Of a stretch of DNA of 64,000 nucleotides, positions 1 through 64,000 are shown piece by piece. The translations under genes and the position numbers were made by a program. Positions within the stretch are counted from its first letter, which is position 1; every line of letters begins with the position of its first letter. The stretch is from Candidatus Nomurabacteria bacterium. Lineage in GTDB: Bacteria > Patescibacteriota > Patescibacteriia > HK-STAS-PATE-3. The stretch covers positions 544,001-608,000 of the forward strand of contig CP060223.1 of the NCBI GenBank assembly GCA_023898465.1. Direction: 5' to 3'. Under the pieces are notes generated by a model. It was not told where the DNA came from and made no database searches. It worked only from the letters and a program-made list of their open reading frames with translations.

Positions 1-111
1 TCGATAGCGCTTCTTGCCCCAATGAAAAGCAATCGGCGTAACCTGACGGTCGCGAAAGGCTACTAAGACGCCGATGGGATCAGCTTCCTGGGTATATGCT
101 TCGGATTGCAT
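1..111 (-). CDS. Possible 5' fragment of a minus-strand gene that continues off the left edge (starts MQSEAYTQEADPIGVLVAFRDRQVTPIAFHWGKK). Function unknown.
   Basis: ATG at 111..109 with an open frame to the window edge. No SD. No recognisable motif. Confidence 0.2.
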   Translation of the reverse strand, partial: MQSEAYTQEADPIGVLVAFRDRQVTPIAFHWGKKRYR

Positions 112-281
112 GGCTTTTTCGCTTTTACTTACCTTTCTAGTATAACCGAAGAAAAACCGAAAGTCAACCCCGAGTGCAAACGAGGAGGGTGACTTTCGTC
201 TCGCCCTTGCCTATCCCCCGCCTTTGCTCTAGGCTACACTGCAGACCTTTGCTCTTTACCGTCCTGACCAAAGGAGGCACT

Positions 282-680
282 ATGGTCATCGGAAACGTCG
301 GAGCAGCGCTACTGCACCAACGTCATGGTGTCCGAGTCTTTCTCTATGTTTTGCATGCAACGCGAAAGTGCGTGATCGTGCCACTGCAAACCGAGTCAGC
401 CATCCTCACCACGGCCGAAGTTCCAACGGTCATTAGGAGAGTCCTGGAAGTCGAAACCAGCCTCACGAAGGGTGCGGCTAGCTTCAGTCTACTTCTCCGC
501 TCTCGCCGAAACCCTGATCGTCTGGAAACCTGGGATATCGAAAATCCTGAAGGAGATATCACCTTCAAGCCCGGAGCTACAGCAACGGAAGTCACCAACC
601 GTGTGAGAACAGCGATCATGGCACACCAAGATCGGGAACGCGTGTTTCCCGAGCTCGAACAATCTACCACCGCGGCCTAG
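282..680 (+). CDS. Hypothetical 132-aa protein encoded in a GC-rich patch.
   Basis: AAGGAGG sits 6 nt upstream of ATG 282, inside the longer ORF 174..680. Local GC is clearly above the flanks. No family recognised. The opposite-strand ORF 344..670 is also open, a GC effect. Confidence 0.35.
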   Translation: MVIGNVGAALLHQRHGVRVFLYVLHATRKCVIVPLQTESAILTTAEVPTVIRRVLEVETSLTKGAASFSLLLRSRRNPDRLETWDIENPEGDITFKPGATATEVTNRVRTAIMAHQDRERVFPELEQSTTAA

Positions 681-695
681 TGCTGCGGTGGCTTC

Positions 696-2465
696 TTATG
701 TAAATTTGATAACCTGCCCAGGTTGAAGAGACTTACCTGATTGCGTCTGTGGCTGACTATGTTTCTCTTGTGCCTGAACAGACTTTGACTGCTCAGCTTG
801 CTTCGGAGTATTTTTGGCTGGCTGACTCTTTTCCTGAGGTTGCTTCTTCTTAGGCTTCGCTGTGAATTGCACAGGACCTTTACTCAGCGCCTCGTGTAAG
901 CTAATTTCTTTTGGTGGCTCAGGAGCTACTTCACGCAACTGCTCAGGCTCAGGTGCCGTTTGTGTAAAATTCGGTCGATCGTTTCTTCCCTGCTCTCGCT
1001 CATTGCGTGGACGGGAGCTGTTTTGATTACCTTGAGGATTTGGTTGACGATTTCGGTCATTCCCGCCTGATCGTTGTCGAGATCCGCCGCCTTGATTTTG
1101 ACGCGGTCCACTTCCCCCTCGACGATCATTTCCACCCCTATTACCGCCGCTACGATTTCCGCCACCCTGGGAACCCTGTCCGAGGAAGATTTCATCAACT
1201 CCAGTCCATCGGCGGATTTTATCTTCTACAATCTCTCGCTTCTTAGCATAGCGCTCACGTGACACCTCAATCACTTTTTGCCCATTACCGGTTGGACCGC
1301 TCACTGGCTCCAGAGTTGTAGCGGAAAAAGGCTCAGAAGCTACTCCATCAATCATTAAGCGGAGATAAATATCGTACTTGGTCAGGTTTACTAAATCAGT
1401 CTCAGTGAAGGTGGGATCAAACTCTTTAGCCAAAAACTCTGCATCAGCGGCACCAACACGGAAACACACGATCGATCCGACGTTGCCAAAAACAGCCGCG
1501 CGAACTTGCTCATCTAACTGCTCAATATACTGGTGAGCCATGATAAGATTTAAGCGATACTTACGCGCCTCTGACAAAATGTTGGCAAAGCTCTCAGTGG
1601 CAAAGTTTTGAAATTCGTCAACATAGAGGAAAAAATCTTTACGATCTTTTTCCGCAATGTCTACGCGACTCATGGCCGCCAACTGAATCTTGGTAATCAT
1701 CATACCACCCAGCAAAGCTGCATTATCTTCACCAATACGGCCTTTGGAAAGGTTCAGTAAGACAATCTTTTGCTCGTCCATCAATTGCCGCAAATCAAAA
1801 GTACTCTTCGGCTGGCCAATGATATTACGAATCATTGATGAGGAAAGAAATTGACCAATCTTGTTTTGGATAGGTGAAACAGCTTCGGTACGGAATTGGT
1901 TAGCGTATTGGCCGAATTCCTCATGCCAGAAAGCCTTCACAATAGGATCAGTTAGCTTCTCCACCACTTTTGATCGATAGTCGTTGTCGACGAGAATACG
2001 AGGAATACCCAAAAGTGTTGACCCAGGATACTCAATCAAGGAGAGAATACTATTGCGCAAAATGTATTCCAATCGAGGTCCCCATGAGTCGCTCCACATT
2101 TTTTTAAACACCGAAACAAGACCCGAGGCTACTAAGTGGCGGTGGGCAGGGTTTACACTTTCTAAGACGTTGAAGGCTACCGGATAATCTACATCAGCCG
2201 GATTAATATACACCACATCATTAATTCGATGTGAAGGAATGTAATCTAAAATCTTTTCCACAAAGTCACCGTGCGGATCAATCACAGCTAAGCCATGACC
2301 AGCTCGCACATCCTGGATCATCATATTTTCAAGCACCGTCGTCTTACCCATACCGGTCTTACCGATAAAGTACATGTGACGGCGTCGATCATCTATTCTA
2401 ATACCAAAGCGCCGCTGCTGATTGCGGAAATTCGTTTTAGCAAAAAAATTAATATCTTCACTCAT
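696..2465 (-). CDS. VirD4/TraG/TraD-like type IV coupling-protein ATPase (FtsK/HerA superfamily). It has no N-terminal TM segment and carries a long disordered RGG/KQ-rich C-terminal tail.
   Basis: Walker A is YFIGKTGMGKTT and Walker B/DEFQ is LYVDEFQNF. The block ...RKYRLNLIMAHQYIEQLDE...GNVGSIVCFRVG matches the T4CP C-terminal (TraM-recognition) region. The tail (about 190 aa) is GGNRGG/RQ-rich then KQ-rich. Confidence 0.7.
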   Translation of the reverse strand: MSEDINFFAKTNFRNQQRRFGIRIDDRRRHMYFIGKTGMGKTTVLENMMIQDVRAGHGLAVIDPHGDFVEKILDYIPSHRINDVVYINPADVDYPVAFNVLESVNPAHRHLVASGLVSVFKKMWSDSWGPRLEYILRNSILSLIEYPGSTLLGIPRILVDNDYRSKVVEKLTDPIVKAFWHEEFGQYANQFRTEAVSPIQNKIGQFLSSSMIRNIIGQPKSTFDLRQLMDEQKIVLLNLSKGRIGEDNAALLGGMMITKIQLAAMSRVDIAEKDRKDFFLYVDEFQNFATESFANILSEARKYRLNLIMAHQYIEQLDEQVRAAVFGNVGSIVCFRVGAADAEFLAKEFDPTFTETDLVNLTKYDIYLRLMIDGVASEPFSATTLEPVSGPTGNGQKVIEVSRERYAKKREIVEDKIRRWTGVDEIFLGQGSQGGGNRSGGNRGGNDRRGGSGPRQNQGGGSRQRSGGNDRNRQPNPQGNQNSSRPRNEREQGRNDRPNFTQTAPEPEQLREVAPEPPKEISLHEALSKGPVQFTAKPKKKQPQEKSQPAKNTPKQAEQSKSVQAQEKHSQPQTQSGKSLQPGQVIKFT

Positions 2466-2468
2466 GGA

Positions 2469-3887
2469 TTATATTGGGAGATTACTGGGCGGTTGATCCT
2501 TTTCCTCGGCGTCCGAACTGAGCACCTCTTGATCAGGGTCCACCGGCACGGACTGAACTTGCTTTGCTCGACGAATTGGCACCACTTCAACTGGTAAACT
2601 GCTTGGAGGTTCAGCGCGGCGAGCTTCTGTCTTCTGCACTAATGGAGCTTTCACGTTCACTACTGGGAAGTGATAAATGGTGGCAAGCTCTTCAATGTTC
2701 AGCACATAGGGATCAGCACCGGTCGACATGTCACGATTTTGGAAGGCTCGTAAAATTCGCTTCTTCTTAGTGGCAATCCGTTTTTCTTTACCCAAGTATT
2801 TTGCTTTTGGCTTTGTCTTCTTATCGACTTTGAAGCCATTCATGTCCAGGGTATTAAATTGCTTTAAGGCTCCGGTAATACCTGGCACGCGATCCTTGGA
2901 AAAAGAATCGCCTTCGCCTAAGTATACAATACGCATTTTACAATCGAAATAGAGCTTGGCGGTCTTGTACGAAATCGCTTCAATAACTGCTTTATCGTTT
3001 GGCGTTAAGTGACTCATGATAGAAGCCTCTTTTGAATCCGAGGATTCCTCTTTACCAAAAGGACTGACAAGGTCAGCGGTAAAGGTTTCAGTCAAGCCAC
3101 TGGCAACCTGTTTTGGTAGCCAAAGCACATTATCAAGCAAGCCTCCACCACCTCCACTTGATCCATAGGTTGCCTTAGCGAGCTTCTTAATAATTCCCCG
3201 AGCTCCATCCAGCCACGAATCATCATCTGGTGGCACAATCATTGTCTGAATCCAAAGCTGCTCACCTGGTCGTAAGCGGCTCATATATTCAAGCAGTGAT
3301 GCCATCGGATCAAGCAGCTGCTGCGTCATCGTATGCTCAAAAGCCGGATAGGTGCGGATCGGGTAATAATCCTTTTGACGCAACACAATATCCGCTCCCC
3401 AGAGATCGTACTCTTCGTTTGGAAACTGGGCGACAAACTGCTGGGTGTAGTCCTCTACTTCGCTAATTTCCGCGTCTGGATACTGTGCGTAAAAAGCCGA
3501 CTCAACTAAATCACGATATTGAATAGGAATCCGCACGAGATATTGGATAAAGCCGCCGATGCTGATAATTTCAAAGCTGAGCGGTGGCTGAAACTCTCCC
3601 TTAATATTTTTTTCGTACCAGGAGGGTGCTGACTCAACACCATGGATGTGCGCAAAAGCTGACTCGAGCGCCTTCGGTGTCTGCTCAGTTTCACGTGGTA
3701 CATCAATCGCTAAAATGACGTACTCAATAGTAGACGCAAAACGCTCCTGGGCGTAACCAGTCCATAGCTTGAAGCCTCCCCAAAACAACGCAACGATAAT
3801 AATAAGCCAGCCGCCATGTGTAAAGAGAAACCAGGTGATGGCGAAAGGGTTAGAAAATTCGCTGAGGAAGGAAAAATCAATTGTCAT
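2469..3887 (-). CDS. Hypothetical membrane protein with N-terminal TM helices and a soluble domain of about 430 aa. Probable partner of the downstream ATPase.
   Basis: Hydrophobic FAITWFLFTHGGWLIIIVALFWGGF near the N-terminus. There is a 3-nt gap to the ATPase gene, on the same strand. No family recognised. Confidence 0.6.
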   Translation of the reverse strand: MTIDFSFLSEFSNPFAITWFLFTHGGWLIIIVALFWGGFKLWTGYAQERFASTIEYVILAIDVPRETEQTPKALESAFAHIHGVESAPSWYEKNIKGEFQPPLSFEIISIGGFIQYLVRIPIQYRDLVESAFYAQYPDAEISEVEDYTQQFVAQFPNEEYDLWGADIVLRQKDYYPIRTYPAFEHTMTQQLLDPMASLLEYMSRLRPGEQLWIQTMIVPPDDDSWLDGARGIIKKLAKATYGSSGGGGGLLDNVLWLPKQVASGLTETFTADLVSPFGKEESSDSKEASIMSHLTPNDKAVIEAISYKTAKLYFDCKMRIVYLGEGDSFSKDRVPGITGALKQFNTLDMNGFKVDKKTKPKAKYLGKEKRIATKKKRILRAFQNRDMSTGADPYVLNIEELATIYHFPVVNVKAPLVQKTEARRAEPPSSLPVEVVPIRRAKQVQSVPVDPDQEVLSSDAEEKDQPPSNLPI

Positions 3888-3920
3888 TTGCGTGTTTGTT
3901 TGAGCACGGACGGAAAAGGG

Positions 3921-5087
3921 CTAGGCTGTGGGTATTTCGGGTGGTGTTTGCGTTAAGGTATAGTCCCCGTTATCTAATCGAGTAAACATTTGTCGATTGG
4001 TCAGCGCCAAATGAATGGTGTTCTTTTTCACGACACGCTGAGAAAGCACCTCAGCAACCAGTGCTTCTCGGCTCATCGGCTCACCTTTTTTGCGAAGAAT
4101 GTCAGCTAACACTTCAGCTACCACACCTTCTTTGTAGCCCCACTCGCGCAAGGCATAAATTCCACGGCCAACTAACACATATTCCTTATTGAGAATCAGC
4201 TCATTATGCACGGTCGGCGGATATGCTTTACGAGGATCAAAGCCGGCGGTATTAATCCGCTTTGCAATTTCAGTGAAGTGAAGAGGTTGGCCCTCTTTCT
4301 TTAGGATAAGGTAAATCTTATCATTCATACGACGAGGAGAAATGCTTCCCCAGCTCGTCAAACCATATTCGTCAAAAGGATTGCGTCCTAAATCCTTACC
4401 CAGCTGCAAGGCTGAATGCAACATATCATCTGACAACGCATGCTCATGAATTTTTGCAAACTCTGTCTGGCGAAACTCTTGGAGTAAGTCTGGCAACTCA
4501 ACCGGGTGTCCGATCTTGGTAACCACGCTGACTAACTCACGAACAGTCTGTCGCAAGAGATCGAGTCCGGCACCCTTTAGTTTCCAGGCCCGGCGCATTG
4601 TTTCGCTCTCAGGCATCAATTCAACAGTATCTTTTAGTAATTCACTCAAGACAAAAATAACCGCTCGGCGATTCATGTCGCTTGGACCAGAAAAGCTGAG
4701 TAAGTGTTCGAGGAGCGCTTCCTCTTCCATAATGCCGCCCCGAGCAGTCAGCGTGGTAGTCAAAAGCTGCTGCACCTGGTGCATTACCTGATCAAAGACC
4801 TTGGCTCGGCGGATTTTCTTTACCGCAGTTCCCTCAATCTGGCGAATACGCTCACGAGTAACCTGATAAAGCGCACCAATCTCTTCTAGGGTCTGCGTTT
4901 CTTTGCCGCTTAAACCGTGTCGGCGACGTAAAATATCCTCTTCCTTTCCTGTTAGCTCTTTGAGTAACAAAGAAATGGTTTCAGAGGGGTTAAATTGCTC
5001 CATATCAGTTTGCTGCTTGGAGCTGAGGATTTTGTCCAAAATTGAGTTGGACTCGTTTGTATCCATTGACGTATTGCTTACAATCAA
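3921..5087 (-). CDS. DNA-binding protein with a sigma-70 region-4 HTH followed by two HARE-HTH-like winged helices. The start may be the second Met, at 5066.
   Basis: LTGKEEDILRRRHGL..TLEEIGALYQVTRERIRQIEGTAVKKIR is sigma-70 region 4. KIYLILKKEGQPLHFTEIAKRIN..HNELILNKEYVLVGRGIYALREWGY is a HARE-HTH, with a second copy earlier in the protein. A strong sigma-70 promoter lies immediately upstream. Confidence 0.7.
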   Translation of the reverse strand: MIVSNTSMDTNESNSILDKILSSKQQTDMEQFNPSETISLLLKELTGKEEDILRRRHGLSGKETQTLEEIGALYQVTRERIRQIEGTAVKKIRRAKVFDQVMHQVQQLLTTTLTARGGIMEEEALLEHLLSFSGPSDMNRRAVIFVLSELLKDTVELMPESETMRRAWKLKGAGLDLLRQTVRELVSVVTKIGHPVELPDLLQEFRQTEFAKIHEHALSDDMLHSALQLGKDLGRNPFDEYGLTSWGSISPRRMNDKIYLILKKEGQPLHFTEIAKRINTAGFDPRKAYPPTVHNELILNKEYVLVGRGIYALREWGYKEGVVAEVLADILRKKGEPMSREALVAEVLSQRVVKKNTIHLALTNRQMFTRLDNGDYTLTQTPPEIPTA

Positions 5088-5100
5088 GCGTACTAACGAT

Positions 5101-5129
5101 AATATAGCACATTAGCAAAAATATGTCAA
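5101..5129 (-). promoter_or_regulatory. Sigma-70-type promoter for the sigma-r4/HARE-HTH operon: TTGACA-N17-TATATT on the minus strand.
   Basis: Revcomp of 5124-5129 is TTGACA. Revcomp of 5101-5106 is TATATT. Spacer 17 nt. Confidence 0.6.
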
Positions 5130-5177
5130 GCTATTTGACCAAAACAAAAAACCTTTCAATCCGTCCCCTATCTTAGC

Positions 5178-6089
5178 TTAACGAAAGCGTCGCGCTCGCC
5201 AATTATGCCACTCAACCAATAACGTGCTGGCAATGAAAATTGAGGAGTAAGTTCCCACGATAATACCCGCAATCAGCGCTATCACAAACATACGAATTGA
5301 CTCTCCTCCCAGTACCGCCAGAGCAACTAATACAAACAATGTCGTCATCGAGGTATTAATAGAGCGCGACATGGTCTCATTAATACTCCGGTTAGCGATT
5401 TCTTCAAAAGGCTCATTATGATAACGCTGGATACCCTCACGAATACGATCAAAAACAACAATGGTATCGTGCACTGAGAATCCTAGCACCGTAAGTAAAG
5501 CTGTTACAAAAAGTGAATCAACCTCTGTGCCAAATATCTGACCAAAGAGCACAAAGAGACCTACGATAATAGAAATATCATGAATCAATGCAACAATCGC
5601 GCCAACGCCAAATACCCAACTGGGCACCGGTCCGCCACGAGAAATCTTACGGAAGGCCCAAGTGATATACGCGATGATACCTATGAGAACTAAAGCAATG
5701 GCTGAATACGCTTTCTTGCGCAACTCTTGACCAATACTCGGTCCAATCGCAGTAAATGAATCTTCACTCACCTGCTCTTCTTGTAAAGCGCTTAAGGCAT
5801 CTAGGACTGATTGGCGCTCGTCATTGCTTAAGGCGCGTGTTTTTAGGATGAGGCTTTTTTCGTTAGAAGGAACTGCTTGATAAGAACCCAGGTCTAGAGG
5901 ATTCAATGCGTCTTGTATCGTCGAAAGTTCTGGACGAAGTTCTGGGAAGCTTATCTCCAATCGAGAACCGCCAGTGAAATCAATACCAGGCTTCAAGCCC
6001 CAAATCAAAGCACCGACAATAGAGGCCACAACAAGTATCGCGGAAATGATAGTAAAATATTTTCGCTTTTGGATAATCTTTAGCGTCAT
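5178..6089 (-). CDS. secF: Protein translocase subunit SecF.
   Basis: GIDFTGG motif and SecD/F TM architecture. The start ATG at 6089 overlaps the secD stop (ATGA). Upstream Met in the ORF is an extension artefact. Confidence 0.9.
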   Translation of the reverse strand: MTLKIIQKRKYFTIISAILVVASIVGALIWGLKPGIDFTGGSRLEISFPELRPELSTIQDALNPLDLGSYQAVPSNEKSLILKTRALSNDERQSVLDALSALQEEQVSEDSFTAIGPSIGQELRKKAYSAIALVLIGIIAYITWAFRKISRGGPVPSWVFGVGAIVALIHDISIIVGLFVLFGQIFGTEVDSLFVTALLTVLGFSVHDTIVVFDRIREGIQRYHNEPFEEIANRSINETMSRSINTSMTTLFVLVALAVLGGESIRMFVIALIAGIIVGTYSSIFIASTLLVEWHNWRARRFR

Positions 6090-7750
6090 ACTTGTTCCTT
6101 CTTCCGTACTCCATACAGCCAGGCCACACTCACCCATCGTTGAGTGAGACGTAAGAATGTGCGCGTAACTACAATGGCTGAAAACATACTTACTAAAATA
6201 CCAATCGCTAAGGTAATCGCGAATCCTTTAATGATACTTGTACCAAACCAGGCCAAGATAAAAGTGGTAATTAAACTTGAAATGTTTGAATCGCGAATAG
6301 ACAACCAAGCGCGTCGGAAACCCTCTTCAATCGCTTGATTAAGTGGTCGACCTTCACGCAACTCTTCTTTCATGCGTTCAAAAATAAGCACGTTTGCGTC
6401 TACTGCCATTCCGATGGAAAGAATAAATCCAGCAATTCCAGCTAGAGTCAAAGTCACTGGCCAGAGAATAAAGATGGCAAAAACTACGGCGGAGTATACC
6501 CCTAAAGCCAAAACTGAGATAAGGCCAGGCAAGCGATAATAGAGAATCATAAAGAGCGCAACTAAGCCGAGCCCAATTATGCCAGCAACAAAACTAGACT
6601 GCACTGAACGCTCACCAAGGGTTGGTCCTACATTCTGTTGAGAAACAAGCGTAATTGGTACTGGCAGTGCACCAGCATTTAAATTACGAGCTAAGTCTCG
6701 CGCTTCTTGCAAGGTAAAATCACCTGAGATAACCGCTTCTCCACTCGTGATAGCCTGCTGAACTGTTGGTAAGCTTAATGGGAAGCCATCTAAATAAATA
6801 GCCACCACCTTGCCAACATTGCGCTCAGTAATTTCTTTAAAAAGCTGTGTACCCTCGCTATTGAAATTCAAACTAATCTCTGGAGTATTGGTAGTTTGAT
6901 CAAACACGACTGAAGCTCGTTCCAAATCCTTACCCGATAGCCCAGTTGCCACAAAATCGGTTGAGGGTTCAGTTGACTGCAGTATAAAAAGAATATGACT
7001 ACCTTGAACTTCTCGCACATCTTGCCCATCTTGATTCGCTGTACGCTCGTCGGTCTTCTTAATAATATGCAGACCGAATTGCGATTCAACCAGCTCCGGA
7101 TACACCTGCCCGACCGCTAAATCACCGAAGAGAACGTCATCGAATTCTTGCACGAAAGTGCCTTGTTGCGCAAAACCGAGATCGCCCCCATTATCTTTAC
7201 TACCCGGATCTTCGGAATAGAGTTGGGCCAATTGAGCAAAATCAGCGTCAGGTTGAAGCGCTTGTGCTAATACGTCTTGTGCTTTTTTTCGCACTTCTTC
7301 GTTTTGCGCCTCTATGGCTGCTGGATCCTCTGGTGTGGTCTCAATCTGTTCACGAAATTCTAAGGTTGGAGTTTGACCAATCTGCGCGATTGCCTGGTTC
7401 ACGTCAGTGACACCTGGTAATTCAATCGAGACTCGCCATTGATCGCCAGCCTTTTGCGTTTGGACAACTGGCTCGGATACACCAAAGGCATTCACTCGAC
7501 GCTCAATAACATCGCGAACACCTTCTACAGCGTCTTGCGCCTCAGCTGGAGCTACTTGCGATAGATCAGCGTCATAGAGCAATGACACGCCGCCTTGCAA
7601 ATCCAAACCCAGCTGAACAGGTAAATCAATAGTCCAGTCTACTGGCCCTACGTGAATCCGGATTGGTTTTTGATAGTCAATGGTACCAGCTAGCAGGGTG
7701 AGCAATAGAATCCCGGCAAAACTGAGCCAAACTTTCTTCCGTACGGTCAT
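6086..7750 (-). CDS. secD: Protein translocase subunit SecD.
   Basis: LGLDLQGGVSLLY motif, large periplasmic domain, C-terminal RND-like 6-TM bundle. 4-bp overlap with secF. Confidence 0.9.
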   Translation of the reverse strand: MTVRKKVWLSFAGILLLTLLAGTIDYQKPIRIHVGPVDWTIDLPVQLGLDLQGGVSLLYDADLSQVAPAEAQDAVEGVRDVIERRVNAFGVSEPVVQTQKAGDQWRVSIELPGVTDVNQAIAQIGQTPTLEFREQIETTPEDPAAIEAQNEEVRKKAQDVLAQALQPDADFAQLAQLYSEDPGSKDNGGDLGFAQQGTFVQEFDDVLFGDLAVGQVYPELVESQFGLHIIKKTDERTANQDGQDVREVQGSHILFILQSTEPSTDFVATGLSGKDLERASVVFDQTTNTPEISLNFNSEGTQLFKEITERNVGKVVAIYLDGFPLSLPTVQQAITSGEAVISGDFTLQEARDLARNLNAGALPVPITLVSQQNVGPTLGERSVQSSFVAGIIGLGLVALFMILYYRLPGLISVLALGVYSAVVFAIFILWPVTLTLAGIAGFILSIGMAVDANVLIFERMKEELREGRPLNQAIEEGFRRAWLSIRDSNISSLITTFILAWFGTSIIKGFAITLAIGILVSMFSAIVVTRTFLRLTQRWVSVAWLYGVRKKEQV

Positions 7751-7870
7751 ACGGGAAGATTGTAGGACAAAAAGAGTAAGTAATCAAGTGGCGAAAAACA
7801 AAACTCGGCATGACCATTAGGCATCACGCACCTGTTACTATTTGGCTTTTACCGCCTGCTCGTCCCCAGC

Positions 7871-9292
7871 TTAATCCTGCACTACCACTTTGGTTCCTAT
7901 TGGCGCCCACTCATACACCCACTTTGCATTCGATTCTGAGATATTAATGCAGCCATGGCTCATAGGATGACCAAAGTTATTATGCCAATACGCGGTGTGC
8001 AGATAGTAATGTGGAGTGAAATTAAGATTCCACTTCACGTCCTTAATATCGTAGTTGTCCGGATGCTGCGGGCCGTAGGTCCACTCATAGTCCATGACCG
8101 GCACTTTGCGATAAATCGCGAACTCACCTTTTGGTGAAGGATAGCGCGCTACTCCGCTGGAGATGAGGAAGCTATTTTGGAGGACTCCATCGTCATAGGC
8201 ATATAAGCGCTGCTCAGAAAGATCCACCACAATGCGTTTCCCTACCTGATCCACACTTGCAACGACCAAGCGATTTGGCCCAGTCACAATTTCGTCTTCA
8301 CCATCTGCATCAATATCGCCAGCGGCAATGAAGAGGCCGCCACGGAAATCTCCACTATAGGCAAAGAAGTCGCGCAGGTATTCGCCCTGCGCAGTGAAGG
8401 CACGTACGTGTGGTCCACCGTTTCCATTGGCTGCTACGAGTAATTCATCGCGACCATCAAAATCTAAATCCGCTCCAGCAATATTTACCCCACCACGGAA
8501 CGCTAGCGGAAAGGCGATGAACTCACTAATGATAGGGCGATCTGGTGCTACGTCATATACCTTCACCCAAGCATGGCCAAAGCGATGCAGCGCGAAAAGA
8601 ATTTCGTCATCACCATCACCATTCACATCCGCAGTAGCCACACTTAACCCGCCGCGTTCGTATTTTGCAAATGGCCAAAAGTCCAGACCTTGATATTCAC
8701 CATCAAGTGAAAAAAGTCTAGCTTGGTTTCCGCTATCAAAACCCGAAGCAGTAATAATCATACCAGTGCCGCTACCATTGAGATCGCCACAAGCAACAGT
8801 AACTCCGCCACGAAAAGCGCTGTCGTAGGCCATGAAGCTAGAAAGCTCCTCGCCTTCCATGGTGTAGACCTTCACATTTGGTCCGCCGCCGCGACGTGGA
8901 CCGGTCACGATTTCTGCAATACCGTCATTATTCAAATCACAACTCGCCACGTAAATACCTTTTCGGAACGCATCCATATACGCATAGAAGCTGCTGAGCT
9001 TTACTCCCTCGCTCGTGAAGACTTGCACGTTTGGTCCGCCGCCTGGACCCGCTCCCACAATTATTTCATCTTTACCATCTCCGTTTACATCTCCAGTCGC
9101 TACGCTTGCTCCACCTTGAAAGGCTTCAGTGAAACCGTAAAACTGATTTACCTGACTAAAGTGCGTATCAAAAATTCTTATCTCAGGTGAAAGAGAGAGC
9201 TGCACTGCCTGAGCGCCTGAAACAAAAAACACCCCGAAGAGGAGCGTCGTTATGAGTAAGGTATACTTCTGAGCTAGAAAATACTTTTGCAT
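7871..9292 (-). CDS. Secreted FG-GAP repeat protein fused to a C-terminal L,D-transpeptidase (YkuD) domain.
   Basis: Signal peptide from MQKYFLAQKYTLLITTLLFGVFFVSGAQA. Repeated GDVNGDGKDEIIVGAGPGGGPNVQVF-type FG-GAP units. C-terminal HxxxxxxxSHGCINI catalytic motif of L,D-transpeptidases. Confidence 0.8.
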   Translation of the reverse strand: MQKYFLAQKYTLLITTLLFGVFFVSGAQAVQLSLSPEIRIFDTHFSQVNQFYGFTEAFQGGASVATGDVNGDGKDEIIVGAGPGGGPNVQVFTSEGVKLSSFYAYMDAFRKGIYVASCDLNNDGIAEIVTGPRRGGGPNVKVYTMEGEELSSFMAYDSAFRGGVTVACGDLNGSGTGMIITASGFDSGNQARLFSLDGEYQGLDFWPFAKYERGGLSVATADVNGDGDDEILFALHRFGHAWVKVYDVAPDRPIISEFIAFPLAFRGGVNIAGADLDFDGRDELLVAANGNGGPHVRAFTAQGEYLRDFFAYSGDFRGGLFIAAGDIDADGEDEIVTGPNRLVVASVDQVGKRIVVDLSEQRLYAYDDGVLQNSFLISSGVARYPSPKGEFAIYRKVPVMDYEWTYGPQHPDNYDIKDVKWNLNFTPHYYLHTAYWHNNFGHPMSHGCINISESNAKWVYEWAPIGTKVVVQD

Positions 9293-9300
9293 TTGTTTGT

Positions 9301-9422
9301 CTTTCCAAAAGAAAAGGGAGAACGGGTGAGGAATCAATTTGGACTCGCTAGAAAGCTAGTAAACCCGAAGTGATTCCTCACCCGATAAGACTCTTTTTGT
9401 GTCTCTTTTTGTTTTTGGAAAG
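9301..9422. repeat. Nested imperfect inverted repeat (13-bp perfect core GGGTGAGGAATCA/TGATTCCTCACCC plus outer CTTTCCAAAA/TTTTGGAAAG arms) in the divergent intergenic region.
   Basis: Read directly. Core arms at 9324-9336 and 9371-9383. The outer arm at 9301-9310 is mirrored at 9413-9422. Confidence 0.6.
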
Positions 9423-9473
9423 AGCCGACTGCATACATCATAGCACACTTTTCGCTTCTCGTCAACATATATC

Positions 9474-9501
9474 TTGAGTTCGCTGCTCCTTTTGCTACAA
9501 T
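9474..9501 (+). promoter_or_regulatory. Sigma-70-type promoter TTGAGT-N16-TACAAT upstream of sodN.
   Basis: TTGAGT at 9474-9479 and TACAAT at 9496-9501. ATG at 9534. Confidence 0.5.
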
Positions 9502-9533
9502 AGCAGCACTCAGCATTTACTCTCGACACTTCT

Positions 9534-9986
9534 ATGAAGAAAAAAATTAAGAGCATTTTCTCTAAAGTACTATTTGGCGAGGAGGCTTCGGCCCACTGTG
9601 ATGGACCTTGTGGAGTATACGATGGTGCCTCCGCGGAAATTGCCGCGCGAGCAGCAGTGAGCATGACTAAGAAGCTCCTTGAGCTCACAACGCCCACTCC
9701 GCAATCAAGTCCAGAAGATAAACTCAACTACCACCACACCGTTGCCCGCTATACACTGATCAAAGAGGAGCAAAGTGAAATTGCCAAGCGCGAACTTCTC
9801 ATACTCTGGACTGATTTTTTCAAACCAGAGCATCTCGATGCTTTTCCTGATTTGCATGAGTTCATTTGGAAGCTTGCCAAACAGTGTTCATATGTGAAGC
9901 AGCACGTTGATCTCGAAGCAGCTGAAAAAATGCACGCTGATATCATGAAGCTGGCTGAGATGCATCATCAGGCCTCTCACCACTAA
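9534..9986 (+). CDS. sodN: Nickel superoxide dismutase precursor (NiSOD).
   Basis: Ni-hook motif HCDGPCGVYDGA follows a 20-aa propeptide. The four-helix-bundle length is right. The SodX-like peptidase is immediately downstream. Confidence 0.85.
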   Translation: MKKKIKSIFSKVLFGEEASAHCDGPCGVYDGASAEIAARAAVSMTKKLLELTTPTPQSSPEDKLNYHHTVARYTLIKEEQSEIAKRELLILWTDFFKPEHLDAFPDLHEFIWKLAKQCSYVKQHVDLEAAEKMHADIMKLAEMHHQASHH

Positions 9987-9987
9987 A

Positions 9988-10287
9988 ATGCATTTTAATC
10001 TACCTCGACATATTGTTGTGCGAGGTGAAAGTATGCTGCCTGCGCTAAAGCCCGGGCAGCATTGCTTTGTGCTCCCCTACTACTTTAGCTCTCCAAAAAT
10101 AAATGATGTGGTGCTGGCTCGCGATCCACGAAATAATGCCTTGATCATAAAACGCATCGCTGAAGTACAAAAAATGGGTGAACACAATTTGTATACACTG
10201 CATGGTGACAACGCTGCGAAAAGTACTGACAGTCGCCAGCTTGGTCAATGGGATAGGAAGAATATCCTAGGTAGAATTTTTGTCTAA
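9988..10287 (+). CDS. sodX: S26-family signal-peptidase-like NiSOD maturation protease (SodX-like).
   Basis: GESMLP..L serine box (compare SGSMEPTL) and an S26 lysine region. There is a 1-nt gap after sodN. Confidence 0.7.
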   Translation: MHFNLPRHIVVRGESMLPALKPGQHCFVLPYYFSSPKINDVVLARDPRNNALIIKRIAEVQKMGEHNLYTLHGDNAAKSTDSRQLGQWDRKNILGRIFV

Positions 10288-10821
10288 GCGCTGCTTCTTA
10301 TGTCTACCTTGCAGCACGATAACAAAGCCTATAGTGAAAGCTAACAAGACTCCTCCAGCAATACTGAGAATAAGCACTCCCCGGGCAATTTCTTCCGGGT
10401 CAGAAGCTTTTGCCGCAACACGAAATGAAAAAGTTTTTTCTACCAACTCGCCATCAGCGGCAATTACTTTTACATTCAGGTCATAGGTCCCGGGCAAGCT
10501 AAAGCGATAAAGGAAATCAGGACTATTCGCACTCATATTAACAGCTGCTAAAACGATGTCATCTTGAGAAAGACTAACCTGTACGTTCTGGGCTAACTGA
10601 TCACGAATTTCTTCACCGTCCAAGACAAAAACAAACTTGGTGCTTTGCAGTATCATCACATCTTCTGCATCAGAACGTAGATCAAGCGTATGTGTCTGAG
10701 CAAAGACCAATTGTCCCCACAACAATCCGAGCATTAAACTGATAAGCAACAGTAGTCCCGGATATACACGGGTAAGAAAAAAAATATCTTGTCGACCTAA
10801 TCTCATAATAATCTCTTTCAC
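10267..10821 (-). CDS. Hypothetical secreted, membrane-anchored protein (signal/TM, beta-rich domain, C-terminal TM).
   Basis: Hydrophobic N- and C-terminal segments. No motif recognised. Confidence 0.5.
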   Translation of the reverse strand: MKEIIMRLGRQDIFFLTRVYPGLLLLISLMLGLLWGQLVFAQTHTLDLRSDAEDVMILQSTKFVFVLDGEEIRDQLAQNVQVSLSQDDIVLAAVNMSANSPDFLYRFSLPGTYDLNVKVIAADGELVEKTFSFRVAAKASDPEEIARGVLILSIAGGVLLAFTIGFVIVLQGRHKKQRLDKNST

Positions 10822-10822
10822 G

Positions 10823-11290
10823 CTAACGCTTTAACCAATCGTATGGGTGATCGATGTATTGCGATGCGGTAAAACCAAGCTTGCGACAAATACCCTCTAC
10901 TCCAGCCTGATCTTTGCCTTGAATCTCTAAAAAGGTTCCCAGGTCATGTACGTGATCAATCGCCACCTCGACACCATCTTGTTTAAATAACTCGCGATGC
11001 TTTTCAATCTTTACCAAGTTTTCATCCTGCTTCACTTTGCCATCGCGATCTGCGGCACTAAGGTGCTCCTGCGTAAGCTTGAAAAGTGCACCTTCCTTTT
11101 CAATAAATTCATGAAGAGTGGTACGACCTGAGACGGTAATTTTCTCAGTTTTACCACTATCTCCACCAGACCCCAAATAGTAGTCGACTTCATCAACTTC
11201 AGTCCCATCTCCTAAGTCAAGCTTCTCCTTGATCATTGGAATAAAGGAGTCCTTGATGCGGATCATGATTTGGAAATAGGTCTCTGTCAT
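10823..11290 (-). CDS. CYTH-like domain protein (CyaB/thiamine-triphosphatase fold), tentative.
   Basis: C-terminal LGTFLEIQGKD...ICRKLGF...QYIDHPYDWL resembles the CYTH G-F-[LV]-E-I-E block. The N-terminal ExExK motif is not canonical. Confidence 0.4.
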   Translation of the reverse strand: MTETYFQIMIRIKDSFIPMIKEKLDLGDGTEVDEVDYYLGSGGDSGKTEKITVSGRTTLHEFIEKEGALFKLTQEHLSAADRDGKVKQDENLVKIEKHRELFKQDGVEVAIDHVHDLGTFLEIQGKDQAGVEGICRKLGFTASQYIDHPYDWLKR

Positions 11291-11355
11291 AACATCCCTA
11301 GTATAGCATAAAACCGATAGCACTTGAACCCCGACTCAGTGCTACAGGTATATTC

Positions 11356-12054
11356 CTAACTTTGTGGAATACGCGCTTTTATTTTAGGACTTTGGAGCTC
11401 GCGCAACGCATCTAAGGCTATCCAGCGACCACTCTTACTTGGTGAATCTTTGAGGATTTTAGCAGTCTCAATAGCTAAGCTATGCAAAGTACGATTTCGT
11501 TTACCAATCTGACGCAGGGCCCAATTCACTGCTTTTTTCACAAAGTTACGCTCATCGCCTGATTGCGCAATGCAGGCCCGTAGGAAAGGCACGAATTGCC
11601 TGTCTTCTGCTGTTTTATGATGCCAAGCCAAAGCAGCCATGAGCGCAAACCCGGCTCGACGGACAAATTCTTCTTTACGCTTAGCCCATTGCAGAGCAAT
11701 CGCAAATGCATATGGGGTCTTATCAAATAAACTCGCGCAGACCTGATCACACACGTCCCATGAATCAAAATCTTTTACCCAAGCATTCATCTGAGCTTTA
11801 CTTACCCTACTCGGTTCATCGATGAAAGCAGCCAGAATACGTGCTTCATGTTTAGCGCTTTTCCAGAGAGCCAGCGCCAGGGCATGATCTTTGCCGTACT
11901 GCTTAGCGTATTTGCGTAACCAAACTACCGACACACCAAAAGCGCTTTGCGTTTTAATACCAAAGCGACTCATGCCGGCTCGATTCTTCGCGCTCCCCTG
12001 CTTCTTTAGATCTGATAATATTTTTTGTACTTGCGCTTGAGTAGACATATTCAT
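11356..12054 (-). CDS. DNA alkylation repair enzyme (AlkD-like HEAT-repeat glycosylase family).
   Basis: Typical N-terminus (QKILSDLKKQGSAKNRAGMSRFGIKT...FGVSVVWLRKYAK) and a HEAT-like repeat pattern with conserved W/R positions. Confidence 0.8.
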   Translation of the reverse strand: MNMSTQAQVQKILSDLKKQGSAKNRAGMSRFGIKTQSAFGVSVVWLRKYAKQYGKDHALALALWKSAKHEARILAAFIDEPSRVSKAQMNAWVKDFDSWDVCDQVCASLFDKTPYAFAIALQWAKRKEEFVRRAGFALMAALAWHHKTAEDRQFVPFLRACIAQSGDERNFVKKAVNWALRQIGKRNRTLHSLAIETAKILKDSPSKSGRWIALDALRELQSPKIKARIPQS

Positions 12055-12111
12055 ATTGCGCGGCCGAAGAATTCATTTTCGGCGAAGATACATTCTTCGC
12101 CTACGGGAAGT

Positions 12112-12891
12112 TTATAACAATTTTTGTTGGCCGGGTTTGCGCTCTACCTCTCTGGCTGCTGCACGATACGCACAGTAGTCACAATCCTCGGCAGAGTCAG
12201 GTATATGTGAGCTGGATAAACAATCTTTTGCTTCTACCAGCACTTCGTCTACCCATCCATCATTTCCTTTGTATGGAATCACCTTCACATCAAACTCAAG
12301 CTTGGCATCAAAGGCCTTTGCATCAGTTTTACCATTGCAATAGACAAAGTAAGCGGTCGGAGAAACTTTAAAACCATTTTGACGCAGAAGCCATTGATAC
12401 ACTTCAACCTGCCGCTTATACCCAATCTGCCAATCAGCGTCTAATGAAACCTCGCCGTCTTTTGCCGTCGCCTTGTAATCAACCACGTGCAACTCATCTT
12501 TATCATTCACCCAGATGTCATCTACACCACCGGTTACCAGGAAACCACTTGGCACGTGATGAAAAGCAACTCCGCCTCGCAGCGCATCACGCCATTCATC
12601 CATTTTTGCATGGGCAAAAGGAATCGCTTTGATGCCATAGGCCGCTAACATGGGATGAGCAGTTTTTTTCACCCGATGCAGGTCAAATTCCTTTTTTAAT
12701 AATGCATCAACTGCGGAGTTGAGATTAAAGGGAAATCCTGGTGGCTGTGCTACGCCTAATCGCCGATCAAGATAAAAACATCTTTGACAATTGAGAAAAA
12801 GGTCAATCTTTGATCGACTAAGTCGGAAAGGACGAGTACTTTTTGGATCGTAGAGATTAGATTTCCGACGCGGATTATAGTATTGACTCAT
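12112..12891 (-). CDS. PD-(D/E)XK nuclease with Fe-S-type cysteines (Cas4/RecB-like domain).
   Basis: hhhD...VVDYKAT (D-x-D/E-Y-K) core. N-terminal CQRC and C-terminal C-x13-C-x2-C. No CRISPR context. Confidence 0.65.
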   Translation of the reverse strand: MSQYYNPRRKSNLYDPKSTRPFRLSRSKIDLFLNCQRCFYLDRRLGVAQPPGFPFNLNSAVDALLKKEFDLHRVKKTAHPMLAAYGIKAIPFAHAKMDEWRDALRGGVAFHHVPSGFLVTGGVDDIWVNDKDELHVVDYKATAKDGEVSLDADWQIGYKRQVEVYQWLLRQNGFKVSPTAYFVYCNGKTDAKAFDAKLEFDVKVIPYKGNDGWVDEVLVEAKDCLSSSHIPDSAEDCDYCAYRAAAREVERKPGQQKLL

Positions 12892-12986
12892 GTAGTAAAA
12901 GCATAGCGTGAAAAGGGCCTCAAGGCAACCAATTCAAGTGGTAAAAGTAAAACGCCTGGCAAATAAGTATTCACCAGGCGTCTCAT

Positions 12987-13670
12987 TCAGCTCAGCGGAT
13001 GAGCCTCCAGGTAGGCATTGAGCTCCTGGATACCGCTCGCAACACGTCTCCCTTCATCAGGGGTGATTTCTTCTTCCTCCTCCAGTAGCGAGAGGAGTCC
13101 GGAGAGTGTGAAGAGGGAGTGGAGTTGAATTCCGTTCTTGGCCAAATCCCGCATCCCTCCGCCTTCCCGATCCACCACCACGAGACAGTCGGTCACTACC
13201 AGACCCTTCTCTCGCAGAGCCTGTGCTGCCTCTAGCTTGGAGTCAGCCGCTGTGACGACATCATCAAGCATGAGGCAAGCAGCACCAGCTTGCATGCTCC
13301 CATGCACGATCGAAGCAATCTTCCGCTTCCCTCCCGCCTCACCCTTCTCCATCCGAAGGAGTCGGTCAGCTGGCAAATCAGCTGAGAAGACAAAACTCTC
13401 AGCAAGCGGTTCCGCCGCCGTTGGCAAACCCACGACATGAAAGAAAGCCAGCTCCCTCCGCTGTGCACAGAGACGAAACTCACGGGCAATCTCTGTGATC
13501 AGCAGGGCGGTAAGCTCGCCCCGAGGTGCTACACGCAGGTTGATGTAGATTGGAGAAAGCGGAGCTTCGGGCAAACGATCGTGCACCTTCAGTCTGAATT
13601 CACCCGTCTGCACAATCCCCTTACGGTAGAGCTGCACCCCCAAACGCCTGAGTCTCGATTCCGTAGTCAT
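12987..13670 (-). CDS. pyrE: Orotate phosphoribosyltransferase-like (PyrE), encoded in a GC-rich patch.
   Basis: LMLDDVVTAADSKLEAAQALREKG...LVVVDREGGG parallels E. coli PyrE MLVDDVITAGTAIRE...LISLDRQERG. N-terminal FRLKVHDRLPEAPLSPIYINLR. No other pyr genes nearby. Confidence 0.6.
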   Translation of the reverse strand: MTTESRLRRLGVQLYRKGIVQTGEFRLKVHDRLPEAPLSPIYINLRVAPRGELTALLITEIAREFRLCAQRRELAFFHVVGLPTAAEPLAESFVFSADLPADRLLRMEKGEAGGKRKIASIVHGSMQAGAACLMLDDVVTAADSKLEAAQALREKGLVVTDCLVVVDREGGGMRDLAKNGIQLHSLFTLSGLLSLLEEEEEITPDEGRRVASGIQELNAYLEAHPLS

Positions 13671-13759
13671 CGCGCCTCCCCTCTTCTTGCCTGTAGAAAA
13701 AAGTGCAATAAATCGGCCTCACGCTAACATGAAGTTAATCCTTGGTCAACTAAAAACTA

Positions 13760-14296
13760 CTATGGCCTTTGGTAATACCCTAGCAGCTGAGCCTGCGCCA
13801 ATATATGTCCTTGCATTACCTGCTCTAAATCATCCTTGGTAGCACCCTCCTCCAAATCTAAAAAGGTATCTAGAGCATATAAGGTAAAAATATACCGATG
13901 TGTTCCATTTGGTGGACAGGGGCCGCCCCATTGCAAACGCTGAAAATCATTCGTGCCTTGTCGGGCATTAGGCGGAACACTATTTTCTACTATCTCATTG
14001 GTATCTGGTGAAATATCCCAAACTATCCAATGATCCCAAGTGCTTCCCGGCGCATCAGGGTCATCCATCACTAGCGCAAAACTGACCGTGCCGTCCGGAG
14101 TTTCACTAATATGCAAAGGTGGATTCACATCATCTCCATCGCATGTATACTGTGAAGGAATTTTTTCACCTTCTTGAAAGGCTGTACTCGTAAGTCGCAT
14201 ATCTCCCTCCTTGCTAGCATCTTTCTTGCTAGCTATGAAATAAAGAAGTACTGCGCCGCAAAAAAGAGCAATAACTATTATGAGACGAATACGCAT
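13760..14296 (-). CDS. YbhB/YbcL-type PEBP (Raf-kinase-inhibitor-like) family protein, membrane anchored.
   Basis: CDGDDVNPPL...DPDAP...WDHW...GPCPPNGTHRYIFTLYALD signature. Confidence 0.8.
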   Translation of the reverse strand: MRIRLIIVIALFCGAVLLYFIASKKDASKEGDMRLTSTAFQEGEKIPSQYTCDGDDVNPPLHISETPDGTVSFALVMDDPDAPGSTWDHWIVWDISPDTNEIVENSVPPNARQGTNDFQRLQWGGPCPPNGTHRYIFTLYALDTFLDLEEGATKDDLEQVMQGHILAQAQLLGYYQRP

Positions 14297-14358
14297 GCAT
14301 CCTCACTATACACCTGATGAGCGAACAAGCAAGCTATACATAGAGAAGATAAAGGGCG

Positions 14359-14399
14359 TGTAAAGTCAACTTGACGTGCTAAAAAGAAAGCAGTAGGCT
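14359..14399 (+). promoter_or_regulatory. Promoter TTGACG-N17-TAGGCT, overlapped by an 18-bp near-palindrome TGTAAAGTCAACTTGACG (candidate XRE operator). The mRNA is predicted leaderless.
   Basis: Read directly. The same palindrome recurs at 15051-15068. Confidence 0.5.
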
Positions 14400-14405
14400 A
14401 GCGCT

Positions 14406-14609
14406 ATGGAAAAGGTATTGAATAAAGTGGCTGAGTACCGGCAGAAAAATGAAGAGACCCAAGAGGAACTTGCGGCAGCTGTTGGCGTCACCCGCCAAAC
14501 GGTTATTGCTATTGAGCGAGGTAACTACACCCCTTCGGTTCGGCTTGCGTTAAAAATCGCCCAGCATTACAGTAAAAAGACTGATGATATTTTTTCACTC
14601 GACGAATAA
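14406..14609 (+). CDS. XRE-family (Cro/CI-type) HTH transcriptional regulator.
   Basis: QEELAAAVGVTRQTVIAIERGNYTPSVRLALKIAQ is a canonical XRE HTH. Confidence 0.8.
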   Translation: MEKVLNKVAEYRQKNEETQEELAAAVGVTRQTVIAIERGNYTPSVRLALKIAQHYSKKTDDIFSLDE

Positions 14610-14612
14610 CGT

Positions 14613-14966
14613 ATGAATACGCGCGCCACGCTTATCCTCGCCATAATCATTATTTTACTGAGTCTAGGCCTGCTTAATCCTTTTGATTGGTGGATGCCGA
14701 GTACCCTAGAAATGTCTTTCATCGTTATTTTAGCGCTGATCGGTTTTGCTTATGCTGCTTTTTTCTGGAAAGAGCGTCCGCGAGATGAGCGAGAAGAACA
14801 TGTACAACGAAAAGCCGGACGCAGCGCCTTCTTAGCTGGCATCCTCATCGGTATTACAGGCATCATTGTACAAGGCCTGCAACATGCCTTAGATGCTTGG
14901 CTCATTGCCACCGTAGCCGTTATGTTGCTAGCAAAGATTATTGCAACACTCCAGCAGGAAAAATAA
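14613..14966 (+). CDS. Small membrane protein partner of the XRE regulator (DUF2178-like arrangement).
   Basis: 3-4 predicted TM helices. 3-nt gap after the HTH gene. Confidence 0.5.
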   Translation: MNTRATLILAIIIILLSLGLLNPFDWWMPSTLEMSFIVILALIGFAYAAFFWKERPRDEREEHVQRKAGRSAFLAGILIGITGIIVQGLQHALDAWLIATVAVMLLAKIIATLQQEK

Positions 14967-15050
14967 TCAGCTTATAGCATAATTCGTCCAATAGCACCCA
15001 ACATGCTTGCGTGCCGAACCCCCGCACCATGTTAGATGCGGGGAAAGGCA

Positions 15051-15091
15051 TGTAAAGTCGACTTGACATATAAAAACTTGCCGTTTACACT
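15051..15091 (+). promoter_or_regulatory. Promoter TTGACA-N17-TACACT, overlapped by the 18-bp palindrome TGTAAAGTCGACTTGACA (second copy of the XRE operator).
   Basis: Read directly. The block is 22/25 identical to 14351-14376. Confidence 0.5.
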
Positions 15092-15122
15092 AAGGGCAAT
15101 TACTTTTAAACCCGGAGATCCC

Positions 15123-15758
15123 ATGCTTAACATCAAAGATCAACGAGGCCTCAGCGGTCTAACCATTGCAGCGATAATCACCATTATTGCAGTTGCTTTG
15201 GGGTTAATTATTTATTTTACCAGCACAAATTCAAGCAACAGCAACGAAAACGAATCCATGATGCAAGATGAAAATACAAACGAAGCGATGATGGATGACC
15301 ACATGGATGACAATACAAATGAGGCCATGGTGGACGACGAAGAACACATGATGGAAGACGACACAAACACCAATAGCGACGCCATGATGGAGGATGACGA
15401 GCATGCAATGGAAAAAGATGGCAGCGCAAACACTAACTCGGTTAGCGCCGCTCCTGGTCAATACATTGATTACACGCCAGCTGCTTTTGCTAGCGCCAGC
15501 GATGAAAAGCGTGTGCTTTTTTTTCACGCCACCTGGTGTCCAACCTGCAAAGCTGCGAACGAAGCATTTACATCGCGGCTTGATGAGATCCCTTCAGGAG
15601 TTGTCATTTTAAAAACTGATTACGATTCCCAAACTGCCTTAAAAAATAAGTACGACATCACCTACCAGCACACTTTTGTACAGGTCGATGCCGATGGAAA
15701 TGAATTAGCAAAATGGAATGGTGGAGACGTTGACCTCTTAGCAAGGAAGCTGCAATAA
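15123..15758 (+). CDS. Membrane-anchored thioredoxin-family protein (WCPTC) with a Met/Asp/Glu/His-rich low-complexity linker.
   Basis: TM helix LTIAAIITIIAVALGLIIYF. Linker NEAMMDDHMDDNTNEAMVDDEEHMMEDD... C-terminal thioredoxin fold RVLFFHATWCPTCKAA. Confidence 0.7.
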   Translation: MLNIKDQRGLSGLTIAAIITIIAVALGLIIYFTSTNSSNSNENESMMQDENTNEAMMDDHMDDNTNEAMVDDEEHMMEDDTNTNSDAMMEDDEHAMEKDGSANTNSVSAAPGQYIDYTPAAFASASDEKRVLFFHATWCPTCKAANEAFTSRLDEIPSGVVILKTDYDSQTALKNKYDITYQHTFVQVDADGNELAKWNGGDVDLLARKLQ

Positions 15759-15762
15759 ATCC

Positions 15763-17496
15763 ATGCTATTACTTATTGGATTTGCCTTTCTCGCCGGTGT
15801 CGTCACCGTCCTCTCACCCTGTATTCTGCCAATACTACCGGTTATCCTGACTGGATCAGTGACTGGCAGTAAACGGAGGCCGCTCGGAATTGTTCTCGGC
15901 TTTATTTTAAGCTTCAGCTTTTTTACACTTTTCCTGGCCACCATTGTGCAGTCTACTGGAATCTCAGCCGGGGCTTTACGGACCTTCTCAATTGTCGTGC
16001 TCTTCGGCTTTGGGGTTAGCCTCCTCTTCCCTCGAGTCCAAGTCTGGCTAGAGCAACTTTTCTCGCGCCTTTCTAGCCGAGCACCCCGTCAAGCAAATCG
16101 AACTGGCTTTTGGGGCGGCATCCTCATCGGACTTAGTATTGGCTTGCTATGGACGCCTTGTGTCGGCCCAATCTTGGCATCGGTTATTTCACTCGCGCTC
16201 ACCGGCTCAGTAAGCAGCGGCGCCGCATTTATCACCCTAGCCTATGCTATCGGAACAGCTATTCCAATGCTGGCGATCATGTATGGCGGACGTCATCTCT
16301 TGCAGCGAGTGCCTTGGCTAATGCAAAACACCGGTCGCATCCAAAAGGCTTTTGGTGTGTTCATGATTATTACGGCAATTGGTATTTCAGCCAACCTTGA
16401 TAGGAAATTTCAAACCTTTATTCTCGATACCTTCCCAAACTATGGCATTGGCTTAACTAAGATTGAGGACAACGAGCAAGTCCAGCAAGAATTAGATAAG
16501 CTTAATGCTGAGCCAAATGAAGATATCCAAGGCAAGCCTATGAACGAAGCAACCCAGAGCAAAAAAGAAGACACGCCCGCGCCTGAGCTCATCCCAGGCG
16601 GTGAATGGTTTAATTCCGATCCACTAAGCTTAAAAGAGCTGCGTGGTAAAGTGGTACTGGTTGATTTTTGGACCTACAGTTGCATTAATTGCCAGCGCAC
16701 CCTCCCCTACCTCAGGGACTGGTGGGAGAAATACAAGGATGATGGACTGGTCATCATTGGCGTACACACACCTGAATTTGAATTTGAAAAAGATCCTGAT
16801 AACGTGGCAAAAGCATTGCGGGATTACGAGATTGATTATCCGGTCATGCAGGATAACAACTTCGCTACCTGGTCAGCATATAAAAATCGCTATTGGCCCA
16901 GGAAGTATTTAGTCGATCAAAATGGTAACATCATCTATGATCACATTGGCGAAGGTGGCTATGAAGAAACTGAACGACAAATCCAAGAGGCATTACAAAA
17001 CGCAGGCAAGTCAGTCAATGCAAGTATTAGCACCGAAACAACGGATACTGATTTCACCCAAATTGCTACACCGGAGCTTTATTTTGGCTCAGCTCGAAAT
17101 CAATACCTCGGCAACGGTACTCAATTTCAAACTGGATCCCAAGAGCTCACTCTGCCGGATGATATGAAAAAAAATATGCTCTACCTAAGCGGAACTTGGA
17201 ACTTCCAGGACGAGTACGCAACAAATTCAAATACGGCAAGTATTACACTTCCCTATCAAGCGAAGAATGTCTACATGGTGGCAGCAGCGGATAACGCTGT
17301 GCAGCTGCAACTCAAGTTGGATGGAGAAAACCTTAGCTCAACTCAAACAGGTGCAGATGTCGATAAAAACGGTCAGGTTACCATACAAGCCCACACCCTT
17401 TATCATCTCATTAGCACAGAAAACTACGGCAGCCATACACTGACGATTGAAATCCCAGCCGCTGGACTAGAGGCTTACACTTTTACCTTCGGGTAA
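15763..17496 (+). CDS. CcdA/DsbD-type transmembrane electron-transfer domain fused to a TlpA/ResA-like thioredoxin domain, plus an extra C-terminal domain of about 170 aa.
   Basis: N-terminal LSPCILPILPV (CcdA Cys motif) and 6 TM helices. VVLVDFWTYSCINCQRTLPYL is a TlpA-type CxxC. 4-nt gap from the upstream thioredoxin gene. Confidence 0.8.
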   Translation: MLLLIGFAFLAGVVTVLSPCILPILPVILTGSVTGSKRRPLGIVLGFILSFSFFTLFLATIVQSTGISAGALRTFSIVVLFGFGVSLLFPRVQVWLEQLFSRLSSRAPRQANRTGFWGGILIGLSIGLLWTPCVGPILASVISLALTGSVSSGAAFITLAYAIGTAIPMLAIMYGGRHLLQRVPWLMQNTGRIQKAFGVFMIITAIGISANLDRKFQTFILDTFPNYGIGLTKIEDNEQVQQELDKLNAEPNEDIQGKPMNEATQSKKEDTPAPELIPGGEWFNSDPLSLKELRGKVVLVDFWTYSCINCQRTLPYLRDWWEKYKDDGLVIIGVHTPEFEFEKDPDNVAKALRDYEIDYPVMQDNNFATWSAYKNRYWPRKYLVDQNGNIIYDHIGEGGYEETERQIQEALQNAGKSVNASISTETTDTDFTQIATPELYFGSARNQYLGNGTQFQTGSQELTLPDDMKKNMLYLSGTWNFQDEYATNSNTASITLPYQAKNVYMVAAADNAVQLQLKLDGENLSSTQTGADVDKNGQVTIQAHTLYHLISTENYGSHTLTIEIPAAGLEAYTFTFG

Positions 17497-17501
17497 AGTA
17501 G

Positions 17502-17948
17502 CTATACGGTTGTTTGCATTTTGCGCATTTCGTTACGGCGCAGAAGCAGGCTCACTACAAAAATTCCGAGGTAGAAAAAGAATCCATACACACAAGCTGG
17601 GAGGGATTCTGGCTTCTCCGCAGCCAACCACAATTCGTATACCGAGAGACTCAGTGCAAAAAGCGTGCCCACCAAACCTAACCAAACTAAAGCATTGGCG
17701 ATACCTTTTGAACTTCCCTTCACCCAATAGATTGCGGATAAAATTCCAATAGCCACATACATGGCAAATCCATATACGCAGTTTGGTAAGCCAACAATAT
17801 ATACAGGGTTCACTCCGCAGCTAATAATGGTTTGACCACATCCGTTCGCAAACAAATTTACATAGCTTAAATAGCCTGACAAGAGACCGCCCAACACCAC
17901 GAAAAGCAAAATCAAAGTTAAGGCCAACGAAGATTTCATATGTTTCAA
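17502..17948 (-). CDS. 4-TM membrane protein with four conserved Cys (C-x7-C loop pair and two LP[NA]CVYGF repeats). Possible thiol-disulfide oxidoreductase.
   Basis: NGCGQTIISCG. GLPNCVYGFAMY and SLPACVYGFFFY form an internal repeat. No CxxC, so not a canonical DsbB or VKOR. Confidence 0.5.
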   Translation of the reverse strand: MKHMKSSLALTLILLFVVLGGLLSGYLSYVNLFANGCGQTIISCGVNPVYIVGLPNCVYGFAMYVAIGILSAIYWVKGSSKGIANALVWLGLVGTLFALSLSVYELWLAAEKPESLPACVYGFFFYLGIFVVSLLLRRNEMRKMQTTV

Positions 17949-18035
17949 AGTTAAGGAATCTTTAACACCTCGGCTTGCAGCGCGCGACAGTTTTTTAGAC
18001 CGTGAGCCCGCTGCAAAACAAGTTTCAAAGAAATA

Positions 18036-18284
18036 CTATTGCTGAGGCATCGAAGGCATGCTCGATGAACCTGACTTGCCTTTTGCTGGCAAGGTAACAA
18101 GCACGTACAACGCTGAGAGACCAACGAGGACGTAGACGATCTTGGAAACCACTGAGAGATCGCCAAAAATAGTTGCTACCAAATCAAATTCAAAAGCACC
18201 GTATAGACCCCAGTTAAGGCCACCAATGACGAGAAGGATCATTGCGATCCAATCCATTACATTCATTTTCATAACGTTACTCAC
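18036..18284 (-). CDS. DUF378 family small membrane protein.
   Basis: WIAMILLVIGGLNWGLYGAFEFDLV...IVYVLVGLSALYVL matches the DUF378 pattern. Confidence 0.7.
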   Translation of the reverse strand: MSNVMKMNVMDWIAMILLVIGGLNWGLYGAFEFDLVATIFGDLSVVSKIVYVLVGLSALYVLVTLPAKGKSGSSSMPSMPQQ

Positions 18285-18363
18285 CCCCTTTCTTGTTATG
18301 CTGTGAATAAGTATAGCACTGAATGAAAAATAGTGCTATATATTGGGATTTATTACTAGAATA

Positions 18364-18394
18364 CAAAAACCCCGCTTTCACGGGGCTTTTGTTT
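18364..18394 (-). terminator. Rho-independent terminator (bidirectional type) after the DUF1761 gene.
   Basis: AAAAACCCCGCTTTCACGGGGCTTTTGTTT: 5-6 bp GC stem with A-run and T-run flanks. Confidence 0.6.
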
Positions 18395-18407
18395 AGTGCA
18401 ATACAAA

Positions 18408-18836
18408 TTACTGCCACACGGCTAAAATAGCCCCCATAACAAGGAGCTGAACCAGGTGATAGCCAGTGGTAATGGCAAAGTGGCCAAACTTCTTAAACTC
18501 AAATAAGTAGTTTGTACCAACAGTGGCAAAGACAAATCCTAGCCACATCCAAAAACCGGTAAGCAACCCATCTACCAATGTGGTAACTTTTACATACCCA
18601 ATGACATGCGCAAGTACATAAGCTACAACTAAAGAAAGAATAAAGGCAAAGAACATTGATCTTGCCGGATTCCCCTCTTTAATTTGCTCCTCGGTTTTTC
18701 CTACAAAGCCCATCCAGGCCTTACCAAAAACGCTTCGTGCGTACCAAATACTACCAACCAACATGGATGAGGCACCAGCAACTAAAACCGCCCAATAATT
18801 AATAGCTACATCGAACACATAATCACCCCCTTTCAA
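18408..18836 (-). CDS. DUF1761 family membrane protein.
   Basis: INYWAVLVAGASSMLVGSIWYARSVFGKAWMG... is the typical DUF1761 N-terminus. 4 TM helices. Confidence 0.65.
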   Translation of the reverse strand: MKGGDYVFDVAINYWAVLVAGASSMLVGSIWYARSVFGKAWMGFVGKTEEQIKEGNPARSMFFAFILSLVVAYVLAHVIGYVKVTTLVDGLLTGFWMWLGFVFATVGTNYLFEFKKFGHFAITTGYHLVQLLVMGAILAVWQ

Positions 18837-18865
18837 AACTTGTGCATAGTATATACGATTGGGGT

Positions 18866-19996
18866 TTAGGCGTCATCTGCCGTTTGGGTAGTGCAGGGAC
18901 AAGCAACCTTATCGAGTTGTAAGCGCTCGAGGATAGGCTCCGCTTCTTTATCTGTAGCCGGACGAGGCCTCGCATAGTCATCAATAATAACCGGTACGAA
19001 GTCTAAACCAGTGACACCCTCCTGGCTATCGATTTCGATATCAGCCAGCATCCCCTCCCTGGTTGGTTGTGACCACATTTGATCAAAAATAAAATTACCT
19101 AGACTGTAGAGAATATACTTCCCCTTATACGCTTCGATATTTTGCACCACATGAGGATGATGACCAATCACTAGCTCTGCTCCAGCGTCAATTGCTGCAT
19201 GAGCGAAATCAATCTGCTGCTGTGTTGGCGTGTAAGTATATTCAATACCAGAGTGCATCGAAACAAACACATAGTCAGCCATCTCTTGCGCTCGCTGCAC
19301 AGCGGACTGCATATTTGCTATGTCCATAAACGCAGTCCCAGGCTGCGTGTCGCTTGCGCCATAGCTGGCTGGAACTAAGGAGCTCCAGGTGTACGCAACG
19401 ATGGCGATGGTAATTCCATTACGCGTCAGCAAGGCCGGCTGCTCCGCCTGATCTAAATCTTCGCCTGCCCCGGTCGAGGCGATCCCGGCTGCGTCCAGAT
19501 AGCTTATCGTATCTAACAATCCATCATTTCCAAAGTTAGGACTGTGATTATTTGCCAAGGAAACTGCGGAAATATTTGCGTCAGCCATTAGCTCTTCAAC
19601 CCCAGGGTTAGCCCGGAAGCTTAACTCTTCTGCTTCAATATGCCGACCGGCTGTAATAGGACACTCCAGGTTTGCGAACACTGCATCGGCCTGCTGTAAA
19701 ATATCTTTCATGCCAGAGAAGGGATAGTCATTTCCCTTTTTCGCCATCTTATCTGCCACAGTACGAGAAAGCATAATATCCCCCACAGCATAGAGATGCA
19801 TGCTTTGTGACGATTCTTCAGGCACCTCACTCAAGTCTGTTGAGGGCTCATAGACAAGCTGATCTTGTAGTGAAGCGTATACCCTCGGTGCTCGCCCGGC
19901 AATCTTATTTGCCACCTGAGCAATACAAAACCAACCTGCGCCTAAGACCAGGATGATAACAACTACGGGATAAAAGTAACGGGCAGACATACCCAC
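18866..19996 (-). CDS. CapA/PgsA-family metallophosphoesterase (poly-gamma-glutamate synthesis-like).
   Basis: AVGDIMLSR...ADAVFANLECPIT...SLANNHSPNFGNDGLLDTISYLDAAGIASTGAG is the CapA signature. N-terminal TM helix. Confidence 0.8.
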   Translation of the reverse strand: MGMSARYFYPVVVIILVLGAGWFCIAQVANKIAGRAPRVYASLQDQLVYEPSTDLSEVPEESSQSMHLYAVGDIMLSRTVADKMAKKGNDYPFSGMKDILQQADAVFANLECPITAGRHIEAEELSFRANPGVEELMADANISAVSLANNHSPNFGNDGLLDTISYLDAAGIASTGAGEDLDQAEQPALLTRNGITIAIVAYTWSSLVPASYGASDTQPGTAFMDIANMQSAVQRAQEMADYVFVSMHSGIEYTYTPTQQQIDFAHAAIDAGAELVIGHHPHVVQNIEAYKGKYILYSLGNFIFDQMWSQPTREGMLADIEIDSQEGVTGLDFVPVIIDDYARPRPATDKEAEPILERLQLDKVACPCTTQTADDA

Positions 19997-20071
19997 ACGA
20001 TACCCTATTTTCCAAAAACGAGGAATAAGAAAGGCCTGCCGACACCGAAAGATGACGACAGGCCATAGTGG

Positions 20072-20494
20072 TCAACGAGGATTGACCGGCTGCTTGGGCG
20101 AAGACTTGGGCTTCGAAGAAGGCTTTTTGTCCACTCCATTGGACCGAGGCCTTCTCGACTTTCCGGTCCTTGTGGACGGCAGTCTGAAAGCTTCTTTCAC
20201 TCGCCCCGCCGCCAATTCCAGCTTGCTGGGCTTGGCAGACGAGCTATTCACCTCGGGTGCTTGCTTGGCGTCAGCGAAGTTCTGTGCGACCTCGCCATGA
20301 GCTTGAGCTGAAACACCGGATGCCCGACGATTCTCATCGCGCACCCGATCGTAGATCTCTTCCCGGTGGACAGCGACATTCTTCGGCGCATCAACGCCAA
20401 TCTTGACCTGTCCACCCTTCACATCCAGGATGATGATCTTGACCCGATCACCTACCCGGATATTCTCCCCCAACTTCCTTGTCAAAATGAGCAT
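20072..20494 (-). CDS. csrA: CsrA-like carbon storage regulator with a basic K/S/P-rich C-terminal extension of about 75 aa. GC-rich patch.
   Basis: [48 protein letters not shown] is near-canonical CsrA. The ORF's 25 upstream residues are an extension artefact. The tail is PKQPVNPR-rich. Confidence 0.7.
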
Positions 20495-20665
20495 GACTCT
20501 TGTACTCCATTGCTTGGCTGTGTGGCCATCCTTGGTTTCTCGGGCGCCAAAAACGCCCTCCTGTTGCAAACGGAGATACTACGCGAGTCTCTCTATTTTG
20601 TCAACCATGCACCGAACCTGGTACGGAGTGAGTCCCACACCAAACTTGGTGTGGGGTCAACCACT

Positions 20666-21010
20666 CTAGAGACGGTCTATCTTAACGGCCAGAATAAAAT
20701 CGTTTTCATGCAAACCGCGAATGGCATGAGTAAACAAGGTGAAATCGACTTTATTATAGTGAACGCAAAAGTCAGGGTGATGTCCTTCGGACTCGGCTAG
20801 CCCTTCAACCTTACGTAGGAATGCCATAGCAGCTCGGAAGTCGTCAAAAGTGAAACGCTTTTGCAGTGTCTTCATTTCCACACCATTCTTCTCTATTACT
20901 TTCACTTCCCAGTTAGAAAGCTGCGGGAGAAGCTGAGCTATCTCTTCATCAGTTGCCGGCGGTATACCGCCCTCGCATGGAACGCATTTCTTCGCTAGGA
21001 GCTCACTCAT
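20666..21010 (-). CDS. Pterin-4a-carbinolamine dehydratase (PCD/DCoH).
   Basis: E-x-E-GHHPD-x(5)-Y-x(9)-H-x(3)-GL signature: SEGHHPDFCVHYNKVDFTLFTHAIRGL. Confidence 0.85.
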   Translation of the reverse strand: MSELLAKKCVPCEGGIPPATDEEIAQLLPQLSNWEVKVIEKNGVEMKTLQKRFTFDDFRAAMAFLRKVEGLAESEGHHPDFCVHYNKVDFTLFTHAIRGLHENDFILAVKIDRL

Positions 21011-21251
21011 CTTTTTTCTCCACCACGATAGTGCATTCGGTCACCAATGCTGCTAAAGCACCAACTGCGGCAAAAACTGGCGCAATCACCGCGCCGACCG
21101 CTGCCCAGGTAACTGGAATTTCCAGCATGGTTTTATCATCTTGCCGTATGCTAATGCGACGAACATTGCCTTCGTGGATGAGTTCCTTGATCTTGCGAAC
21201 AAGGTCCTCACCATTGACTTTAAATTCTTCAGTCATTGCTTTGTTCTCCAA
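21003..21251 (-). CDS. DUF4342 domain protein.
   Basis: GEDLVRKIKELIHEGNVRRISIRQDDKTMLEIPVTWAAVGAVIAPVFAAVGALAALVTECTIVVEK matches the DUF4342 pattern. Confidence 0.65.
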   Translation of the reverse strand: MENKAMTEEFKVNGEDLVRKIKELIHEGNVRRISIRQDDKTMLEIPVTWAAVGAVIAPVFAAVGALAALVTECTIVVEKKDE

Positions 21252-22047
21252 ATTGTTGCTTAAGAGTCTTGGTAGCTTGCGCTAAAGTGGATGTATAGGC
21301 CTCACCGGCTGCCACAACTGCACTTCGCCGTGCTTCGCTTAGCTGTTGTAGGTCATCGCTACTTGCTCGTAAATCACTAAGTGCAATTTGTAAAGTTCGC
21401 TTCGCAGCGGCAAAAGCATCAAGAAGTGTGCTCTTCACCGCGCTCGCATTTACACCACTAACACAATCAATTTTCGCTGCATCTAGAGCAACTGCAATTT
21501 CGCTTTTATACTCATCAGTTGCTGCGGCAGTAATGCTTTTACGTTCAGCCAATAAATCCTCAAGCCCTTTACGATATGTCGCCAACGCTGCATCAACGGC
21601 TGCACGACGAATCTCTATCGCGTCTTCAACATTTTGGATAAATGCTTCCACCGCTTGCTTCTGAATTTCCGTATTTGCCCTTGCACGTAAGCGAGTAAAT
21701 TGTTGTAGACGATTTTTATCCCAGGTATCCCGATGCTCATCAAGCGATTGCTCGCGACTTTCCACCCGGGTATTCCAGCTTTGCTCACGACGATTTTGTA
21801 CGAGGCTTACCGCATCCTCCTTAGCAGAGAAACGCTGGCTTTGCTGTACAAGTAAAGTATCAAGCCGCGTACATAGCGCTGATTCCACTTGCTCTTGTAA
21901 TTCCGCGCTACGTGCGTTTGTAGCGTCAGCCACATTTCGCGCTTTATTTACCGCAGATCCGAAATTTACTTGAGCCAAAGCGAGTGTTGGCAAAACAGCT
22001 AACACGATTAGGGCAACTATTGAAATGCGATGCGTGGTGTAGCGCAT
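21229..22047 (-). CDS. Secreted A/Q/E-rich coiled-coil protein, hypothetical.
   Basis: Signal peptide IVALIVLAVLPTLALAQ. The rest is heptad-like and low complexity. Confidence 0.5.
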   Translation of the reverse strand: MRYTTHRISIVALIVLAVLPTLALAQVNFGSAVNKARNVADATNARSAELQEQVESALCTRLDTLLVQQSQRFSAKEDAVSLVQNRREQSWNTRVESREQSLDEHRDTWDKNRLQQFTRLRARANTEIQKQAVEAFIQNVEDAIEIRRAAVDAALATYRKGLEDLLAERKSITAAATDEYKSEIAVALDAAKIDCVSGVNASAVKSTLLDAFAAAKRTLQIALSDLRASSDDLQQLSEARRSAVVAAGEAYTSTLAQATKTLKQQFGEQSND

Positions 22048-22048
22048 A

Positions 22049-22396
22049 TTAAGGCAAGTCACTTTCAGTATAAGCCTGACCTAAATCAGTCAACGCTTGT
22101 TCGTCCTCGCTCAAAAGAGCTGCGTCGTCGGTTTTTAACGTAGTCGTTTCCTCAACCTGTGCATCTGAGGCTAATGCGTTAGCAATACTATCAATATCAT
22201 CGCTAGGCTCTGGTGGCACTGCTGAGAGCTCAGTGGTCTCAATATTTACATTTAATTGACCTGCAGTATTTGTACTATGTGGACTTGAGTTAGTATTATC
22301 CTCAGATACACTCTTTGACGAGCTAAAAAAATATACACCGCCAAAGGCAAGCGTTGCCAGAAAGAGTATGAGAATAATGAGGGTTGAAGCTCGCAT
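22049..22396 (-). CDS. Small membrane-anchored acidic protein, hypothetical.
   Basis: N-terminal TM then a D/E/S/T-rich region. Confidence 0.4.
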   Translation of the reverse strand: MRASTLIILILFLATLAFGGVYFFSSSKSVSEDNTNSSPHSTNTAGQLNVNIETTELSAVPPEPSDDIDSIANALASDAQVEETTTLKTDDAALLSEDEQALTDLGQAYTESDLP

Positions 22397-22451
22397 AGCA
22401 AAAAGTAGCTAGCTACAGCATAGCAAACCTCAAGGTGAATGGAAACCTGGC

Positions 22452-23801
22452 CTAATAGGGCTGCACGTCTAGAGGAAGATCTGTCGCAGTCGGGACTGCA
22501 TTACCTGCAACACTCTCATCATCATTCATCGGCACTACCAGGTAATAGGCAAATGAGGTAGCAGTATCAGCGTCGTCAATTGAACCAATAAAACGATAGG
22601 ATGGCTCGTAAAGGCGCTTACCGTCTGTGGTCGGCGTCCAAACCTGCACGTACGCTGGCTCAACTGATTGCACAGCTATATTCTGGGTATGTACTTGAGC
22701 GTTTTCGTTCGGTTGAGCAACTTGATCACGCCCTGGTCCCCATTTATTATCCTGCAGCTCATCCCAGGCCTGTGAAGCGCTCTTAGCAAAAATCTTCTGA
22801 TCTGATTCCTGTAAAAGCACTGGAATAACTGGGCCGGTAACATTTATCACTTTTGCCTCTGCGCCAAATTCAATTGTCACATAACGAATCAATTCACCAC
22901 TCTGATCGATGACTGGTACGCCATTTATTTCTTGGGTGTAATACACGGAGATAAAGGGCGTGTTCTCTGTCGCATTGGCAACATAAGGACCTACTGCGTC
23001 GGCTGGCAAAAGATTTCTCGACTTTAGGTAGTCTTCAGCTAGCTGCTTAGCCTCGTCTGCTGTTGGGACTGCGCTCTGATGCGTTGACAACCAATCTGCG
23101 CTTGAGAGTAAGGAATACCAATAGCGATTATCCTGAGCATAGGCATAAAGCTGATACGCATTTGGATCGCTCAATACAGTGGCGTCTGGCGGAGTTAAGG
23201 TATCTCCACTATTCTCTACGCTAGGAGTAACCACGCCGGCCTCAAAAGAAACGTTATCTTCATCAAAGACGGTAGAGCGAATAGTATCAGCTAAACCGAA
23301 TTGCTGCGCGATGGCAGTAAAATCTTCTTCTGTAACATTTCTAACGTTTTCAGAGTAAGTGCTTTGCTCTGATGTCTCCTGATCAAGAGTATTCCCATTC
23401 CAAGTATATGCATATTGCCAAACACTGAGCTGCGAAGTTTCTAAGCTAGGATTCACTGCATCAGATTCACCTAAAGTTATGCCCTGACTTGAATCGGTGT
23501 CTTGATATTTTGGTGCGCCAAAGAGCATCGCGCCAGTAACCGCTAAAGCGATTAACGCGAGTCCGCCAAAGTATGGCGCCCATCGAGGCCATTGACGAGC
23601 AACCGGCAAAGCAGCTTTGATTGGAGCCGATGGTAAACTAGGTGTTGTTTGTGCCTGTGGTAAAATTTTTGCAGCCGAAACTTGTCGAGATTTGGCTCGA
23701 GGCTTTTTCTGGCTAGGTTTTTTCACGCTGGTTGTTTTTCGAGCTGCTTTTGCTGTTGTCTTCTTCGTTCGTTTTTGTGTTACAGGCATGGAATACTGCA
23801 A
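22452..23801 (-). CDS. Membrane protein with a histone-H1-like basic N-terminal tail, one TM helix and a large extracytoplasmic domain.
   Basis: KRTKKTTAKAARKTTSVKKPSQKKPRAKSRQ tail. TM helix YFGGLALIALAVTGAMLFG. No family recognised. Confidence 0.55.
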   Translation of the reverse strand: MQYSMPVTQKRTKKTTAKAARKTTSVKKPSQKKPRAKSRQVSAAKILPQAQTTPSLPSAPIKAALPVARQWPRWAPYFGGLALIALAVTGAMLFGAPKYQDTDSSQGITLGESDAVNPSLETSQLSVWQYAYTWNGNTLDQETSEQSTYSENVRNVTEEDFTAIAQQFGLADTIRSTVFDEDNVSFEAGVVTPSVENSGDTLTPPDATVLSDPNAYQLYAYAQDNRYWYSLLSSADWLSTHQSAVPTADEAKQLAEDYLKSRNLLPADAVGPYVANATENTPFISVYYTQEINGVPVIDQSGELIRYVTIEFGAEAKVINVTGPVIPVLLQESDQKIFAKSASQAWDELQDNKWGPGRDQVAQPNENAQVHTQNIAVQSVEPAYVQVWTPTTDGKRLYEPSYRFIGSIDDADTATSFAYYLVVPMNDDESVAGNAVPTATDLPLDVQPY

Positions 23802-23808
23802 AAATTAA

Positions 23809-25050
23809 TTATTCGTAGCGAAGTGCGTCGATTGGATTTAGTCGGGCGGCTCGGATAGCCGGAGCAACTCCGAATATCACGCCAATAAGTACCGAGAAGG
23901 CTATTCCGATAAAGGCGATCCTGATGTCCAGGAATGTGCTCAAGCCCAGCTTGGCTTGAATAAATATCCCGGCAATGATCGACAAGCCTATACCTATCAA
24001 TGCACCAACAATGCTTAATATTACCGATTCTATGAGAAATTGTAAAAGGATGTTTGCTCCTGAAGCGCCAATCGCCTTTCGTAGGCCGATTTCCTTTGTT
24101 CGCTCAGTCACTGACACGAGCATAATATTCATAATGCCAATTCCTCCGACGATCAGTGAAATAGCAGCAATGCCCGCTACCGCGCCAGTGAGAATGCCGA
24201 AAAACTGATCAAACAAATCAAGAATATCGTCTGCGGTTAAGACTGAAAAATCTTTCACTCCTTTGTGATTGGCAAGTAGCTTTTCTTGAATAGCATCAAC
24301 ACCAGGTTGCACTTGCTCGGTTTTATCAAAGCGAGCAACAATTCGGAAAATGTTTAAGGTATCAAGCACGTCCTCAGCTGTAGAGACCGGAATGAGAATT
24401 GATTCATTGAAGTTAGGAACCTTGCCGAGTACGCCATTAGACTCACCGCTAAACAATTCTGAAGAGCTCGCGTAAGTACCAACAATCGTAAATTTCTCGT
24501 CGAGAAGCATAAAATCCTGACCTAGTGCGCCATCTGGGAAATACATATCCGCAAAATCACTTCCCACGATCGCCACCCTAGCGCTGTCAGTCATTTCACT
24601 ACTAGAAAAACCTCGACCATTCACGAAGTTAAACTCAAGCAAGGTATCAATGTCCGAAGTCGTTGCCATAATCAAGGGTTGGAATGGCGTATCCTCATTA
24701 ATACTTACCGCTCCAGGAACGATCATCATGGGTGCTACAACACTCGCCCCATCAATCGTACGTATGCTGGCAACATCCTCGAGACTAAGGGAAGAGAGAC
24801 TGGCAAAACTGGTAATCGCTCCCCCGCCTTCCTCTCCACCGAGGTCACCTGAAATGACTGCGGCAATATTTGCACCAAAATCAGAAATTGAGCTTTCAAA
24901 TTCCTTCTGCACACCGGTACCGATGCTTACCAGAGTTACCACCGAAAAAACACCGATGACTATGCCAAGCATGGTTAAGAAGCTACGTAAGCGACTGTTC
25001 CAGATAGCACTTAGGGCTAATCGTAAATTCTCCCAAATGAGATTAAGCAT
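23809..25050 (-). CDS. ABC transporter permease, FtsX/MacB type.
   Basis: N-terminal TM, large periplasmic domain, C-terminal 3-TM FtsX-like bundle with the ...GIGIMNIMLVSVTERTKEIGLRKAIGA motif. Confidence 0.8.
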   Translation of the reverse strand: MLNLIWENLRLALSAIWNSRLRSFLTMLGIVIGVFSVVTLVSIGTGVQKEFESSISDFGANIAAVISGDLGGEEGGGAITSFASLSSLSLEDVASIRTIDGASVVAPMMIVPGAVSINEDTPFQPLIMATTSDIDTLLEFNFVNGRGFSSSEMTDSARVAIVGSDFADMYFPDGALGQDFMLLDEKFTIVGTYASSSELFSGESNGVLGKVPNFNESILIPVSTAEDVLDTLNIFRIVARFDKTEQVQPGVDAIQEKLLANHKGVKDFSVLTADDILDLFDQFFGILTGAVAGIAAISLIVGGIGIMNIMLVSVTERTKEIGLRKAIGASGANILLQFLIESVILSIVGALIGIGLSIIAGIFIQAKLGLSTFLDIRIAFIGIAFSVLIGVIFGVAPAIRAARLNPIDALRYE

Positions 25051-25708
25051 CGCGCACCTCCCCATCACGGATAAGTATTCTACGCTGAGCGTAGGCCGCC
25101 ACTTCATCATCATGAGTAACCATTACAAGGGTTCGGCCCTGTGCATGCAGCTTGGCAAAGAGGTTCATAATATCTACACCGGTTTTAGAATCCAAATTAC
25201 CAGTTGGCTCATCGGCAAAAATAACTTTAGGGTCATTCACAAGCGCCCGCGCAATCGCAACGCGTTGCATCTCTCCGCCTGATAACTGACGCGGTGCATG
25301 ATGCGCCCGATCAACCAAGCCAACCTGCTCGAGGATCTCCATTACCTTTTCTTTGCGATTCTTTTTCCGACTATAGGTTAAAGGTAGCTCCACATTTTTC
25401 ATCGCACTATAGCGAGGTAAGAGATTAAAACTCTGGAATACGAAACCGATTTCCTCTAAGCGAATCTTGGCTAAGGCGTTTGAGCCTAAGCCCTGGATTA
25501 AACGTCCATCAAAATGGTATTCCCCACTGCTTGGTAAATCCAAACAACCTAGGATATTTAAAAGCGACGACTTACCTGACCCAGAGGGTCCCATAATGGC
25601 GACAAACTCCCCTTTGGCGACCGATAGATTTACACTGTGCAGAACCTCAAGTGAGTGATCACCTAACTGATACGCCTTAACTACATTTTTTAACTCAAGT
25701 AGTGCCAT
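25043..25708 (-). CDS. ABC transporter ATP-binding protein (MacB/LolD-like).
   Basis: Walker [10 protein letters not shown], signature [15 protein letters not shown], Walker [12 protein letters not shown]. Confidence 0.9.
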
Positions 25709-25711
25709 AAC

Positions 25712-26518
25712 TTATTCCAAAATTCGACTTAAGACTACACCAATAAGGTAAGCTGATCCAGAAGCAATTGCGCCGACCGCTAACATCTCTAAGCCACCCT
25801 TCCAAAACGTGATGGTGGAAATTTTTGATCGAAAGGCGCCAGTAAAAAACATGGTTAATCCGGTCAGCACCATAGAGGCAGTGAAGGCAAACATACCAGC
25901 ATAGCCAAAGAGGAAAGGAAGTAGAGGAACGAAACCAGCCAGCGCAAAAGCAATAAAAGTGGCTAGACCGTGTTTAGCTGGATGGTAATCATCGTCTTTA
26001 AAAATACCTAATTCCTCTTTCATCATTATTTCAATCCATATCTCACGATTGCTGCACACGGTAGCAACCGCGTTATCAAGTGCCTGACCCTGAAATCCCC
26101 AATGCGCAAAAATCTCCTTGATCTCGTGTTGCTCAATTTCAGGAAAGTTATCAATTTCCCAGTTCTCTTTTTCGTGCTGCTTTTTTTCGTATTCACCCTC
26201 TGAGCGTTTACCTAAGTAATTACCTAAGCCCATTGATAAGCCATCACCGAGAAGATTGGCCGCACCAATGATGATAATTACCGTAGCAGCTAAATCGGCG
26301 CCCGCGGCACCAGCCACTACTGCAAAAGTCGTGACGAGACCATCGCTGGCTCCAAATACAATATCAGCCAGGTAGCGCCCTGTAGCTCGCTGGTGAAAAA
26401 CATCCTCTACCTGATGGTGGGTATAATTTTCCGGTAAGTTTAGCACCTGCTTCTTACGCTGCAGCGCTTCTTCTAGCTCTTTAGGAAATGTGTTTGGGAT
26501 ATTTTTCATAGCAGGCAC
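25712..26518 (-). CDS. VIT1/CCC1-family iron/manganese transporter.
   Basis: IVFGASDGLVTTFAVVAGAAGA, a soluble metal-binding helical insert (EEYEKKQHEKE), C-terminal TM helices. Confidence 0.75.
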   Translation of the reverse strand: MPAMKNIPNTFPKELEEALQRKKQVLNLPENYTHHQVEDVFHQRATGRYLADIVFGASDGLVTTFAVVAGAAGADLAATVIIIIGAANLLGDGLSMGLGNYLGKRSEGEYEKKQHEKENWEIDNFPEIEQHEIKEIFAHWGFQGQALDNAVATVCSNREIWIEIMMKEELGIFKDDDYHPAKHGLATFIAFALAGFVPLLPFLFGYAGMFAFTASMVLTGLTMFFTGAFRSKISTITFWKGGLEMLAVGAIASGSAYLIGVVLSRILE

Positions 26519-26560
26519 GTAGCACTATAACGCGTACAGGCTAAGCTAGCAATATCTTGA

Positions 26561-27157
26561 TTATTGGCACAATACTGTCGGCACCCCGCCTTGCAGCTCA
26601 GTTAAACAACCAGCCACTCGGGCGCGGGTAGTGCAATGGGCAGTCACGTTTTGCAAATCATCATCAGTTCTATCCCCTTGCGGAATATCGCCTTCTTGCA
26701 CGATGCAACGACCGATGCAATCACCGCTGTCACTGCACTCATTACCGCCGTCCTCAGCCCAGAGAGAGCACCCATCAGGAATAGTGGTACCACTCGGTCC
26801 CCATAGCCCGTCAAAAGCCAAGCACGCGCTCTGCGTTGAGGGCAGACAAAATCCATCTTGCCAAATCCATTCGCCTTCGGCTACTTCACAGGCACTCTGA
26901 CTCTGCGGTGCGTCAGCGCTTGTCTTTGGTGCTGGTGGCGCTACCGTTTCAGGAATCTCTTGCTCTGGCTGTAAGGCGAAGTTGTTGTTTGAGGAGTTTA
27001 CCGCATTAGTATTTTGCAGAAGCGCTGGGGCATTTTCATTTACTACAGTCTCATTTGCATTATACAGCTTCCATAAAATCCCCAAACCAACCACTAAGAT
27101 AAAAATACTGACGATAAGTAGGGGGCCGCTTAGATTTTTATGGCGCGGACGAAACAT
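26561..27157 (-). CDS. Secreted Cys-rich protein (TM anchor plus 12 Cys in about 110 aa), hypothetical.
   Basis: Cysteine spacing read from the translation. No family recognised. Confidence 0.45.
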   Translation of the reverse strand: MFRPRHKNLSGPLLIVSIFILVVGLGILWKLYNANETVVNENAPALLQNTNAVNSSNNNFALQPEQEIPETVAPPAPKTSADAPQSQSACEVAEGEWIWQDGFCLPSTQSACLAFDGLWGPSGTTIPDGCSLWAEDGGNECSDSGDCIGRCIVQEGDIPQGDRTDDDLQNVTAHCTTRARVAGCLTELQGGVPTVLCQ

Positions 27158-27158
27158 A

Positions 27159-27374
27159 TTATTCTTGATCTACTTTCTTCTTCATTTGTTTCACCGTATT
27201 CTCCATTTCCCCTAAGCGTTTCTTCAACTCTTTAGCCAGGGTGAGGCCCCGCTCAAATAGCTGCATTGCTTCGTCTAAATCTAAATCGCTTGATTCGAAA
27301 CGGTCGGTAATTTTTTGTAGCTCCTGAAATGATGATTGGAAGCTTATTTTTTTCTGTGATCGTTTTGTAGTCAT
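27159..27374 (-). CDS. xseB: Exodeoxyribonuclease VII small subunit.
   Basis: SFQELQKITDRFESSDLDLDEAMQLFERGLTLAKELKKRL is the XseB pattern. 4-bp overlap with xseA. Confidence 0.8.
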   Translation of the reverse strand: MTTKRSQKKISFQSSFQELQKITDRFESSDLDLDEAMQLFERGLTLAKELKKRLGEMENTVKQMKKKVDQE

Positions 27375-28639
27375 GTGTGTGAAGTGTTAACCGTTGAGTC
27401 AATATTTCCTTGATGAACTTGGGTGCGAATGCGCTGTCCCTTTTGAATACCTTTTGCATTGCGGATGACTGCGCCTGTTTTAGCATCGCGAGTAATGCTA
27501 TATCCCCGATCCAAAGTCGACTGCGGGGATAAGGATATGAGTAGCTGCTCGCTATGCTCTACACGCTGCCGCCAAGAAGTAAGCATATTCATAAAGCCCT
27601 GTTCTTGTTGCGAGGCTAAATGACTTAACTCTTGATCAGCTTGTGAAAGTGCTAAAGAGAAGCGGCGAAAGCTTGAGGTAAAGACTTGCAAAAGATTGCG
27701 CAATTCCTCGGTCTGCACTTGGGAACGATCAAGTATGCTTTGGATTGCTTCTTGGATTCGCGCTTCTTGTGCACGCAAGAGTGCCGTATATCGCACATCT
27801 ATAGTATCAAGCATTGCATCAAGTGCAAAGTTGATTTCTCGTCGATCTGGCACAGCCAACTCCGCCGCGTTTGAAGGTGTAGCCGCTCTTTTATCAGCTA
27901 CTAAATCGGCGATAGTCCAATCGCGCTCATGACCTACTCCACAGATTACCGGCACCTCGCTGGCGAAAACAGCTCGAGCAACCTGTTCATCATTAAAGGC
28001 GTGGAGGTCCTCGATTGAGCCTCCTCCTCGAGTCAAAATAATCACATCGGGTTTGAGACTTTGCATACCTCGCAGAGCAGCCACGATGTGATTTGCTGAG
28101 CCCGTCCCCTGTACTGGCACTGGGGCGAAGTGAATATCTGCGCCACCCCAACGATTACCTAGCACACGCAGGACATCATTATAGGCTGCGGCATCAGGAG
28201 AGGTAATCAGCCCGATGCTCTCAGGGAAACGTGGCAGCGCCCGCTTCCGTGCCTCGCTAAAAAGTCCTTCACCTTCCAGCTTGGCTTTTAACTTTTCCAG
28301 GGCTTGTTGTATTGCCCCAGCGCCCACCGGCCGGATTTCCATAACCTTGAAATGAAAACTACCACGACGTTGAAAAAGGGAGGGATAGCCAACCACCTGC
28401 ACTTCCATGCCATTCTCAATCGGCACATTCATTTCCCAGGTCATCGCGAAACAGAGCACCGCGCTCTTGGCATCCTTAATTTCAAAGTAGACTAAATTAC
28501 CCTTTGGCTCACGATAGGCCGTCACCTCACCCTGGACAGTGACCACGCCGACTGCTTGTTTCAAAAGCTCGCGAACGCCCTGGACCAGCTCGTGGACTGA
28601 GTAGATTCGTTGAGCGTTTTTTATGCGCATCTCAGGCAT
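27371..28639 (-). CDS. xseA: Exodeoxyribonuclease VII large subunit.
   Basis: N-terminal OB fold (VTVQGEVTAYREPKGNLVYFEIKD), catalytic core, C-terminal coiled coil. The start is taken at the MPEM Met (28639); the Met at 28630 (MRIK) is equally plausible. Upstream residues are an extension artefact. Confidence 0.8.
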   Translation of the reverse strand: MPEMRIKNAQRIYSVHELVQGVRELLKQAVGVVTVQGEVTAYREPKGNLVYFEIKDAKSAVLCFAMTWEMNVPIENGMEVQVVGYPSLFQRRGSFHFKVMEIRPVGAGAIQQALEKLKAKLEGEGLFSEARKRALPRFPESIGLITSPDAAAYNDVLRVLGNRWGGADIHFAPVPVQGTGSANHIVAALRGMQSLKPDVIILTRGGGSIEDLHAFNDEQVARAVFASEVPVICGVGHERDWTIADLVADKRAATPSNAAELAVPDRREINFALDAMLDTIDVRYTALLRAQEARIQEAIQSILDRSQVQTEELRNLLQVFTSSFRRFSLALSQADQELSHLASQQEQGFMNMLTSWRQRVEHSEQLLISLSPQSTLDRGYSITRDAKTGAVIRNAKGIQKGQRIRTQVHQGNIDSTVNTSHT

Positions 28640-28735
28640 AGGGGTAGTATAGCATTTTGGATAAGAAAAACCGCGCCATCCTCCTTCGCATAAAGCGATG
28701 GTCGATAACGCGGTCTGCACGAGCTCAAAGGCGAG

Positions 28736-29452
28736 CTAGCCACATGGCGGACGCTCGACCAGTAGACTGGCCAAAGCGACCTGTTCGCCCCAACTCAACC
28801 AAGTCGGCATAATAACCGCTTGGCGTTCCCAATGGGTACCGGCGCAGTCTTCCTGAACAGGAAGAGACTGAAGATAGTTCAGGATAGCCCTAGCCTTGTC
28901 CTCAGCCGACTGTCTCGTGTTCAGAATCTCACCGATGCGATCCATCGAAAGACCAAGGAAGCCTGGCCCAGACAGATTGATGAAAAACACCGTGGGCCGA
29001 TTCTCAGGTTCCCGACCGAAGTAGACGTTGTCTTGCATCCCCGGATCTTGAATATCCAAGAGAGCGAAGTTGACATCGCCACGAACATCGAAGACGCCGT
29101 CTGTGATCACTTCGTCACCTTGACATCGACGACCTTGGTCAACGTAATCCACTCTACCCAGGTAGCCTACCACCCTCACGTTGATGAGGCTGGAGAACTG
29201 GATCTCGTCCGAAACCATGCCGATGAGGTGGTCCGGTTGGTTACGATACAGCGCCTGATCAGCCATGTCTTTGATCAAGGCCTGACGCTTATCGCGATTC
29301 CAGTCCGTATGTACGAACACGGGTCCGGTTGCATCGACGAGCGTCGGTCGTTCTTGCGAAGACTCGGGTGGCGTTGGCTCTTTCCCACCACAAGCAAAGT
29401 TGCTGAAGGACAGGGCCAACAGTGTAACCAAAGAAAAAATCCACGAACGCAT
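28736..29452 (-). CDS. Hypothetical lipoprotein (GC-rich patch).
   Basis: MRSWIFSLVTLLALSFSNFACGG is a signal plus lipobox-like Cys. No family recognised. Confidence 0.5.
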   Translation of the reverse strand: MRSWIFSLVTLLALSFSNFACGGKEPTPPESSQERPTLVDATGPVFVHTDWNRDKRQALIKDMADQALYRNQPDHLIGMVSDEIQFSSLINVRVVGYLGRVDYVDQGRRCQGDEVITDGVFDVRGDVNFALLDIQDPGMQDNVYFGREPENRPTVFFINLSGPGFLGLSMDRIGEILNTRQSAEDKARAILNYLQSLPVQEDCAGTHWERQAVIMPTWLSWGEQVALASLLVERPPCG

Positions 29453-29557
29453 CAGATACCCCCAGTTATTGGAACTCTTGTAAGTGATTCCACTCTCGCA
29501 GAATCGTGAAATGAGCCTGTTTCTGCCGCGAAAACATCCGGCATGAAACACCGTAAC

Positions 29558-29869
29558 CTAGCATCTGCAGGTGATTTTGTCAACCATTAGCCCCAGGCGA
29601 AAATGGTCATCTTCGCCTGGGGTATACATATTTTGCAAAAGTAAAGACGCGATGCCCTCTCCATCGCGTCTGTATAGCTCTTCATCCGGATCTTCCGGGA
29701 AATCACAGCTAGGATTAATATGCGTCTTCCAAACGATCAATCGATGCTCCTGATTCGGTAAGACCTGGACCACTCCCTCATACATCTCACCGGGATAAAT
29801 CGGTTGACAGCAACGATCGCACCAATGCGCAACTTGAGCAACGCTATGATAAGAGCGTAGGCAAATCAT
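29558..29869 (-). CDS. Hypothetical small Cys/His-containing protein.
   Basis: HWCDRCC...C...C..C. Possible Zn binding, speculative. Confidence 0.4.
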   Translation of the reverse strand: MICLRSYHSVAQVAHWCDRCCQPIYPGEMYEGVVQVLPNQEHRLIVWKTHINPSCDFPEDPDEELYRRDGEGIASLLLQNMYTPGEDDHFRLGLMVDKITCRC

Positions 29870-29908
29870 TACTCCCTCCTTCTTGCCTATCTCACTATAA
29901 TGCGAAAA

Positions 29909-30823
29909 CTAACTGTCTCGCAAGCGCAGTCTACCCTTTACCCTTTCCACAATCCTTTCTTTGCCCAAAGCATCCAGCGCGGTGGTGAAGCGCGTACGTT
30001 CAGCTTTTGGGTATGATTTTTGTATGTGTCGAAAAAGCTGCGCCGCACTCATCGCTTCAACAGTTAGTAGGGCGACGATACGACCGCGATAAAAACGACT
30101 TGAGTCGTGGAAGGGACTGGCCGGGCGCTTTGTGCGCGGTAAAGCTTTTCCCTGCTGACGTAACTTCTGAATCTGGGGAAAGGCCTGACAGGTATTGCGT
30201 AGCGGGCAGGTTTCGCATAAGGGATCACGCGCGATACAAACAGTAGCACCAAAATCCATCATAGCATGTCCCCATTTCCAAGCTTGGGTGGACGGGAGCA
30301 CCGAGGCAGCTAAGACTGCCATTTCCTTTGTGCTCAATTTTGGCTGCGTGTCTAAGCCGACAAAAAAACGAGTCAACACACGCTCAACATTCGTATCAAC
30401 CATTGCTACGGATATCTCAAAGGCAAAGGCAGCAACCGCTCGAGCAGTATAGGGCCCGATACCCGGTAGCGCTTCAAGCAACTCCACATCGGCCGGAAAC
30501 TTACCTTTGTATTCACGGACTAGCTCCTGCGCGCTTCGTTGTAAGTTTATAGCGCGACGATTATAACCCAAGCCTGACCATTGCCGTAGAACACTTGAAC
30601 GAGGAGCTGCAGCCAAGGCGCGTACCGTAGGAAATTCTTGTAAGAAAGCAAAGTAGCGCGGAATCACCCGACTGACCTGCGTTTGCTGCAACATAATTTC
30701 AGAGACGAGTATGCGATAAGGGTCACGAGTTTTCCGCCATGGTAAATCGCGCTGATGGGCCGCGAACCATGCTAAAATTCGTTGTTGAAATTTCTTTCGC
30801 CGGGTTGTGCTGGGTAGCTTCAT
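29909..30823 (-). CDS. mutY: A/G-specific adenine glycosylase (MutY-like HhH-GPD glycosylase with 4Fe-4S loop).
   Basis: EIMLQQTQVSRV, HhH-GPD region, C-x6-C-x2-C-x5-C (CIARDPLCETCPLRNTC). No obvious C-terminal NUDIX-like domain. Confidence 0.75.
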   Translation of the reverse strand: MKLPSTTRRKKFQQRILAWFAAHQRDLPWRKTRDPYRILVSEIMLQQTQVSRVIPRYFAFLQEFPTVRALAAAPRSSVLRQWSGLGYNRRAINLQRSAQELVREYKGKFPADVELLEALPGIGPYTARAVAAFAFEISVAMVDTNVERVLTRFFVGLDTQPKLSTKEMAVLAASVLPSTQAWKWGHAMMDFGATVCIARDPLCETCPLRNTCQAFPQIQKLRQQGKALPRTKRPASPFHDSSRFYRGRIVALLTVEAMSAAQLFRHIQKSYPKAERTRFTTALDALGKERIVERVKGRLRLRDS

Positions 30824-30951
30824 CGCGCCCAGTATAGCATGAATAAAGACCCAGAATTATACATCTATAGATCCTAAAAGTTGACAGAAAGCATAAAGTG
30901 TTTTTAGCTCTGCATACAGTTCTTTATCCAACCGTCCAGAAGGAGTTGCCT

Positions 30952-31320
30952 ATGTGTACGACTCTGGAACAGCCTTCCGCGATTTCAGTCACAGTCAATT
31001 GCACCTTCCAGCTTGAGCCGCCTGAGTCGCTTCCAAGGGAATGTGTGCAACAAGGCCTGGTACTCAGATACACCATCAGCATCGACTCGGCACCGGGAAA
31101 TCTCAAAGATGGATCTCAAGTTCATCTCAAAGACCTGCCGCCCGAGCATCGCCAGTTCTGGGATGAGGTCGAGCGCGAGATCGAGGCCTTCCTGGGGCGA
31201 ATCAAACCCGCTCTACCAGGCTGGATAGTGAACCACATCTCCTGCTTCGTGCACGACCAGGATGCGTCTCCTAGCGTGATCACCAATCGGAATCTTCCAG
31301 CGCGAATAATCCCTGGTTGA
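30952..31320 (+). CDS. Hypothetical protein (GC-rich patch, AGGAG RBS).
   Basis: AGGAG sits 7 nt before ATG 30952. No family recognised. Confidence 0.4.
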   Translation: MCTTLEQPSAISVTVNCTFQLEPPESLPRECVQQGLVLRYTISIDSAPGNLKDGSQVHLKDLPPEHRQFWDEVEREIEAFLGRIKPALPGWIVNHISCFVHDQDASPSVITNRNLPARIIPG

Positions 31321-31373
31321 TACTCAAAGACCCTCGACATGTTCGGGGGTCTTCCTTTTATGCTATGAAGTTT

Positions 31374-32357
31374 TTAGTCCCAATGAATATTGAGACTGGA
31401 AACGCCAAGGTCGAGAGTTAAGCTGAGATGTTTTTCTGCAGTGTCGTAATTGTCTGAGCGATAGGTTTTCTCACCTGTCTTACTGAAGCCATCCAGATTC
31501 TTCGAAGATAATCCAGCATCAACGTTTACATCTACTCCTAGGGTACTTGGCACGCTAATATCAACTGAGCTAGCTCCAGCATCAATAGCTACTTCACTCT
31601 CATCAAGTAAATCCCCTAGCGTGAGATTAAGACTTGAAGCTCCCGTAGCAATAGTCAACTTGCGCAGCATCACTTCAGTGAAATCTAAATCCATACTCAT
31701 GGCACCGCTCTTGATCAAAAGATCAATTGGCAACTCTCGCGTTAAGGAAAGATCAAGCTGATTAATGTGTGATCCAAGGCCGCTCCAATTTCCTTGAGTC
31801 TTCCATTCTACCGTCTGCACACTATCCGCATTCACATCGCTTACTTGTGACAGGCTCGTAAAGTCCGATTTAAAAGTTCCTTGGGCTAATTCAGCATCGC
31901 CAGCTTGCATATCTAATGAACCTGCTCCCATATCAATAGTCAGGTCTGCTGCAACCACGTCCGTTGCGCGCGCTAAGTCAATGTCTTTTAGTTCAACTTC
32001 TCGCTCATTAATCCAAAGCGAGGAAGTGCCGACTCCGGCTGCAACGAGAATTATCACAATCACCATAACCCAGGTCCCCCAGGATGACTTGGTGATGAGT
32101 GATATTCCTAAGAAGACGATAGCCAGAGGCCACAGCTCCCAGAGATTGAAATGCACATCAACCCAACCGGTCGTCTCTGCTAGATAGAGAAACCCAACAA
32201 TAACTAAGGTGATGCCAAAAAGTATGCGCCCAGGATTATGACGATGCAAACGCGACTCGCGCTGCTCCGGTTTTACCTCTGGCTTTGGCGGTGGAGGCGG
32301 TGGAGCCTCTTTTCCTAAGGTAGGTGTTTCGTGATTTTGAAGCGGTGTCTCTGTCAT
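31374..32357 (-). CDS. LiaF-like / DUF4097 (toastrack) membrane protein with a Pro-rich N-terminus.
   Basis: N-terminal double-TM domain (ILFGITLVIVGFLYL...) and a C-terminal repetitive beta-rich domain. Adjacent to pspC. Confidence 0.55.
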   Translation of the reverse strand: MTETPLQNHETPTLGKEAPPPPPPKPEVKPEQRESRLHRHNPGRILFGITLVIVGFLYLAETTGWVDVHFNLWELWPLAIVFLGISLITKSSWGTWVMVIVIILVAAGVGTSSLWINEREVELKDIDLARATDVVAADLTIDMGAGSLDMQAGDAELAQGTFKSDFTSLSQVSDVNADSVQTVEWKTQGNWSGLGSHINQLDLSLTRELPIDLLIKSGAMSMDLDFTEVMLRKLTIATGASSLNLTLGDLLDESEVAIDAGASSVDISVPSTLGVDVNVDAGLSSKNLDGFSKTGEKTYRSDNYDTAEKHLSLTLDLGVSSLNIHWD

Positions 32358-32360
32358 AGC

Positions 32361-32804
32361 TTAGCTCCGTTTCATAAGAATAAAAATGCCGAGAAAAATA
32401 AACGTCAAAGGCCAAATACTATGCCACTGCAACCAGGTAAAGGAAAAGAGTTGCCGACTCAACAATACTACACCAAACACCACTACAATGACCCCGAGAA
32501 AATTTTGCAACTGATTTGCCTGTCCAGCGTTTTGTACCGCATCAACCTTTTCTTGAATTTCGTTTCCCACCTGTTGCGCGCGCTCACTTAGTGTTGTAGC
32601 AGCGTGCGTTGCGCCTTCTAGTGGTATAAGCAGCCAAAGCACAACATAAATAAGCACGCCCGCCCCATCAAAGATGGTAAGCAAGAGAAAGACGATACGA
32701 AAAATAACTGGGTCAATGCCAAAGTAGTGTCCTAATCCACCGCAGACGCCTGCCAGCATCCGATGAGTCCGTGATCGTACTAATAGTCGCGTTGAATTAG
32801 ACAT
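32361..32804 (-). CDS. PspC-domain protein (phage-shock protein C family).
   Basis: LVRSRTHRMLAGVCGGLGHYFGIDPVIFRIVFLLLTIFDGAGVLIYVVLWLLIP is a canonical PspC domain. Confidence 0.75.
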   Translation of the reverse strand: MSNSTRLLVRSRTHRMLAGVCGGLGHYFGIDPVIFRIVFLLLTIFDGAGVLIYVVLWLLIPLEGATHAATTLSERAQQVGNEIQEKVDAVQNAGQANQLQNFLGVIVVVFGVVLLSRQLFSFTWLQWHSIWPLTFIFLGIFILMKRS

Positions 32805-32877
32805 GAATTTCCTTTGTCTTTATCCTAGCACAGCTCTATGGACTGGCAATAGGGCTAAAATTGGCGCAAAAAATGAC

Positions 32878-33071
32878 TTGACAAAGATTTTAGCAAGTCT
32901 TAATGTCTCTATGTTGTCACAAGTACAACAGGCTCCCTGCGGTGCTCCGCGGGTACAATACACAAGAGATCAATCAGATTTGCGAAGTCGCCCTGCGGGG
33001 TGAATTCACCTGCAAAAGCAGGCTCTCTCGTGTGTTGGCCCAACGTGTATTGCGTGGGGGCCTTTTTCTTT
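32878..33071 (+). ncRNA. Candidate small RNA: TTGACA-N17-TAATGT promoter, about 150-nt GC-rich body, intrinsic terminator GGCCCAACG...CGTGGGGGCC plus TTTTTCTTT.
   Basis: Promoter at 32878-32906 and terminator at 33037-33071, read directly. The only ORF here (32903..33247) is implausible. It lies between the pspC and mscL genes on the opposite strand. Confidence 0.3.
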
Positions 33072-33471
33072 ACTCAAGTTGTGAAGTACAACTTGGACAA
33101 CGAGTTGCCTGTAGAGGAATTTCTGAAATGCAAAAGCGGCAAGACTTCGTGCTTACTTCTACTTCTTTTGGCTTTTGTAATTTGCTTAACAAGCGAATCA
33201 TAAAGAAAATGACTGCCGCAATAATCAAGAAGTCAATAGCCGCTTGAATAAACATCCCGTAAGTCAAATATACTGGCTCAGCTTCTGTACCGCCAATTTT
33301 TACTTGTAGACCAGAAAAATCTATCCCTCCGCTAATCAAACCAATCACCGGCATAATAATATCAGCGACTAAAGAGCTGACAATCTTACCAAAAGCAGCA
33401 CCAATGATGACCGCAACTGCCAGGTCCATCACGTTGCCGCGCATAATGAAGGCCTTAAAATCCTTTAACAT
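33070..33471 (-). CDS. mscL: Large-conductance mechanosensitive channel MscL with a C-terminal CxxC...CxxC zinc-ribbon-like extension.
   Basis: MLKDFKAFIMRGNVMDLAVAVIIGAAFGKIVSSLVADIIMPVIG is canonical MscL. C-terminal CRFCISEIPLQATRCPSC. Confidence 0.85.
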   Translation of the reverse strand: MLKDFKAFIMRGNVMDLAVAVIIGAAFGKIVSSLVADIIMPVIGLISGGIDFSGLQVKIGGTEAEPVYLTYGMFIQAAIDFLIIAAVIFFMIRLLSKLQKPKEVEVSTKSCRFCISEIPLQATRCPSCTSQLE

Positions 33472-33492
33472 ACTTTTTCACGATTAATAACA

Positions 33493-35181
33493 CTAACCGG
33501 CACTCGACCCGCCACCGCCGCCTCCGCCACCTGCAAATCCCCCGCCGCCAAATCCTGAGCTCGAAGATGGCGAACTGGCAAGGCTAGTTGCGACGCTGCT
33601 GTTCATAACTGAGACAAGGTGGTCAGTAAAACTCACTGCATTAAATGCTGCGAGTGGGTGTGTTGAATGAAACCACTTCGGCGGCTCAGTATAAATATCA
33701 CGGAAGCGATTCGCCCATTGCTTCTCCACATTAAATACCATGGCATAGGGTAAGAAACGCTCAAAGGTTTGCGGAGTCATGGCAGCAACTCTGAATCGCT
33801 CAGCAGTATGTAAGTAAAGCTTAAATCCTTCAGACCATTCCAACGCATGAATACCCTTCTTGGTTTTTTTAGGCATGACTCGACCAAAAATTACCAGCAG
33901 CAGCGCATACACCCAAGGTACGAAAAGGGTGAAAAAACCGATAGGAATCAAGGCTATAGCTACATAATAATATCGACGACGTATACTGTCTGGACGCACC
34001 GGGAAATAACCATACTCATCTGTGGTAACGCTATAAATACTGCTGGTGATTTCCTTCATATCCTTATAAAAGGAATTCTTCAAATCAGAAAGTGCAACTC
34101 GCTCTCCTGTGCTAAAGAGCTTCTCCATTAATAAAAGCTCATAGGGTTTCAAACTCGTATCATGCGCTACACTCTTGAGGCGAACAAAAGTATACTCCTT
34201 TTTCTTAAACAGTCCCCCTTCTTCATCCTCTTCAATGCGTAAATAACCCCGCACTGCTAAATCAATAATTGTGGCAATAAAATCACGTCGATCCGCCTGC
34301 TCATCGATTAAAGTACCGACGACTGCCGGCGGCGCACCATCGGGTGCTTCATATTGCGGGATAATTGTTACCCTACCCTCGGGGTCACGTCCATGCGCTC
34401 GCCAGCGTGAAATAAGCCAAAGAAGTAATACAAGTGGTGAGGCAATATATATCCAACGGAACCAGTCCCAAAAACTTGACCAAAGGCTGGTTTCCTCCTT
34501 GATAGTTTCAAAAGTTACTTCTCCTTTTGGCCAGCCTGCTACAATCGTCATTTCATCTGATGGTCCAACATCAGAGGTAGTAAAGGTTAACGTATCGCCT
34601 TCTTGCGTATAGGTTGTCCGATCTGCCGTACTGCCTCTGGGTCCGACTAATAATCGCTGCTGCGTATCTTCACTGCCATAGGATTTCGGTAGCACGACTT
34701 TAGCGCTGGCATAATGAATGGGTACTCCACGTTGTGCAGAAACTACATTCCAGTAGAGCTCGTCATGGTCAGCAAAATCACCGATTGCATTATGGGCTCG
34801 GTAATGAAAAGTAATGGATTTTTGTGTAATACCGGCATCTGGTGTTTTAGAGAAATACGCTCGAATGCGTACTTCCTTCGAAGTATTTTGTATATCAACA
34901 TCTGAGGAGGCAAATGCTTTACCGTCCTGGTCGTAAACCTCAATCTCGTCATACCAAATGCCTTTTGTTTTTGGTAGCGTCCTGCCTACCCACGTAAAAG
35001 CACCATGAAAATCAATATCCTGCTGCTCATCTACAATAATACTGGAATCCGTTTCAATAGTAATAGTCGAATCCCATGAACGGAACTCCCAAGTCTTGAT
35101 TTGCGCCTGAACCTGTGAGGTCCATAATAGTCCAATAAGGAGAATAGGAATGAAGCGAAATCGATGGAAAATATTTTGCAT
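33493..35181 (-). CDS. DUF2207-family membrane protein with a Gly-rich C-terminus.
   Basis: Signal peptide, large N-terminal beta domain, TM helices, C-terminal SSGFGGGGFAGGGGGGGGSSAG typical of DUF2207. Confidence 0.65.
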   Translation of the reverse strand: MQNIFHRFRFIPILLIGLLWTSQVQAQIKTWEFRSWDSTITIETDSSIIVDEQQDIDFHGAFTWVGRTLPKTKGIWYDEIEVYDQDGKAFASSDVDIQNTSKEVRIRAYFSKTPDAGITQKSITFHYRAHNAIGDFADHDELYWNVVSAQRGVPIHYASAKVVLPKSYGSEDTQQRLLVGPRGSTADRTTYTQEGDTLTFTTSDVGPSDEMTIVAGWPKGEVTFETIKEETSLWSSFWDWFRWIYIASPLVLLLWLISRWRAHGRDPEGRVTIIPQYEAPDGAPPAVVGTLIDEQADRRDFIATIIDLAVRGYLRIEEDEEGGLFKKKEYTFVRLKSVAHDTSLKPYELLLMEKLFSTGERVALSDLKNSFYKDMKEITSSIYSVTTDEYGYFPVRPDSIRRRYYYVAIALIPIGFFTLFVPWVYALLLVIFGRVMPKKTKKGIHALEWSEGFKLYLHTAERFRVAAMTPQTFERFLPYAMVFNVEKQWANRFRDIYTEPPKWFHSTHPLAAFNAVSFTDHLVSVMNSSVATSLASSPSSSSGFGGGGFAGGGGGGGGSSAG

Positions 35182-35190
35182 GGATGGTCT

Positions 35191-35805
35191 TTATATTTCT
35201 TGTCTACGCTTGCGCTGGAGCCAGGATTGAAACTCTTTATCCTGTTTCATTATCTCTTCAATCTCTCCGCGTAAGTAGTCAGCTTTTTTAAGTTTCGTAT
35301 TTTGAGTTTTCCAATCAAGATAGTGATCAATGGTCGGAGTAATGCGCAAAGTAAATTTAATGCGCGGAATCTCTTTCACTTCCCGCTTCCCAACTGTTTT
35401 GAGGAAGTCACCCAATAACCATTGTAATGAGTCATCCGTATAATAACGTATCTGACAAGTTTTTGGAACCTGCTTTTGATTGAGATATTTCAAGATTTGC
35501 CGGCCAGGACTACCGCGCTCTGATAAAAAGATGGTTGGCTTCTTCTGGGCGACTGCATAGGCAAGTAAATATCCAACTTCCGAGTCAGGAGTTGAGCCCT
35601 CAATCACAATTGCATCCATTGCATCAAGCAAGGTGCCACCTTTTGCTTCTATTTCTTGGGCTGAGGCTGGATCTAGGCTTGTTTCTGGGTGAATAGTGTT
35701 TGAGGAAAGTGCAATATCTGCCTCACGCAAAATGCGTCGTATCATGGCGTAGGCCTGTCGCAATCGTTGAGTGGTCGTATCTGGTCCGTAAAAATACACG
35801 TGCAT
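35191..35805 (-). CDS. Nucleoside 2-deoxyribosyltransferase-like (NDT/Rossmann-like) protein.
   Basis: VYFYGP...LDAMDAIVIEGSTPDSEVGYLLAYAVAQKKPTIFL resembles the NDT family core (G/Y-rich loop, D..E, KP). Confidence 0.45.
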   Translation of the reverse strand: MHVYFYGPDTTTQRLRQAYAMIRRILREADIALSSNTIHPETSLDPASAQEIEAKGGTLLDAMDAIVIEGSTPDSEVGYLLAYAVAQKKPTIFLSERGSPGRQILKYLNQKQVPKTCQIRYYTDDSLQWLLGDFLKTVGKREVKEIPRIKFTLRITPTIDHYLDWKTQNTKLKKADYLRGEIEEIMKQDKEFQSWLQRKRRQEI

Positions 35806-35806
35806 A

Positions 35807-36805
35807 CTAGTGGTGCAGAATTTCCTTTATCTTTTCTTTAAGTAAGCGCTGCACTTGAGTGGTATTTTTTGCTTGAGCAAAAATCCATGAGCTCAACACA
35901 AAAGCACTGTGATATGGCAGGGTGTGGAGAAGTGGTAAAGAGCTCAATCGATCTTGTTGAGCTTCTTGCTGATAAACTATCACAGGAACTTTACTTTTTT
36001 GCAGTTTTTCTAACGCCGAAACATGAGCTGAACTAAGCTGACTAGCTGGATCAAGCTTCACGAGAACTCCCGGTGCTTTCATTACCTCGCCGCTCAATCG
36101 ATCGGTGATTTGCATACCTGGATGCACATCAATCACCACCATGTCTGAGGCAAAGTCAGTGGCAAATTTCACTGCCCGATTACTCTGTTTCCTGATCGGT
36201 GGGAATAGTTTCAAGCCGAAATCAACTTTACCGAGCAAAATTCCGGACAAGGAACGGAAATACTGTGCATCGGGCGGTGCCACTGTAGTCAATTCAATCG
36301 CGCGATGAATTTGATTACCAAAGACCGCACACACATCACCGAAGGAGTATTCAGCTACATGCAGGGCATTCAAGAGATTATCCTTTTGTCCTAAGCCTCG
36401 TGCATGGGCGAACAGCGCCCGTATGTTTGCCGGCACTTTTGGACGCAGCAAATCATGCGGTGAGGCAGTTAATACGACTGGCTTACCTGTGTTTCCCAGT
36501 GCTGCGCCCAGGGCGGGTGCGGTATAGTGCAGCGTTTCTACTTCATGGCTAATCACAAAGCCGTCGAACTTGGTATAGTTGTCGCTAATCACCCGACCGA
36601 TTGACTGCCACAAGGCTGGCGAAACCCCGGACCCTTCGGCGTTTGCCACGTAGGTTGCATCGATTTCTGCCATGATGCTCAACTCTTGCATTTCTCGCAT
36701 CCAAGCAGCCACCTCGCGCTCACTCTGCACCAGGCGCTTTTTGCCTGGACCATACGACAGCGCTGATCCGCTGACGAGAAGTATAAGAATGCGTGCACGT
36801 TGCAT
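35807..36805 (-). CDS. L-asparaginase-fold homolog with degenerate catalytic motifs (pseudo-asparaginase).
   Basis: Aligns to type I asparaginase (YTKFDGFVISHEVETLHYTAPALGAALGNTGKPVVLTASPHDLL...NLLNALHVAEY), but TGGTIAG is VSGSALS and HGTDTM is SHEVETL. Confidence 0.5.
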   Translation of the reverse strand: MQRARILILLVSGSALSYGPGKKRLVQSEREVAAWMREMQELSIMAEIDATYVANAEGSGVSPALWQSIGRVISDNYTKFDGFVISHEVETLHYTAPALGAALGNTGKPVVLTASPHDLLRPKVPANIRALFAHARGLGQKDNLLNALHVAEYSFGDVCAVFGNQIHRAIELTTVAPPDAQYFRSLSGILLGKVDFGLKLFPPIRKQSNRAVKFATDFASDMVVIDVHPGMQITDRLSGEVMKAPGVLVKLDPASQLSSAHVSALEKLQKSKVPVIVYQQEAQQDRLSSLPLLHTLPYHSAFVLSSWIFAQAKNTTQVQRLLKEKIKEILHH

Positions 36806-36897
36806 GAGGTGTGTATTTACGCCGTCGTAACTATTTTAGAGACGGCGCTTTATTATACCCAAAAACTCCCCCTTTGGTCAAAACACTATACTTTACG

Positions 36898-38268
36898 TTA
36901 TGACCTCAGCCACTCTCTCCCCTGTCGTACGAGCAGCTCTTCTGCTTCCTCGGGGTCCTGGAGAAGCTCACGTACCACGCGCTCAAGTCGCACTGATTGC
37001 GAACCCTTCACCAATACGATGTCATGCAGACCTACTACCGAGCGGAGAAAAACCACTGCAGCTTTTGCGTCGGGAAACTCGTGCACTTCCTCCTCAGGAA
37101 AACCTGCTTCACGTGCTGCAGCTGCGATCTTGGCACCCAGCTTGCCAACGGTCACGAGAATATCGGCATGTCCTTTTACCGTCTTTCCAATTTCAGCATG
37201 TGCGTCATCAGTGTATTCCCCCAGCTCAGCCATATCACCTAACACCACAATACGGCGGAAAAAAGTAGCGGATTCAATGGTCTCAGATTTTTTTAATGGT
37301 CCAGTTGTAAGGTGATGTCGCAAATCCTTGGACAAATCACTGATCAACTGAAGTGCCGCAGTCACTGCACGTGGCGAGGCATTATATGAATCATCAATCA
37401 GGAGAGAACGCTTCTGACCTTTGAGTAAACGAGTGCGGCCACGTGGCGGGACGAAATGACGAAAGGCCTCAGCGATGTCGCGCAGATCCATACCATAGGC
37501 AAGTGCCACGCATGTTGCAGCTAGGGCGCTGGAAATAATTGCCTGCCCTACACTTCCTCGCAGCTCCAATGTTGCACTCTTATCCTCAAAATGTACTACG
37601 CAGCGCATGCCCTCGATGCTGGGAAACGCTTCAAATGATTCCTGCTTCCCATACAAGAAACCTACCTCGGTTGCCTGAACGTCAGCTTCTGCGTGAATGC
37701 CATAGCTCAGCACCCGCGACTTGGTCAGTTTATGAAATTCTAAGACTCGCTCATCATCTGCATTGAGAATGGTGTAGCCATCATCTTCTGTGCTTTTTGC
37801 CAGGACCGACTTTTCCTCTGCTACCTTCTCAACTGATCCAAAAAATTCCGTGTGCACTGGAGCAACTGCGGTGACAACACTTACCCGTGGTCGCGCAATG
37901 CTACAGAGATAGCTAATATCGCCCGGATGATCAGCGCCCATTTCTAGTATCAAGACTTCAGGGAAAGGACGACGTTGCAAAAGTAGCTTTGTCGCTTTGA
38001 TAAAAATTCCTAGCCAGGCAAAAGGGTTCCGACCGCCGCTCTTCGCGTCAATAATCGCCAGAGGTAAGCCAAGCTCGTTATTCAAGTTACCCTGACTCCG
38101 TCGCACCGCAAAAGCCCCGCTCATGACAGTGAAAATTGCTTCTTTGGTACTGGTTTTTCCAACGCTGCCCGTAATCGCCACCACATCGGGTTGATACTTA
38201 GCTAGGATTTTCCGTGCATACCAGGCTAGGATGCGCTGCACATACTGCTGGAGCTTTGAGATAGACAT
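36898..38268 (-). CDS. murF: UDP-N-acetylmuramoyl-tripeptide--D-alanyl-D-alanine ligase MurF.
   Basis: Mur ligase P-loop ITGSVGKTSTKE, DDSYNASP motif, C-terminal domain. Confidence 0.85.
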   Translation of the reverse strand: MSISKLQQYVQRILAWYARKILAKYQPDVVAITGSVGKTSTKEAIFTVMSGAFAVRRSQGNLNNELGLPLAIIDAKSGGRNPFAWLGIFIKATKLLLQRRPFPEVLILEMGADHPGDISYLCSIARPRVSVVTAVAPVHTEFFGSVEKVAEEKSVLAKSTEDDGYTILNADDERVLEFHKLTKSRVLSYGIHAEADVQATEVGFLYGKQESFEAFPSIEGMRCVVHFEDKSATLELRGSVGQAIISSALAATCVALAYGMDLRDIAEAFRHFVPPRGRTRLLKGQKRSLLIDDSYNASPRAVTAALQLISDLSKDLRHHLTTGPLKKSETIESATFFRRIVVLGDMAELGEYTDDAHAEIGKTVKGHADILVTVGKLGAKIAAAAREAGFPEEEVHEFPDAKAAVVFLRSVVGLHDIVLVKGSQSVRLERVVRELLQDPEEAEELLVRQGREWLRS

Positions 38269-38388
38269 ATAGAGTAGTATAGCATTATCACCCTAGCGAT
38301 AAATGCACATCTTGACAATTCTCAGGAAAATATATAGTATACGGCCGAAAACCAAAAAAAGAATACGCTCTCTTCTACTCCCCCGGCG

Positions 38389-38430
38389 GGCCTCCAGACT
38401 ACTTCTCTGGAGGCCCCCTTTCTTTATTCT
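38389..38430 (+). terminator. Plus-oriented stem-loop GGCCTCCAGA-N7-TCTGGAGGCC followed by CCCTTTCTTTATTCTTT. Terminator-like, transcript unknown.
   Basis: 10-bp perfect stem at 38389-38415 and a T-rich tail, read directly. Confidence 0.35.
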
Positions 38431-38453
38431 TTACTAAAAAGACTTTGCATGGT

Positions 38454-38670
38454 TTGACAGTAAAAAAGTGAAAGGTATAAGCTGACAACGGAAACGGCCC
38501 GGACGTGTGGAGATGCTTCAAGATAGGGGTCGTAGTCCATGCCCAAAAATCGCACATTCGCATGGAGGAGGGGTAGAGGGTAATTCAGAAGCCGTCCGGG
38601 CACTTTGCCGGATCGTGAACCCTCCAGTCGGAGCCTCGGAATCGGTGTGCGTGATTGCCGGGGCTTTTTT
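38454..38670 (+). ncRNA. Candidate sRNA A: TTGACA-N16-TATAAG promoter, about 180-nt GC-rich structured body, GCCGGGGC plus TTTTTT terminator.
   Basis: Promoter at 38454-38481. Long-range pairing GCCCGGACG/CGTCCGGGC and CCATGC/GCATGG. T6 at 38665-38670. The overlapping ORFs 38424..38798 and 38507..38740 look non-protein-like. Confidence 0.3.
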
Positions 38671-38671
38671 A

Positions 38672-38878
38672 TTGACAAAAAATTTCCATTTGTTACTATG
38701 GCTGCATCGCACCTTCCCGCTCCTTTTTTCAACTTCCTAGCAGCTGATTCAGCTGCATTCGCGTTCGCTCTACGGACTTCCCCTTTCTCTGTTCTCACTG
38801 CTCCCTCCTGTCTTCCGTGTTCTGGCTTCGCGTCTCGTTCTCCCAGCCAGGTGCAACATTGTACCTGGCTTTCTTTTT
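38672..38878 (+). ncRNA. Candidate sRNA B: TTGACA-N16-TACTAT promoter, about 170-nt C/U-rich body, GCCAGGT-N10-ACCTGGC plus TTTCTTTTT terminator.
   Basis: Promoter at 38672-38699 and terminator at 38846-38878. Internal GCAGCTG-att-CAGCTGC hairpin. CU-rich tracts (CCTTCCCGCTCC, CTCCCTCCTGTCTTCC). Confidence 0.3.
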
Positions 38879-39410
38879 AAAAATCTACAGCAGCCAAATA
38901 TCTCGCTGTATTCACATTTCGTACAGTCATGTACTTATACAGCTTTGACCCAATCACTTTACTCAACTGACTTTTATTCAGGTTCTCTTTTTTTACGTGC
39001 CAGACAATCGCACCTTTTATATAACGCAAGTCCATATACTCTTTTTTCATTGGTAACTCATCAAGAGTTTTCTTATCATCAACTTCAGGGAAAAGGAAAG
39101 CTACATCGGTCTTTTGTGTCTGATGATCGTTCTGCCAAGTCTGAGGAATTGCTGCCACGATTTTCTTCACCTCAGCTTGTGTCTTGATTAACACGGGGAT
39201 AGGAAAGCCAAATTCATTTACTAGGGCTTTTGTCAGCGCTGACTGAATATCCTTACTCTTCCCTTTTGCATTAAAAAGAATGTTGCCAGAATTTATGTAA
39301 GTTGAAACATCCGTGTAACCCAAACTCCCACACAACTCCTTGAGTCGCTTCATTTCTACTTTGTTATTCCCGCCAACATTAATGCCGCGGAGGAGGGCTA
39401 TGTATCTCAT
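38877..39410 (-). CDS. DUF1697 family protein.
   Basis: MRYIALLRGINVGGNNKVEMKRLKELCGSLGYTDVSTYINSGNILF is a canonical DUF1697 N-terminus. AT-richer than the flanks. Confidence 0.8.
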   Translation of the reverse strand: MRYIALLRGINVGGNNKVEMKRLKELCGSLGYTDVSTYINSGNILFNAKGKSKDIQSALTKALVNEFGFPIPVLIKTQAEVKKIVAAIPQTWQNDHQTQKTDVAFLFPEVDDKKTLDELPMKKEYMDLRYIKGAIVWHVKKENLNKSQLSKVIGSKLYKYMTVRNVNTARYLAAVDF

Positions 39411-39973
39411 TGATTGATCACCAAAAACTTCTGCTCAGGAATTTTAAGAATTTCGCACGGCTCTCCAAAACTCTCAAGACCTTCAAGCTTATCTTGTTTG
39501 TCTTCCGACCAATGGACAAACACTTTCACATTTAAGATCCCCAAACCTTGGTGAAATTTCTGACTATCAACATGATAAAAATATCGCGATAACATTTGCG
39601 CCCCAGCGGATGATCCTGCTACTGTTTTTCCCTGCCACAACTCTACCAGCATAGGCACCTTCCGCATATGTTCCAAAAGTACTAATGTCTCACCGCCAAT
39701 AGTATAAATTGCATCAGCGTTCTTAATCTGCTCAATAAAAGTCTGTGTATTCTCGGACGCCATAACAAAGTGTATAGATTTCTCCAGAGCAACTACAGAA
39801 AATCGTTCTTTGGTTAAATCAAAAAATTCTTTCCAGAGGCTTTTATCACGTGCAAAGGGAATAAACAACACAGTAGGCTCGCTCGGTACATCCTTTAAAA
39901 TTTCCTGCACGTAAGCTCGATTATCTACAGTATCATATTTTAGCGCACCACCGTGCAGTATATATTTTGTCAT
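39407..39973 (-). CDS. Peptidase S51 (peptidase E / cyanophycinase-like, class-I glutamine-amidotransferase-like) family protein.
   Basis: GKTVAGSSAGAQML is a GxSAG nucleophile elbow in the expected position. 4-bp overlap with the DUF1697 gene. Confidence 0.6.
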   Translation of the reverse strand: MTKYILHGGALKYDTVDNRAYVQEILKDVPSEPTVLFIPFARDKSLWKEFFDLTKERFSVVALEKSIHFVMASENTQTFIEQIKNADAIYTIGGETLVLLEHMRKVPMLVELWQGKTVAGSSAGAQMLSRYFYHVDSQKFHQGLGILNVKVFVHWSEDKQDKLEGLESFGEPCEILKIPEQKFLVINQ

Positions 39974-39993
39974 ACGTTAAACCTTTTCGACAT

Positions 39994-40512
39994 TTATTTT
40001 CTCCCGACATTCTCATCCATGTCTTTGCCTCCAATAAAAGACAAAACATCAAAATCAGGATCAAGCAACTTTACTAAATCAAGGTCAGGACGATTCATTA
40101 TTTCCACGCCTGGCATTTTTTCACCTCTAGACAACGCCTTTTTTAGTTCTTCAAATTCCTCTTTATCCAAGACAAAATCAACATCGCCCACCTCGGTGTG
40201 CTGATCTGGTTTACGAATATAGAGATAGGTATAGGTGGTCTCCGGAATATCACCTTGGGCAGGAATAACAATGGGCTCATGGAGACGATAATATTTTTGA
40301 TTCCAATTATCAGATTCTTTTGTCAGCTCCTGGCGAACTTTTGTGAGATAGCTATACTCGTCATCGTCATGGCAAAATATTCCGAGATTACCTGCCACTG
40401 GTAAATATCTGCCAAAATTTTTTTTACATAACTCAAAACACTTAAGGTGAGTATATGTTATCGCTTGTATCAATTGCTCTTTGTCTTGGATTGGACTAAA
40501 TCGATACTGCAT
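39994..40512 (-). CDS. Hypothetical protein.
   Basis: Intact ORF, AT-richer composition. No motif recognised. Confidence 0.5.
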   Translation of the reverse strand: MQYRFSPIQDKEQLIQAITYTHLKCFELCKKNFGRYLPVAGNLGIFCHDDDEYSYLTKVRQELTKESDNWNQKYYRLHEPIVIPAQGDIPETTYTYLYIRKPDQHTEVGDVDFVLDKEEFEELKKALSRGEKMPGVEIMNRPDLDLVKLLDPDFDVLSFIGGKDMDENVGRK

Positions 40513-40578
40513 GATTTCTGCTATAGAACTTCCTTTACAATACGCAGCTGAAGATGGCCATCTTCAGCTGCGGTTGAG

Positions 40579-42336
40579 TTACTCCCCAACTACACTCGGC
40601 GGAACTTCGAAGTAATTCAAGAGGAACTTCGCAATATCGCCGAATAAAGGCGCAGCAGTGCTCTCGGCAAATTTCACGTCCTTAGGATCCACAATCTTGG
40701 TCACCATGACAAACTTCGGGTCCTCGACCGGACCGAAACCGGCGAAGGAGCCAATGGTGCGATTAGGATCATAGCCCGGACCGTCAGTGCGTGGAATCTG
40801 CGCCGTACCTGTTTTACCGGCAATGTAATATCCTGGCACAGCCGCTCTCGTACCGTGACCATTCTTCACTACATTTACGAGCATGGCTGATACTGTGGTT
40901 GAGGTTTTTGGATCCAACACTTGTCGTACAGCTGTGGGGTGAGTTTTCACATGGAAGTCATTTGGCTTCACAATTTCATCAACGATGTATGGTTTATACA
41001 AAGTTCCCCCATTTGCAATAGCTGCATAGGCCGCGGCCAGCTGCAAAGGCGTGGCGGTGATACCTTGACCAAAAGAAGCGGTGTCAACGTAAATGTCACG
41101 TCCGCTGGCCAGCTCTCCGAGATTACCAGCCGACTCATTACCAAGCTCAACACCAGTCTGCTCACCAAAACCAAAGCGCTTCACATAGTCATAAAAAACG
41201 TCGTTCCCGGCCTGTTGCGCAGCAAAAATTGCTCCGGTGTTTAGAGATTTTTCCAACACCTCGGTCATTGTTTGCGTACCGTATGTTTTATCGTCGGAAT
41301 TCCGAATCGTGAAGCCGCCAACCTCTACACTTCCTTCATCAACATAAGTGGTTTCCGGTGTAACCTTGCCAGTATCAACCGCGGTCGCCATGGTAATGGG
41401 CTTGAAAATCGATCCAGGCTCATAAGGACTAATGGCCGGATTAAGAAAAACATCCAAGTCAGTCACCTCGTTGTAATGATTCGGATCAAAGTCAGGATAA
41501 CCGCACATGGCCAATATGGCACCGCTATCTGGATCAAGTATAACCACCGCCCCACTCTCAGCCCCGTGCTTCAGTACGGCTTCTTGAAGCTTCGTGCACA
41601 CAGTGTATTCCAGGGTACGGTCAATGGTAAGGATGAGATCATCACCATCTTTAGCATCTTGGATAAATCGATCGCCGACGGTAATCCAACGACCGGCCGC
41701 GTCGCGCTCAGCTTGCAAATAACCCTGTTGACCAGCCAGCTCTTCATCAAAATAACCTTCCAGTCCATACTGTCCTTTTTTCACATCCTCTGACATGCCA
41801 AGGAAACCAAGGATTTGGCTGGCCAGACTTCCCTCTGGATAAAGGCGTCCCTTTTCACTAATGAAAGAGATGCCATCAATCTCTAATGCCTCAATTTTTT
41901 CTTTGGTAGCAACGCTTATATTATGCTCAATCGGTTCATAGACATCGTCGCTTTTTGATAATCGAGCAAGTAATGTTTCTTTATCAAGCGTGATGAAACT
42001 TTCAAGCTTTTCGGTCACATCCTCCGGATCTTCAATTCGCTTTGGCACAGCATATACTAGGAAGCGTTCCTCATTGGTAGCCAGTGGAAAAAGCTGCCCA
42101 TCTGAATAGCGATCGTGCGCGTAAATTTCTCCACGATCTGGTAAAAGCCGTTGCTCAATTTCGTGCTGACCAGAGGCCAGCGCTTCGTAGAACCCGTGCG
42201 CTAAAACCTGCAGCGTGAATAGACGAACTACTAAAATACTCGAAAAGCCAAATAACAAAATAAGCAGCACGGTGAGACGATCAAGTCGCCATCTTGGCTG
42301 CTGTTGTCGTGGTCGATTGCGTCCGTACCGCGTCAT
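40579..42336 (-). CDS. ftsI: Penicillin-binding protein 2/FtsI (class B PBP, septal transpeptidase).
   Basis: N-terminal TM, dimerisation domain, transpeptidase motifs SIFK (SxxK), SLN (SxN), KTGT (KTG). Confidence 0.85.
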   Translation of the reverse strand: MTRYGRNRPRQQQPRWRLDRLTVLLILLFGFSSILVVRLFTLQVLAHGFYEALASGQHEIEQRLLPDRGEIYAHDRYSDGQLFPLATNEERFLVYAVPKRIEDPEDVTEKLESFITLDKETLLARLSKSDDVYEPIEHNISVATKEKIEALEIDGISFISEKGRLYPEGSLASQILGFLGMSEDVKKGQYGLEGYFDEELAGQQGYLQAERDAAGRWITVGDRFIQDAKDGDDLILTIDRTLEYTVCTKLQEAVLKHGAESGAVVILDPDSGAILAMCGYPDFDPNHYNEVTDLDVFLNPAISPYEPGSIFKPITMATAVDTGKVTPETTYVDEGSVEVGGFTIRNSDDKTYGTQTMTEVLEKSLNTGAIFAAQQAGNDVFYDYVKRFGFGEQTGVELGNESAGNLGELASGRDIYVDTASFGQGITATPLQLAAAYAAIANGGTLYKPYIVDEIVKPNDFHVKTHPTAVRQVLDPKTSTTVSAMLVNVVKNGHGTRAAVPGYYIAGKTGTAQIPRTDGPGYDPNRTIGSFAGFGPVEDPKFVMVTKIVDPKDVKFAESTAAPLFGDIAKFLLNYFEVPPSVVGE

Positions 42337-42348
42337 AGCACCTAGGCT

Positions 42349-42708
42349 TTAACGACGGGCAAAGGCGGAATCGGTCGGACTAAGATATTCAATATGCGCC
42401 ACTTCGGTTAAGCCGAGCTGGCCACTTGCTTCCTGGACTGCACTCAGAGATTGCAGCTCAGTCGCCTCTACTTCCAGGCGACGATTTTCTTTACGCAACT
42501 CATCTACTCGATTTTCCAGCGTCTTGATTTCGAAACCAGTTGTCGCCACATTGTTAATCAACGCTAAATAGGCTCCCCCACCAATCACTGCGAGCGTCAC
42601 CGTTAACACGGTAATTGCAGTGAGGCGCAGCTTCAATGTACGAAGCAGCGTACCTGCTAAGCGTTGAGAAATGGTGCTTTGTTGAGTTGTGCGATCGTAA
42701 TAGGTCAT
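42349..42708 (-). CDS. ftsL: FtsL/DivIC-like cell-division protein (single TM plus coiled coil).
   Basis: TM helix LTAITVLTVTLAVIGGGAYLALI followed by a leucine-zipper-like ENRVDELRKENRRLEVEATELQ. Positioned between rsmH and ftsI. Confidence 0.6.
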   Translation of the reverse strand: MTYYDRTTQQSTISQRLAGTLLRTLKLRLTAITVLTVTLAVIGGGAYLALINNVATTGFEIKTLENRVDELRKENRRLEVEATELQSLSAVQEASGQLGLTEVAHIEYLSPTDSAFARR

Positions 42709-43658
42709 TGGATTTTTTCTGCTACTCGGAGTTTAGCGCTCCTGGAACGTGAATTGTGCGCAATCTCATCCTGACCCGGCACGACTGGTTTCTTGGTCAG
42801 CACCTGCAATGAAGCATGGTGATTGCACGTGCAGACCGGTTGTTGGGCAGGACAGATGCAGTCTGTTGATTCGCGCCGGAAGAAACGCTTCACGATCCTA
42901 TCCTCTAGCGAGTGATAACTGAGGACCGCGATGCGACCGCCGGGTTGAAGCAAGTGAACTACTTCTGGTAAAACGCGCGCGAGGACGTCGAGCTCGTCAT
43001 TGACTTTAATGCGAAGCGCTTGGAAGACTTGCGTCGCAGGGTGAATGCGCGATCGCCCTCGCTTGGGTTTTACCTTATCTATACAGGCGACAAGTTGTGG
43101 AATGTGCGTGAAGGGATTTTTTTGACGCTCGGTAACGATTGCTCGAGCAATGCGACCAGCTGCTGACTCTTCCCCGTACTCTTTGAATATTTTTTTTAGC
43201 TCTTGCTCAGATGCGGTATTGAGGATATCGGCAGCCGTTGCTTGTGCGCTGGTCGGATCAAAGCGGAAATCGAGAGGCGCGGAACTTAGAAAGGAAAATC
43301 TTGATGCGAGAGCTTCGATTGCCAGTGAAGAGAGACCAAGGTCCAATAGAACACCGCGTAGTTGAATATCTGGGAATTGTTCATGGATGCGCTGTGCTGC
43401 GTGAACAAAATTATCATGCAGGAGATGAGTGCGCTGGCTATACTTCTGTAAACGCGCCTTGGCTATATCCAGTGTGACTGGATCCGCCTCTACTCCAATG
43501 AGTATTCCCTTTGGAGCTGTGCGCTCAAGCATTGCTTCAGCGTGCCCTCCCCCACCTAGAGTCAGATCAAGCACCGTATCGCCTGAACCTAGGTTGAGGA
43601 GCGCTAATGTTTCGTTGAGAAGAACAGGAATGTGTCCGCGGCCGGATTGGGCAGGCAT
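42705..43658 (-). CDS. rsmH: 16S rRNA (cytosine1402-N4)-methyltransferase RsmH (MraW).
   Basis: HIPVLLNETLALL...DLTLGGGGHAEAM SAM-binding signature. Upstream ORF residues are an extension artefact. Confidence 0.85.
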   Translation of the reverse strand: MPAQSGRGHIPVLLNETLALLNLGSGDTVLDLTLGGGGHAEAMLERTAPKGILIGVEADPVTLDIAKARLQKYSQRTHLLHDNFVHAAQRIHEQFPDIQLRGVLLDLGLSSLAIEALASRFSFLSSAPLDFRFDPTSAQATAADILNTASEQELKKIFKEYGEESAAGRIARAIVTERQKNPFTHIPQLVACIDKVKPKRGRSRIHPATQVFQALRIKVNDELDVLARVLPEVVHLLQPGGRIAVLSYHSLEDRIVKRFFRRESTDCICPAQQPVCTCNHHASLQVLTKKPVVPGQDEIAHNSRSRSAKLRVAEKIQ

Positions 43659-43659
43659 C

Positions 43660-44103
43660 TTAGACACCGATTTCACCAAGCGCCTCGGCAATATCACCGC
43701 TGGACTTCTCGGTTTTGGTCTTATAAGCGGCCCAAGCAGTTTCATCCCAGAGTTCCAGGCGGTTGTACAAGCCAGCTACCACTACCTTCTTCTTCATAGT
43801 GGCGTACTTGCGCAAGTAATCAGGCAACATGATGCGCCCCTGCTTATCAATCTCCACATCCATGGCCCCAGCCAGCATTAAGCGTGAAAAAGCGCGGGTG
43901 TTTGCTTGAGCAATTGGCAAATTCGCTAACTTGTCAGCTAACTTCTCCCACTCTTGTTGTGGATACAAGAAAAGACAGTTGTCCAAGCCTCGGGTGACGA
44001 CTGCCCCTTTGCTGAGTGCTTCACGGAATTTTCGAGGTACTGCGAGGCGACCTTTTTCATCAATCGCGTGGTAGTACTCTCCGATAAACATGCTGGTGGT
44101 CAT
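43660..44103 (-). CDS. mraZ: Transcriptional regulator MraZ.
   Basis: MFIGEYYHAIDEKGRLAVPRKFRE... with duplicated SpoVT/AbrB-like halves. The start may be 44091. Confidence 0.85.
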   Translation of the reverse strand: MTTSMFIGEYYHAIDEKGRLAVPRKFREALSKGAVVTRGLDNCLFLYPQQEWEKLADKLANLPIAQANTRAFSRLMLAGAMDVEIDKQGRIMLPDYLRKYATMKKKVVVAGLYNRLELWDETAWAAYKTKTEKSSGDIAEALGEIGV

Positions 44104-44118
44104 TTCTGGCTTTTTTCG

Positions 44119-44159
44119 TTATCCACATTAGGGAAGGGTTATCCCCACATTTATCCACT
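44119..44159. promoter_or_regulatory. Three direct repeats TTATCCACA / TTATCCCCA / TTATCCACT (DnaA-box consensus; GTGG[AG] on the mraZ strand) immediately upstream of mraZ. Candidate MraZ operator and/or DnaA sites.
   Basis: Boxes at 44119-44127, 44139-44147 and 44151-44159, read directly. Period 10-11 bp with one skipped unit. Confidence 0.5.
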
Positions 44160-44421
44160 TCTCACCCTTCTTTAACCATTTTACCCCACTTCCTGGTTTT
44201 CGTCAACCACTTTAAAAACCACAAGAATTAGGCGTATTGGTCAAGAAAATGGTGAAATAGCACAATTTCAAGAAATAACGTTACACTTAGGCACTTCCCC
44301 ACTTCGACCTCAGGAAGATGTACGTCAAAAATGACAAACTTGACCTTTTGCTGAGCCTTTGTAAACTGCCGACACTAAGGAATTCTTTGCACTTTCACAA
44401 TCTACTAGGAGGAGAGCGACA

Positions 44422-53339: not shown

Positions 53340-54527
53340 ATGAAACCCTCCCCTCTTATCAAGCGTTATATCCACGTCCGTTTAAATAGTTTTCTCGCTA
53401 GTATTGTTGAGAGAGAAAACCCCAAACTACAGGGTCGGCCTATTGTAATAAGCGAAATGCATAATAATGAAGAACGCGTGCTGAGTTGTAATATCCCAGC
53501 AAAAAAGCTAGGCATCCAAAAGGGCGATACAATTTTACAGGCAAAGAAGCGCTGTACTTGGGTGGCGGTATTTCCTAGTGACATTGAATTAGCAAAAACC
53601 TATGCGAAAGAGTTTATTGCCCTACTCTGTCGATTTTCCACTAAGGTCTATCCGCATAATCGTTTAGACGAAGCCTACATTGAGCTAGACGTCAGTGGAA
53701 TTGCTGCAAGCTCTCCAGAGGAGTTTGCGGCAACTATCCAGCGAAGCATTAAGGTACAACTTGGTTTAAATGCTAGCATTGGAATTGCACGCACTCGTTC
53801 GGTTGCCTGGAGCGCTGCACTGCATAAGCAGCCCGAAGGGATTACCAGTGTGCCTATTGGTAGTGAGCGCGCTTTTCTTTACCCTCTTCCACTTACTCAG
53901 CTCTACTCGCTGGGACAGCGCTCACGCGAATACCTCCTCTCGCATGGTATTCGGACTATTGGCCAACTAGCTGCTTGCTCCAGTAATTGGTTAGTGGAAC
54001 AGTTTGGCAGTGCAGGATATGAGCTACTTCAGTTAGGTCATGGCCAGGATATAAAAGAAGTGAAAACGCCAACTTTACAGAAGTCTATTTCGCGCTCACT
54101 TCGCTTCGAGGCTCCAACAAGTAATCCTGCATTAATTGAAACTACAGTAGCTCACTTAAGTGAAAAGGCTCTTCGTACGCTCCAAAAGCAGGGTCGACGT
54201 GCTGAGACCGTGGTGCTGCAAGTGACCGACATTTACGGTCGCTCACACCAAAGTCATGCAAAACTTTCTAGCTCACGAAACTCATTCCAAAAAGGACTTT
54301 ACAGTGTTTTTCGTCATCTTACCGCTCAGGTGAGCGCTATTCGTTCTATTGCCGTGCAGCTGCACACGTTGCTAGAAACACCGCAGGAGCAACCAAATCG
54401 TGTATGGCAAAGTCAGCCGGTACAATCAGCTATTTTAGGTCTAGAGTGGAGATCGGGTCAGCGGGCCAGAAAAGCAGCAAGATCAGGCAGCTTGGTGCAG
54501 TTACCACTACTCGGTATGAGCGCTTAG
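53340..54527 (+). CDS. Y-family DNA polymerase homolog lacking the N-terminal catalytic aspartates (ImuB-like, predicted catalytically inactive).
   Basis: IHVRLNSFLASIVEREN aligns to DinB IHVDMDAFFASVE (D to R and D to N). RLDEAYIELDVSG retains DE. Fingers, palm, thumb and little-finger length are appropriate. Confidence 0.65.
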   Translation: MKPSPLIKRYIHVRLNSFLASIVERENPKLQGRPIVISEMHNNEERVLSCNIPAKKLGIQKGDTILQAKKRCTWVAVFPSDIELAKTYAKEFIALLCRFSTKVYPHNRLDEAYIELDVSGIAASSPEEFAATIQRSIKVQLGLNASIGIARTRSVAWSAALHKQPEGITSVPIGSERAFLYPLPLTQLYSLGQRSREYLLSHGIRTIGQLAACSSNWLVEQFGSAGYELLQLGHGQDIKEVKTPTLQKSISRSLRFEAPTSNPALIETTVAHLSEKALRTLQKQGRRAETVVLQVTDIYGRSHQSHAKLSSSRNSFQKGLYSVFRHLTAQVSAIRSIAVQLHTLLETPQEQPNRVWQSQPVQSAILGLEWRSGQRARKAARSGSLVQLPLLGMSA

Positions 54528-54925
54528 CGTTTTTTGGGAAGTATTATGTTTGGCTCCCCACTATAGCGTGGAGTGAGCGCTTGCTTCTTTGCTAAGCGAG
54601 CCAATCCGCTATGCAATGTTTCGGGATCTACACCATCTACGGTAGCGATCGGAATTTTATGCACATAACCTAAAGACAAGGCAACGCTCATACATGCGCG
54701 CATGAGCGAGAAGCGACCAACCCCTTCAGTAACAAAAATTCCTGAGAGTGTTTTTGGTTCTACTTTTGCTTTTTTTAAAAGCGCTTCAACTAACTTTAGT
54801 GCGCTGGCGCTTTTTTCGCGAGACAGCAAGAAAGAATCCTTATAGATAATCTTCTGACCATCGTAAAGACTAGCAATGATATATTCAGACTGACTGCTGT
54901 CGAGTACTAGATACTTTTTCTTCAT
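54524..54925 (-). CDS. TsaB/YeaZ-like (inactive Kae1 paralog) protein, short form, tentative.
   Basis: YLVLDSSQSEYIIASLYDGQKII...LSGIFVTEGVGRFSLMRACMSVALSLGYVHKIPIATVDG resembles TsaB LALDTS...GPGSFTGLRIG... Confidence 0.45.
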   Translation of the reverse strand: MKKKYLVLDSSQSEYIIASLYDGQKIIYKDSFLLSREKSASALKLVEALLKKAKVEPKTLSGIFVTEGVGRFSLMRACMSVALSLGYVHKIPIATVDGVDPETLHSGLARLAKKQALTPRYSGEPNIILPKKR

Positions 54926-55577
54926 GCGCTTTAACTGCATCATCTTTCTTTATCTCTGTCTTTTGTCGCATCGTTACACCTAAACGATCAATCATAACTA
55001 TGCGTTTATTTTCCAGAATATGGAAAATGAAGCGATCAGTTAAATCATTGCGATACTGAAACTCACGGGCCGAGAAAACAGTATAGCGTAATTGCGAGCT
55101 AACTTCCTTTTGCAATACCCCAAGCAACTTCTTTAACTTTGCTTTATTTATCTTACCTACAAGTAAAACATCTGTGAGCGTATTTGGAATTCCGGTAAAT
55201 ACTCCAGTAAGTACTAATAGTTTAACTGAACCTATCTTACTAATCGCATCCAGGAAGCTTTTTTGCAGAACTACCTGCGACTTAAGGAAGAGAGATTGCA
55301 GCTCACTGTAGAGAACAAAATCGGTGTTCACGCGGTAGTATTTTTTCCTATCTTCCACCTTTGACTCCAGTATATCTAATCGCTCCAAATGCTCTAGCTC
55401 CCGTCTGATTGAGTTCATGTGCTCATCTAAGGTGCGACAAATTTCCCGCACAAAGTACCATTCCTCTGGATGTAGGAAGAAAAGCCGTAGTAGCTTGGCT
55501 CGAGTTCTTGATCCAAATATGTGTTCAAGCATGGTTTTGACTGACTTGTCGGGAATAAGCGTTTTTAGTATAGTCAA
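54885..55577 (-). CDS. Winged-HTH transcriptional regulator (ArsR/MarR-like N-terminal wHTH) with a C-terminal domain of unknown function.
   Basis: FGSRTRAKLLRLFFLHPEEWYFVREICRTLDEHMNSIRRELEHLERLDILESKVEDRKKYYRVN. Confidence 0.5.
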   Translation of the reverse strand: MTILKTLIPDKSVKTMLEHIFGSRTRAKLLRLFFLHPEEWYFVREICRTLDEHMNSIRRELEHLERLDILESKVEDRKKYYRVNTDFVLYSELQSLFLKSQVVLQKSFLDAISKIGSVKLLVLTGVFTGIPNTLTDVLLVGKINKAKLKKLLGVLQKEVSSQLRYTVFSAREFQYRNDLTDRFIFHILENKRIVMIDRLGVTMRQKTEIKKDDAVKAHEEKVSSTRQQSV

Positions 55578-55641
55578 AAGCGGTTATAGCCGCAAGGAGG
55601 ACCTAGCTGTCGCTTCAGCGGAATACGCCTGAAATAGCCTT

Positions 55642-57879
55642 ATGGCGCAGCTATCACATACACTAGAAAAAGTACTACTTTGCGACCCGGAGCGAAATAC
55701 CTCTTTGGTCCATATTCATGTACCAGAAAGCACCCCTGTCGAATTCCGTACACTGGGGCAGCTTTTCTTTATTGTAGAAATCGATCGGCAGCTCCCAATT
55801 AACCAAGAGCTGGTAGGTGTTGTCGAGGAAGAAATGCAAAAAGCCTACTATCAGACTGCTCAGCTCAGAGTAGAGCCGGCCTTTGAACAAGCTCTACAGC
55901 ACGTGAACGAACAACTCTACCAACTTATTGAGGGTGGCGTTACTGAATGGCTAGAGCACTTCAATATTGTGGTCGGTATAGTGAAGGATGATCTCATCCT
56001 TTTTGCCCATCTCGGCAATATCAGCGCAGTGCTTATACATGGAGGTCGCGTAACTGACATCATTGCGAACGCGGGACGTGAGCGTGAAAAAGTGAATCCT
56101 TTAAAAATCTTTTCAACGGTAGTATCGGGCACAATTACCGATGGCGACCACATCCTCTTCTATACTCCTAGCGTCCTTGACTATCTCTCGCAGGAAAAAT
56201 TAAAGAGAATTGTGCTTGAACGAACACCGGACGAAGCCGTGCATCAGCTTGATGTGCTACTTGATGAGGCTTCACACCACGCCGCTTTTGGGCTCCTGTT
56301 ATTACACTCGACTCGAGAGCGAGAAACCGTACATCTGCAAACCACTCGGACCACTACCCCACGCGCTCCGATGCATACACAGTCCTCAATGGAGCACTTG
56401 ATCGCCCGAGAACGTTCGACTGATCGCTTGCTTGCACCGTCCTTCTGGTTAACGGCACGACAAATCACCAGCGCAATTACGCAAAATATTCGATCAACAT
56501 TTGGACGCATTCGATCAACGCAGAAAACAACTCGTCGACCCTACTTAGGCACGGAACATAGCTCCCCTGCTTCAGAGTATGCTATGCCGCAGCGTGAGAG
56601 CTCCGGCACAAAAGCTGGATTACAATCAATTGCTCGTATATCGACTCGTAGCGGTAAAGCAGTAGGTCGATCATTGCAAAGTACTTTTGCCAAGCGACAA
56701 CAATGGTTTGATTTCTTGAAGGCGGTACCGAGCGGGCTAGGTCGAGTAACGAACCGTTTTGTACGAAACTTTTTAGCATGGAGCTTTACTCGAAAAGCAA
56801 TTTTCTTTGCAATTATCATTGTGCTCTTCTTTTTTGCCCAGAGCATCGTGAGTATTGGTCGGCGCGGAGCAGTAGAAGAAGCTCAACGACAAGAAACTGA
56901 GGCGGTGGCAGCAATTGAAGAAAAGACTTTTCAAGCCGAGGCATCACTTAGCTACGAAGATGAGGCACGAGCCAATACCCTACTCGATGAAGCCGAGGCC
57001 CTGATTGCTGCGCTAGAAAATAAAGACACTGACGCGGTGCGTAGTGCACAGAATGAAATAAATACCTTACGCGAACAAGCGAACCGAGTAGTACGAATCA
57101 GCGAGCCAACAACGCTGGCCGATCTTAGTCAGCAAGACGGCTTTACCTCTACTCGCTTTATCAACGCGCTAGCAGATACCCTTTATCTGCCAGACCAGAA
57201 TGGTTCGAAGATGTGGGCCGTTGATGGTAATGGCAACGTTGTAGGGATTGATACAGGAATAGATGGTCTAGGGGCGCCAACAATGTCGGCCCTCCAGGGC
57301 GGTCAAAGCATTATTGTGTATCACGACAACGGTGCGGTCTATGCAATAAACGCTGCAAATACCATTCAACTTCTCAGCTTTACTCCCCCGTCGGAAAGTA
57401 AAGACTTTGTCGCGATGTCTACGTATCAATCGCGAGTATACATTCTCGACAAACTAAATAATCAAATTTATCGCTCACTCCAGGGTAGTGCTGCTATTGG
57501 GACTGCAAGTGAATGGCTCGATGCTAACTATGATCTTTCTCAAAGCGTCGATCTAGCAGTTGATGGCACAATCTATGTTGCTGATGAATCTGGTGCAGTG
57601 CGAGAATTCTCTCAAGGAACTCAAGACGACTTCACTCTGCAAGACATCACACCGGCCGTGAATCACATTGATCGAATTTGGACTGATGCTGAGGCAAACA
57701 ATCTGTACATCCTTGATCGTAATGAAAAGCGTTTACTAGTCTTCACGAAGAATGGTCGACTCCGACAGCAATACACCTCGGAGGCTTGGGATGATCTGAG
57801 GGCTATGAGTATAGATGAGGCGAATGATATCGCCTATCTCCTCAGCGGTACTAAAATATATACACTCGAACTACAGTAA
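55642..57879 (+). CDS. Large hypothetical membrane protein: N-terminal cytoplasmic domain, S/T/R-rich linker, one TM helix, coiled coil, C-terminal beta-propeller-like repeats.
   Basis: TM helix FFAIIIVLFFFAQSIVSI. Repeated ...YILD.../...YVAD.../...YLLS... blade-like units. No catalytic motif recognised. Confidence 0.55.
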   Translation: MAQLSHTLEKVLLCDPERNTSLVHIHVPESTPVEFRTLGQLFFIVEIDRQLPINQELVGVVEEEMQKAYYQTAQLRVEPAFEQALQHVNEQLYQLIEGGVTEWLEHFNIVVGIVKDDLILFAHLGNISAVLIHGGRVTDIIANAGREREKVNPLKIFSTVVSGTITDGDHILFYTPSVLDYLSQEKLKRIVLERTPDEAVHQLDVLLDEASHHAAFGLLLLHSTRERETVHLQTTRTTTPRAPMHTQSSMEHLIARERSTDRLLAPSFWLTARQITSAITQNIRSTFGRIRSTQKTTRRPYLGTEHSSPASEYAMPQRESSGTKAGLQSIARISTRSGKAVGRSLQSTFAKRQQWFDFLKAVPSGLGRVTNRFVRNFLAWSFTRKAIFFAIIIVLFFFAQSIVSIGRRGAVEEAQRQETEAVAAIEEKTFQAEASLSYEDEARANTLLDEAEALIAALENKDTDAVRSAQNEINTLREQANRVVRISEPTTLADLSQQDGFTSTRFINALADTLYLPDQNGSKMWAVDGNGNVVGIDTGIDGLGAPTMSALQGGQSIIVYHDNGAVYAINAANTIQLLSFTPPSESKDFVAMSTYQSRVYILDKLNNQIYRSLQGSAAIGTASEWLDANYDLSQSVDLAVDGTIYVADESGAVREFSQGTQDDFTLQDITPAVNHIDRIWTDAEANNLYILDRNEKRLLVFTKNGRLRQQYTSEAWDDLRAMSIDEANDIAYLLSGTKIYTLELQ

Positions 57880-57932
57880 AGCAAACGCCGGGCATCTTGC
57901 CCGGCGTTTTTTGATTCGAGATTGAAGTGGAA

Positions 57933-58376
57933 TTACTTCAGAGTTACCTTAGCTCCGGCTTCTTCCAATTTCTTCTTCAGATCGTCAGCCTCTTCTTTGG
58001 TAGCACCTTCTTTGATCATCTTTGGTGCACCGTCGACGAGATCCTTGGCTTCTTTCAAGCCCTTCTGGGTCACTTCACGGACGACCTTGATGACAGCAAT
58101 CTTGTTGCCACCGGCTTCGGTCAACTCGACATCAAAGGAGGACTTCTCCTCTGCAGCACCGGCGTCTCCACCGGCAGCTGGCATACCAGCCATCATGACT
58201 GGAGCAGCTTGAGCTGATACTCCGAATTTATCTTCCAGCACTTTGACGAGCTCAGAGAGTTCAACCACGTTGAGCTTCTCGATTTGCTCGACCAATGCCT
58301 TAAACTTTTCTGGTACTTCAACAGCCTTGTCTTCCTTTGATTCCTCGGCTGCTGGTGTTGCGTTTTCTTCTGACAT
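57933..58376 (-). CDS. rplL: 50S ribosomal protein L7/L12 with a 22-aa acidic N-terminal extension.
   Basis: [31 protein letters not shown] (dimerisation domain) and a C-terminal ...[23 protein letters not shown]...[10 protein letters not shown]. Confidence 0.9.
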
Positions 58377-58410
58377 AGTCGTAGTAAGAATAAATTAGCG
58401 AATAAAAATG

Positions 58411-58938
58411 TTAAGCTGATTTTTGATCTTTGATTGCACTGAGGACAGTGACCAAACCGCGGATATTGCCTTGGAGTACATTGACGAATCCAGACAATGG
58501 AGCTTGGATCGTGCGAACCAATTGGCCAAGGAGCTGCTGCCGTGATGGCAACTTAGACAAGGCTTCAATTGATGCGGCATTGATAAGATTTCCTTCGAGG
58601 TAGCCGCCCAAGAATTGGACGCTCTCGTGCTCTTTACGGAAATCAGCCAAGGCTTTTGCGGTTTCCACTTCATCACCGAATCCAAAAGTGATACTGATCG
58701 GCTGGTTAATTTCCTCGATACCCAGCGTCTCGTGTCCCTTTTCACCAAACACCTTTTTTAATAAGGTCTTTTTGGCTACGTGATACTCTCCACCAACATC
58801 GTAAACTGCTTGACGAAGTTTTTGCTCATCTCCAACTTGGAGTCCAGAGAATGAGGTGAAAACGGCCAAACTTGCTCGGTCGAGCTGCTCACGCAATTCG
58901 GCTAAATCCTGCTCTTTTTTGGCTTTTGATTTGCTCAT
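58411..58938 (-). CDS. rplJ: 50S ribosomal protein L10.
   Basis: MSKSKAKKEQDLAELREQLDRASLAVFTSFSGLQVGDEQKLR... canonical L10. Upstream ORF residues are an extension artefact. Confidence 0.85.
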   Translation of the reverse strand: MSKSKAKKEQDLAELREQLDRASLAVFTSFSGLQVGDEQKLRQAVYDVGGEYHVAKKTLLKKVFGEKGHETLGIEEINQPISITFGFGDEVETAKALADFRKEHESVQFLGGYLEGNLINAASIEALSKLPSRQQLLGQLVRTIQAPLSGFVNVLQGNIRGLVTVLSAIKDQKSA

Positions 58939-59112
58939 AGTGAGATAAGATGAATAAAGAAGCGGTCTTCCGAGACCGCCTGCACTTCCCCACATTTGGG
59001 GAGAAGATTGGCTACCTCGGTAAGGTGATGGTTGAATCCGCCCTAGAGCGGACCTTACGGTCTTTGGTAGATAAATTGTCAAAACCTAGACTAGCAATCT
59101 CTCCGTATACTG

Positions 59113-59811
59113 TCAAGTAAAAATGCGTGTACCATGAAATGCCTTACCCTGGAGGGCTAATTTTACCTGCTCTAAACGCTTCCCCTGCAAAATATCCACT
59201 TCTAAGCCGTGCTTTTGGGCCAAAGCACTTGCTCGAGGATCAAATGGCGAGCTTAAACGCGGTGTCCACTTCTTAGGGATTATTTTCCTATACTCTTTCC
59301 AGTTCACTTGCCCAAGCGCTTTTGCGTCCTTATACTTCTTGGGATCCTTGGTATACACATAGGGAATGTCGGACAAATTGAGAATACGAGTGGCCCCTAG
59401 AGCAATTGCCATCTGCACAGCATCCATATCTGTTGAATGCCCTGGGACATAGCCTCCCCCTAGGAGAATCGGCCGCAACATCTTTGGCGGCTTCTCAGGA
59501 TTATCAATGAGGGTGGTATTTGCGTATGCACCAAAAATGCTACGGAGAAGATGCGCATGTACCTTCGTCGTGGCAATACCTATCCAGTCCAGATCAACTG
59601 CTTTGACGGTGGCGAGCTTCCGAGCTGCTTCATTGTAACGTTTGTTTGTCTTCCCTCCCCCGGTAATAATAACAAAGCGCTGACCTTGCCGTACAAAGCT
59701 CAAAATCAATTGACGAAACTTTTTTAAAAACGTGACATCTATTTCATCAGGCACAATCAGTGACCCGCCTAGTGAAATAATGCTTACTGGTTGTGTGGGC
59801 TGTTTTTTCAT
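59113..59811 (-). CDS. Amino-acid-kinase-fold protein, most similar to archaeal-type UMP kinase (PyrH).
   Basis: VSIISLGGSLIV...FVIITGGGKTNKRYNEAARKLATVKAVDLDWIGIATTKVHAHLL. Confidence 0.55.
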   Translation of the reverse strand: MKKQPTQPVSIISLGGSLIVPDEIDVTFLKKFRQLILSFVRQGQRFVIITGGGKTNKRYNEAARKLATVKAVDLDWIGIATTKVHAHLLRSIFGAYANTTLIDNPEKPPKMLRPILLGGGYVPGHSTDMDAVQMAIALGATRILNLSDIPYVYTKDPKKYKDAKALGQVNWKEYRKIIPKKWTPRLSSPFDPRASALAQKHGLEVDILQGKRLEQVKLALQGKAFHGTRIFT

Positions 59812-60824
59812 TCTAGGTATTTCTGAACATTTACTGAATGCTCGGCAAATGTTTTTGCAAAATGCGCAACGTCATCTGCATCGGTTAAGAAATAGTAGTA
59901 CTCATTTGGAATGGGCTGAAGGGCTGAGGTGATTGCATCGAGACCGGGATTGGAAATAGGACCAGGCGGCAATCCTTGATATTTATAAGTGTTGTATGGA
60001 CTATCAACCGAGGTATCAAAACCATCATTGCCGGTAACATACTTCACCGTTACATCCGACTGAAGCGCTTGCCCAATCTCTAAACGACGGAGGAATAAAT
60101 CTGCCGCCAATCTCCTATCCTCGGTTTTTTGTAATTCTTTTTCAATAATTGAGGCAAGTGTCAGCATTTCGTAAAAACTATATCCGTATTGATCAGCTTC
60201 AGCACGTAATTCAACCGGGACTTTTTCCGCAAAAGTATCAAGTAATTTTACTGTCACATCCTCTGCTGTTGCATTCTTAAAGAAGCGATAAGTATCTGGA
60301 AAGAGAAAGCCTTCAAGCGTGCCATTCACTGGTACATCAGCCAAGAAATCGTATGGACGATTTGCATCATTAAAAGCAAGGAGAAAGGTCTTGCGTAACT
60401 CATCAGCTGACTTGTCCTGCACTTCGGCAAATGCATCGCCGAGCTGCTGAGCGATTTGTTCCTTTGTTAAGCCCTCTCGTAATCGCACAAGGATTTCATC
60501 AGCCAACACATCCCCGTCGCTTAACCTCTCCGTGATTTCAGCAACACTCAAATCAGTATTTAGGACATAGGTGCCTGCCTGCAAGTCACTTTGCACGCCT
60601 TGCAGCTTCACATAGAGACGAAAAACATTTGTGCTGCGAATAAGGCCAGCCCCTTTTAAGGTGTCAGCGATATTTTGCACACTATCCCCTTGCGCAATCA
60701 CAATAGTCTTATCCTCTGCTTCACTAGAAACTGCGCGTAAACCATTTTGATACCAAAACACACCGGTAAGTGTCAGTAGAATAACAGCGCTAAGAAAAAA
60801 AAGAAGCCTAAAACGTGTATGCAT
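59808..60824 (-). CDS. mltG: Endolytic murein transglycosylase MltG (YceG family).
   Basis: N-terminal TM, GTYVLNTDLSVAEI, SPYNTYKYQGLPPGPISNPG signature. Confidence 0.85.
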   Translation of the reverse strand: MHTRFRLLFFLSAVILLTLTGVFWYQNGLRAVSSEAEDKTIVIAQGDSVQNIADTLKGAGLIRSTNVFRLYVKLQGVQSDLQAGTYVLNTDLSVAEITERLSDGDVLADEILVRLREGLTKEQIAQQLGDAFAEVQDKSADELRKTFLLAFNDANRPYDFLADVPVNGTLEGFLFPDTYRFFKNATAEDVTVKLLDTFAEKVPVELRAEADQYGYSFYEMLTLASIIEKELQKTEDRRLAADLFLRRLEIGQALQSDVTVKYVTGNDGFDTSVDSPYNTYKYQGLPPGPISNPGLDAITSALQPIPNEYYYFLTDADDVAHFAKTFAEHSVNVQKYLE

Positions 60825-60835
60825 AGCGTGACAAC

Positions 60836-61921
60836 TTAAAGGTAACGTTCAAGCGAGCGATCTTTCAAAACCTCAACTAAGTTTTTTACCTCCGCGGAAA
60901 GCTGCTTCGGCACCACCAAAACCGCATCCTTCGTATCAACTACCACCATATCACGCAAGCCTACTCCGGCAACTAATCGTCCACTATCGGAAAAAAGAAG
61001 ACTGCGTTTCGTATCGTGAGTCACAACTTTACCGCGCGTAGCGTTTTGTTGTGCACCCTGCAGGAGTAAGTCGTGAATAAGATACCACTTACCGGTATCA
61101 CTCCAACCTAGATTGCCGGACACCACACCCATTTGTTCAACATATTGCGCAATCGCCTCCTCGATTGAAGCGGCGCGCATTGCCGTGTATTCCCTCTTCA
61201 GCACTGAAGCAAAACGACGAGTCCCCTGCGCTGCACTTATCCGACGCAAGCGCGAAGTCATTAAGGGTTGGTAAGTTTCAAAGTAAGAAAGTATGGTCGA
61301 GGACTTCCATATGTACTGACCAGTGTGCGCAAAAAACTTTGGATTGCGCATAATTCGATTCAACATGGTCGACTTTGGCTTTTCAACCCACCGTTTTGCA
61401 AGATGAAAGGATTGACCATATATTTTGCCAATACTTTTTCCTAGCTCGATATAACTTAAGCCTGAATCAGGTTTTTCAACTTGGGCCGCTACCGCTAAGG
61501 CGTAAAAAGGTTTTTCGTGTAAAAATTTCTCTGCAGCGCGCAAAAGATTGCGAAACTTTTCCACATTGGTAAACACATCGTCAACAGTTAAGCTGGCAAT
61601 GACTGGATCCTCTTCTTTTGACAGTTTTTGAATAAGGACCGATTCGAGCCCAATAGCCGGACCGGTATTACGACTTACCGGCTCGACAATAATATTATCT
61701 TTGGGTAAACGAGGAAGGATTTTGCGGACAGTCGACTCAAATCCTGGACCAATAGAGACAAAGAGATCACGGGATGAGCCCAATAATGGCTTAATTTCCT
61801 CGTATTTTTGCCGTAAAAGCGAATGTTGGCCTAATAATGGGAGAAACTGCTTAGGATGTTTTTTCCGGGATAATGGCCACAATCGAGTACCAGAACCGCC
61901 GGCGCGAATAACTATTTTCAT
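60836..61921 (-). CDS. Mannose-1-phosphate guanylyltransferase-like nucleotidyltransferase.
   Basis: MKIVIRAGGSGTRLWPLSRKKHPKQFLPL is an NTP-transferase G-loop. The length is consistent with ManC lacking the cupin domain. Confidence 0.7.
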   Translation of the reverse strand: MKIVIRAGGSGTRLWPLSRKKHPKQFLPLLGQHSLLRQKYEEIKPLLGSSRDLFVSIGPGFESTVRKILPRLPKDNIIVEPVSRNTGPAIGLESVLIQKLSKEEDPVIASLTVDDVFTNVEKFRNLLRAAEKFLHEKPFYALAVAAQVEKPDSGLSYIELGKSIGKIYGQSFHLAKRWVEKPKSTMLNRIMRNPKFFAHTGQYIWKSSTILSYFETYQPLMTSRLRRISAAQGTRRFASVLKREYTAMRAASIEEAIAQYVEQMGVVSGNLGWSDTGKWYLIHDLLLQGAQQNATRGKVVTHDTKRSLLFSDSGRLVAGVGLRDMVVVDTKDAVLVVPKQLSAEVKNLVEVLKDRSLERYL

Positions 61922-62463
61922 ATGAGTTTCCTTCGCATAATGATTTCATAGGCTCGGAGGATAGGAAGCGCCCAATCAGCGCTAGGGATCTCGCCGTCTA
62001 ATGCCAGACGGGCTGCTTTTCGCAATGGAATACAGCGCAAGACATTAGGTTCATCGTCTGGATTCTCTCGTTGTTTCAGAGTAATGTCCCTGGCTAAATA
62101 CAAAAAGCGATCCCATTTCCACGACCCTCCGCCGTGGTAATCATAAAGCAAACTAAGTTTTTTCGCCTTAATGCCCGTTTCCTCATAGAGTTCACGAAGT
62201 GCGGCATGGCGCGGTGTCTCCCCTTGTTCCACCTTCCCGCCCGGCAGACGTAGAGCCGTCTTCTGAATTCCTATTCGGTATTCCTCTATCAAATACACGT
62301 TTTTCTTCTTATCCACCGCTACAACATTCACTGACGATGGTCGCTCCATCACCTCACGTGTTACTCGACGACCATCTGGCAATGTGACAAAAGCAGTACG
62401 GAGTGTAAATAAGGAACCCCGGAAGACTACTTTTGACGAAAGTTCTTGTTCAATGTTTGGCAT
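61918..62463 (-). CDS. NUDIX hydrolase (ADP-ribose pyrophosphatase-like).
   Basis: Nudix box GGKVEQGETPRHAALRELYEETGI. 4-bp overlap with the upstream gene. Confidence 0.8.
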   Translation of the reverse strand: MPNIEQELSSKVVFRGSLFTLRTAFVTLPDGRRVTREVMERPSSVNVVAVDKKKNVYLIEEYRIGIQKTALRLPGGKVEQGETPRHAALRELYEETGIKAKKLSLLYDYHGGGSWKWDRFLYLARDITLKQRENPDDEPNVLRCIPLRKAARLALDGEIPSADWALPILRAYEIIMRRKLI

Positions 62464-62551
62464 AGGCGCTGAGTATCTTAGTATACCAGAATTTTATGCA
62501 CTCACCTATTTTACCTACTAGCGCTTCGCGATATTAAAGACGCTTAAGCTA

Positions 62552-62582
62552 GGGTTGACAAAAATAGTAATGTTGTGCTATA
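62552..62582 (+). promoter_or_regulatory. Promoter TTGACA-N18-TATAAA upstream of the surface-protein gene (5'UTR about 125 nt).
   Basis: Read directly from GGGTTGACAAAAATAGTAATGTTGTGCTATAAACC. Confidence 0.4.
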
Positions 62583-62708
62583 AACCTATGTCATGCTATG
62601 CTATTTACCAGCGTGAATTCCATGTTGTACGTGGTACTCAACATTCACTCTCAATTACACATTTCGGCATCATAGCCGCCTTTTTCAATACCATTAACTC
62701 TGTAAATT

Positions 62709-64000
62709 ATGCGAATCTTCGCACTAAAAACACTACGTCTCCTTAGTACTCCAGCCCGCAGCATTCTTGTGGGTGGACTTATTTTCGGTTTAATCGCCCA
62801 GCCACTGCTATCGGCTGCTGCGGTCCTGCCTCTTGATCAGGATGGTTCTGAGGGCGGTGGCGGTGGAATCGCCCCACAAACACAAGGCACTGACCAGCTT
62901 GTATTCGAAAAAACCTTTGATACAAACAGCCCTGCTGGAATGGCGAACTACATTCTTTCTTATGAGAATACAGGCGCTGTGCCGGTCTATAACGCTGTAG
63001 TCACTGACACCTTGCCTGATGAATTGCAATATCTCAGCTCAACTCCAAGCGGAAATGAAGCCGGTGGGGTTATTAAGTGGGATTTAGGCACTTTGGGCGC
63101 TGGTGTTTCGGGTGAAATTTATCTAAGCACAGTCATCGATAATGAAGCACTTGAGAACTGCGCTGACCTAACCAACACGGCCAATTTACAGGCAAAGCGA
63201 CCCGACACAACTCCGGTTGATCATCGTTTTGATATTACGGTCACTTCCACGGAAAATTTCTGCCCAATGGCGCCAGATCTCAGCATTACCAAGACCATTG
63301 TTGAGGAACAGCTTGGCTACATCGATTACACTCTCACCTATGAGAATAACGGTGACTGGCCAGCTTACAATGTGGAGATTCGGGATGTCCTGCCAAGCGG
63401 TTTAGCTGATATGGAAATCGATCCCCAACCAACTTTGGATGGAAATGACGCCGTATGGAACATTGATGCTATTCAGCCTGGTGATGGCGATACGATTTCA
63501 TTCCGCGTATGGTTTGACGCAAGTCAAGCTACTTGTGGTCCAATCGTAAATACCGCAACCATTACTCAACAAGACGGTCCTACACTGCAGGCCCAATATC
63601 GTGAGCGCAACCTCTCAAACAACGAGAGTCAAGTCAGCACTCAGCAGATCTATGGCATCTGTACTGGCACCATCCAGGGTCAGAAATGGAATGATGAAGA
63701 TGCAAATGGCATCTGGGACAATGCTGAAACAGGACTTGAGGGTTGGACTATCAACCTCCTGACTTCCTGCTCTCAGGATTTTGACGACTATAATTACGAC
63801 AGCACGAATGATGTTATTGATCTCGGTGACTTTGTTGGCTGGACCGATCACTACGTGCACAACATGGCTGATGCCGATCTTAACCAAGATGGCATCCTCA
63901 GTAAGCTTGACTTAAGCTGTCTCGGGATTTGGTTTAATAACGGACCAATCACTGATAGCATGTCTCTCGTCGCAAGTGACGTTACTGATGCTAATGGCAA
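62709..64000 (+). CDS. Large secreted surface protein (5' partial, runs off the window): signal peptide, Gly-rich linker, DUF11-type repeats, SdrD-B-like domain, dockerin/EF-hand-like Ca-binding motifs.
   Basis: Frame-3 ORF, absent from the track because it has no stop. MRIFALKTLRLL...LIAQPLLSAAAV. Repeats YILSYENTGAVPVYNAVVTDTLPDELQYLSSTPSG and YTLTYENNGDWPAYNVEIRDVLPSGL. GQKWNDEDANGIWDNAETGLEGWTINL (SdrD B-like). DLNQDGILSKLD. Confidence 0.6.
   Translation, partial: MRIFALKTLRLLSTPARSILVGGLIFGLIAQPLLSAAAVLPLDQDGSEGGGGGIAPQTQGTDQLVFEKTFDTNSPAGMANYILSYENTGAVPVYNAVVTDTLPDELQYLSSTPSGNEAGGVIKWDLGTLGAGVSGEIYLSTVIDNEALENCADLTNTANLQAKRPDTTPVDHRFDITVTSTENFCPMAPDLSITKTIVEEQLGYIDYTLTYENNGDWPAYNVEIRDVLPSGLADMEIDPQPTLDGNDAVWNIDAIQPGDGDTISFRVWFDASQATCGPIVNTATITQQDGPTLQAQYRERNLSNNESQVSTQQIYGICTGTIQGQKWNDEDANGIWDNAETGLEGWTINLLTSCSQDFDDYNYDSTNDVIDLGDFVGWTDHYVHNMADADLNQDGILSKLDLSCLGIWFNNGPITDSMSLVASDVTDANG

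What the first reader, a model, noticed from the sequence alone, without database searches (positions are those of the whole stretch)
33493..36805. Tight operon: pseudo-asparaginase, NDT-like protein and DUF2207 membrane protein
Three minus-strand genes have gaps of 1 and 9 nt. The first is clearly an asparaginase-fold protein, but both catalytic threonine motifs are altered (TGGTIAG is VSGSALS, HGTDTM is SHEVETL). A bona fide asparaginase exists elsewhere (47956-49053). The second resembles nucleoside 2-deoxyribosyltransferase or other Rossmann-like nucleotide-processing folds. The third is a DUF2207 membrane protein with an extracellular domain and a poly-Gly tail. NDT-like and degenerate-enzyme pairs are recurrent in nucleotide-signalling and defence-type systems. 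The function here is unknown.
Basis: partly seen in the sequence, partly recalled or inferred. Interest (0 to 1): 0.6.

Follow-up and report, generated by a model that had tools for sequence, protein, structure and literature searches.

The report
Dead-enzyme pair with DNA-binding regulator
Two genes of a tiny-celled (Patescibacteria) bacterium encode proteins built on enzyme folds (asparaginase and nucleoside deoxyribosyltransferase) that lack the catalytic residues; the second also has a DNA-binding domain, and conserved DNA boxes sit on the pair's own promoter, so this is most likely an undescribed self-regulating gene switch, not a metabolic or defence operon.

Summary
The three minus-strand genes, their 1- and 9-nt gaps and the altered asparaginase motifs are real. 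The conserved unit is a pair, not a trio.

- **Pairing:** the asparaginase-like gene (ASPL) lies directly upstream of the NDT-like gene (NDTL) in all 43 species loci. DUF2207 is nearby in about a quarter.
- **ASPL:** no family member (0 of 45) keeps the second catalytic Thr, and the nucleophile Thr is variable. It is still under strong purifying selection.
- **NDTL:** it has an NDT/Rcl-like fold, but the catalytic Glu is an invariant Leu.
- **DNA boxes:** a strong promoter upstream of ASPL is followed by two near-palindromic GCGCCGTCGC boxes that overlap the expected start site. This arrangement is found in 37 of 40 evaluable loci. A motif-only metagenome scan found NDTL immediately upstream of the motif in 14 of 16 testable cases.
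- **Defence or mobile origin:** no defence-system profile matches, and divergence tracks MurF, so inheritance looks vertical.

Best reading: an autoregulated RHH transcription factor with an NDT-derived domain and a pseudo-asparaginase partner, probably a sensor or co-regulator. The ligand and the physiological output are unknown.

The parts
36876..36881 (-). -35 hexamer TTGACC of the operon promoter
   Evidence: TTGACC, 18-nt spacer, TATAAT, 11 of 12 matches. It is the best promoter-like site in 33000-37100. It lies 16 nt downstream of the murF stop codon.
36852..36857 (-). -10 hexamer TATAAT
36841..36848 (-). Box 1, GCGCCGTC: the promoter-proximal operator-like box. It starts 3 nt after the -10 hexamer, and its GCCGTC core starts 5 nt after.
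   Evidence: The same box is found in the same position in 32 of 42 species loci.
36820..36826 (-). Box 2, GACGGCG: the inverted copy. It is 14 nt from box 1 and ends 14 nt before the ATG.
   Evidence: arms of 7 nt, 100% complementary; one match in 64 kb against 0.03 expected by chance.
35807..36805 (-). ASPL: a 332-aa protein with a type-I-asparaginase fold and no catalytic residues (pseudo-asparaginase)
   Evidence: The equivalent of EcAI T91 is Val here and is never Thr in 45 family members. T14 is Ser, D92 is Glu, and K163 is not Lys. dN/dS is 0.054 in a close pair of relatives.
35392..35805 (-). NDTL N-terminal domain (residues 1-138): an NDT/Rcl-like flavodoxin-type fold without the catalytic Glu and Asp
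   Evidence: Rcl E93 aligns with the invariant Leu80 and D69 aligns with Gly. The shared motif is GYxLxxAxAxxKP.
35236..35367 (-). NDTL C-terminal ribbon-helix-helix domain (residues 147-190). The strand IKFTLRIT is almost invariant.
33493..35181 (-). DUF2207 membrane protein, probably co-transcribed (9-nt gap). It is a lineage-specific passenger, not part of the conserved core.
   Evidence: PF09972 and PF20990. (directly downstream only in the window, L005, L006, L007 and L008).
33070..33471 (-). mscL, 21 nt downstream of DUF2207. It may be the last gene of the same transcript (context).
   Evidence: Only a weak terminator-like site lies between them.
36898..38268 (-). murF, the upstream neighbour. 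It marks the end of the dcw cluster (context).
   Evidence: murF lies upstream of the pair in about 15 of 42 species loci. The window's dcw genes are at 40579-44103.

Best explanation
The core of the locus is a two-gene module specific to Patescibacteria. It most likely encodes a self-regulating transcription factor built from two former enzymes.

NDTL would dimerise through its C-terminal ribbon-helix-helix domain. It would bind the two near-palindromic GCGCCGTCGC boxes that overlap the start site of the operon's own strong promoter, and so repress it. The alternating strand residues K150, T152, R154 and T156 would read the bases.

NDTL's N-terminal domain is derived from the NDT/Rcl fold but lacks the catalytic residues. 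ASPL is translationally coupled to NDTL and has an asparaginase fold without its catalytic residues. Together they would form the sensory or co-regulatory part: ASPL would probably bind NDTL and a small ligand, such as an Asn/Asp-like amino acid or a derivative, and change DNA binding.

In this genome the regulated transcript also carries DUF2207 and probably mscL. In many other lineages the same boxes also control an adjacent promoter in front of ssb or a GreA-C-terminal-like gene.

Shown computationally: the pairing, the loss of catalytic residues, the RHH fold, the promoter and conserved boxes, purifying selection and vertical inheritance.

Inferred: that NDTL binds the boxes, that this represses transcription, that ASPL and NDTL form a complex, and that a ligand is sensed.
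For: **Pairing**
- ASPL is directly upstream of NDTL, on the same strand, in 43 of 43 species loci. Most show a 4-nt overlap or a gap of 1-9 nt.
- The pairing also holds in loci found through the DNA motif alone.

**RHH domain**
- Sub-threshold Pfam matches converge on the RHH clan: HicB in 7 of 17 members, NikA-like in 6 of 17, RHH_3 in 1.
- The strand KFTLRIT is invariant.
- The same module is fused to GAF sensor domains in two other Patescibacteria proteins.

**Operator-like boxes**
- A GCCGTC/GACGGC pair lies upstream of ASPL in 32 of 42 loci, with 18-nt spacing in 24 of 34 pairs.
- In five further loci the pair sits at the promoter of the upstream gene of a longer operon.
- The first core starts 3-7 nt after the -10 hexamer in 25 of 31 loci, so part of box 1 lies at or before the expected start site.
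- In the window the inverted pair occurs once in 64 kb, against 0.03 expected, directly after an 11/12 promoter.
- A motif-first scan of metagenomes gave 21 low-GC elements with a promoter. Of 16 with enough upstream DNA, 14 have NDTL immediately upstream.

**Loss of catalysis**
- The EcAI T91 equivalent is Thr in 0 of 45 members. T14 is Ser in 16, Thr in 14, Ala in 5, and other or absent in the rest.
- Rcl E93 aligns with an invariant Leu.

**Still functional**
- dN/dS is 0.054 for ASPL and 0.038 for NDTL, against 0.089 for MurF.
Against: - No experiment links NDTL to the boxes. Because both are invariant, there is no co-variation to use.
- The box is nearly palindromic, so two copies could pair in RNA in either orientation. 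An RNA-level role is not fully excluded.
- RHH profile matches are all below the curated thresholds.
- Contact between ASPL and NDTL is inferred only from gene order. No fusions were seen among the 150 best family representatives.
- The N-terminal domain of NDTL has few invariant polar residues. It degenerates further in a subfamily, which fits an oligomerisation domain as well as a sensor.
- No ligand can be named.
- About two thirds of ASPL members keep Ser or Thr at the nucleophile position, and many keep Asp and Lys. Residual or altered chemistry is therefore possible.
- The two GAF-RHH loci carry no box pairs.
Confidence: 0.55

Rival explanations
1. ASPL is still an enzyme, with altered chemistry or a different substrate (an amidohydrolase using a Ser or Thr nucleophile). 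NDTL is simply its dedicated RHH repressor, as in an ordinary catabolic gene plus regulator pair.
For: - Ser or Thr is kept at the nucleophile position in 30 of 45 members. Asp92 is kept in 30 of 45, and Lys or Arg at position 163 in 25 of 45.
- Members of one clade score 180-200 bits against the type I asparaginase model, close to the window's own asparaginase at 225 bits.
- Purifying selection is strong.
Against: - The second catalytic Thr is absent in all 45 members. The nucleophile is Ala, another residue, or deleted in one third of them, yet the pairing persists.
- In E. coli asparaginase II, a T89V mutant was reported to carry a covalent modification at the active-site Thr (cited in PMC6667453). 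To my knowledge that mutant is essentially inactive; this was not checked here.
- The window protein has lost Thr14, Thr91, Asp92 and Lys163 together.
- A separate asparaginase with the TGGTIAG motif exists in the same genome.
Confidence: 0.2
2. The locus is an anti-phage defence, toxin-antitoxin or nucleotide-signalling module. The NDT-like protein would process or sense nucleotides, and the RHH would act as an antitoxin-like regulator.
For: - NDT, TIR and SLOG-type folds and RHH antitoxins do recur in conflict systems (my own knowledge).
- The closest structural relatives of the RHH model include many antitoxins.
Against: - None of the three proteins matches a PADLOC model.
- The catalytic Glu and Asp of NDT/Rcl are absent.
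- The pair sits in a conserved position after murF and the dcw cluster.
- Amino-acid divergence of ASPL and NDTL tracks MurF in every pair compared, and dN/dS is about 0.05.
- No mobile-element genes flank the pair consistently.
- A 332-aa asparaginase fold is not a known toxin type.
Confidence: 0.05
3. The RHH protein and its repeated boxes organise DNA rather than regulate transcription. They would resemble a ParR/ParG/omega-type centromere or an iteron-type replication element. The boxes flank the operon and lie next to a DnaA-box-like motif and ssb.
For: - Four direct boxes, an A/T-rich stretch and a TGTGGATAA motif form an element of constant length, about 161-163 nt, next to the pair in many lineages.
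- ParR, ParG and omega are RHH proteins that bind iterated repeats at their own operons (my own knowledge; omega and ParG appear among the hits).
Against: - There is no partner NTPase (ParA or ParM) or Rep protein in the loci.
- The window and its clade have only the two promoter boxes.
- Cumulative GC skew does not turn within the window.
- The boxes always sit just after a promoter, which is typical of an operator.
Confidence: 0.07
4. The conserved boxes act in RNA, as a 5'-UTR hairpin or the binding site of an RNA-binding factor, or they are bound by a different, unlinked regulator. On this view NDTL's RHH has another target.
For: - In the window and in 17 loci the two boxes are inverted and would form a 7-8 bp hairpin.
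- Direct copies can also pair imperfectly.
- In the second element the boxes lie about 16 nt after the -10 hexamer, so they would be transcribed.
Against: - There is no compensatory change at all across species whose proteins are only 35-40% identical. The boxes are invariant while the spacer varies freely, which points to sequence-specific recognition.
- In nine loci the core starts only 3 nt after the -10 hexamer, so box 1 would be truncated in the RNA.
- Boxes 3 and 4 of the second element follow an intrinsic terminator.
- The motif is found almost only next to the NDTL gene, as expected for an autoregulator.
Confidence: 0.08

Closest known systems
Type I L-asparaginase (EcAI/AnsA; Pfam PF00710, TIGR00519)
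   Same: The two-domain fold is the same. Structural motifs are kept (DGFV.H, KP..TGS, N..NA, W68). The best sequence relatives are type I enzymes.
   Different: The whole family lacks the second catalytic Thr. The nucleophile, Asp and Lys are variable. It scores far below the curated cutoff (76 against 260.5 bits). It has a family-specific insertion after TGSP. It is always paired with an RHH protein.
GatD, the asparaginase-like subunit of archaeal GatDE amidotransferase
   Same: It is an asparaginase-fold protein that works as one subunit of a two-gene heteromeric system. ASPL also matches the GatD models (E about 1e-16).
   Different: To my knowledge, GatD keeps the catalytic Thr residues and makes ammonia for GatE. 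There is no GatE-like partner here, and the catalytic residues are lost.
DNPH1/Rcl, MilB and nucleoside 2-deoxyribosyltransferases (PF05014)
   Different: The catalytic Glu (Rcl E93) is an invariant Leu and D69 is Gly. The phosphate-binding GSIRGG loop is absent. The Pfam score is below the gathering score. The protein carries a C-terminal RHH domain.
RHH regulators with an attached sensor or enzyme part (MetJ, NikR, PutA) and the omega repressor
   Same: The N-terminal strand has alternating polar and basic residues (a K-x-T pattern, as in MetJ). Short boxes repeated at the regulator's own promoter are accepted in direct or inverted orientation, as omega does with its heptads. A non-DNA-binding domain is fused to the RHH.
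   Different: The RHH is C-terminal to an NDT-like domain. The boxes are 10-mers spaced about 18 bp apart. An obligatory second gene encodes a pseudo-asparaginase. No profile match reaches a curated threshold.
DUF2207 membrane proteins (for example S. mutans SMU.243)
   Same: Both Pfam domains are present, with a predicted exposed N-terminal domain, transmembrane segments and a Gly-rich tail. The SMU.243 study examined stress tolerance and biofilm formation (PMC10457818, listed).
   Different: Here it is co-transcribed with the regulator pair, but only in this lineage. Its molecular function is unknown.

Membership tests
L-asparaginase, type I (PF00710 / TIGR00519) | Match to the asparaginase N-terminal domain profile above Pfam's gathering score | tested here: met
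   84.9 bits against 22.5, E=7e-24.
L-asparaginase, type I (PF00710 / TIGR00519) | Score above the curated TIGR00519 cutoff | tested here: not met
   76.2 bits against 260.5.
L-asparaginase, type I (PF00710 / TIGR00519) | Nucleophilic Thr in TGGTIAG (EcAI T14, EcAII T12) | tested here: not met
   Ser in the window protein. Across the family: Ser 16, Thr 14, Ala 5, other or deleted 10.
L-asparaginase, type I (PF00710 / TIGR00519) | Second catalytic triad Thr-Asp-Lys (EcAI T91, D92, K163) | tested here: not met
   The window protein has Val, Glu and a non-Lys residue. T91 is never Thr in 45 members.
L-asparaginase, type I (PF00710 / TIGR00519) | Hydrolysis of L-asparagine | not testable with these tools
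   Needs an enzyme assay.
Nucleoside 2-deoxyribosyltransferase / DNPH1 (PF05014) | Profile match above the gathering score | tested here: not met
   20.9 bits against 28.8, E=4e-4.
Nucleoside 2-deoxyribosyltransferase / DNPH1 (PF05014) | NDT-type flavodoxin-like fold | tested here: met
Nucleoside 2-deoxyribosyltransferase / DNPH1 (PF05014) | Catalytic Glu nucleophile (Rcl E93) and Asp (D69) | tested here: not met
   E93 aligns with the invariant Leu80 and D69 with Gly.
Ribbon-helix-helix DNA-binding proteins (MetJ/Arc/CopG superfamily) | Strand-helix-helix fold | tested here: met
Ribbon-helix-helix DNA-binding proteins (MetJ/Arc/CopG superfamily) | Significant match to an RHH family profile | tested here: inconclusive
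   Only sub-threshold matches: HicB in 7 of 17 members, NikA-like in 6 of 17, RHH_3 in 1. A PDB profile search found no RHH protein.
Ribbon-helix-helix DNA-binding proteins (MetJ/Arc/CopG superfamily) | Repeated short operator boxes at the regulator's own promoter | tested here: met
   Box pairs are present at the operon promoter in 37 of 40 evaluable loci. A motif-first search retrieves the gene.
Ribbon-helix-helix DNA-binding proteins (MetJ/Arc/CopG superfamily) | Sequence-specific DNA binding as a dimer | not testable with these tools
   Needs EMSA, footprinting or a structure of the complex.
DUF2207 | N- and C-terminal DUF2207 domains above the gathering scores | tested here: met
   PF09972 at 69.5 bits and PF20990 at 133.9 bits.
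Known anti-phage defence systems | Match to a defence-system protein model | tested here: not met
   PADLOC gave no match for any of the three proteins.
Known anti-phage defence systems | Patchy, mobile distribution, uncoupled from core genes | tested here: not met
   The pair holds a conserved place after murF and the dcw cluster. Its divergence tracks MurF.
Type II toxin-antitoxin (RHH antitoxin plus toxin) | A small toxin of a known fold next to a short RHH antitoxin | tested here: not met
   The partner is a 332-aa asparaginase-fold protein. The RHH is at the C-terminus of a 204-aa two-domain protein.

The most novel reading that the evidence does not exclude
ASPL-NDTL would be a metabolite-sensing switch of a new type. 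Many ASPL members keep the nucleophile but carry Val or Ile where the second catalytic Thr should be. This mimics the E. coli T89V mutant, reported with a covalent modification at the active-site Thr. ASPL could therefore register asparagine or a related amide by slow or covalent capture. It would pass that state to an RHH repressor through a dead NDT-fold adaptor. In these minimal, auxotrophic bacteria this would couple nutrient status to envelope genes (DUF2207, mscL) and to DNA-handling genes (ssb, GreA-like).
Probability: 0.12. Interest if true: 0.8.

Novelty: new variant of a known kind. Interest (0 to 1): 0.55.

Why it matters
Patescibacteria have very small genomes and few recognisable regulators, and none of their transcription factor–operator pairs is known to me. 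This work gives a concrete and testable candidate:
- a defined protein pair;
- a defined 10-bp box;
- a defined promoter;
- a small putative regulon.

It would also add the asparaginase fold to the list of enzyme scaffolds recycled as non-catalytic regulatory subunits. It would also be a second example, after the active enzyme GatD, of an asparaginase-like protein working inside a two-gene system. The NDTL family is sizeable, with 995 representatives at 50% identity. My paper searches found no description of it, and the one homologue with an informative source name is labelled "predicted DNA-binding protein".

Tried and rejected
- **Rfam.** A scan of the window and of ten related loci found no known RNA family at the boxes or in the second element.
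- **RNAalifold.** On the second element it found only invariant box-box pairing with no covariation. It missed the terminator hairpin because the alignment was poor.
- **PDB profile search.** A search with the RHH module found no RHH entry, only spurious matches to designed proteins.
- **Homologue search with ASPL.** At E<=1e-10 it returned only 6 proteins. That threshold was too strict for a database of this size.
- **Homologue search with the RHH module.** It returned only 11 short fragments and no new domain architectures.
- **GAF-RHH loci (L048, L049).** They have no box pairs, so they could not serve as an independent link between the module and the boxes.
- **Co-variation between RHH strand and box.** This could not be tested because both are invariant.
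- **Other box-like pairs in the window.** The pair at 12453/12464 lies inside a coding region and is probably chance. The pair at 52316-52346 lies in a GC-rich stretch of unknown nature.
- **AFDB fold search.** The library was not available.
- **Literature searches.** They found nothing on this pair.


Full report
The window comes from a Candidatus Nomurabacteria (Patescibacteria) genome: the middle protein is identical to a GenBank MAG protein on a 1.08-Mb contig. Three minus-strand ORFs lie at 35807-36805 (332 aa, here ASPL), 35191-35805 (204 aa, NDTL) and 33493-35181 (562 aa, DUF2207), with gaps of 1 and 9 nt.
- ASPL matches the asparaginase N-terminal domain (E=7e-24). It reaches only 76 bits against the type I asparaginase model, whose cutoff is 260.5.
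- Alignment with E. coli asparaginase I and with the window's own asparaginase confirms the motif changes. The nucleophile Thr14 is Ser, Thr91 is Val, Asp92 is Glu and Lys163 is absent.
- DUF2207 has both Pfam domains.
- The second asparaginase (47956-49053) has TGGTIAG but HGTNTM, and it also scores below the curated cutoff.

**The middle protein has two domains, and both proteins of the pair lack catalytic residues.**
- The N-terminal 138 residues resemble the NDT/Rcl fold. The Pfam match is weak (E=4e-4, below gathering), as is the phmmer match to Rcl.
- The Rcl nucleophile E93 aligns with a Leu that is invariant in 28 homologues, and D69 aligns with Gly.
- Residues 147-190 form the most conserved part: an invariant K-F-T-L-R-I-T strand followed by K-A-D..R.
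- This C-terminal module gives sub-threshold Pfam matches that converge on the ribbon-helix-helix clan.
- The same module is fused to three GAF domains and to one GAF domain in two other Patescibacteria proteins. This fits a DNA-binding output module placed behind sensor domains.

**The conserved unit is the pair, not the trio.**
- A scan of one genome per species found 45 loci. All 43 with a full-length NDTL have ASPL directly upstream on the same strand. Most overlap by 4 nt or are 1-9 nt apart. In five or six loci a small four-helix-bundle ORF is inserted between them.
- DUF2207 follows directly only in the window and four related loci. It lies within about 7 kb in about 12 of 43.
- murF and the dcw cluster lie upstream in about 15 loci, and in the window itself (mraZ to ftsI at 40579-44103, then three inserted genes, then murF).
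- A profile search of 1.84 billion representatives found 995 NDTL relatives at E<=1e-3. Almost all of the 150 listed are about 170-220 aa long.

**ASPL is a family of pseudo-asparaginases that is still under selection.**
- In 45 members the second catalytic Thr is never Thr: it is Ile, Val, Phe, Pro, Leu or Asp. The nucleophile is Ser (16), Thr (14), Ala (5) or lost. Lys163 is Lys or Arg in 25.
- The degree of decay varies. Members of one clade still score 180-200 bits against the type I model, whereas the window protein scores 76.
- The gene is not decaying. In a close species pair, dN/dS is 0.054 for ASPL, 0.038 for NDTL and 0.089 for MurF. In every pair compared, amino-acid divergence of ASPL and NDTL tracks that of MurF. 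This argues for vertical inheritance.
- No PADLOC defence model matches any of the three proteins.

**A conserved promoter and box pair sits in front of the pair.**
- In the window, 16 nt after the murF stop, lies TTGACC-18-TATAAT (11/12; 36881-36852).
- It is followed by GCGCCGTC (36848-36841), 14 nt of spacer, GACGGCG (36826-36820), and the ATG at 36805.
- The inverted pair occurs once in 64 kb, against 0.03 expected.
- Across species whose proteins are only 35-45% identical, the same core (GCCGTC or its complement; the full box is the near-palindrome GCGCCGTCGC) occurs as a pair upstream of ASPL in 32 of 42 loci.
- The pair is inverted in 17 cases and direct in 17, with 18-nt spacing in 24 of 34.
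- In five further loci the pair sits at the promoter of a 7TM-GAF gene that heads a longer operon.
- That gives 37 of 40 evaluable loci. Two more have a single box.
- The first core starts 3-7 nt after the -10 hexamer in 25 of 31 loci, so it overlaps the expected start site.
- The boxes are invariant while the spacers vary freely.

**An independent test started from the motif alone.**
- Many loci carry a second element just downstream of NDTL. It consists of a strong promoter, two boxes, about 45 nt (in one clade ending in a hairpin plus T-run), two more boxes, then TGTGGATAA or TGGGGATAA, then ssb or a GreA-C-terminal-like gene. Its length is nearly constant at about 161-163 nt.
- Scanning metagenomes for GCCGTCGCA-N6-AGCGCCGTCGC gave 74 loci. 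The high-GC ones are chance hits inside coding regions. Twenty-one low-GC loci have the full promoter and box architecture.
- Of the 16 loci with enough upstream sequence, 14 have NDTL immediately upstream, and ASPL as well wherever the contig reaches that far. L103 and L109 are exceptions.
- The box is therefore found almost only next to the gene for this RHH protein, as expected for a regulator and its operator.
- The window's clade lacks the second element. Here the only boxes are at the operon's own promoter.

**Most likely mechanism.**
- NDTL binds the boxes through its RHH dimer and represses its own operon.
- The alternating strand residues K150, T152, R154 and T156 are the expected base-contacting side, as K23 and T25 are in MetJ (my own knowledge).
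- The NDT-derived domain and the translationally coupled ASPL would provide oligomerisation and signal input.
- In the window the transcript continues into DUF2207 and probably mscL (21-nt gap; only a weak terminator-like site).
- Which signal is sensed is open. Many members combine a retained nucleophile with Val or Ile at the second Thr. This resembles the E. coli T89V mutant, which was reported with a covalent modification at the active-site Thr (cited in PMC6667453). This is a lead, not a result.
- Recurring neighbours give only weak hints about the output: dcw genes, DUF2207, MscL and PspC/LiaF-like genes (envelope); ssb and a GreA-like gene (nucleic acids); and, in one clade, 7TM-GAF proteins and a FeeM-like N-acyl amino acid synthase (signalling).

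**Caveats.**
- DNA binding, repression, the ASPL-NDTL complex and ligand sensing are all inferred.
- All RHH profile matches are below threshold.
- The near-palindromic boxes could also pair in RNA. Against an RNA role: box 1 overlaps the expected start site, there is no covariation at all, and boxes 3 and 4 lie after a terminator.

**Verdict.** It is not a defence-type trio. It is a vertically inherited, Patescibacteria-wide two-gene regulator built from two non-catalytic enzyme folds, with a well-defined candidate operator. I found no description of it in the literature searched. I rate it a new variant of a known kind (an RHH autoregulator), of moderate to good interest.

Noticed in passing
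L018:7711-7971, L020:7697-7957, L021:7622-7882, L023:7593-7853 and about 30 further loci (not in the window): A conserved non-coding element of about 161-163 nt lies just downstream of NDTL. It has a strong promoter, two GCCGTCGC boxes, about 45 nt (in one clade ending in a hairpin plus T-run, which suggests a short RNA of about 85 nt or an attenuator), two more boxes, then TGTGGATAA or TGGGGATAA, then ssb or a GreA-C-terminal-like gene. No Rfam family matches it.
   Followed up: partly
L015, L024, L026, L029, L033, L036, L040, L042 (for example L029:9447-10871 and L026:11736-12416): In one clade the pair is embedded among one to three copies of HisKA_7TM+GAF membrane proteins that have no kinase domain. 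In four loci there is also a FeeM-like N-acyl amino acid synthase / autoinducer-synthase-like GNAT. This looks like a signalling neighbourhood.
   Followed up: partly
L024:6522-6917, L042:3648-4043 and similar positions in L027, L029 and L036: Small four-helix-bundle ORFs of the 23S_rRNA_IVP family (PF05635) are inserted between ASPL and NDTL or next to them. This breaks the otherwise tight coupling of the two genes.
   Followed up: no
L048:5225-7162 and L049:3204-3935: The same RHH module (P.IKFTLRI[ST]...KADFLR) is fused to three GAF domains (645 aa) and to one GAF domain (243 aa). No GCCGTC box pairs lie near these genes.
   Followed up: partly
window 47956-49053 (+): The 'bona fide' asparaginase has TGGTIAG but HGTNTM, with Asn in place of the triad Asp. 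It scores 225 bits against TIGR00519, below the cutoff of 260.5. Its activity should not be taken for granted.
   Followed up: partly
window 44119-44147 (upstream of mraZ at 43660-44103, minus strand): TTATCCACA and TTATCCCCA lie 20 nt apart in the mraZ upstream region. The same DnaA-box-like motif lies next to the GCCGTC box elements in other loci: upstream of the -35 hexamer in the 7TM-GAF clade, and after boxes 3 and 4 in the second element. Whether DnaA, MraZ or something else binds it is unknown.
   Followed up: no
window 51293-52640: This is an ORF-poor, locally GC-rich stretch that contains GCGCCGTC...GCCGTCG (52316-52346, direct, 23-nt spacing). There is no Rfam match at E<=0.1 and no tRNA or tmRNA. 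Its nature is unknown.
   Followed up: partly
window 31374-33471; L005:9658-11119; L012:2621-4050; L041:1521-3375: A PspC-domain gene with a LiaF-like gene (and mscL in the window and L041) lies within a few kb of the pair in four separate lineages. This is a second, loosely linked envelope-stress theme beside DUF2207.
   Followed up: no
window 1-64000: No tRNA or tmRNA gene, and no Rfam family at gathering threshold, was found in the whole 64-kb window.
   Followed up: no

What the first reader, a model, noticed from the sequence alone, without database searches (positions are those of the whole stretch)
38389..38880. Two tandem promoter-plus-terminator small RNAs in the 600-bp gap before murF, antisense to the dcw direction
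Each of sRNA-A (38454-38670) and sRNA-B (38672-38878) has a consensus-like TTGACA -35, a plausible -10, 170-180 nt of body and a stem plus U-run terminator. An additional plus-oriented terminator-like hairpin lies at 38389-38430. A is GC-rich with long-range pairing. B is C/U-rich (anti-SD-like tracts) with a perfect GCAGCTG/CAGCTGC hairpin. They lie between murF and the AT-rich insertion, on the opposite strand to every flanking gene. This may be a regulatory RNA pair, possibly controlling dcw or cell-wall genes, or a 6S-like RNA.
Basis: seen in the sequence. Interest (0 to 1): 0.6.

Follow-up and report, generated by a model that had tools for sequence, protein, structure and literature searches.

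The report
Three tandem orphan small-RNA genes beside murF
The 608-base gap before murF in this Nomurabacteria (candidate phyla radiation) genome most likely holds three back-to-back small non-coding RNA genes of no known family, at a position where related genomes also carry small RNA genes, but their function is unknown.

Summary
The gap 38269-38876 is non-coding and carries three, not two, promoter-plus-terminator units, all on the + strand. They are U0 (about 38347-38430), A (about 38488-38670) and B (about 38706-38878). The "extra hairpin" at 38388-38416 is the terminator of U0, which has its own TTGACA-17-TAGTAT promoter.

The ORFs in the gap have decoy-like codon usage, no Pfam match and no homologue among 1.84 billion proteins. 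Rfam finds nothing, so a 6S assignment has no support.

Relatives with 50-56% MurF identity keep the same layout. A TTGACA-type promoter points away from a leaderless murF, followed by one to three structured, terminator-ended RNA units between ftsI and murF. Sister lineages have ftsI and murF adjacent or overlapping.

In one subclade three such RNA families (X, Y, Z) are at least as conserved as murF DNA and show compensatory base-pair changes.

The window's own units have no detectable homologue. A does not fold better than shuffled sequence, and 73 nt beside DUF1697 in the nearest relative do not align to B.

Best reading: real, lineage-specific small RNAs. Function is unknown, and regulation of dcw or cell-wall genes is untested.

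The parts
38276..38284 (-). murF promoter with an extended -10 (TGcTATACT). The A of the murF ATG (38268) lies 8 nt after the -10, so the murF mRNA is probably leaderless.
   Evidence: Sequence. The same TGnTATACT-type element sits just upstream of murF in L003, L004, L086 and L093; the shared 8-mer TAGTATAC (the complement of this element) is reported.
38312..38340 (+). Promoter P0: TTGACA, 17 nt, TAGTAT. It points away from murF.
   Evidence: Scores 10 of 12. A TTGACA or TTGACC promoter lies on the strand opposite murF, about 40-110 nt upstream of murF, in L002, L003, L004, L086, L088 and L093.
38347..38430 (+). Unit U0: an RNA of about 80 nt. It has an unstructured A- and C/U-rich 5' part (…CGCUCUCUUCUACUCCCCC) and a terminator.
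   Evidence: Fold (z = -4.2). Composition.
38388..38430 (+). Terminator T0: a perfect 11-bp stem with 8 G-C pairs (GGGCCTCCAGA / TCTGGAGGCCC) and the tail CCTTTCTTTATTC.
   Evidence: It is unique in the window.
38454..38481 (+). Promoter PA: TTGACA, 16 nt, TATAAG. The -10 lacks the final T.
   Evidence: The stock scan did not report it because of the G at position 6.
38488..38670 (+). Unit A: a G-rich RNA of about 183 nt (57% G+C). It has a candidate long-range helix at 38492-38505 with 38593-38606. A hairpin loop displays AUCGCACAUUC (38549-38559), and a GGAGGAGGGG tract follows.
   Evidence: The overall fold is not better than shuffles.
38630..38670 (+). Terminator TA: a bulged stem of about 15 bp followed by UUUUUU.
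38672..38699 (+). Promoter PB: TTGACA, 16 nt, TGtTACTAT (extended -10). It begins 1 nt after TA's U-run.
   Evidence: 10 of 12, TG present. In L093 the Z promoter abuts the Y terminator in the same way.
38706..38878 (+). Unit B: an RNA of about 173 nt, 73% pyrimidine. The predicted 5' end is AUCGCACCUUC. It contains a perfect hairpin at 38740-38756. An unpaired C/U-rich stretch at 38757-38844 carries four or five UCCC/CUCC motifs.
38845..38878 (+). Terminator TB: an 11-12 bp stem with one G·U pair, followed by UUCUUUUU. Its U-tract overlaps the stop codon of the convergent DUF1697 gene (38877-38879).
40544..40571 (.). Perfect palindrome just 3' of the ftsI (PBP) stop codon. It shares the stem GCAGCTGA/TCAGCTGC with the hairpin inside B, and the two copies bracket the AT-rich three-gene block.
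   Evidence: exactly two copies in 64 kb, none expected. L002 has a similar hairpin 3' of its PBP gene.

Best explanation
The gap holds three independently transcribed small non-coding RNA genes, U0, A and B. Each is driven by a sigma-70-type promoter and ended by an intrinsic terminator, and each is transcribed away from a leaderless murF.

They are the local version of an RNA-gene array that characterises this Nomurabacteria clade. In the clade, one to three structured small RNAs sit between ftsI and murF, where other Patescibacteria have the two genes adjacent.

**Shown:**
- the promoter and terminator signals and their order;
- the absence of coding potential;
- the same position and orientation of RNA units in relatives;
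- structural conservation of the relatives' families Y and Z.

**Inferred:**
- that the window's three units are expressed;
- that they act in trans.

My preferred mechanism is held with low confidence, roughly 0.2 on its own. In it, U0 and B act as base-pairing regulators through their unpaired C/U-rich tracts (UCCC/CUCC), which can mask purine-rich, Shine-Dalgarno-like sequences. This is how the C-rich-motif sRNAs of Firmicutes work. A would be a more structured RNA that displays the shared motif AUCGCACAUUC in a loop. The same motif forms the predicted 5' end of B and of family Y in a relative.
For: - **Signals.** Three of 17 strong promoter-like sites (16 distinct positions) and two of about 10 distinct strong terminators in 128 kb of scanned strand fall in this 608-nt gap. 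All are on the + strand and in alternating order.
- **Strand.** U-tracts occur only on the + strand. TB contains a G·U pair. B folds better on the + strand.
- **Non-coding.** Gap ORFs score -0.13 to -0.56 per codon, against +0.07 to +0.34 for real genes. There is no Pfam match, no tblastn or tblastx similarity, and 0 hits for the 124-aa ORF in 1.84 billion proteins.
- **Synteny.** The order mraZ-mraW-ftsL-ftsI-[gap of 0.5-1.1 kb]-murF-asparaginase is kept in relatives with 50-56% MurF identity. More distant Patescibacteria have gaps from overlap to about 220 nt. A sister clade has the two genes overlapping or 197 nt apart in AT-rich sequence.
- **Relatives' RNAs.**
  - A promoter pointing away from murF is followed by a structured, terminator-ended RNA in L002 (z = -4.2), L003 (z = -6.4), L086 (z = -3.2) and L088 unit 2 (z = -6.8).
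  - L093 has three tandem units, X, Y and Z, and L088 has Y and Z.
  - Y is 86-88% and Z 80-82% identical where murF DNA is 80% identical.
  - Y has 56 predicted pairs and Z has 65. None is broken, and 2 and 5 pairs respectively show compensatory double changes.
- **Shared motif.** The exact 11-mer ATCGCACMTTC occurs twice in the window, both times in the gap on the + strand. One copy is in a loop of A and the other is the predicted 5' end of B. In 94 loci it occurs once more, apart from L092, which is the window's own sequence. That copy is at the predicted start of Y in L093.
Against: - No expression data exist.
- The window's units have no detectable homologue. nhmmer, blastn and Smith-Waterman tests are negative. 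Covariance models of X, Y and Z find nothing in the window.
- A's fold is no better than shuffles, and its -10 is TATAAG.
- In the nearest relative with data (L094; DUF1697 DNA 84% and PBP 80% identical), the 73 nt next to DUF1697 do not align significantly to B (p = 0.08). That relative lacks TB's hairpin and U-run.
- Within one species, L093 lacks 39 nt of X that L004 has, so such units can tolerate damage.
- Many genes in the window lack a Shine-Dalgarno sequence, which weakens an anti-SD role.
- The target scan shows no outlier.
- A-B and U0-A duplexes are not better than shuffles.
Confidence: 0.6

Rival explanations
1. The units act in cis as an insulator or antisense module. Convergent transcription from PB, PA and P0 runs against read-through from ftsI and the inserted genes. 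This blocks the read-through, or marks it for double-strand cleavage, and so uncouples murF from the upstream dcw genes. murF then runs from its own leaderless promoter. In this view the RNA products matter little.
For: - In sister lineages ftsI and murF overlap or are adjacent.
- The array always sits exactly between the two genes and always on the opposite strand.
- No - strand terminator protects murF. The gap's hairpins lack U-tracts on the - strand.
- murF has its own conserved promoter in every clade member.
- RNA bodies differ completely between the window, L002, L003 and the X/Y/Z subclade.
Against: - X, Y and Z are as conserved as murF DNA and keep their pairs through compensatory changes. 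Pure interference would not require this.
- Three strong terminators and G+C-rich structured bodies are not needed for collision.
- One - strand terminator would do the job.
Confidence: 0.15
2. The gap is non-functional intergenic debris. It would consist of insertion scars and remnants of older RNA genes or terminators, left around an island-insertion hotspot. The promoter-like and terminator-like sequences would have no selected RNA product in this genome.
For: - The locus is a variable spot. The window has three AT-rich genes here and L002 has a 310-aa gene on the opposite strand. L003 and L088 have a small ORF, L005 has a Y1 transposase with REP-like repeats, and L094 has DUF1697 only.
- The hairpin inside B duplicates the hairpin 3' of ftsI.
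- The nearest relative shows no significant similarity next to DUF1697.
- A's fold is not significant.
Against: - Three near-consensus promoters, each correctly paired with a + strand terminator, are unlikely to persist by accident in a 1.08-Mb reduced genome.
- The same architecture recurs in every clade member examined, and Y and Z show signs of structural constraint.
Confidence: 0.17
3. One unit, most likely A, is a very divergent housekeeping RNA such as 6S RNA that the Rfam models miss.
For: - Its length is about 180 nt.
- It has its own strong -35.
- It is G+C-rich relative to the genome.
- Rfam models are poorly trained on candidate phyla radiation bacteria (my own knowledge).
Against: - No Rfam match better than E of about 5 in 800 nt, and none to 6S.
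- The 5' and 3' ends do not pair into a rod with a central bubble.
- No homologue is found in relatives, where a housekeeping RNA should be detectable.
- Relatives' units also give no Rfam match.
Confidence: 0.04
4. The gap encodes a protein or is a decayed gene. The main candidate is the - strand 124-aa ORF at 38424-38798, which has an AGGAGG sequence 5 nt before its GTG start.
For: - The Shine-Dalgarno-like sequence lies at the right spacing.
- A gene caller called this ORF on a Logan contig (L092 2021-2188).
- The - strand is purine-rich, as coding strands here are.
Against: - Its codon score is -0.13, in the decoy range.
- It has no Pfam match and 0 hits among 1.84 billion representative proteins.
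- It gives no tblastx match to any relative.
- The ORF runs through a promoter and two terminators.
Confidence: 0.03

Closest known systems
C-rich-motif base-pairing sRNAs of Firmicutes (RsaE/RoxS and other Rsa sRNAs)
   Same: B and U0 are short, stand-alone, terminator-ended RNAs. They carry several unpaired UCCC/CUCC tracts that could pair with purine-rich ribosome-binding sites.
   Different: There is no sequence or covariance-model similarity to any Rfam family. B is far more pyrimidine-rich and has more motifs. Many genes here lack Shine-Dalgarno sequences. No target stands out.
6S RNA (Rfam RF00013 and relatives)
   Same: A has a similar length and its own promoter, and it is G+C-rich.
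   Different: There is no Rfam hit, no end-to-end rod with a central bubble, and no conservation.
Tandem sRNA gene clusters such as PrrF1/PrrF2 or the Qrr genes (my own knowledge)
   Same: Several promoter-plus-terminator sRNA genes lie head to tail in one intergenic region.
   Different: The known tandem sRNAs are paralogues of each other. U0, A and B are unrelated in sequence apart from an 11-nt motif shared by A and B.
The X/Y/Z RNA array next to murF in related Nomurabacteria-like genomes
   Same: - Same position between ftsI and murF.
- Same orientation.
- Same promoter-plus-terminator units abutting one another.
- Up to three units.
- B and Y share the predicted 5' end AUCGCAC(A/C)UUC.
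   Different: Covariance models and alignments detect no homology. At 60-62% murF DNA identity this is expected whether or not the units are orthologous.

Membership tests
6S RNA | A match to the Rfam 6S covariance models | tested here: not met
   No hit at gathering score in the window. No 6S hit at E up to 10 in 38200-39000.
6S RNA | A rod-like fold closed by the 5' and 3' ends, with a large central bubble | tested here: not met
   The minimum-energy and centroid folds of A are three hairpins plus a terminator. The best long-range helix encloses only 87 nt and leaves a 3' tail of about 65 nt.
6S RNA | Binds the RNA polymerase holoenzyme and templates product RNAs | not testable with these tools
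   This needs biochemistry.
C-rich-motif sRNAs (RsaE/RoxS type) | A sequence and structure match to the Rfam family | tested here: not met
C-rich-motif sRNAs (RsaE/RoxS type) | Several unpaired C-rich motifs in a terminator-ended sRNA | tested here: met
   B has UUCCCG, UUCCCCU, CUCCCUCC and UCUCCCA, all unpaired in the minimum-energy fold. U0 has CUCCCCC.
C-rich-motif sRNAs (RsaE/RoxS type) | Pairs with the Shine-Dalgarno regions of specific mRNAs | tested here: inconclusive
   The duplex scan against 64 start regions shows no outlier. The glmS start region ranks first for B's 5' part and second for U0, but only by about 0.4 kcal/mol.
Stand-alone bacterial sRNA gene (generic) | Own promoter and own intrinsic terminator, on a strand without a downstream gene | tested here: met
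   The next gene downstream is convergent.
Stand-alone bacterial sRNA gene (generic) | A discrete transcript is detected | not testable with these tools
   No transcriptome data are available here.
Stand-alone bacterial sRNA gene (generic) | No coding potential | tested here: met
murF-divergent RNA array of the clade (families X, Y, Z; defined here) | Position between ftsI and murF, on the strand opposite murF, behind a TTGACA promoter back to back with the murF promoter | tested here: met
murF-divergent RNA array of the clade (families X, Y, Z; defined here) | Sequence and structure homology to X, Y or Z | tested here: not met
   Models R1-R3 give no hit below E of about 0.5, even with filters off on the gap for R1 and R2. 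Only an 11-nt motif is shared with Y.

The most novel reading that the evidence does not exclude
The ftsI-murF junction of one Nomurabacteria clade has been colonised by an array of previously undescribed structured small RNA genes. These are families X, Y and Z in one subclade and U0, A and B in this genome. They would be true orthologues that have diverged beyond recognition. They would regulate cell-envelope synthesis in trans, for example glmS or dcw mRNAs, through a shared AUCGCACNUUC element and C-rich seeds. If so, this would be an early example of an sRNA regulatory module in candidate phyla radiation bacteria.
Probability: 0.12. Interest if true: 0.6.

Novelty: new member of a known kind. 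Interest (0 to 1): 0.38.

Why it matters
Small-RNA biology in candidate phyla radiation bacteria appears little explored: two full-text paper searches found nothing on 6S RNA or comparable sRNA loci in these bacteria, and Rfam recognises nothing at this locus in any of the genomes examined.

A conserved site where a reduced genome keeps up to three structured, strongly promoted and terminated RNAs would give concrete candidates for metatranscriptome mapping and for new RNA families. Y and Z already have two-sequence covariation support. The site is notable because it splits the otherwise tightly coupled ftsI-murF pair.

For the window itself the claim is modest. These are probable orphan sRNAs without a demonstrated function.

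Tried and rejected
- **Rfam.** Gathering thresholds on the window and on four loci, and permissive E-value searches on the gap, on L003 and on L093, gave only noise.
- **tRNA and tmRNA.** None in the window or the four loci scanned (L002-L005).
- **Pseudogene or protein.**
  - Codon scoring, Pfam at E up to 10, and tblastn and tblastx against relatives were all negative.
  - So was phmmer of the 124-aa ORF against 1.84 billion proteins.
- **Paralogues or dispersed repeats.** nhmmer and pattern searches find none in the window, so these are not REP- or MITE-like copies.
- **Homology to relatives' RNAs.**
  - nhmmer, blastn, k-mer sharing and Smith-Waterman with shuffles found nothing.
  - Three covariance models found nothing.
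  - Only promoter elements, T-runs and one 11-mer are shared.
- **A-B, U0-A and U0-B duplexes.** Not better than shuffles.
- **Target prediction on 64 start regions.** No outlier.
- **Phage, plasmid and viral-contig searches.** No match.
- **Contig breaks.**
  - I first read the many assembly contigs that end inside this gap as a sign of population variability.
  - L001 ends at 38423 and L092 starts at 38630, both at hairpins. L092 is 100% identical to the window.
  - The breaks are therefore better explained by palindromes in the assembly graph.
- **Wasted scan.** It returned only relatives at 30-43% identity, useful only as an outgroup.
- **Literature.** Two full-text searches found nothing on 6S or comparable sRNA loci in these bacteria.
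Full report
**Setting.** The window comes from a 1.08-Mb contig of a Candidatus Nomurabacteria metagenome-assembled genome (Patescibacteria). Its Mur ligase is 100% identical to a protein named that way. On the - strand the genes around the finding run in this order:
- mraZ (43660-44103)
- mraW (42705-43745)
- an FtsL-like gene (42349-42708)
- ftsI/PBP (40579-42336)
- a block of three genes with lower G+C: a 172-aa orphan, an S51 peptidase and DUF1697 (38877-40512)
- the gap 38269-38876
- the Mur ligase annotated as MurF (36898-38268)
- asparaginase

glmS (44422-46323) is transcribed away from mraZ.

**Checking the observation.** The hairpin at 38388-38416 has its own promoter, TTGACA-17-TAGTAT at 38312-38340, scoring 10 of 12. 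The gap therefore holds three promoter-terminator units:
- U0, about 80 nt
- A, about 183 nt
- B, about 173 nt

My scan of the whole window found 17 promoter-like sites (16 distinct positions) scoring at least 10 of 12 on both strands. Three are in this 608-nt gap, all on the + strand. From the same scan I count about ten distinct strong terminator hairpins. Two are in the gap on the + strand, and A's bulged terminator is a third. The elements alternate promoter, terminator, promoter, terminator, promoter, terminator. PB starts one base after TA's U-run.

The weak points are:
- A's -10 is TATAAG, which lacks the conserved final T.
- A does not fold better than shuffled sequence (z = -0.69, -0.45).
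- U0 (z about -4 to -5) and B (z about -4) do fold better, largely because of their terminators. B without its terminator gives z = -1.8.

The + strand is favoured. The U-tracts exist only there, and TB contains a G·U pair. B's z-score is -4.4 on the + strand against -1.3 on the - strand.

**Is it coding or a pseudogene?** No.
- The six ORFs in the gap score -0.13 to -0.56 bits per codon on a codon model trained on 36 genes of the window. Real genes score +0.07 to +0.34 and decoy ORFs -0.31 to +0.07.
- None has a meaningful Pfam match at E up to 10; the only listing is a chance-level Ric8 hit (E = 0.15, 11.6 bits against a cutoff of 25.7) for the 44-aa ORF.
- tblastn with neighbouring proteins of relatives, and tblastx of the gap against 85 loci, give only noise.
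- The longest ORF is 124 aa on the - strand, with an AGGAGG sequence 5 nt before its GTG. It has no hit among 1.84 billion representative proteins.

**Known RNA families.** Rfam gives no hit at gathering thresholds in the whole window. It gives only chance-level hits (E of at least 4.8) in 38200-39000. There is no tRNA or tmRNA. A does not have the end-to-end rod and central bubble of 6S RNA. The '6S-like' suggestion has no support.

**Relatives.** The closest MurF homologues are only 50-56% identical. Their contigs keep the order mraZ-mraW-ftsL-ftsI-gap-murF-asparaginase. The non-coding gap is 0.5-1.1 kb (L002, L003, L088), or the contig ends inside it (L004, L086, L087).

More distant genomes lack the long gap:
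- In about 60 more distant Patescibacteria the ftsI-murF spacing ranges from overlap to about 220 nt.
- In a sister clade at 42-45% identity the two genes overlap, or are separated by 197 nt of AT-rich sequence with no TTGACA hexamer.

The long gap is therefore specific to this clade.

In each clade member with the region assembled except L005 (which has a Y1 transposase there), a TTGACA or TTGACC promoter on the strand opposite murF lies about 40-110 nt upstream of murF's start. It is mostly followed, after 17 nt, by a good -10:
- L003: TAGACT
- L002: TATTAT
- L088: TACTAT
- L004, L086 and L093: a weak -10

murF itself has a conserved TGnTATACT-type promoter so close to its ATG that the mRNA must be leaderless or nearly so.

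Behind the promoter that points away from murF come G+C-rich RNAs ending in intrinsic terminators. Their fold z-scores are -6.4 (L003), -4.2 (L002), -3.2 (L086) and -6.8 (L088 unit 2).

A JGI contig found by DNA pattern (L093) shows three such units in tandem. I call them X, Y and Z. The Z promoter abuts the Y terminator, the same arrangement as A and B in the window. L088 has Y and Z. L086 and L004 have X.

Conservation of these families:
- Y is 86-88% identical and Z 80-82% identical between L088 and L093, where murF DNA is 80% identical.
- X is about 76-83% column identity (blastn 78%) where murF DNA is about 78%.
- The consensus folds keep all 56 predicted pairs in Y and all 65 in Z. Two pairs in Y and five in Z show double compensatory changes.

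With only two sequences each this is suggestive, not proof.

None of X, Y or Z matches Rfam.

One caution applies. L093 lacks 39 nt of X that L004 has, although the two are the same species by 99.4% murF DNA identity. The deletion removes one strand of X's closing helix.

**Are the window's units homologous to these?** Not detectably.
- nhmmer, blastn, shared k-mers and Smith-Waterman scores against shuffles are all negative.
- Covariance models of X, Y and Z find their own members at E of 1e-47 or better. They find nothing in the window, L002 or L003, even with filters off on the gap for X and Y.

At 60-62% murF DNA identity, non-coding homology would be invisible anyway. This result neither supports nor excludes orthology.

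One lead remains. The exact 11-mer ATCGCACMTTC occurs twice in the 64-kb window, where about 0.06 copies are expected. Both copies are in the gap on the + strand. One is in a hairpin loop of A (38549-38559). The other is the predicted first bases of B (38706-38716). Among 94 fetched loci it occurs only once more, apart from L092, which is the window's own sequence. That copy is at the predicted first bases of Y in L093.

**History of the locus.** A perfect palindrome with the stem GCAGCTGA/TCAGCTGC occurs exactly twice in the window. One copy is inside B (38740-38756). The other lies just 3' of the ftsI stop codon (40544-40571). Together they bracket the AT-rich three-gene block. L002 has a similar hairpin 3' of its ftsI gene.

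DUF1697 is 60-66% identical to proteins of Leptospira and other phyla. That is closer than MurF is to anything else, which suggests horizontal acquisition.

A closer relative, L094, has DUF1697 DNA 84% identical and ftsI DNA 80% identical. In it DUF1697 lies directly after ftsI, without the other two genes. The 73 nt beyond DUF1697 do not align significantly to B (p = 0.08) and lack TB. B, or at least its 3' part, may therefore be young or weakly constrained.

**Function.** Nothing computed here assigns one.
- Duplex predictions among the three RNAs are no better than shuffles.
- Pairing of the C/U-rich parts of U0 and B with 64 translation-start regions shows no outlier. The glmS start region (…ACUAGGAGGAGAGCGACAAUG) ranks first for B's 5' part and second for U0.
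- Many genes here have no Shine-Dalgarno sequence and appear leaderless.

I rank the explanations as follows, based on the promoter and terminator quality, the recurrence of the architecture and the constraint seen on Y and Z.

| Explanation | Confidence |
|---|---|
| Real, independently transcribed small non-coding RNAs | about 0.6 |
| Debris at an insertion hotspot | 0.17 |
| Cis-acting insulator by convergent transcription | 0.15 |
| Divergent housekeeping RNA such as 6S | 0.04 |
| Protein-coding gene or pseudogene | 0.03 |

Within the first explanation, the specific mechanism of C-rich seed pairing by U0 and B stands at about 0.2 on its own.

**Verdict.**
The units are probably sRNA genes, not 6S and not a demonstrable pair, and a dcw link is untested.
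- The units are orphan members of a known kind of element.
- Interest is moderate. It comes mainly from the clade-wide RNA array at the ftsI-murF junction and from the unannotated families X, Y and Z found in relatives.

Noticed in passing
window 38740-38756 and 40544-40571: Two perfect palindromes share the stem GCAGCTGA/TCAGCTGC. They are the only two in 64 kb, with none expected by chance. They bracket the AT-rich block of three genes (172-aa orphan, S51 peptidase, DUF1697; G+C 0.40 against about 0.47 for the window). This looks like a duplicated hairpin left by an insertion.
   Followed up: partly
window 38877-40512; L094 1-1130: DUF1697 is 60-66% identical to Leptospira and other non-Patescibacteria proteins. 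That is closer than MurF is to any relative, so the gene was probably acquired horizontally. A relative (L094, DUF1697 protein 85% identical) has DUF1697 directly after ftsI, without the S51 peptidase and the 172-aa gene.
   Followed up: partly
window 38268-38284; also 5101-5129 and 20576-20604: murF and at least two other genes have a consensus promoter ending 6-13 nt before the start codon. Many genes lack a Shine-Dalgarno sequence. This organism appears to use leaderless mRNAs widely.
   Followed up: partly
L093 1189-2191; L088 414-1008; L086 140-385; L004 1-180: Three unannotated structured RNA families (X, Y, Z) lie in tandem next to murF in related genomes. Each has its own promoter and terminator and no Rfam match. 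Y and Z are conserved at 80-88% and show compensatory pair changes.
   Followed up: yes
L093 about 1293 versus L004: L093 lacks 39 nt of RNA X that L004 has, although the two have 99.4% identical murF DNA. The missing piece is the 3' strand of X's closing helix. This is either a within-species polymorphism or an assembly artefact.
   Followed up: no
L003 5481 onward; L088 137-328; L093 about 2290-2368: A small ORF of about 63 aa (MEQWHTFRAT… / MEEYRFFEGE…) with a strong Shine-Dalgarno sequence lies just 3' of ftsI on the murF strand. It converges on the RNA array. It has no Pfam match and is absent from the window.
   Followed up: partly
L005 2-782: In one relative a Y1 (IS200/RAYT-like) transposase sits directly upstream of murF. 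It is followed by REP-like repeats (GGCGCAyTCTTyAGATTGCGCC).
   Followed up: no
window 44380-44425 (glmS leader): glmS has one of the strongest Shine-Dalgarno regions in the window (AGGAGGAGAGCG). U0's CGCUCUCUUCU can pair with it over 11 bp, two of them G·U. B's 5' part also ranks it first. Neither margin is significant.
   Followed up: partly
window 38423 and 38630: Independent Logan contigs of this organism end exactly at the terminator hairpins (L001 at 38423, L092 at 38630). Several relatives' contigs also end inside the gap. Palindromes breaking the assembly graph probably explain this, rather than biology.
   Followed up: partly

What the first reader, a model, noticed from the sequence alone, without database searches (positions are those of the whole stretch)
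38877..40512. AT-rich three-gene insertion splitting the dcw cluster between ftsI and murF
The mraZ-rsmH-ftsL-ftsI genes are normally followed directly by murE/murF. Here DUF1697, an S51 peptidase-E-like protein and a hypothetical protein intervene. They are about 38-40% GC, visibly lower than ftsI and murF, and include a 4-bp overlap. Three putative small RNAs follow. This suggests a laterally inserted cassette. S51 dipeptidases and cyanophycinase-like enzymes could relate to peptide or cell-wall precursor turnover.
Basis: partly seen in the sequence, partly recalled or inferred. Interest (0 to 1): 0.5.

Follow-up and report, generated by a model that had tools for sequence, protein, structure and literature searches.

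The report
Accessory genes inserted in dcw cluster
In one uncultured, ultra-small bacterium (Patescibacteria), three small unrelated enzyme genes and a 608-base non-coding stretch lie between two cell-wall genes that are adjacent in its relatives; this is a real but ordinary lineage-specific insertion that seems to have been built in at least two steps.

Summary
On the minus strand the order is mraZ, rsmH, ftsL, ftsI, a 172-aa protein with no family, a 188-aa S51 hydrolase, a 177-aa DUF1697 protein, 608 non-coding bases, then a MurF-like ligase. The three genes have the lowest GC of 60 ORFs in the window, and the last two overlap by ATGA.

Synteny supports an insertion. In 27 related Patescibacteria loci ftsI and the ligase lie less than 300 bp apart. 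None of 62 dcw loci carries any of the three genes.

A single cassette is not supported. A closer relative (ftsI 91% identical) has DUF1697 directly after ftsI, without the other two genes. The next relative (71%) has a different, opposite-strand ORF at the same junction. Elsewhere the three families never co-occur. There is no integrase, tRNA or flanking repeat.

The 172-aa protein models as a YecM-like fold of the VOC (vicinal oxygen chelate) superfamily. The S51 protein keeps the catalytic Ser and His.

The spacer matches no Rfam family. It does hold three plus-strand promoter-to-terminator units, which are candidate small RNAs that I could not verify.

A link to cell-wall metabolism is weak: 4 of 31 S51 lineages lie near dcw genes. 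This is an ordinary hotspot insertion of modest interest.

The parts
40579..42336 (-). ftsI (class B penicillin-binding protein), the last gene before the insertion
   Evidence: Pfam PBP_dimer + Transpeptidase. It is 69-71% identical to L001 and 91% identical over its last 167 aa to L075.
40543..40572 (.). Perfect 15+15 palindrome just after the ftsI stop; a hairpin with a weak U tail on the minus strand
   Evidence: Inverted repeat I3, 100% complementary. Relatives have long palindromic hairpins in the ftsI-murF spacer. The hairpin is absent from L075, whose spacer is 17 nt.
39994..40512 (-). hyp172: 172-aa protein of an unannotated Patescibacteria family with a YecM-like VOC-superfamily fold
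39407..39973 (-). S51-family serine hydrolase (188 aa, named 'type 1 glutamine amidotransferase-like' by NCBI)
   Evidence: PF03575, 60.5 bits. Far below the PepE and cyanophycinase equivalog cut-offs. Invariant S122 in GSSAGA and H154, with a mostly conserved C-terminal Glu/Asp, in 37 homologues. Aligns to PepE 1fy2 and to 6nqc. 224 homologues; every source name shown but one is Patescibacteria or a candidate phylum within it.
38877..39410 (-). DUF1697 protein (177 aa); its start overlaps the S51 stop (ATGA)
   Evidence: PF08002, 136 bits. PDB 2hiy E 1.8e-13. 86% aa identical to the gene directly after ftsI in L075. dN/dS 0.10. Nearest homologues are 60-66% identical in Patescibacteria, Leptospira, Gracilibacteria and Chitinivibrionales.
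38269..38876 (.). 608-bp non-coding spacer, part of the material absent from relatives
   Evidence: No Rfam or tRNA hit. No similarity to any related locus. Its longest ORF (124 aa, 38424-38798, minus strand) has no homologue among 1.84 billion representatives. The plus strand folds with z -3.7.
38312..38425 (+). Unit 1: TTGACA-N17-TAGTAT promoter-like site, then an 11-bp GC-rich hairpin with a T tail (38388-38416); predicted RNA of about 80 nt
   Evidence: Fold z -4.7. I see no start codon in the predicted transcript (reading).
38454..38670 (+). Unit 2: TTGACA with a weaker -10 (TATAAG or TAAGCT), then a hairpin and T6 (38642-38670); predicted RNA of about 180 nt
   Evidence: The fold is not better than shuffles (z -0.4). 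This is the weakest of the three units.
38672..38880 (+). Unit 3: TTGACA-N16-(TG)TACTAT promoter-like site, a C/U-rich and mostly unpaired body, then an 11-12-bp hairpin with a T tail (38845-38870); predicted RNA of about 175 nt, ending against the 3' end of DUF1697
   Evidence: Fold z -4.5.
38276..38284 (-). TGcTATACT, an extended -10-like element 7 nt before the murF ATG; candidate own promoter for murF giving a leaderless-looking mRNA
   Evidence: Read. Other consensus promoters in the window also end 3-7 nt before start codons. Inference only.
36898..38268 (-). MurF-like Mur ligase, the gene that directly follows ftsI in relatives
   Evidence: Mur_ligase_M and Mur_ligase_C. Best NCBIfam model is murF at 275 bits. 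Adjacent to ftsI in 27 related loci.

Best explanation
This is a lineage-specific filling of a permissive junction in the dcw region of a Patescibacteria genome (NCBI name 'Candidatus Nomurabacteria bacterium'; its ftsI is closest to MAGs labelled Kerfeld-, Falkow- and Uhrbacteria).

Ancestral state. ftsI was followed within tens to a few hundred bases, usually a long hairpin, by the MurF-like ligase.

In this lineage about 2.3 kb (38269-40578) has accumulated there, probably in at least two steps:
- DUF1697 came first. It is shared with a sister species and has near-average GC3.
- hyp172 and S51 came later. They are found only here and have lower GC3.

The three genes are unrelated small cytoplasmic enzymes that occur singly, in variable contexts, in other genomes. 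They are a YecM-like VOC-fold protein, an S51 Ser-His-acid hydrolase and a DUF1697 protein.

They are co-directional with the operon and tightly packed (20-bp gap, then a 4-bp overlap). They are therefore most likely expressed by read-through past the weak post-ftsI hairpin, with S51 and DUF1697 translationally coupled. murF would then be transcribed from its own extended -10 promoter.

Shown: the insertion, its absence from relatives, the two-gene difference from the sister species, purifying selection on DUF1697, and the fold and catalytic residues.

Inferred: the order of events, co-transcription, the murF promoter, and that the genes have no dedicated role in division or wall synthesis.
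For: Synteny:
- In 26 loci, plus L118, the ligase lies less than 300 bp after ftsI.
- No hyp172, S51 or DUF1697 homologue appears in any of 62 dcw loci.
- L075 has the ftsI stop, 17 nt, then DUF1697 (86% aa identity), so the window carries an extra 1168 bp (39411-40578).
- L001 has an unrelated 325-aa ORF on the opposite strand at the same junction, and a further insertion after murF.

The three families are independent:
- hyp172 sits next to Fic, a CTP transferase, a Y1 transposase-like gene, or between the secE-nusG-L11 genes and gyrB.
- S51 sits in 69 lineages without the other two genes. Its commonest neighbours are a tyrosine-recombinase-like ORF (9 loci), a NUDIX-like ORF (6) and a serine hydrolase (5).
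- DUF1697 stands alone in L074, and in L158 sits in an island with a toxin-antitoxin pair and an integrase.

Other support:
- Composition: the three genes have the lowest GC in the window, and GC3 is lower for hyp172 and S51 than for DUF1697.
- Selection: dN/dS is 0.10 for DUF1697 and 0.04 for ftsI.
- The junction is real: independent assemblies agree.
- Spacers in relatives are long hairpins, so the site was already a boundary inside the cluster.
Against: - The order of events is not resolved. One three-gene insertion followed by a two-gene deletion in the L075 lineage needs the same number of events.
- L075 is only 1130 bp long, so what follows DUF1697 there is unknown.
- Synonymous divergence from L075 is lower for DUF1697 (pS 0.49) than for the adjacent ftsI (pS 0.66). 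Simple shared ancestry does not predict this.
- No mobility gene, repeat or target-site duplication shows how the DNA got in.
- An S51 homologue inside another dcw block (L073, L080, L098) leaves room for a functional link.
Confidence: 0.7

Rival explanations
1. One three-gene block was acquired at once, together with the spacer. The sister lineage (L075) later deleted hyp172 and S51 precisely.
For: This needs the same number of events as the stepwise scenario. The three genes are tightly packed and S51 and DUF1697 overlap by ATGA, as in an established operon. All three are AT-rich relative to their flanks.
Against: The three families never co-occur anywhere else sampled. GC3 differs between DUF1697 (0.43, near the window mean) and hyp172 and S51 (0.35, 0.37). 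In L075, DUF1697 follows the ftsI stop after 17 nt with no trace of deleted sequence.
Confidence: 0.2
2. The genes were recruited for function. The S51 hydrolase, perhaps with its neighbours, acts on peptidoglycan stem peptides or their precursors, and selection therefore keeps it inside dcw clusters in Patescibacteria.
For: An S51 homologue (44-49% identical) lies between ftsW and murG in L073/L084, L080 and L098. Others lie 2.5 kb (L118) and 5.3 kb (L147) upstream of mraZ. The Ser and His are invariant, so it is probably an active hydrolase. Characterised S51 enzymes are dipeptidases or exopeptidases (names of the PDB entries).
Against: Only 4 of 31 lineages with enough flank are near dcw genes, and two of those share one arrangement. 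My rough estimate of the chance expectation for a 1-Mb genome is a few percent, so the excess is not significant. The closest relatives lack S51 at this site. The commonest neighbours are a recombinase-like ORF and a NUDIX-like ORF. No S51 enzyme known to me acts on muropeptides.
Confidence: 0.1
3. The arrangement is ancestral, and the many relatives with ftsI next to murF lost the genes independently.
For: Patescibacteria genomes are streamlined and gene loss is common (general knowledge). hyp172 is widespread in the group (762 hits).
Against: It would need many independent, scar-free losses across MAGs labelled Kerfeld-, Falkow-, Uhrbacteria, Kazan and Parcubacteria. hyp172 and S51 homologues sit at unrelated sites elsewhere. 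L001 carries different cargo at the same junction.
Confidence: 0.03
4. The junction is a chimeric join made during assembly or binning of the metagenome-assembled genome.
For: The source is a metagenome-assembled genome, and the region deviates in composition.
Against: Three separate assemblies give the same proteins at 99-100% identity. SRR12358675 spans ftsI, hyp172, S51, DUF1697 and 247 spacer bases; SRR12358676 spans ftsI, hyp172, S51 and the start of DUF1697; ERZ28655665 carries hyp172 and S51 only. L075 independently shows ftsI joined to DUF1697.
Confidence: 0.02

Closest known systems
Insertions at hotspots within otherwise conserved gene order (small genomic islets without mobility genes)
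   Same: The accessory genes are absent from relatives. Different cargo sits at the same junction in sister lineages (window, L075, L001). Composition deviates. Homologues of the cargo lie in variable regions elsewhere, some next to recombinases or toxin-antitoxin genes.
   Different: There is no integrase, tRNA or direct repeats here. [quoted passage not shown]
Canonical dcw cluster (mraZ-rsmH-ftsL-ftsI-murE-murF-mraY-...)
   Same: mraZ, rsmH, ftsL, ftsI and a MurF-like ligase are in the canonical order and on one strand.
   Different: Only one Mur ligase follows ftsI. The next genes are asparaginase/GatD-like and nucleoside-deoxyribosyltransferase-like, not mraY. In this window 2.3 kb of foreign DNA separates ftsI from murF.
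Peptidase E (PepE, S51 aspartyl dipeptidase; PDB 1fy2) and cyanophycinase-like exopeptidase (6nqc)
   Same: Pfam S51 membership, the GxSAGA nucleophile motif and a downstream His.
   Different: The protein is shorter (188 aa) and has an invariant N-terminal MTKYILHGG motif. It scores far below the PepE (35.8 vs 156) and cyanophycinase (24 vs 126.6) equivalog cut-offs. It is a Patescibacteria subfamily of unknown substrate.
E. coli protein EC4020 (PDB 1k4n; YecM from memory) and the VOC (vicinal oxygen chelate) superfamily
   Different: No sequence-level match to any Pfam family, YecM included, for any of 42 members. No PDB match by sequence. The function of YecM itself is unknown (my recollection).
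DUF1697 (PF08002; PDB 2hiy)
   Same: Full-length Pfam match and a sequence match to the solved structure.
   Different: Nothing distinguishes it from the family. The function of the family is unknown, and only two papers in the library mention it.

Membership tests
dcw cluster | mraZ-rsmH-ftsL-ftsI followed by Mur ligase gene(s), co-directional | tested here: met
   Pfam and NCBIfam assignments; all on the minus strand, 36898-44103.
dcw cluster | Contiguity of ftsI and the following Mur ligase, as in relatives | tested here: not met
   2310 bp intervene here, against less than 300 bp in 27 related loci.
Peptidase family S51 | Match to PF03575 above the gathering score | tested here: met
   60.5 bits against a cut-off of 23.9.
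Peptidase family S51 | Catalytic Ser (GxSxG-type motif) and His; third acidic residue | tested here: met
   S122 and H154 are invariant in 37 sequences, and a C-terminal Glu/Asp is mostly conserved. The Ser aligns with the G-x-S-A-G-A motif of 1fy2; that this is the PepE nucleophile is my recollection. The acidic residue is assigned from the alignment only.
PepE (dipeptidase E) or cyanophycinase orthologue | NCBIfam equivalog score above the cut-off | tested here: not met
   PepE 35.8 vs 156; cyanophycinase 24 vs 126.6.
DUF1697 | Match to PF08002 above the gathering score | tested here: met
   136.3 bits against 24.4, covering the full model; 2hiy E 1.8e-13.
YecM / VOC superfamily (hyp172) | Fold similarity to solved members | tested here: met
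YecM / VOC superfamily (hyp172) | Sequence-profile membership (Pfam YecM or Glyoxalase families) | tested here: not met
   No such family matched in any of 42 members at E<=5.
YecM / VOC superfamily (hyp172) | Metal-binding His/Glu ligands placed in the cavity | not testable with these tools
Genomic island / integrative element | Integrase, transposase or relaxase within or next to the insert | tested here: not met
   None among the ORFs from 36898 to 44103. No PHROGs hit and no phage DNA match.
Genomic island / integrative element | Flanking direct repeats or insertion next to a tRNA | tested here: not met
   Only short, chance-level repeats; no tRNA in the window.
Genomic island / integrative element | Absent from close relatives and compositionally deviant | tested here: met
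Integron gene cassettes | Each ORF followed by an attC-type imperfect palindrome; integron integrase nearby | tested here: not met
   Only 20 bp lie between hyp172 and S51, and S51 overlaps DUF1697 by 4 bp, so no attC-sized spacer exists. No integrase.
Anti-phage defence system | Match to PADLOC models | tested here: not met
   No hit for any of the three proteins.
Known small RNA families (spacer) | Rfam covariance-model match | tested here: not met
   Nothing at gathering score; only chance-level hits at E 5-8.
Independent small transcription units (spacer) | Consensus promoter followed by an intrinsic terminator, with no ORF | tested here: met
   3 of the window's 11 TTGACA-N16-18-TANNNT sites, and 2-3 of its few strong terminators, lie in these 608 bases on one strand. 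The longest ORF has no homologue.
Independent small transcription units (spacer) | Conservation or covariation in relatives; expression | not testable with these tools
   No related sequence in any fetched locus.

The most novel reading that the evidence does not exclude
The 2.3-kb insert is not inert cargo. The 608-bp spacer would encode three tandem small RNAs, transcribed against the dcw genes. Units 1 and 3 have C/U-rich, anti-Shine-Dalgarno-like single-stranded bodies. The Patescibacteria-specific S51 hydrolase, which also sits between ftsW and murG in another lineage, would process peptidoglycan stem peptides. On this reading the block is a lineage-specific regulatory and enzymatic add-on to cell-wall synthesis in an organism with a minimal wall-building gene set.
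Probability: 0.1. Interest if true: 0.6.

Novelty: new member of a known kind. Interest (0 to 1): 0.3.

Why it matters
The dcw cluster is among the most conserved gene arrangements in bacteria (PMC8871954). This case shows that in streamlined Patescibacteria one of its internal junctions, ftsI|murF, behaves as a small insertion hotspot. The window genome, the L075 relative and L001 each carry different cargo there.

Three by-products are useful leads for annotating these uncultured bacteria:
- A widespread, strongly conserved Patescibacteria family with no Pfam entry can now be called YecM-like or VOC-fold.
- A distinct 188-aa S51 subfamily is defined, with an invariant MTKYILHGG N-terminus and an intact Ser and His.
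- This genome uses near-consensus sigma-70 promoters, often placed for leaderless mRNAs.

None of this changes how we understand cell division. The functional consequences remain untested.

Tried and rejected
- Rfam, on the whole window at gathering score and on the spacer at E<=10: only chance-level hits.
- ARAGORN: no tRNA or tmRNA.
- Flanking direct or inverted repeats: only short chance matches, apart from the post-ftsI palindrome and the terminator hairpins.
- blastn and tblastx of the spacer against all fetched loci: only the same organism's own contig.
- The 124-aa ORF in the spacer: no homologue among 1.84 billion representatives, so I treat it as non-coding.
- Homology among the three spacer units: none.
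- Alignment of the 73-nt tail of L075 with the window spacer: not convincing. Homology seems to end at the DUF1697 stop.
- Conserved signals upstream of hyp172 homologues: none.
- Viral contigs for hyp172, phage DNA for the whole insert, PHROGs and PADLOC: nothing. A phage or defence origin is therefore rejected.
- PDB by sequence for hyp172: nothing. Pfam on 42 members: nothing relevant.
- The afdb50 fold library was not available. Model coordinates could not be read to check the metal site.
- Literature searches for YecM and DUF1697 gave nothing useful.
- Integron cassettes were considered and rejected, because there are no attC-sized spacers.
Full report
**What is there**

All genes between 31 and 44 kb are on the minus strand. 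In the direction of transcription they are:

| Gene | Coordinates | Length |
|---|---|---|
| mraZ | 43660-44103 | 147 aa |
| rsmH | 42705-43745 | 346 aa |
| ftsL-like | 42349-42708 | 119 aa |
| ftsI | 40579-42336 | 585 aa |
| hyp172 (no family) | 39994-40512 | 172 aa |
| Peptidase_S51 | 39407-39973 | 188 aa |
| DUF1697 | 38877-39410 | 177 aa |
| non-coding spacer | 38269-38876 | 608 bp |
| Mur ligase | 36898-38268 | 456 aa |
| asparaginase/GatD-like | 35807-36805 | 332 aa |
| nucleoside-deoxyribosyltransferase-like | 35191-35805 | 204 aa |

Downstream come DUF2207, mscL, pspC and liaF-like genes. The Mur ligase's best NCBIfam model is murF, at 275 bits against a cut-off of 288.6. The S51 stop and the DUF1697 start share ATGA at 39407-39410.

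**Composition**

- The three genes have GC 0.383, 0.397 and 0.397. ftsI has 0.484 and murF 0.505.
- They are the three lowest of the 60 ORFs I scored. For three adjacent genes this has a chance of about 58/C(60,3) = 0.002 (my arithmetic).
- The deficit is largest at codon position 2 (0.28-0.30 against a typical 0.39), which reflects amino-acid composition.
- GC3 z-scores are -1.5 (hyp172), -1.2 (S51) and -0.3 (DUF1697).

Composition alone is thus only moderate evidence for foreign origin. It does hint that DUF1697 has been resident longer than the other two.

**Organism and authenticity**

- The exact proteins are on record from a 1.08-Mb contig. NCBI names its source 'Candidatus Nomurabacteria bacterium' and gives hyp172 the locus tag H6760_02895.
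- The best ftsI relatives are Patescibacteria MAGs: 69-71% identity for L001, then 50-59% for MAGs labelled Kerfeld-, Falkow- and Uhrbacteria.
- Three separate assemblies reproduce the region at 99-100% protein identity. Two of them (SRR12358675, SRR12358676) span the ftsI-hyp172 junction; ERZ28655665 carries hyp172 and S51 only.
- SRR12358675 also carries 247 bases of the spacer at 100% DNA identity.

A chimeric assembly is therefore very unlikely.

**Synteny**

I fetched 62 dcw loci from one genome per species, with 10-kb flanks, and located the window's proteins in them by tblastn.

- In 26 of them the MurF-like ligase begins less than 300 bp after ftsI. L118 from the later metagenome scan makes 27.
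- None of the 62 loci has a homologue of hyp172, S51 or DUF1697 within 10 kb at E<=1e-5.
- L001 (ftsI 71%) has 1.6 kb between ftsI and murF, filled by an unrelated 325-aa ORF on the opposite strand. It has a second insertion between murF and the asparaginase-like gene.

The decisive locus is L075, a 1130-bp contig from SRR32105342.

- It carries the last 167 codons of an ftsI that is 91% identical in protein (79% in DNA).
- Next come the stop codon, 17 nt, and a DUF1697 gene that is 86% identical in protein (84% in DNA).
- Relative to that organism the window has an extra 1168 bp (39411-40578). This holds the post-ftsI palindrome, hyp172 and S51.

So the junction carries three different states in three related lineages, and the window's state differs from its closest known relative by exactly two genes.

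**Are the three genes a cassette?**

No.

- hyp172 homologues at 68-80% identity lie next to a Fic gene (L066), a CTP-transferase-like gene (L068), a Y1 transposase-like gene (L070), and between the secE-nusG-L11 genes and gyrB (L157).
- The S51 alignment retrieved 80 metagenome loci. None has hyp172 or DUF1697 nearby.
- Clustering the flanking ORFs shows the commonest S51 neighbours: a tyrosine-recombinase-like ORF (9 loci), a NUDIX-like ORF (6) and a serine hydrolase (5).
- DUF1697 homologues stand alone in L074. In L158 one sits in an islet with a YoeB/Phd toxin-antitoxin pair, a phage-type integrase and a glyoxalase gene.
- In the window itself there is no integrase, transposase, tRNA or meaningful flanking repeat.
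- There is no match to phage DNA, PHROGs or PADLOC.

**What the proteins are**

*hyp172*
- It belongs to a family of at least 762 proteins. Every source name shown is a Patescibacteria MAG, and the best 120 listed are 60-80% identical, with 25 invariant positions in a 42-sequence alignment.
- It has no Pfam, NCBIfam or PDB sequence match.
- An alignment-based AlphaFold2 model is confident (pLDDT 91.5, pTM 0.87).
- I therefore call it a YecM-like VOC-fold protein. Invariant H22, H48 and E52 are candidate metal ligands, which is an inference.

*S51 protein*
- It keeps the GSSAGA nucleophile motif (S122) and H154 in all 37 aligned homologues. It has a mostly conserved C-terminal Glu/Asp and an invariant N-terminal MTKYILHGG.
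- It aligns to PepE (1fy2) and to a cyanophycinase-like exopeptidase (6nqc).
- It is far below both equivalog cut-offs. It is a probable active hydrolase of unknown substrate, not PepE.

*DUF1697*
- It is a full-length family member, related to PDB 2hiy.
- Its nearest homologues are about equally distant (60-66%) in Patescibacteria, saprophytic Leptospira, Gracilibacteria, Saccharimonadales and Chitinivibrionales. ftsI is only about 50% identical between Patescibacteria groups. That points to lateral spread of this DUF1697 clade.
- The family also occurs on 38 plasmid records.

**History**

Between the window and L075, dN/dS is 0.04 for ftsI and 0.10 for DUF1697, so DUF1697 is a functional gene.

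Synonymous divergence is lower for DUF1697 (pS 0.49, dS 0.78) than for the adjacent ftsI (pS 0.66, dS 1.6). By my binomial standard errors the difference is about 2.8 SE. I cannot explain this. It could mean that DUF1697 was exchanged between the lineages after they split, or it could reflect saturation and codon effects.

The stepwise scenario has DUF1697 arriving first and hyp172 with S51 later. The block-then-deletion scenario needs the same number of events. I prefer the stepwise one for three reasons:
- The families do not travel together elsewhere.
- GC3 is lower for hyp172 and S51.
- L075 shows no scar.

**Why this site**

In relatives whose ftsI-murF spacer is 100-290 bp, that spacer is mostly one long AT-rich palindromic hairpin (L008, L011, L012, L019, L036, L118).

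The window has a perfect 15+15 palindrome right after the ftsI stop (40543-40572). On the minus strand a weak U tract follows it.

The junction thus looks like a pre-existing internal boundary of the cluster, where extra DNA does not break an essential coupling.

Just upstream of murF, TGcTATACT ends 7 nt before the ATG. This is an extended -10 placed for a leaderless mRNA. That murF has its own promoter is an inference.

**The spacer**

- The strict motif TTGACA-N16-18-TANNNT occurs only 11 times on both strands of the 64-kb window. Eight lie immediately upstream of ORF starts, so the motif is predictive in this genome. The other three lie in the 608-bp spacer, all on the plus strand.
- Strong hairpin-plus-T-tail terminators are also rare: 9 in the window, nearly all at gene ends. 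Two of them are in the spacer on the plus strand, or three with the looser scan, and no plus-strand ORF precedes them.
- Paired up, these give three units of about 80, 180 and 175 nt (38312-38425, 38454-38670, 38672-38880).
- Units 1 and 3 fold better than shuffles (z -4.7 and -4.5). They have C/U-rich, largely unpaired bodies ahead of the terminator. Unit 2 does not fold better than shuffles (z -0.4).
- The units are not similar to each other, to Rfam families or to any fetched locus.
- The longest ORF in the spacer has no homologue in 1.84 billion proteins.

It remains unverified, because I had no relatives or transcripts to test it. Relics of promoters and terminators of lost plus-strand genes are an alternative. 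So is a 60-codon ORF spanning unit 3.

**Link to the cell wall**

An S51 homologue lies between ftsW and murG in L073/L084, L080 and L098. Others lie 2.5 kb (L118) and 5.3 kb (L147) upstream of mraZ.

After collapsing near-identical loci, 4 of 31 lineages with at least 6 kb of flank have a dcw gene within 6 kb, and two of those share one arrangement. By my rough estimate chance would give a few percent, so this is suggestive at most.

**Verdict**

The insertion interpretation is supported. The single-cassette idea and the cell-wall-turnover idea are not.

This is a new example of a known kind of event: accessory genes accumulating at a permissive hotspot, here inside the dcw region of a Patescibacteria genome. 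Side results are the YecM-like fold assignment, the S51 subfamily, and the candidate small transcription units.

Interest 0.3.

Noticed in passing
window 5101-5129, 20576-20604, 29555-29583, 52544-52572, 59088-59116 (minus strand); 32878-32906, 52639-52668 (plus strand): Near-consensus sigma-70 promoters (TTGACA-N16-18-TANNNT) sit just upstream of ORF starts. Several end only 3-7 nt before the start codon (for example 59116 to ATG 59082, and 29583 to GTG 29551). This suggests that leaderless mRNAs are common in this genome.
   Followed up: partly
window 35807-36805 and 35191-35805 (minus strand); L001 11673-13288; L003 16508-18053; L005 11967-13543: An asparaginase/GatD-like gene followed by a nucleoside-2-deoxyribosyltransferase-like gene lies downstream of murF here and in three relatives, where mraY would be expected. 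It may be a conserved pair in this clade. A second, full-length asparaginase is at 47956-49053.
   Followed up: no
L001 6339-7316 and 10306-11401: The closest genome-level relative has its own, different insertions. One is a 325-aa opposite-strand ORF between ftsI and murF. The other is an HTH-XRE-like 255-aa gene plus a 112-aa gene between murF and the asparaginase-like gene.
   Followed up: partly
L008, L011, L012, L019, L036, L118 (ftsI-murF spacers): The spacers between ftsI and murF in relatives are long AT-rich palindromes that fold into one extended hairpin. This may be a conserved attenuator or processing element inside the cluster.
   Followed up: partly
L073 3555-10614 (also L080, L084, L098): In another Patescibacteria lineage an S51 homologue sits between ftsW and murG, and an amidohydrolase sits between murG and a MurC-like ligase. 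These are further non-canonical genes inside a dcw block.
   Followed up: partly
window 39411-40578 compared with L075 507-523: Synonymous divergence between the window and L075 is about half as large for DUF1697 (dS 0.78) as for the adjacent ftsI (dS 1.6). I have no explanation; recombination or later exchange of DUF1697 is possible.
   Followed up: partly
window 38700-38850, minus strand: The minus-strand RNA downstream of DUF1697 would be purine-rich, with about eight GGA motifs in 150 nt by my count. This is the mirror image of the C/U-rich unit 3. Its significance is unknown.
   Followed up: no
window 52291-53301: A lexA-like gene has a divergent consensus promoter pair, and a Y-family polymerase (IMS) gene lies downstream at 53340-54527. 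This looks like an SOS-type module in a Patescibacteria genome.
   Followed up: no
window 43660-43745: The longest ORFs of mraZ and rsmH overlap by 86 nt, so the true rsmH start is probably further downstream.
   Followed up: no

What the first reader, a model, noticed from the sequence alone, without database searches (positions are those of the whole stretch)
44104..44421. Three DnaA-box-consensus repeats upstream of mraZ (MraZ operator and/or DnaA sites)
TTATCCACA (perfect DnaA box), TTATCCCCA and TTATCCACT occur as direct repeats within 41 bp, starting 16 bp upstream of the mraZ ATG. On the mraZ strand they read GTGG[AG] direct repeats with roughly 10-11 bp periodicity, the pattern reported for MraZ autoregulatory operators. 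A DnaA-box consensus as the repeat unit raises the possibility of DnaA input into dcw or glmS expression. No dnaA gene or AT-rich DUE is present here, so I do not call an origin.
Basis: partly seen in the sequence, partly recalled or inferred. Interest (0 to 1): 0.55.

Follow-up and report, generated by a model that had tools for sequence, protein, structure and literature searches.

The report
MraZ operator with DnaA-like boxes
The three repeats are part of the self-repression site of the cell-division regulator MraZ in a Patescibacteria (CPR) genome. One repeat is also a perfect, conserved binding-site consensus for the replication initiator DnaA, which hints at a direct replication-to-division link but does not prove one.

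Summary
TTATCCACA (44119-44127), TTATCCCCA (44139-44147) and TTATCCACT (44151-44159) lie just upstream of mraZ. They belong to a larger array of six helically phased GTGG boxes on the mraZ strand (44222-44126). The array overlaps a predicted -35/-10 promoter and the first ~50 transcribed bases.

About 70 of 80 Patescibacteria mraZ loci share this architecture. Its core matches the experimentally defined MraZ operators of E. coli, Bacillus and Mycoplasma, so a MraZ autoregulatory operator is the best explanation (~0.8).

The DnaA resemblance is probably not accidental:
- The promoter-distal box sits at a fixed distance from the array in 38 loci and conserves the positions a DnaA box requires. 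MraZ is not known to read those bases.
- Exact TTATCCACA copies, often inverted, are about 100-fold enriched upstream of CPR mraZ promoters. They are not enriched in a Bacillaceae control.

Binding by DnaA is inferred (~0.45); I could not obtain a CPR oriC to test it.

The region is not an origin (no GC-skew switch, no dnaA). It is not tied to glmS, because that neighbourhood is not conserved. It is not an RNA element.

Verdict: a new variant of a known kind, of moderate interest.

The parts
43660..44091 (-). mraZ coding sequence (143 aa from MFIGEY; an in-frame ATG at 44103 would add 4 residues)
   Evidence: Pfam MraZ, E=6e-42. It is 100% identical to a 143-aa NCBI 'MraZ' of a Candidatus Nomurabacteria MAG. 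Gene callers use the 143-aa start. K13, R15 and R86 align with the DNA-contacting residues of M. genitalium MraZ.
42705..43676 (-). rsmH (mraW), followed by an ftsL-like gene (42349-42708) and ftsI/PBP (40579-42336): the operon controlled by this promoter
   Evidence: Pfam Methyltransf_5, Transpeptidase and PBP_dimer. Called gene boundaries come from L083.
44119..44127 (-). Box E: TGTGGATAA on the mraZ strand, which is a perfect DnaA-box consensus TTATCCACA on the + strand. It lies at about +45..+53 of the predicted transcript and 22 bp after box D.
   Evidence: In 38 related loci it starts +31 (+/-1) from box C. G, G, A, A are invariant and the last A is kept in 37 of 38; variation falls mainly at DnaA-box positions 3, 5 and 9.
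44139..44148 (-).
   Evidence: Nearly invariant in 42 aligned loci. Corresponds to the E. coli third box GTGGGAATAA.
44151..44159 (-).
44161..44168 (-). Degenerate box b' (AGGGTGAG; AGTGGTGA in many relatives), canonical MraZ box 1 position, at the predicted transcription start
   Evidence: Consensus 'agtGGtgaaAA' 10 bp before box C.
44178..44189 (-). Box B fused to the -10 element: GTGGGGTAAAAT (-10 = TAAAAT, 44178-44183)
   Evidence: Promoter scan, 10 of 12 matches. Conserved as aaaGTGGggTAaAAT in relatives.
44201..44210 (-). Box A fused to the -35 element: GTGGTTGACG (-35 = TTGACG, 44201-44206; 17-nt spacer to the -10)
44219..44222 (-). Box A': GTGG 12 bp upstream of box A, in helical phase with the array
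44297..44305 (-). Distal GAAGTGGGG, identical to the 9 nt of box B. It opens an AAGTG x3 run with 8-bp period (44284-44305). Whether it belongs to the operator is uncertain.
   Evidence: Not conserved in L006, the only other glmS-divergent locus.
44340..44367 (+). Predicted glmS promoter (TTGACC-N16-TAAACT). The glmS coding sequence runs 44422-46323. This is a neighbour, not part of the conserved element.

Best explanation
The three repeats are the downstream half of the MraZ autoregulatory operator built into the promoter of the mraZ-rsmH-ftsL-ftsI operon (Pmra) of a Patescibacteria bacterium.

Six to seven GTGG boxes lie on one face of the helix at spacings of 12, 21, 31, 10 and 22 bp, which is about 10.6 bp per turn. 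Two are fused to the -35 (GTGG-TTGACG) and the -10 (GTGGGG-TAAAAT). Three sit at about +1..+33 (b', C, D) and one sits at about +45 (E).

Inferred mechanism: oligomeric MraZ inserts one subunit into the major groove of each GTGG through K13, R15 and R86. It binds the boxes cooperatively and so blocks RNA polymerase binding and promoter escape. This gives negative feedback on mraZ and on the division and cell-wall genes behind it.

Boxes b', C and D are the counterparts of the canonical three-box operator. Box E is an extra element that happens to be a perfect DnaA consensus. Who reads box E is not settled (see the rival explanations).
For: Shown here:
- The mraZ identity and operon context.
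- The strand-specific, phased GTGG cluster is unique in 64 kb.
- A sigma-70-type promoter is predicted exactly where the boxes sit.
- The same -35 / -10 / box layout is seen in about 70 of 80 Patescibacteria mraZ loci whose upstream neighbours all differ.
- E. coli Pmra reads TTGACA-N17-TAAACT-N7-GTGGGaaattGTGGGgcaaaGTGGGaataa. Bacillaceae loci read TAAAAT-N6-GTGG x3 at 10 bp. Both have the same position and period as b'-C-D.
- The window's MraZ keeps K13, R15, R86 and D11, D82.

From the literature:
- MraZ boxes are GTG(G/T) with a 6-nt spacer, the TSS lies inside box 1, and binding is cooperative and tolerates longer spacers (PMC12957436).
- B. subtilis has three GTGG[A/T]G repeats that are required for repression (bioRxiv 10.1101/2022.02.09.479790).
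Against: - No binding or transcription data exist for any Patescibacteria MraZ.
- The TSS is predicted, not measured.
- Box b' is degenerate in this genome (AGGG instead of GTGG).
- Known MraZ base contacts cover only (G)TG(G/T). They do not explain why ATAA after the core is nearly invariant in boxes C, D and E.
- They also do not explain why exact inverted TTATCCACA copies accompany the promoter in relatives.
Confidence: 0.8

Rival explanations
1. Composite operator (additional to MraZ, not exclusive of it). Box E, and in relatives one to three further TTATCCACA copies near the promoter, are genuine DnaA boxes. The replication initiator would then directly modulate dcw transcription in Patescibacteria. 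From +45 it would act as a roadblock or as a partner of the MraZ array. From about -50/-60 in relatives it would act as an activator or repressor.
For: - Box E over 38 loci: position fixed at +31 (+/-1) from box C. Columns read n-G-T-G-[G30/C6/T2]-A-[T31/C4/A3]-A-A-[C/G]. DnaA-box positions 2, 4, 6 and 8 are invariant and position 1 is kept in 37 of 38. Variation falls mainly at positions 3, 5 and 9 (position 9 is A in 24 of 38), roughly as in TT[A/T]TNCACA.
- MraZ contacts only the GTG(G/T) bases.
- Exact TTATCCACA occurs 58 times in 451 kb of CPR loci. 44 of these lie within 400 nt upstream of mraZ, and 23 of those are inverted relative to the GTGG array.
- It is the top non-AT 9-mer upstream of the -35: 17 loci against 1 locus in 197 kb of background, with flanks G...G.
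- 28 of 72 loci carry an exact copy outside the C-E zone (62 of 72 with up to one mismatch). The null values, computed with only the C/D zone excluded, are 0.5% and 13%.
- Loci whose MraZ boxes are GTGGnGAAAA still keep a perfect inverted 9-mer.
- The Bacillaceae control shows 1 of 72 exact and 12 of 72 with up to one mismatch.
- The MraZ DNA-binding loops are identical in the ATAA-type and GAAA-type groups.
- Precedents: DnaA ChIP at the B. subtilis yllB(mraZ)/ftsL promoter (PMC2533591, PMC8203912). E. coli MraZ binds a site overlapping the mioC DnaA box (PMC4446571).
Against: - The DnaA box consensus of Patescibacteria was not determined, because no dnaA/oriC locus could be fetched.
- The window itself has no distal copy.
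- Boxes C and D carry mismatches at the important positions 9 and 7.
- Position 9 of box E is A in only 24 of 38 loci.
- In some Magasanikbacteria-type loci the inverted 9-mer overlaps a terminator-like hairpin.
- Another factor specific for the 9-mer cannot be excluded.
Confidence: 0.45
2. Pure resemblance. All boxes are MraZ boxes. The ATAA tails are only A/T-rich spacers that help the DNA bend around the MraZ oligomer, and they happen to complete a DnaA-like 9-mer.
For: - A DnaA box contains GTGG by definition.
- Spacers are A-rich in E. coli, Bacillus and distant CPR operators (GTGGnGAAAA).
- Boxes C and D fit the 10-bp MraZ register.
- Box E lies two helical turns after box D, and a weak 'GT' or a full GTGG sits at the skipped position in relatives.
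Against: - It does not account for base-specific invariance of A-T-A-A in box E.
- It does not account for the 2-nt register shift of ATAA between C (GTGG-ATAA) and D (GTGGGG-ATAA).
- It does not account for isolated, inverted exact 9-mers with a T (not A) before GTGG.
- It does not account for their absence in Bacillaceae.
Confidence: 0.3
3. Replication origin, or a datA/DBC-like DnaA-titrating cluster.
For: There are three DnaA-like boxes in 41 bp. Gene orientation diverges at 44.1-44.4 kb. The intergenic spacer is large and somewhat AT-richer (GC 0.41 against 0.47).
Against: - GC skew is at or below about zero in every 2-kb bin of the window (the three non-negative bins are at most +0.014). 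The cumulative curve keeps falling to 64 kb, so there is no V-shaped minimum.
- There is no dnaA or dnaN in the window or about 5 kb beyond its left end.
- There is no DnaA-trio run and no marked AT-rich stretch.
- The boxes travel with mraZ whatever the neighbour.
- In the complete chromosome CP181398.1 mraZ lies about 245 kb from the record start (weak evidence).
- A titration role cannot be excluded, but only one box is a full consensus.
Confidence: 0.04
4. An element serving glmS (promoter control or a leader RNA such as the glmS ribozyme), or a structured 5'-UTR RNA of mraZ.
For: glmS is transcribed divergently from the same 318-bp spacer.
Against: - glmS is the neighbour in only 1 of 80 related loci, while the boxes are conserved.
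- Rfam finds nothing at the gathering threshold in the window, nor at E<=1 in 44050-44480.
- The predicted mraZ leader folds no better than shuffles (z=-0.10).
- Box E keeps its distance to the promoter, not to the start codon.
Confidence: 0.02

Closest known systems
E. coli Pmra / MraZ operator (Eraso et al. 2014, as cited in PMC4446571; sequence read here from NC_000913.3)
   Same: First gene of the dcw cluster. A sigma-70 promoter is followed directly by three direct GTGG(G) repeats at 10-bp period. The third box, GTGGGAATAA, compares with GTGGGGATAA here.
   Different: E. coli has only the three boxes downstream of the -10. Here further GTGG boxes are fused to the -35 and -10, and an extra consensus DnaA 9-mer lies 22 bp further downstream. 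In E. coli the reported MraZ/DnaA-box overlap is at mioC, not at mraZ.
Bacillus subtilis MraZ-binding repeats (MBRs) and DnaA association with the yllB(mraZ)/ftsL promoter (bioRxiv 10.1101/2022.02.09.479790; Goranov 2005 as cited in PMC2533591 and PMC8203912)
   Same: Three GTGG[A/T]G repeats at 10 bp right after TAAAAT. Repression requires R15 and R86. There is a precedent for DnaA acting on this very promoter.
   Different: Bacillaceae-type loci show no enrichment of consensus TTATCCACA near the promoter (1 of 72 exact). Patescibacteria loci do (28-31 of 72 exact).
Mycoplasma genitalium 4-box MraZ operator (cryo-EM, PMC12957436)
   Same: GTG(G/T) boxes with 6-nt spacers, more than three boxes, TSS inside or next to box 1, and the same K13/R15/R86 triad in the protein.
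   Different: The Mycoplasma boxes are contiguous at 10 bp. Here the array has gaps of two and three turns, spans about 100 bp including the -35 and -10, and carries conserved ATAA tails.
DnaA-regulated promoters (dnaA, mioC, nrdAB, sda; review PMC8203912)
   Same: Single or few 9-mers TTATNCACA in either orientation close to a promoter. Box E matches 9 of 9.
   Different: Binding is untested. Here the box is phase-locked to the operator of another regulator.

Membership tests
MraZ autoregulatory operator (MraZ-binding repeats at Pmra) | Lies directly upstream of mraZ, the first gene of a dcw-type operon | tested here: met
   The gene order is mraZ-rsmH-ftsL-like-ftsI on the - strand, and the boxes lie 28-131 bp upstream of the start.
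MraZ autoregulatory operator (MraZ-binding repeats at Pmra) | At least three direct repeats of GTG(G/T)/GTGG at about 10-bp period | tested here: met
   C-D are exactly 10 bp apart. Box b' sits 10 bp before C but is degenerate here (GTGG in relatives). Six GTGG are in phase, R=0.94 at 10.5-10.6 bp.
MraZ autoregulatory operator (MraZ-binding repeats at Pmra) | Boxes overlap or abut the promoter/TSS | tested here: inconclusive
   The predicted -35/-10 (10 of 12 matches) is conserved in relatives and fused to boxes A and B. No experimental TSS is available.
MraZ autoregulatory operator (MraZ-binding repeats at Pmra) | Cognate MraZ with both DXXXR motifs (K13, R15, R86) | tested here: met
   Ungapped alignment to 9qlr and 1n0e shows D11-x-K13-x-R15 and D82-x-x-x-R86 present.
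MraZ autoregulatory operator (MraZ-binding repeats at Pmra) | MraZ binds the repeats and represses transcription | not testable with these tools
   Needs EMSA, footprinting or a reporter assay.
DnaA box / DnaA-regulated promoter | 9-mer matching TTATNCACA | tested here: met
   Box E matches 9 of 9. Box C is mismatched at position 9 and box D at position 7.
DnaA box / DnaA-regulated promoter | Conservation of the whole 9-mer beyond what the overlapping MraZ core explains, independent of orientation | tested here: met
   See the column counts of box E, the inverted exact copies in relatives, and the negative Bacillaceae control. The window itself has no inverted copy.
DnaA box / DnaA-regulated promoter | The organism's DnaA recognises this consensus (same boxes clustered at its oriC) | not tested
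   No Patescibacteria dnaA/oriC locus could be fetched.
DnaA box / DnaA-regulated promoter | DnaA occupancy or DnaA-dependent expression | not testable with these tools
   Needs EMSA or ChIP.
Chromosomal origin (oriC) | GC-skew polarity switch at the site | tested here: not met
   Skew stays at or below about zero across the window (no bin above +0.014), and the cumulative curve is monotonic apart from a plateau at 42-48 kb.
Chromosomal origin (oriC) | AT-rich unwinding element / DnaA-trios next to the boxes; dnaA/dnaN linkage | tested here: not met
   The minimum 50-nt GC is 0.30, there is no trio run, and there is no dnaA or dnaN.
glmS ribozyme / other Rfam RNA | Covariance-model match in the spacer | tested here: not met
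   No hits at the gathering threshold and none at E<=1.

The most novel reading that the evidence does not exclude
[quoted passage not shown] One sits at a fixed helical phase behind the MraZ array, and others, often inverted, lie 10-15 bp upstream of a -35. In these minimal-genome, regulator-poor bacteria the replication initiator and MraZ would then jointly set dcw expression. That would be a hard-wired replication-to-division coupling, far more explicit in sequence than the one proposed for B. subtilis.
Probability: 0.45. Interest if true: 0.6.

Novelty: new variant of a known kind. Interest (0 to 1): 0.42.

Why it matters
How bacteria couple chromosome replication to division is still poorly understood. 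The review PMC8203912 states that no major effect of DnaA's transcriptional activity on the timing of cytokinesis has been shown in any species.

A phylum-wide, sequence-explicit pairing of a MraZ operator with consensus DnaA boxes would give a concrete system to test. It needs only two small recombinant proteins and a 120-bp probe.

It would also be one of the first regulatory circuits defined for the largely uncultured Patescibacteria. If only the MraZ reading holds, the result is an expected operator in a new phylum, useful mainly for annotation.

Tried and rejected
- **Origin of replication.** Rejected: no skew switch, no dnaA or dnaN, no DUE or DnaA-trios.
- **glmS control or glmS ribozyme.** Rejected: no Rfam hit, and the glmS neighbourhood is not conserved.
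- **Structured mraZ leader RNA.** Rejected: z=-0.10.
- **Strain variation.** Three further contigs with the identical MraZ (L083-L085) have a 100% identical spacer, so they give no information.
- **Walking to dnaA.** A look-up of the leftmost window gene reached only about 5 kb beyond the window and found no dnaA. I considered typing in a DnaA query or following T4SS genes to a CPR oriC. I dropped both because the protein search lists only the closest hits and could not be steered to Patescibacteria.
- **Literature.** Searches for DnaA boxes or MraZ operators in Patescibacteria found nothing relevant. Eraso et al. 2014 is not held.
- **Co-evolution test.** MraZ DNA-binding loops do not differ between loci with ATAA-type and GAAA-type boxes. 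Only Y/F96 differs.
- **Other MraZ targets in the window.** None found: there is no second GTGG-N6-GTGG and no second GTGG cluster.

Full report
**Observation.** The 318-bp spacer 44104-44421 separates mraZ (- strand, ORF 43660-44103) from glmS (+ strand, 44422-46323). TTATCCACA (44119-44127), TTATCCCCA (44139-44147) and TTATCCACT (44151-44159) are present as described. The exact 9-mer occurs only once in the 64-kb window on both strands, and that copy is here. Hits with up to one mismatch number 27 against 13.1 expected, and no shuffle reaches 27. Homologues (76 of 80 loci) and gene callers start MraZ at MFIGEY, which is ATG 44091. The nearest box therefore begins 28 bp rather than 16 bp upstream of the likely start.

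**Organism and context.** MraZ is 100% identical to a protein of a 'Candidatus Nomurabacteria' MAG. All close relatives are Patescibacteria (CPR). Downstream lie rsmH, an ftsL-like gene and ftsI.

**The array in the window.** Read on the mraZ strand, the region is:

cttGTGGtttttaaaGTGG-TTGACG-N17-(GTGGGG)TAAAAT-ggttaaagaAGGGTGAGaa-GTGGATAAat-GTGGGGATAAcccttccctaaT-GTGGATAAcg.

- GTGG starts at 44222, 44210, 44189, 44158, 44148 and 44126, giving spacings of 12, 21, 31, 10 and 22.
- The spacer holds 7 GTGG on this strand and 0 on the other.
- It is the only place in the window with at least 5 GTGG in 110 nt.
- The positions are coherent at 10.5-10.6 bp (R=0.94, p about 0.002).
- GTGG-N6-GTGG occurs once in the window, at boxes C and D.
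- The promoter scan places TTGACG (44206-44201), a 17-nt spacer and TAAAAT (44183-44178) on the mraZ strand.
- Two boxes are therefore fused to the -35 and the -10.

**Conservation.** I fetched 80 Patescibacteria mraZ loci (67-85% identical MraZ). Anchoring on GTGGATAAAAGTGGGGATAA shows that about 70 share one layout:

(GTGG)TTGAC - 17 nt - (aaaGTGGgg)TAaAAT - agtGGtgaaAA - GTGGATAAAA - GTGGGGATAA - about 11 nt - tGTGGAtAA

More distant lineages (Magasanik-, Falkow- and Uhrbacteria types) have GTGGnGAAAA two or three times at 10 bp instead. The upstream neighbour differs almost everywhere: lexA, response regulators, tsaB-like genes and others. glmS is the neighbour only in the window and in L006. 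The element therefore belongs to mraZ, not to glmS.

**Match to known operators.**
- E. coli Pmra reads TTGACA-N17-TAAACT-N7-GTGGGaaatt-GTGGGgcaaa-GTGGGaataa.
- 75 Bacillaceae-type loci read TAAAAT-like, then GTGGaGgAAA-GTGGGGGaAT-GTGGTAcAtT.
- The M. genitalium cryo-EM study defines GTG(G/T) boxes with 6-nt spacers, a TSS inside box 1, cooperative binding that tolerates longer spacers, and base contacts by K13, R15 and R86 only. The one exception is a single Ser17 contact.
- The B. subtilis study shows that three GTGG[A/T]G repeats are needed for repression.
- The window's MraZ keeps D11/K13/R15 and D82/R86.
- Boxes b', C and D are thus the counterparts of the canonical three-box operator. 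Boxes A', A and B (over the promoter) and box E are additions.

**Is the DnaA likeness meaningful?** Several results say that box E is more than another GTGG.
1. In 38 loci box E starts +31 (32 loci), +30 (3) or +32 (3) from box C. Its columns read n, G38, T34, G38, G30/C6/T2, A38, T31/C4/A3, A38, A37, C20/G13. In DnaA-box numbering, T2, T4, C6 and C8 are invariant and T1 is kept in 37 of 38. Variation falls mainly at positions 3, 5 and 9, roughly as in TT[A/T]TNCACA. The invariant A-A-A bases lie outside the bases MraZ contacts.
2. Exact TTATCCACA occurs 58 times in the 451 kb of CPR loci. 44 copies lie in the 400 nt upstream of mraZ, which is 6.8% of the bases. 23 of those 44 are inverted relative to the GTGG array.
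3. Upstream of the -35, TTATCCACA is the top non-AT 9-mer: 17 of 72 loci inverted and 5 direct, against 1 locus in 197 kb of background. It has G...G flanks.
4. 28 of 72 loci have an exact copy outside the C-E zone (62 of 72 with up to one mismatch). The Markov null values, computed with only the C/D zone excluded, are 0.5% and 13%.
5. These copies are mostly single sites. They typically lie 10-15 bp upstream of a -35 that reads towards mraZ, and they carry T rather than A before GTGG, unlike box C.
6. Loci whose MraZ boxes lack ATAA still keep a perfect inverted 9-mer.
7. In the Bacillaceae control only 1 of 72 loci has an exact copy, and 12 of 72 have a copy with up to one mismatch, which is the null level.
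8. MraZ DNA-binding loops are the same in the ATAA-type and GAAA-type groups, so a changed MraZ specificity is unlikely.

There are precedents for cross-talk. DnaA was found by ChIP at the B. subtilis yllB(mraZ)/ftsL promoter and represses it on replication arrest. E. coli MraZ binds a site overlapping the mioC DnaA box.

Against this reading:
- I could not obtain any Patescibacteria dnaA/oriC locus to establish that phylum's box consensus.
- The window has no distal copy.
- Boxes C and D are mismatched at positions 9 and 7.
- In some loci the inverted 9-mer forms an arm of a terminator-like hairpin.

That TTATCCACA is the near-universal DnaA box is established knowledge, not something tested here.

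**What it is not.**
- *An origin.* GC skew of the + strand is at or below about zero in every 2-kb bin (no bin above +0.014). The cumulative curve has a plateau at 42-48 kb but no minimum. No dnaA or dnaN motif occurs in the window, in about 5 kb beyond its left end, or in the 80 loci. The spacer GC is 0.41, its lowest 50-nt window is 0.30, and it has no DnaA-trio run.
- *An RNA element.* Rfam gives nothing and the predicted leader folds like its shuffles.

**Mechanism (inferred).** MraZ oligomers bind the phased GTGG boxes on one helix face, occluding the -35 and -10 and blocking promoter escape. This autoregulates mraZ-rsmH-ftsL-ftsI. Box E, at a fixed two-turn distance, is either a fifth, gapped MraZ box or, somewhat more likely in my view, a DnaA site. 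A DnaA site there would let the initiator add to or modulate repression.

**Novelty and score.** A MraZ operator upstream of mraZ is expected. Three things are new:
- the extended, promoter-embedded array in Patescibacteria;
- the phylum-specific, orientation-independent enrichment of consensus DnaA 9-mers at this promoter;
- the phase-locked box E.

I found no report of these in the held literature. I rate it a new variant of a known kind, with interest 0.42.

Noticed in passing
window 44284-44305 (- strand): AAGTG repeated three times at an 8-bp period (GAAGTGGGGAAGTGCCTAAGTGTAA). Its first 9 nt are identical to the box over the mraZ -10. It lies about 40 nt upstream of the predicted glmS -35 and is not conserved in L006.
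   Followed up: partly
window 52641-52670 (+); also L003, L007, L010, L012, L017, L023, L027, L028: The lexA promoter reads TTGACATTCGGTTTTTCTTCGGTATATCAT, with a direct repeat TTCGG-N6-TTCGG between the -35 and -10 (a candidate CPR LexA box). lexA-dinB follows at 52675-54527. In the other loci the same promoter carries a TGTGGATAA 7-10 nt upstream of its -35, which suggests the 9-mer marks a small regulon.
   Followed up: partly
window 18302-18310 (- strand): TTATTCACA (fits TTATNCACA) directly follows a TATACT -10-like hexamer upstream of a small membrane-protein ORF (MKMNVMDWIAMILLVIGGLNWG...).
   Followed up: no
L038, L042, L044 (about 105-117 nt upstream of box C): The inverted TTATCCACA forms the 5' arm of a terminator-like hairpin whose arms co-vary (ATCCACAC/GTGTGGAT; CACATA/TATGTG). 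A T-run and a conserved TTAGCCAA follow.
   Followed up: no
L013, L019, L020, L022, L026: A second promoter-like element (TTGACA-N17-T[A/T]AAAA) lies about 100 nt upstream of Pmra, each with TTATCCACA 14-15 nt upstream of its -35.
   Followed up: no
window 1-64000: There is no Rfam hit at the gathering threshold anywhere in the 64 kb, so no tRNA or other known RNA gene. The stretch around 52180-52480, upstream of lexA, looks visually GC-rich and has no convincing ORF.
   Followed up: no
window 696-3887 (- strand); L081: A TrwB_AAD_bind/DUF87 ATPase (589 aa) sits next to a DUF8128 protein, a pair reminiscent of the Patescibacteria T4SS-related genes discussed in PMC12102498. No dnaA lies nearby in this genome.
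   Followed up: partly
window 36898-43745: The dcw cluster is split. mraZ-rsmH-ftsL-ftsI is followed by several unrelated small genes before a Mur-ligase-like gene at 36898-38268.
   Followed up: no
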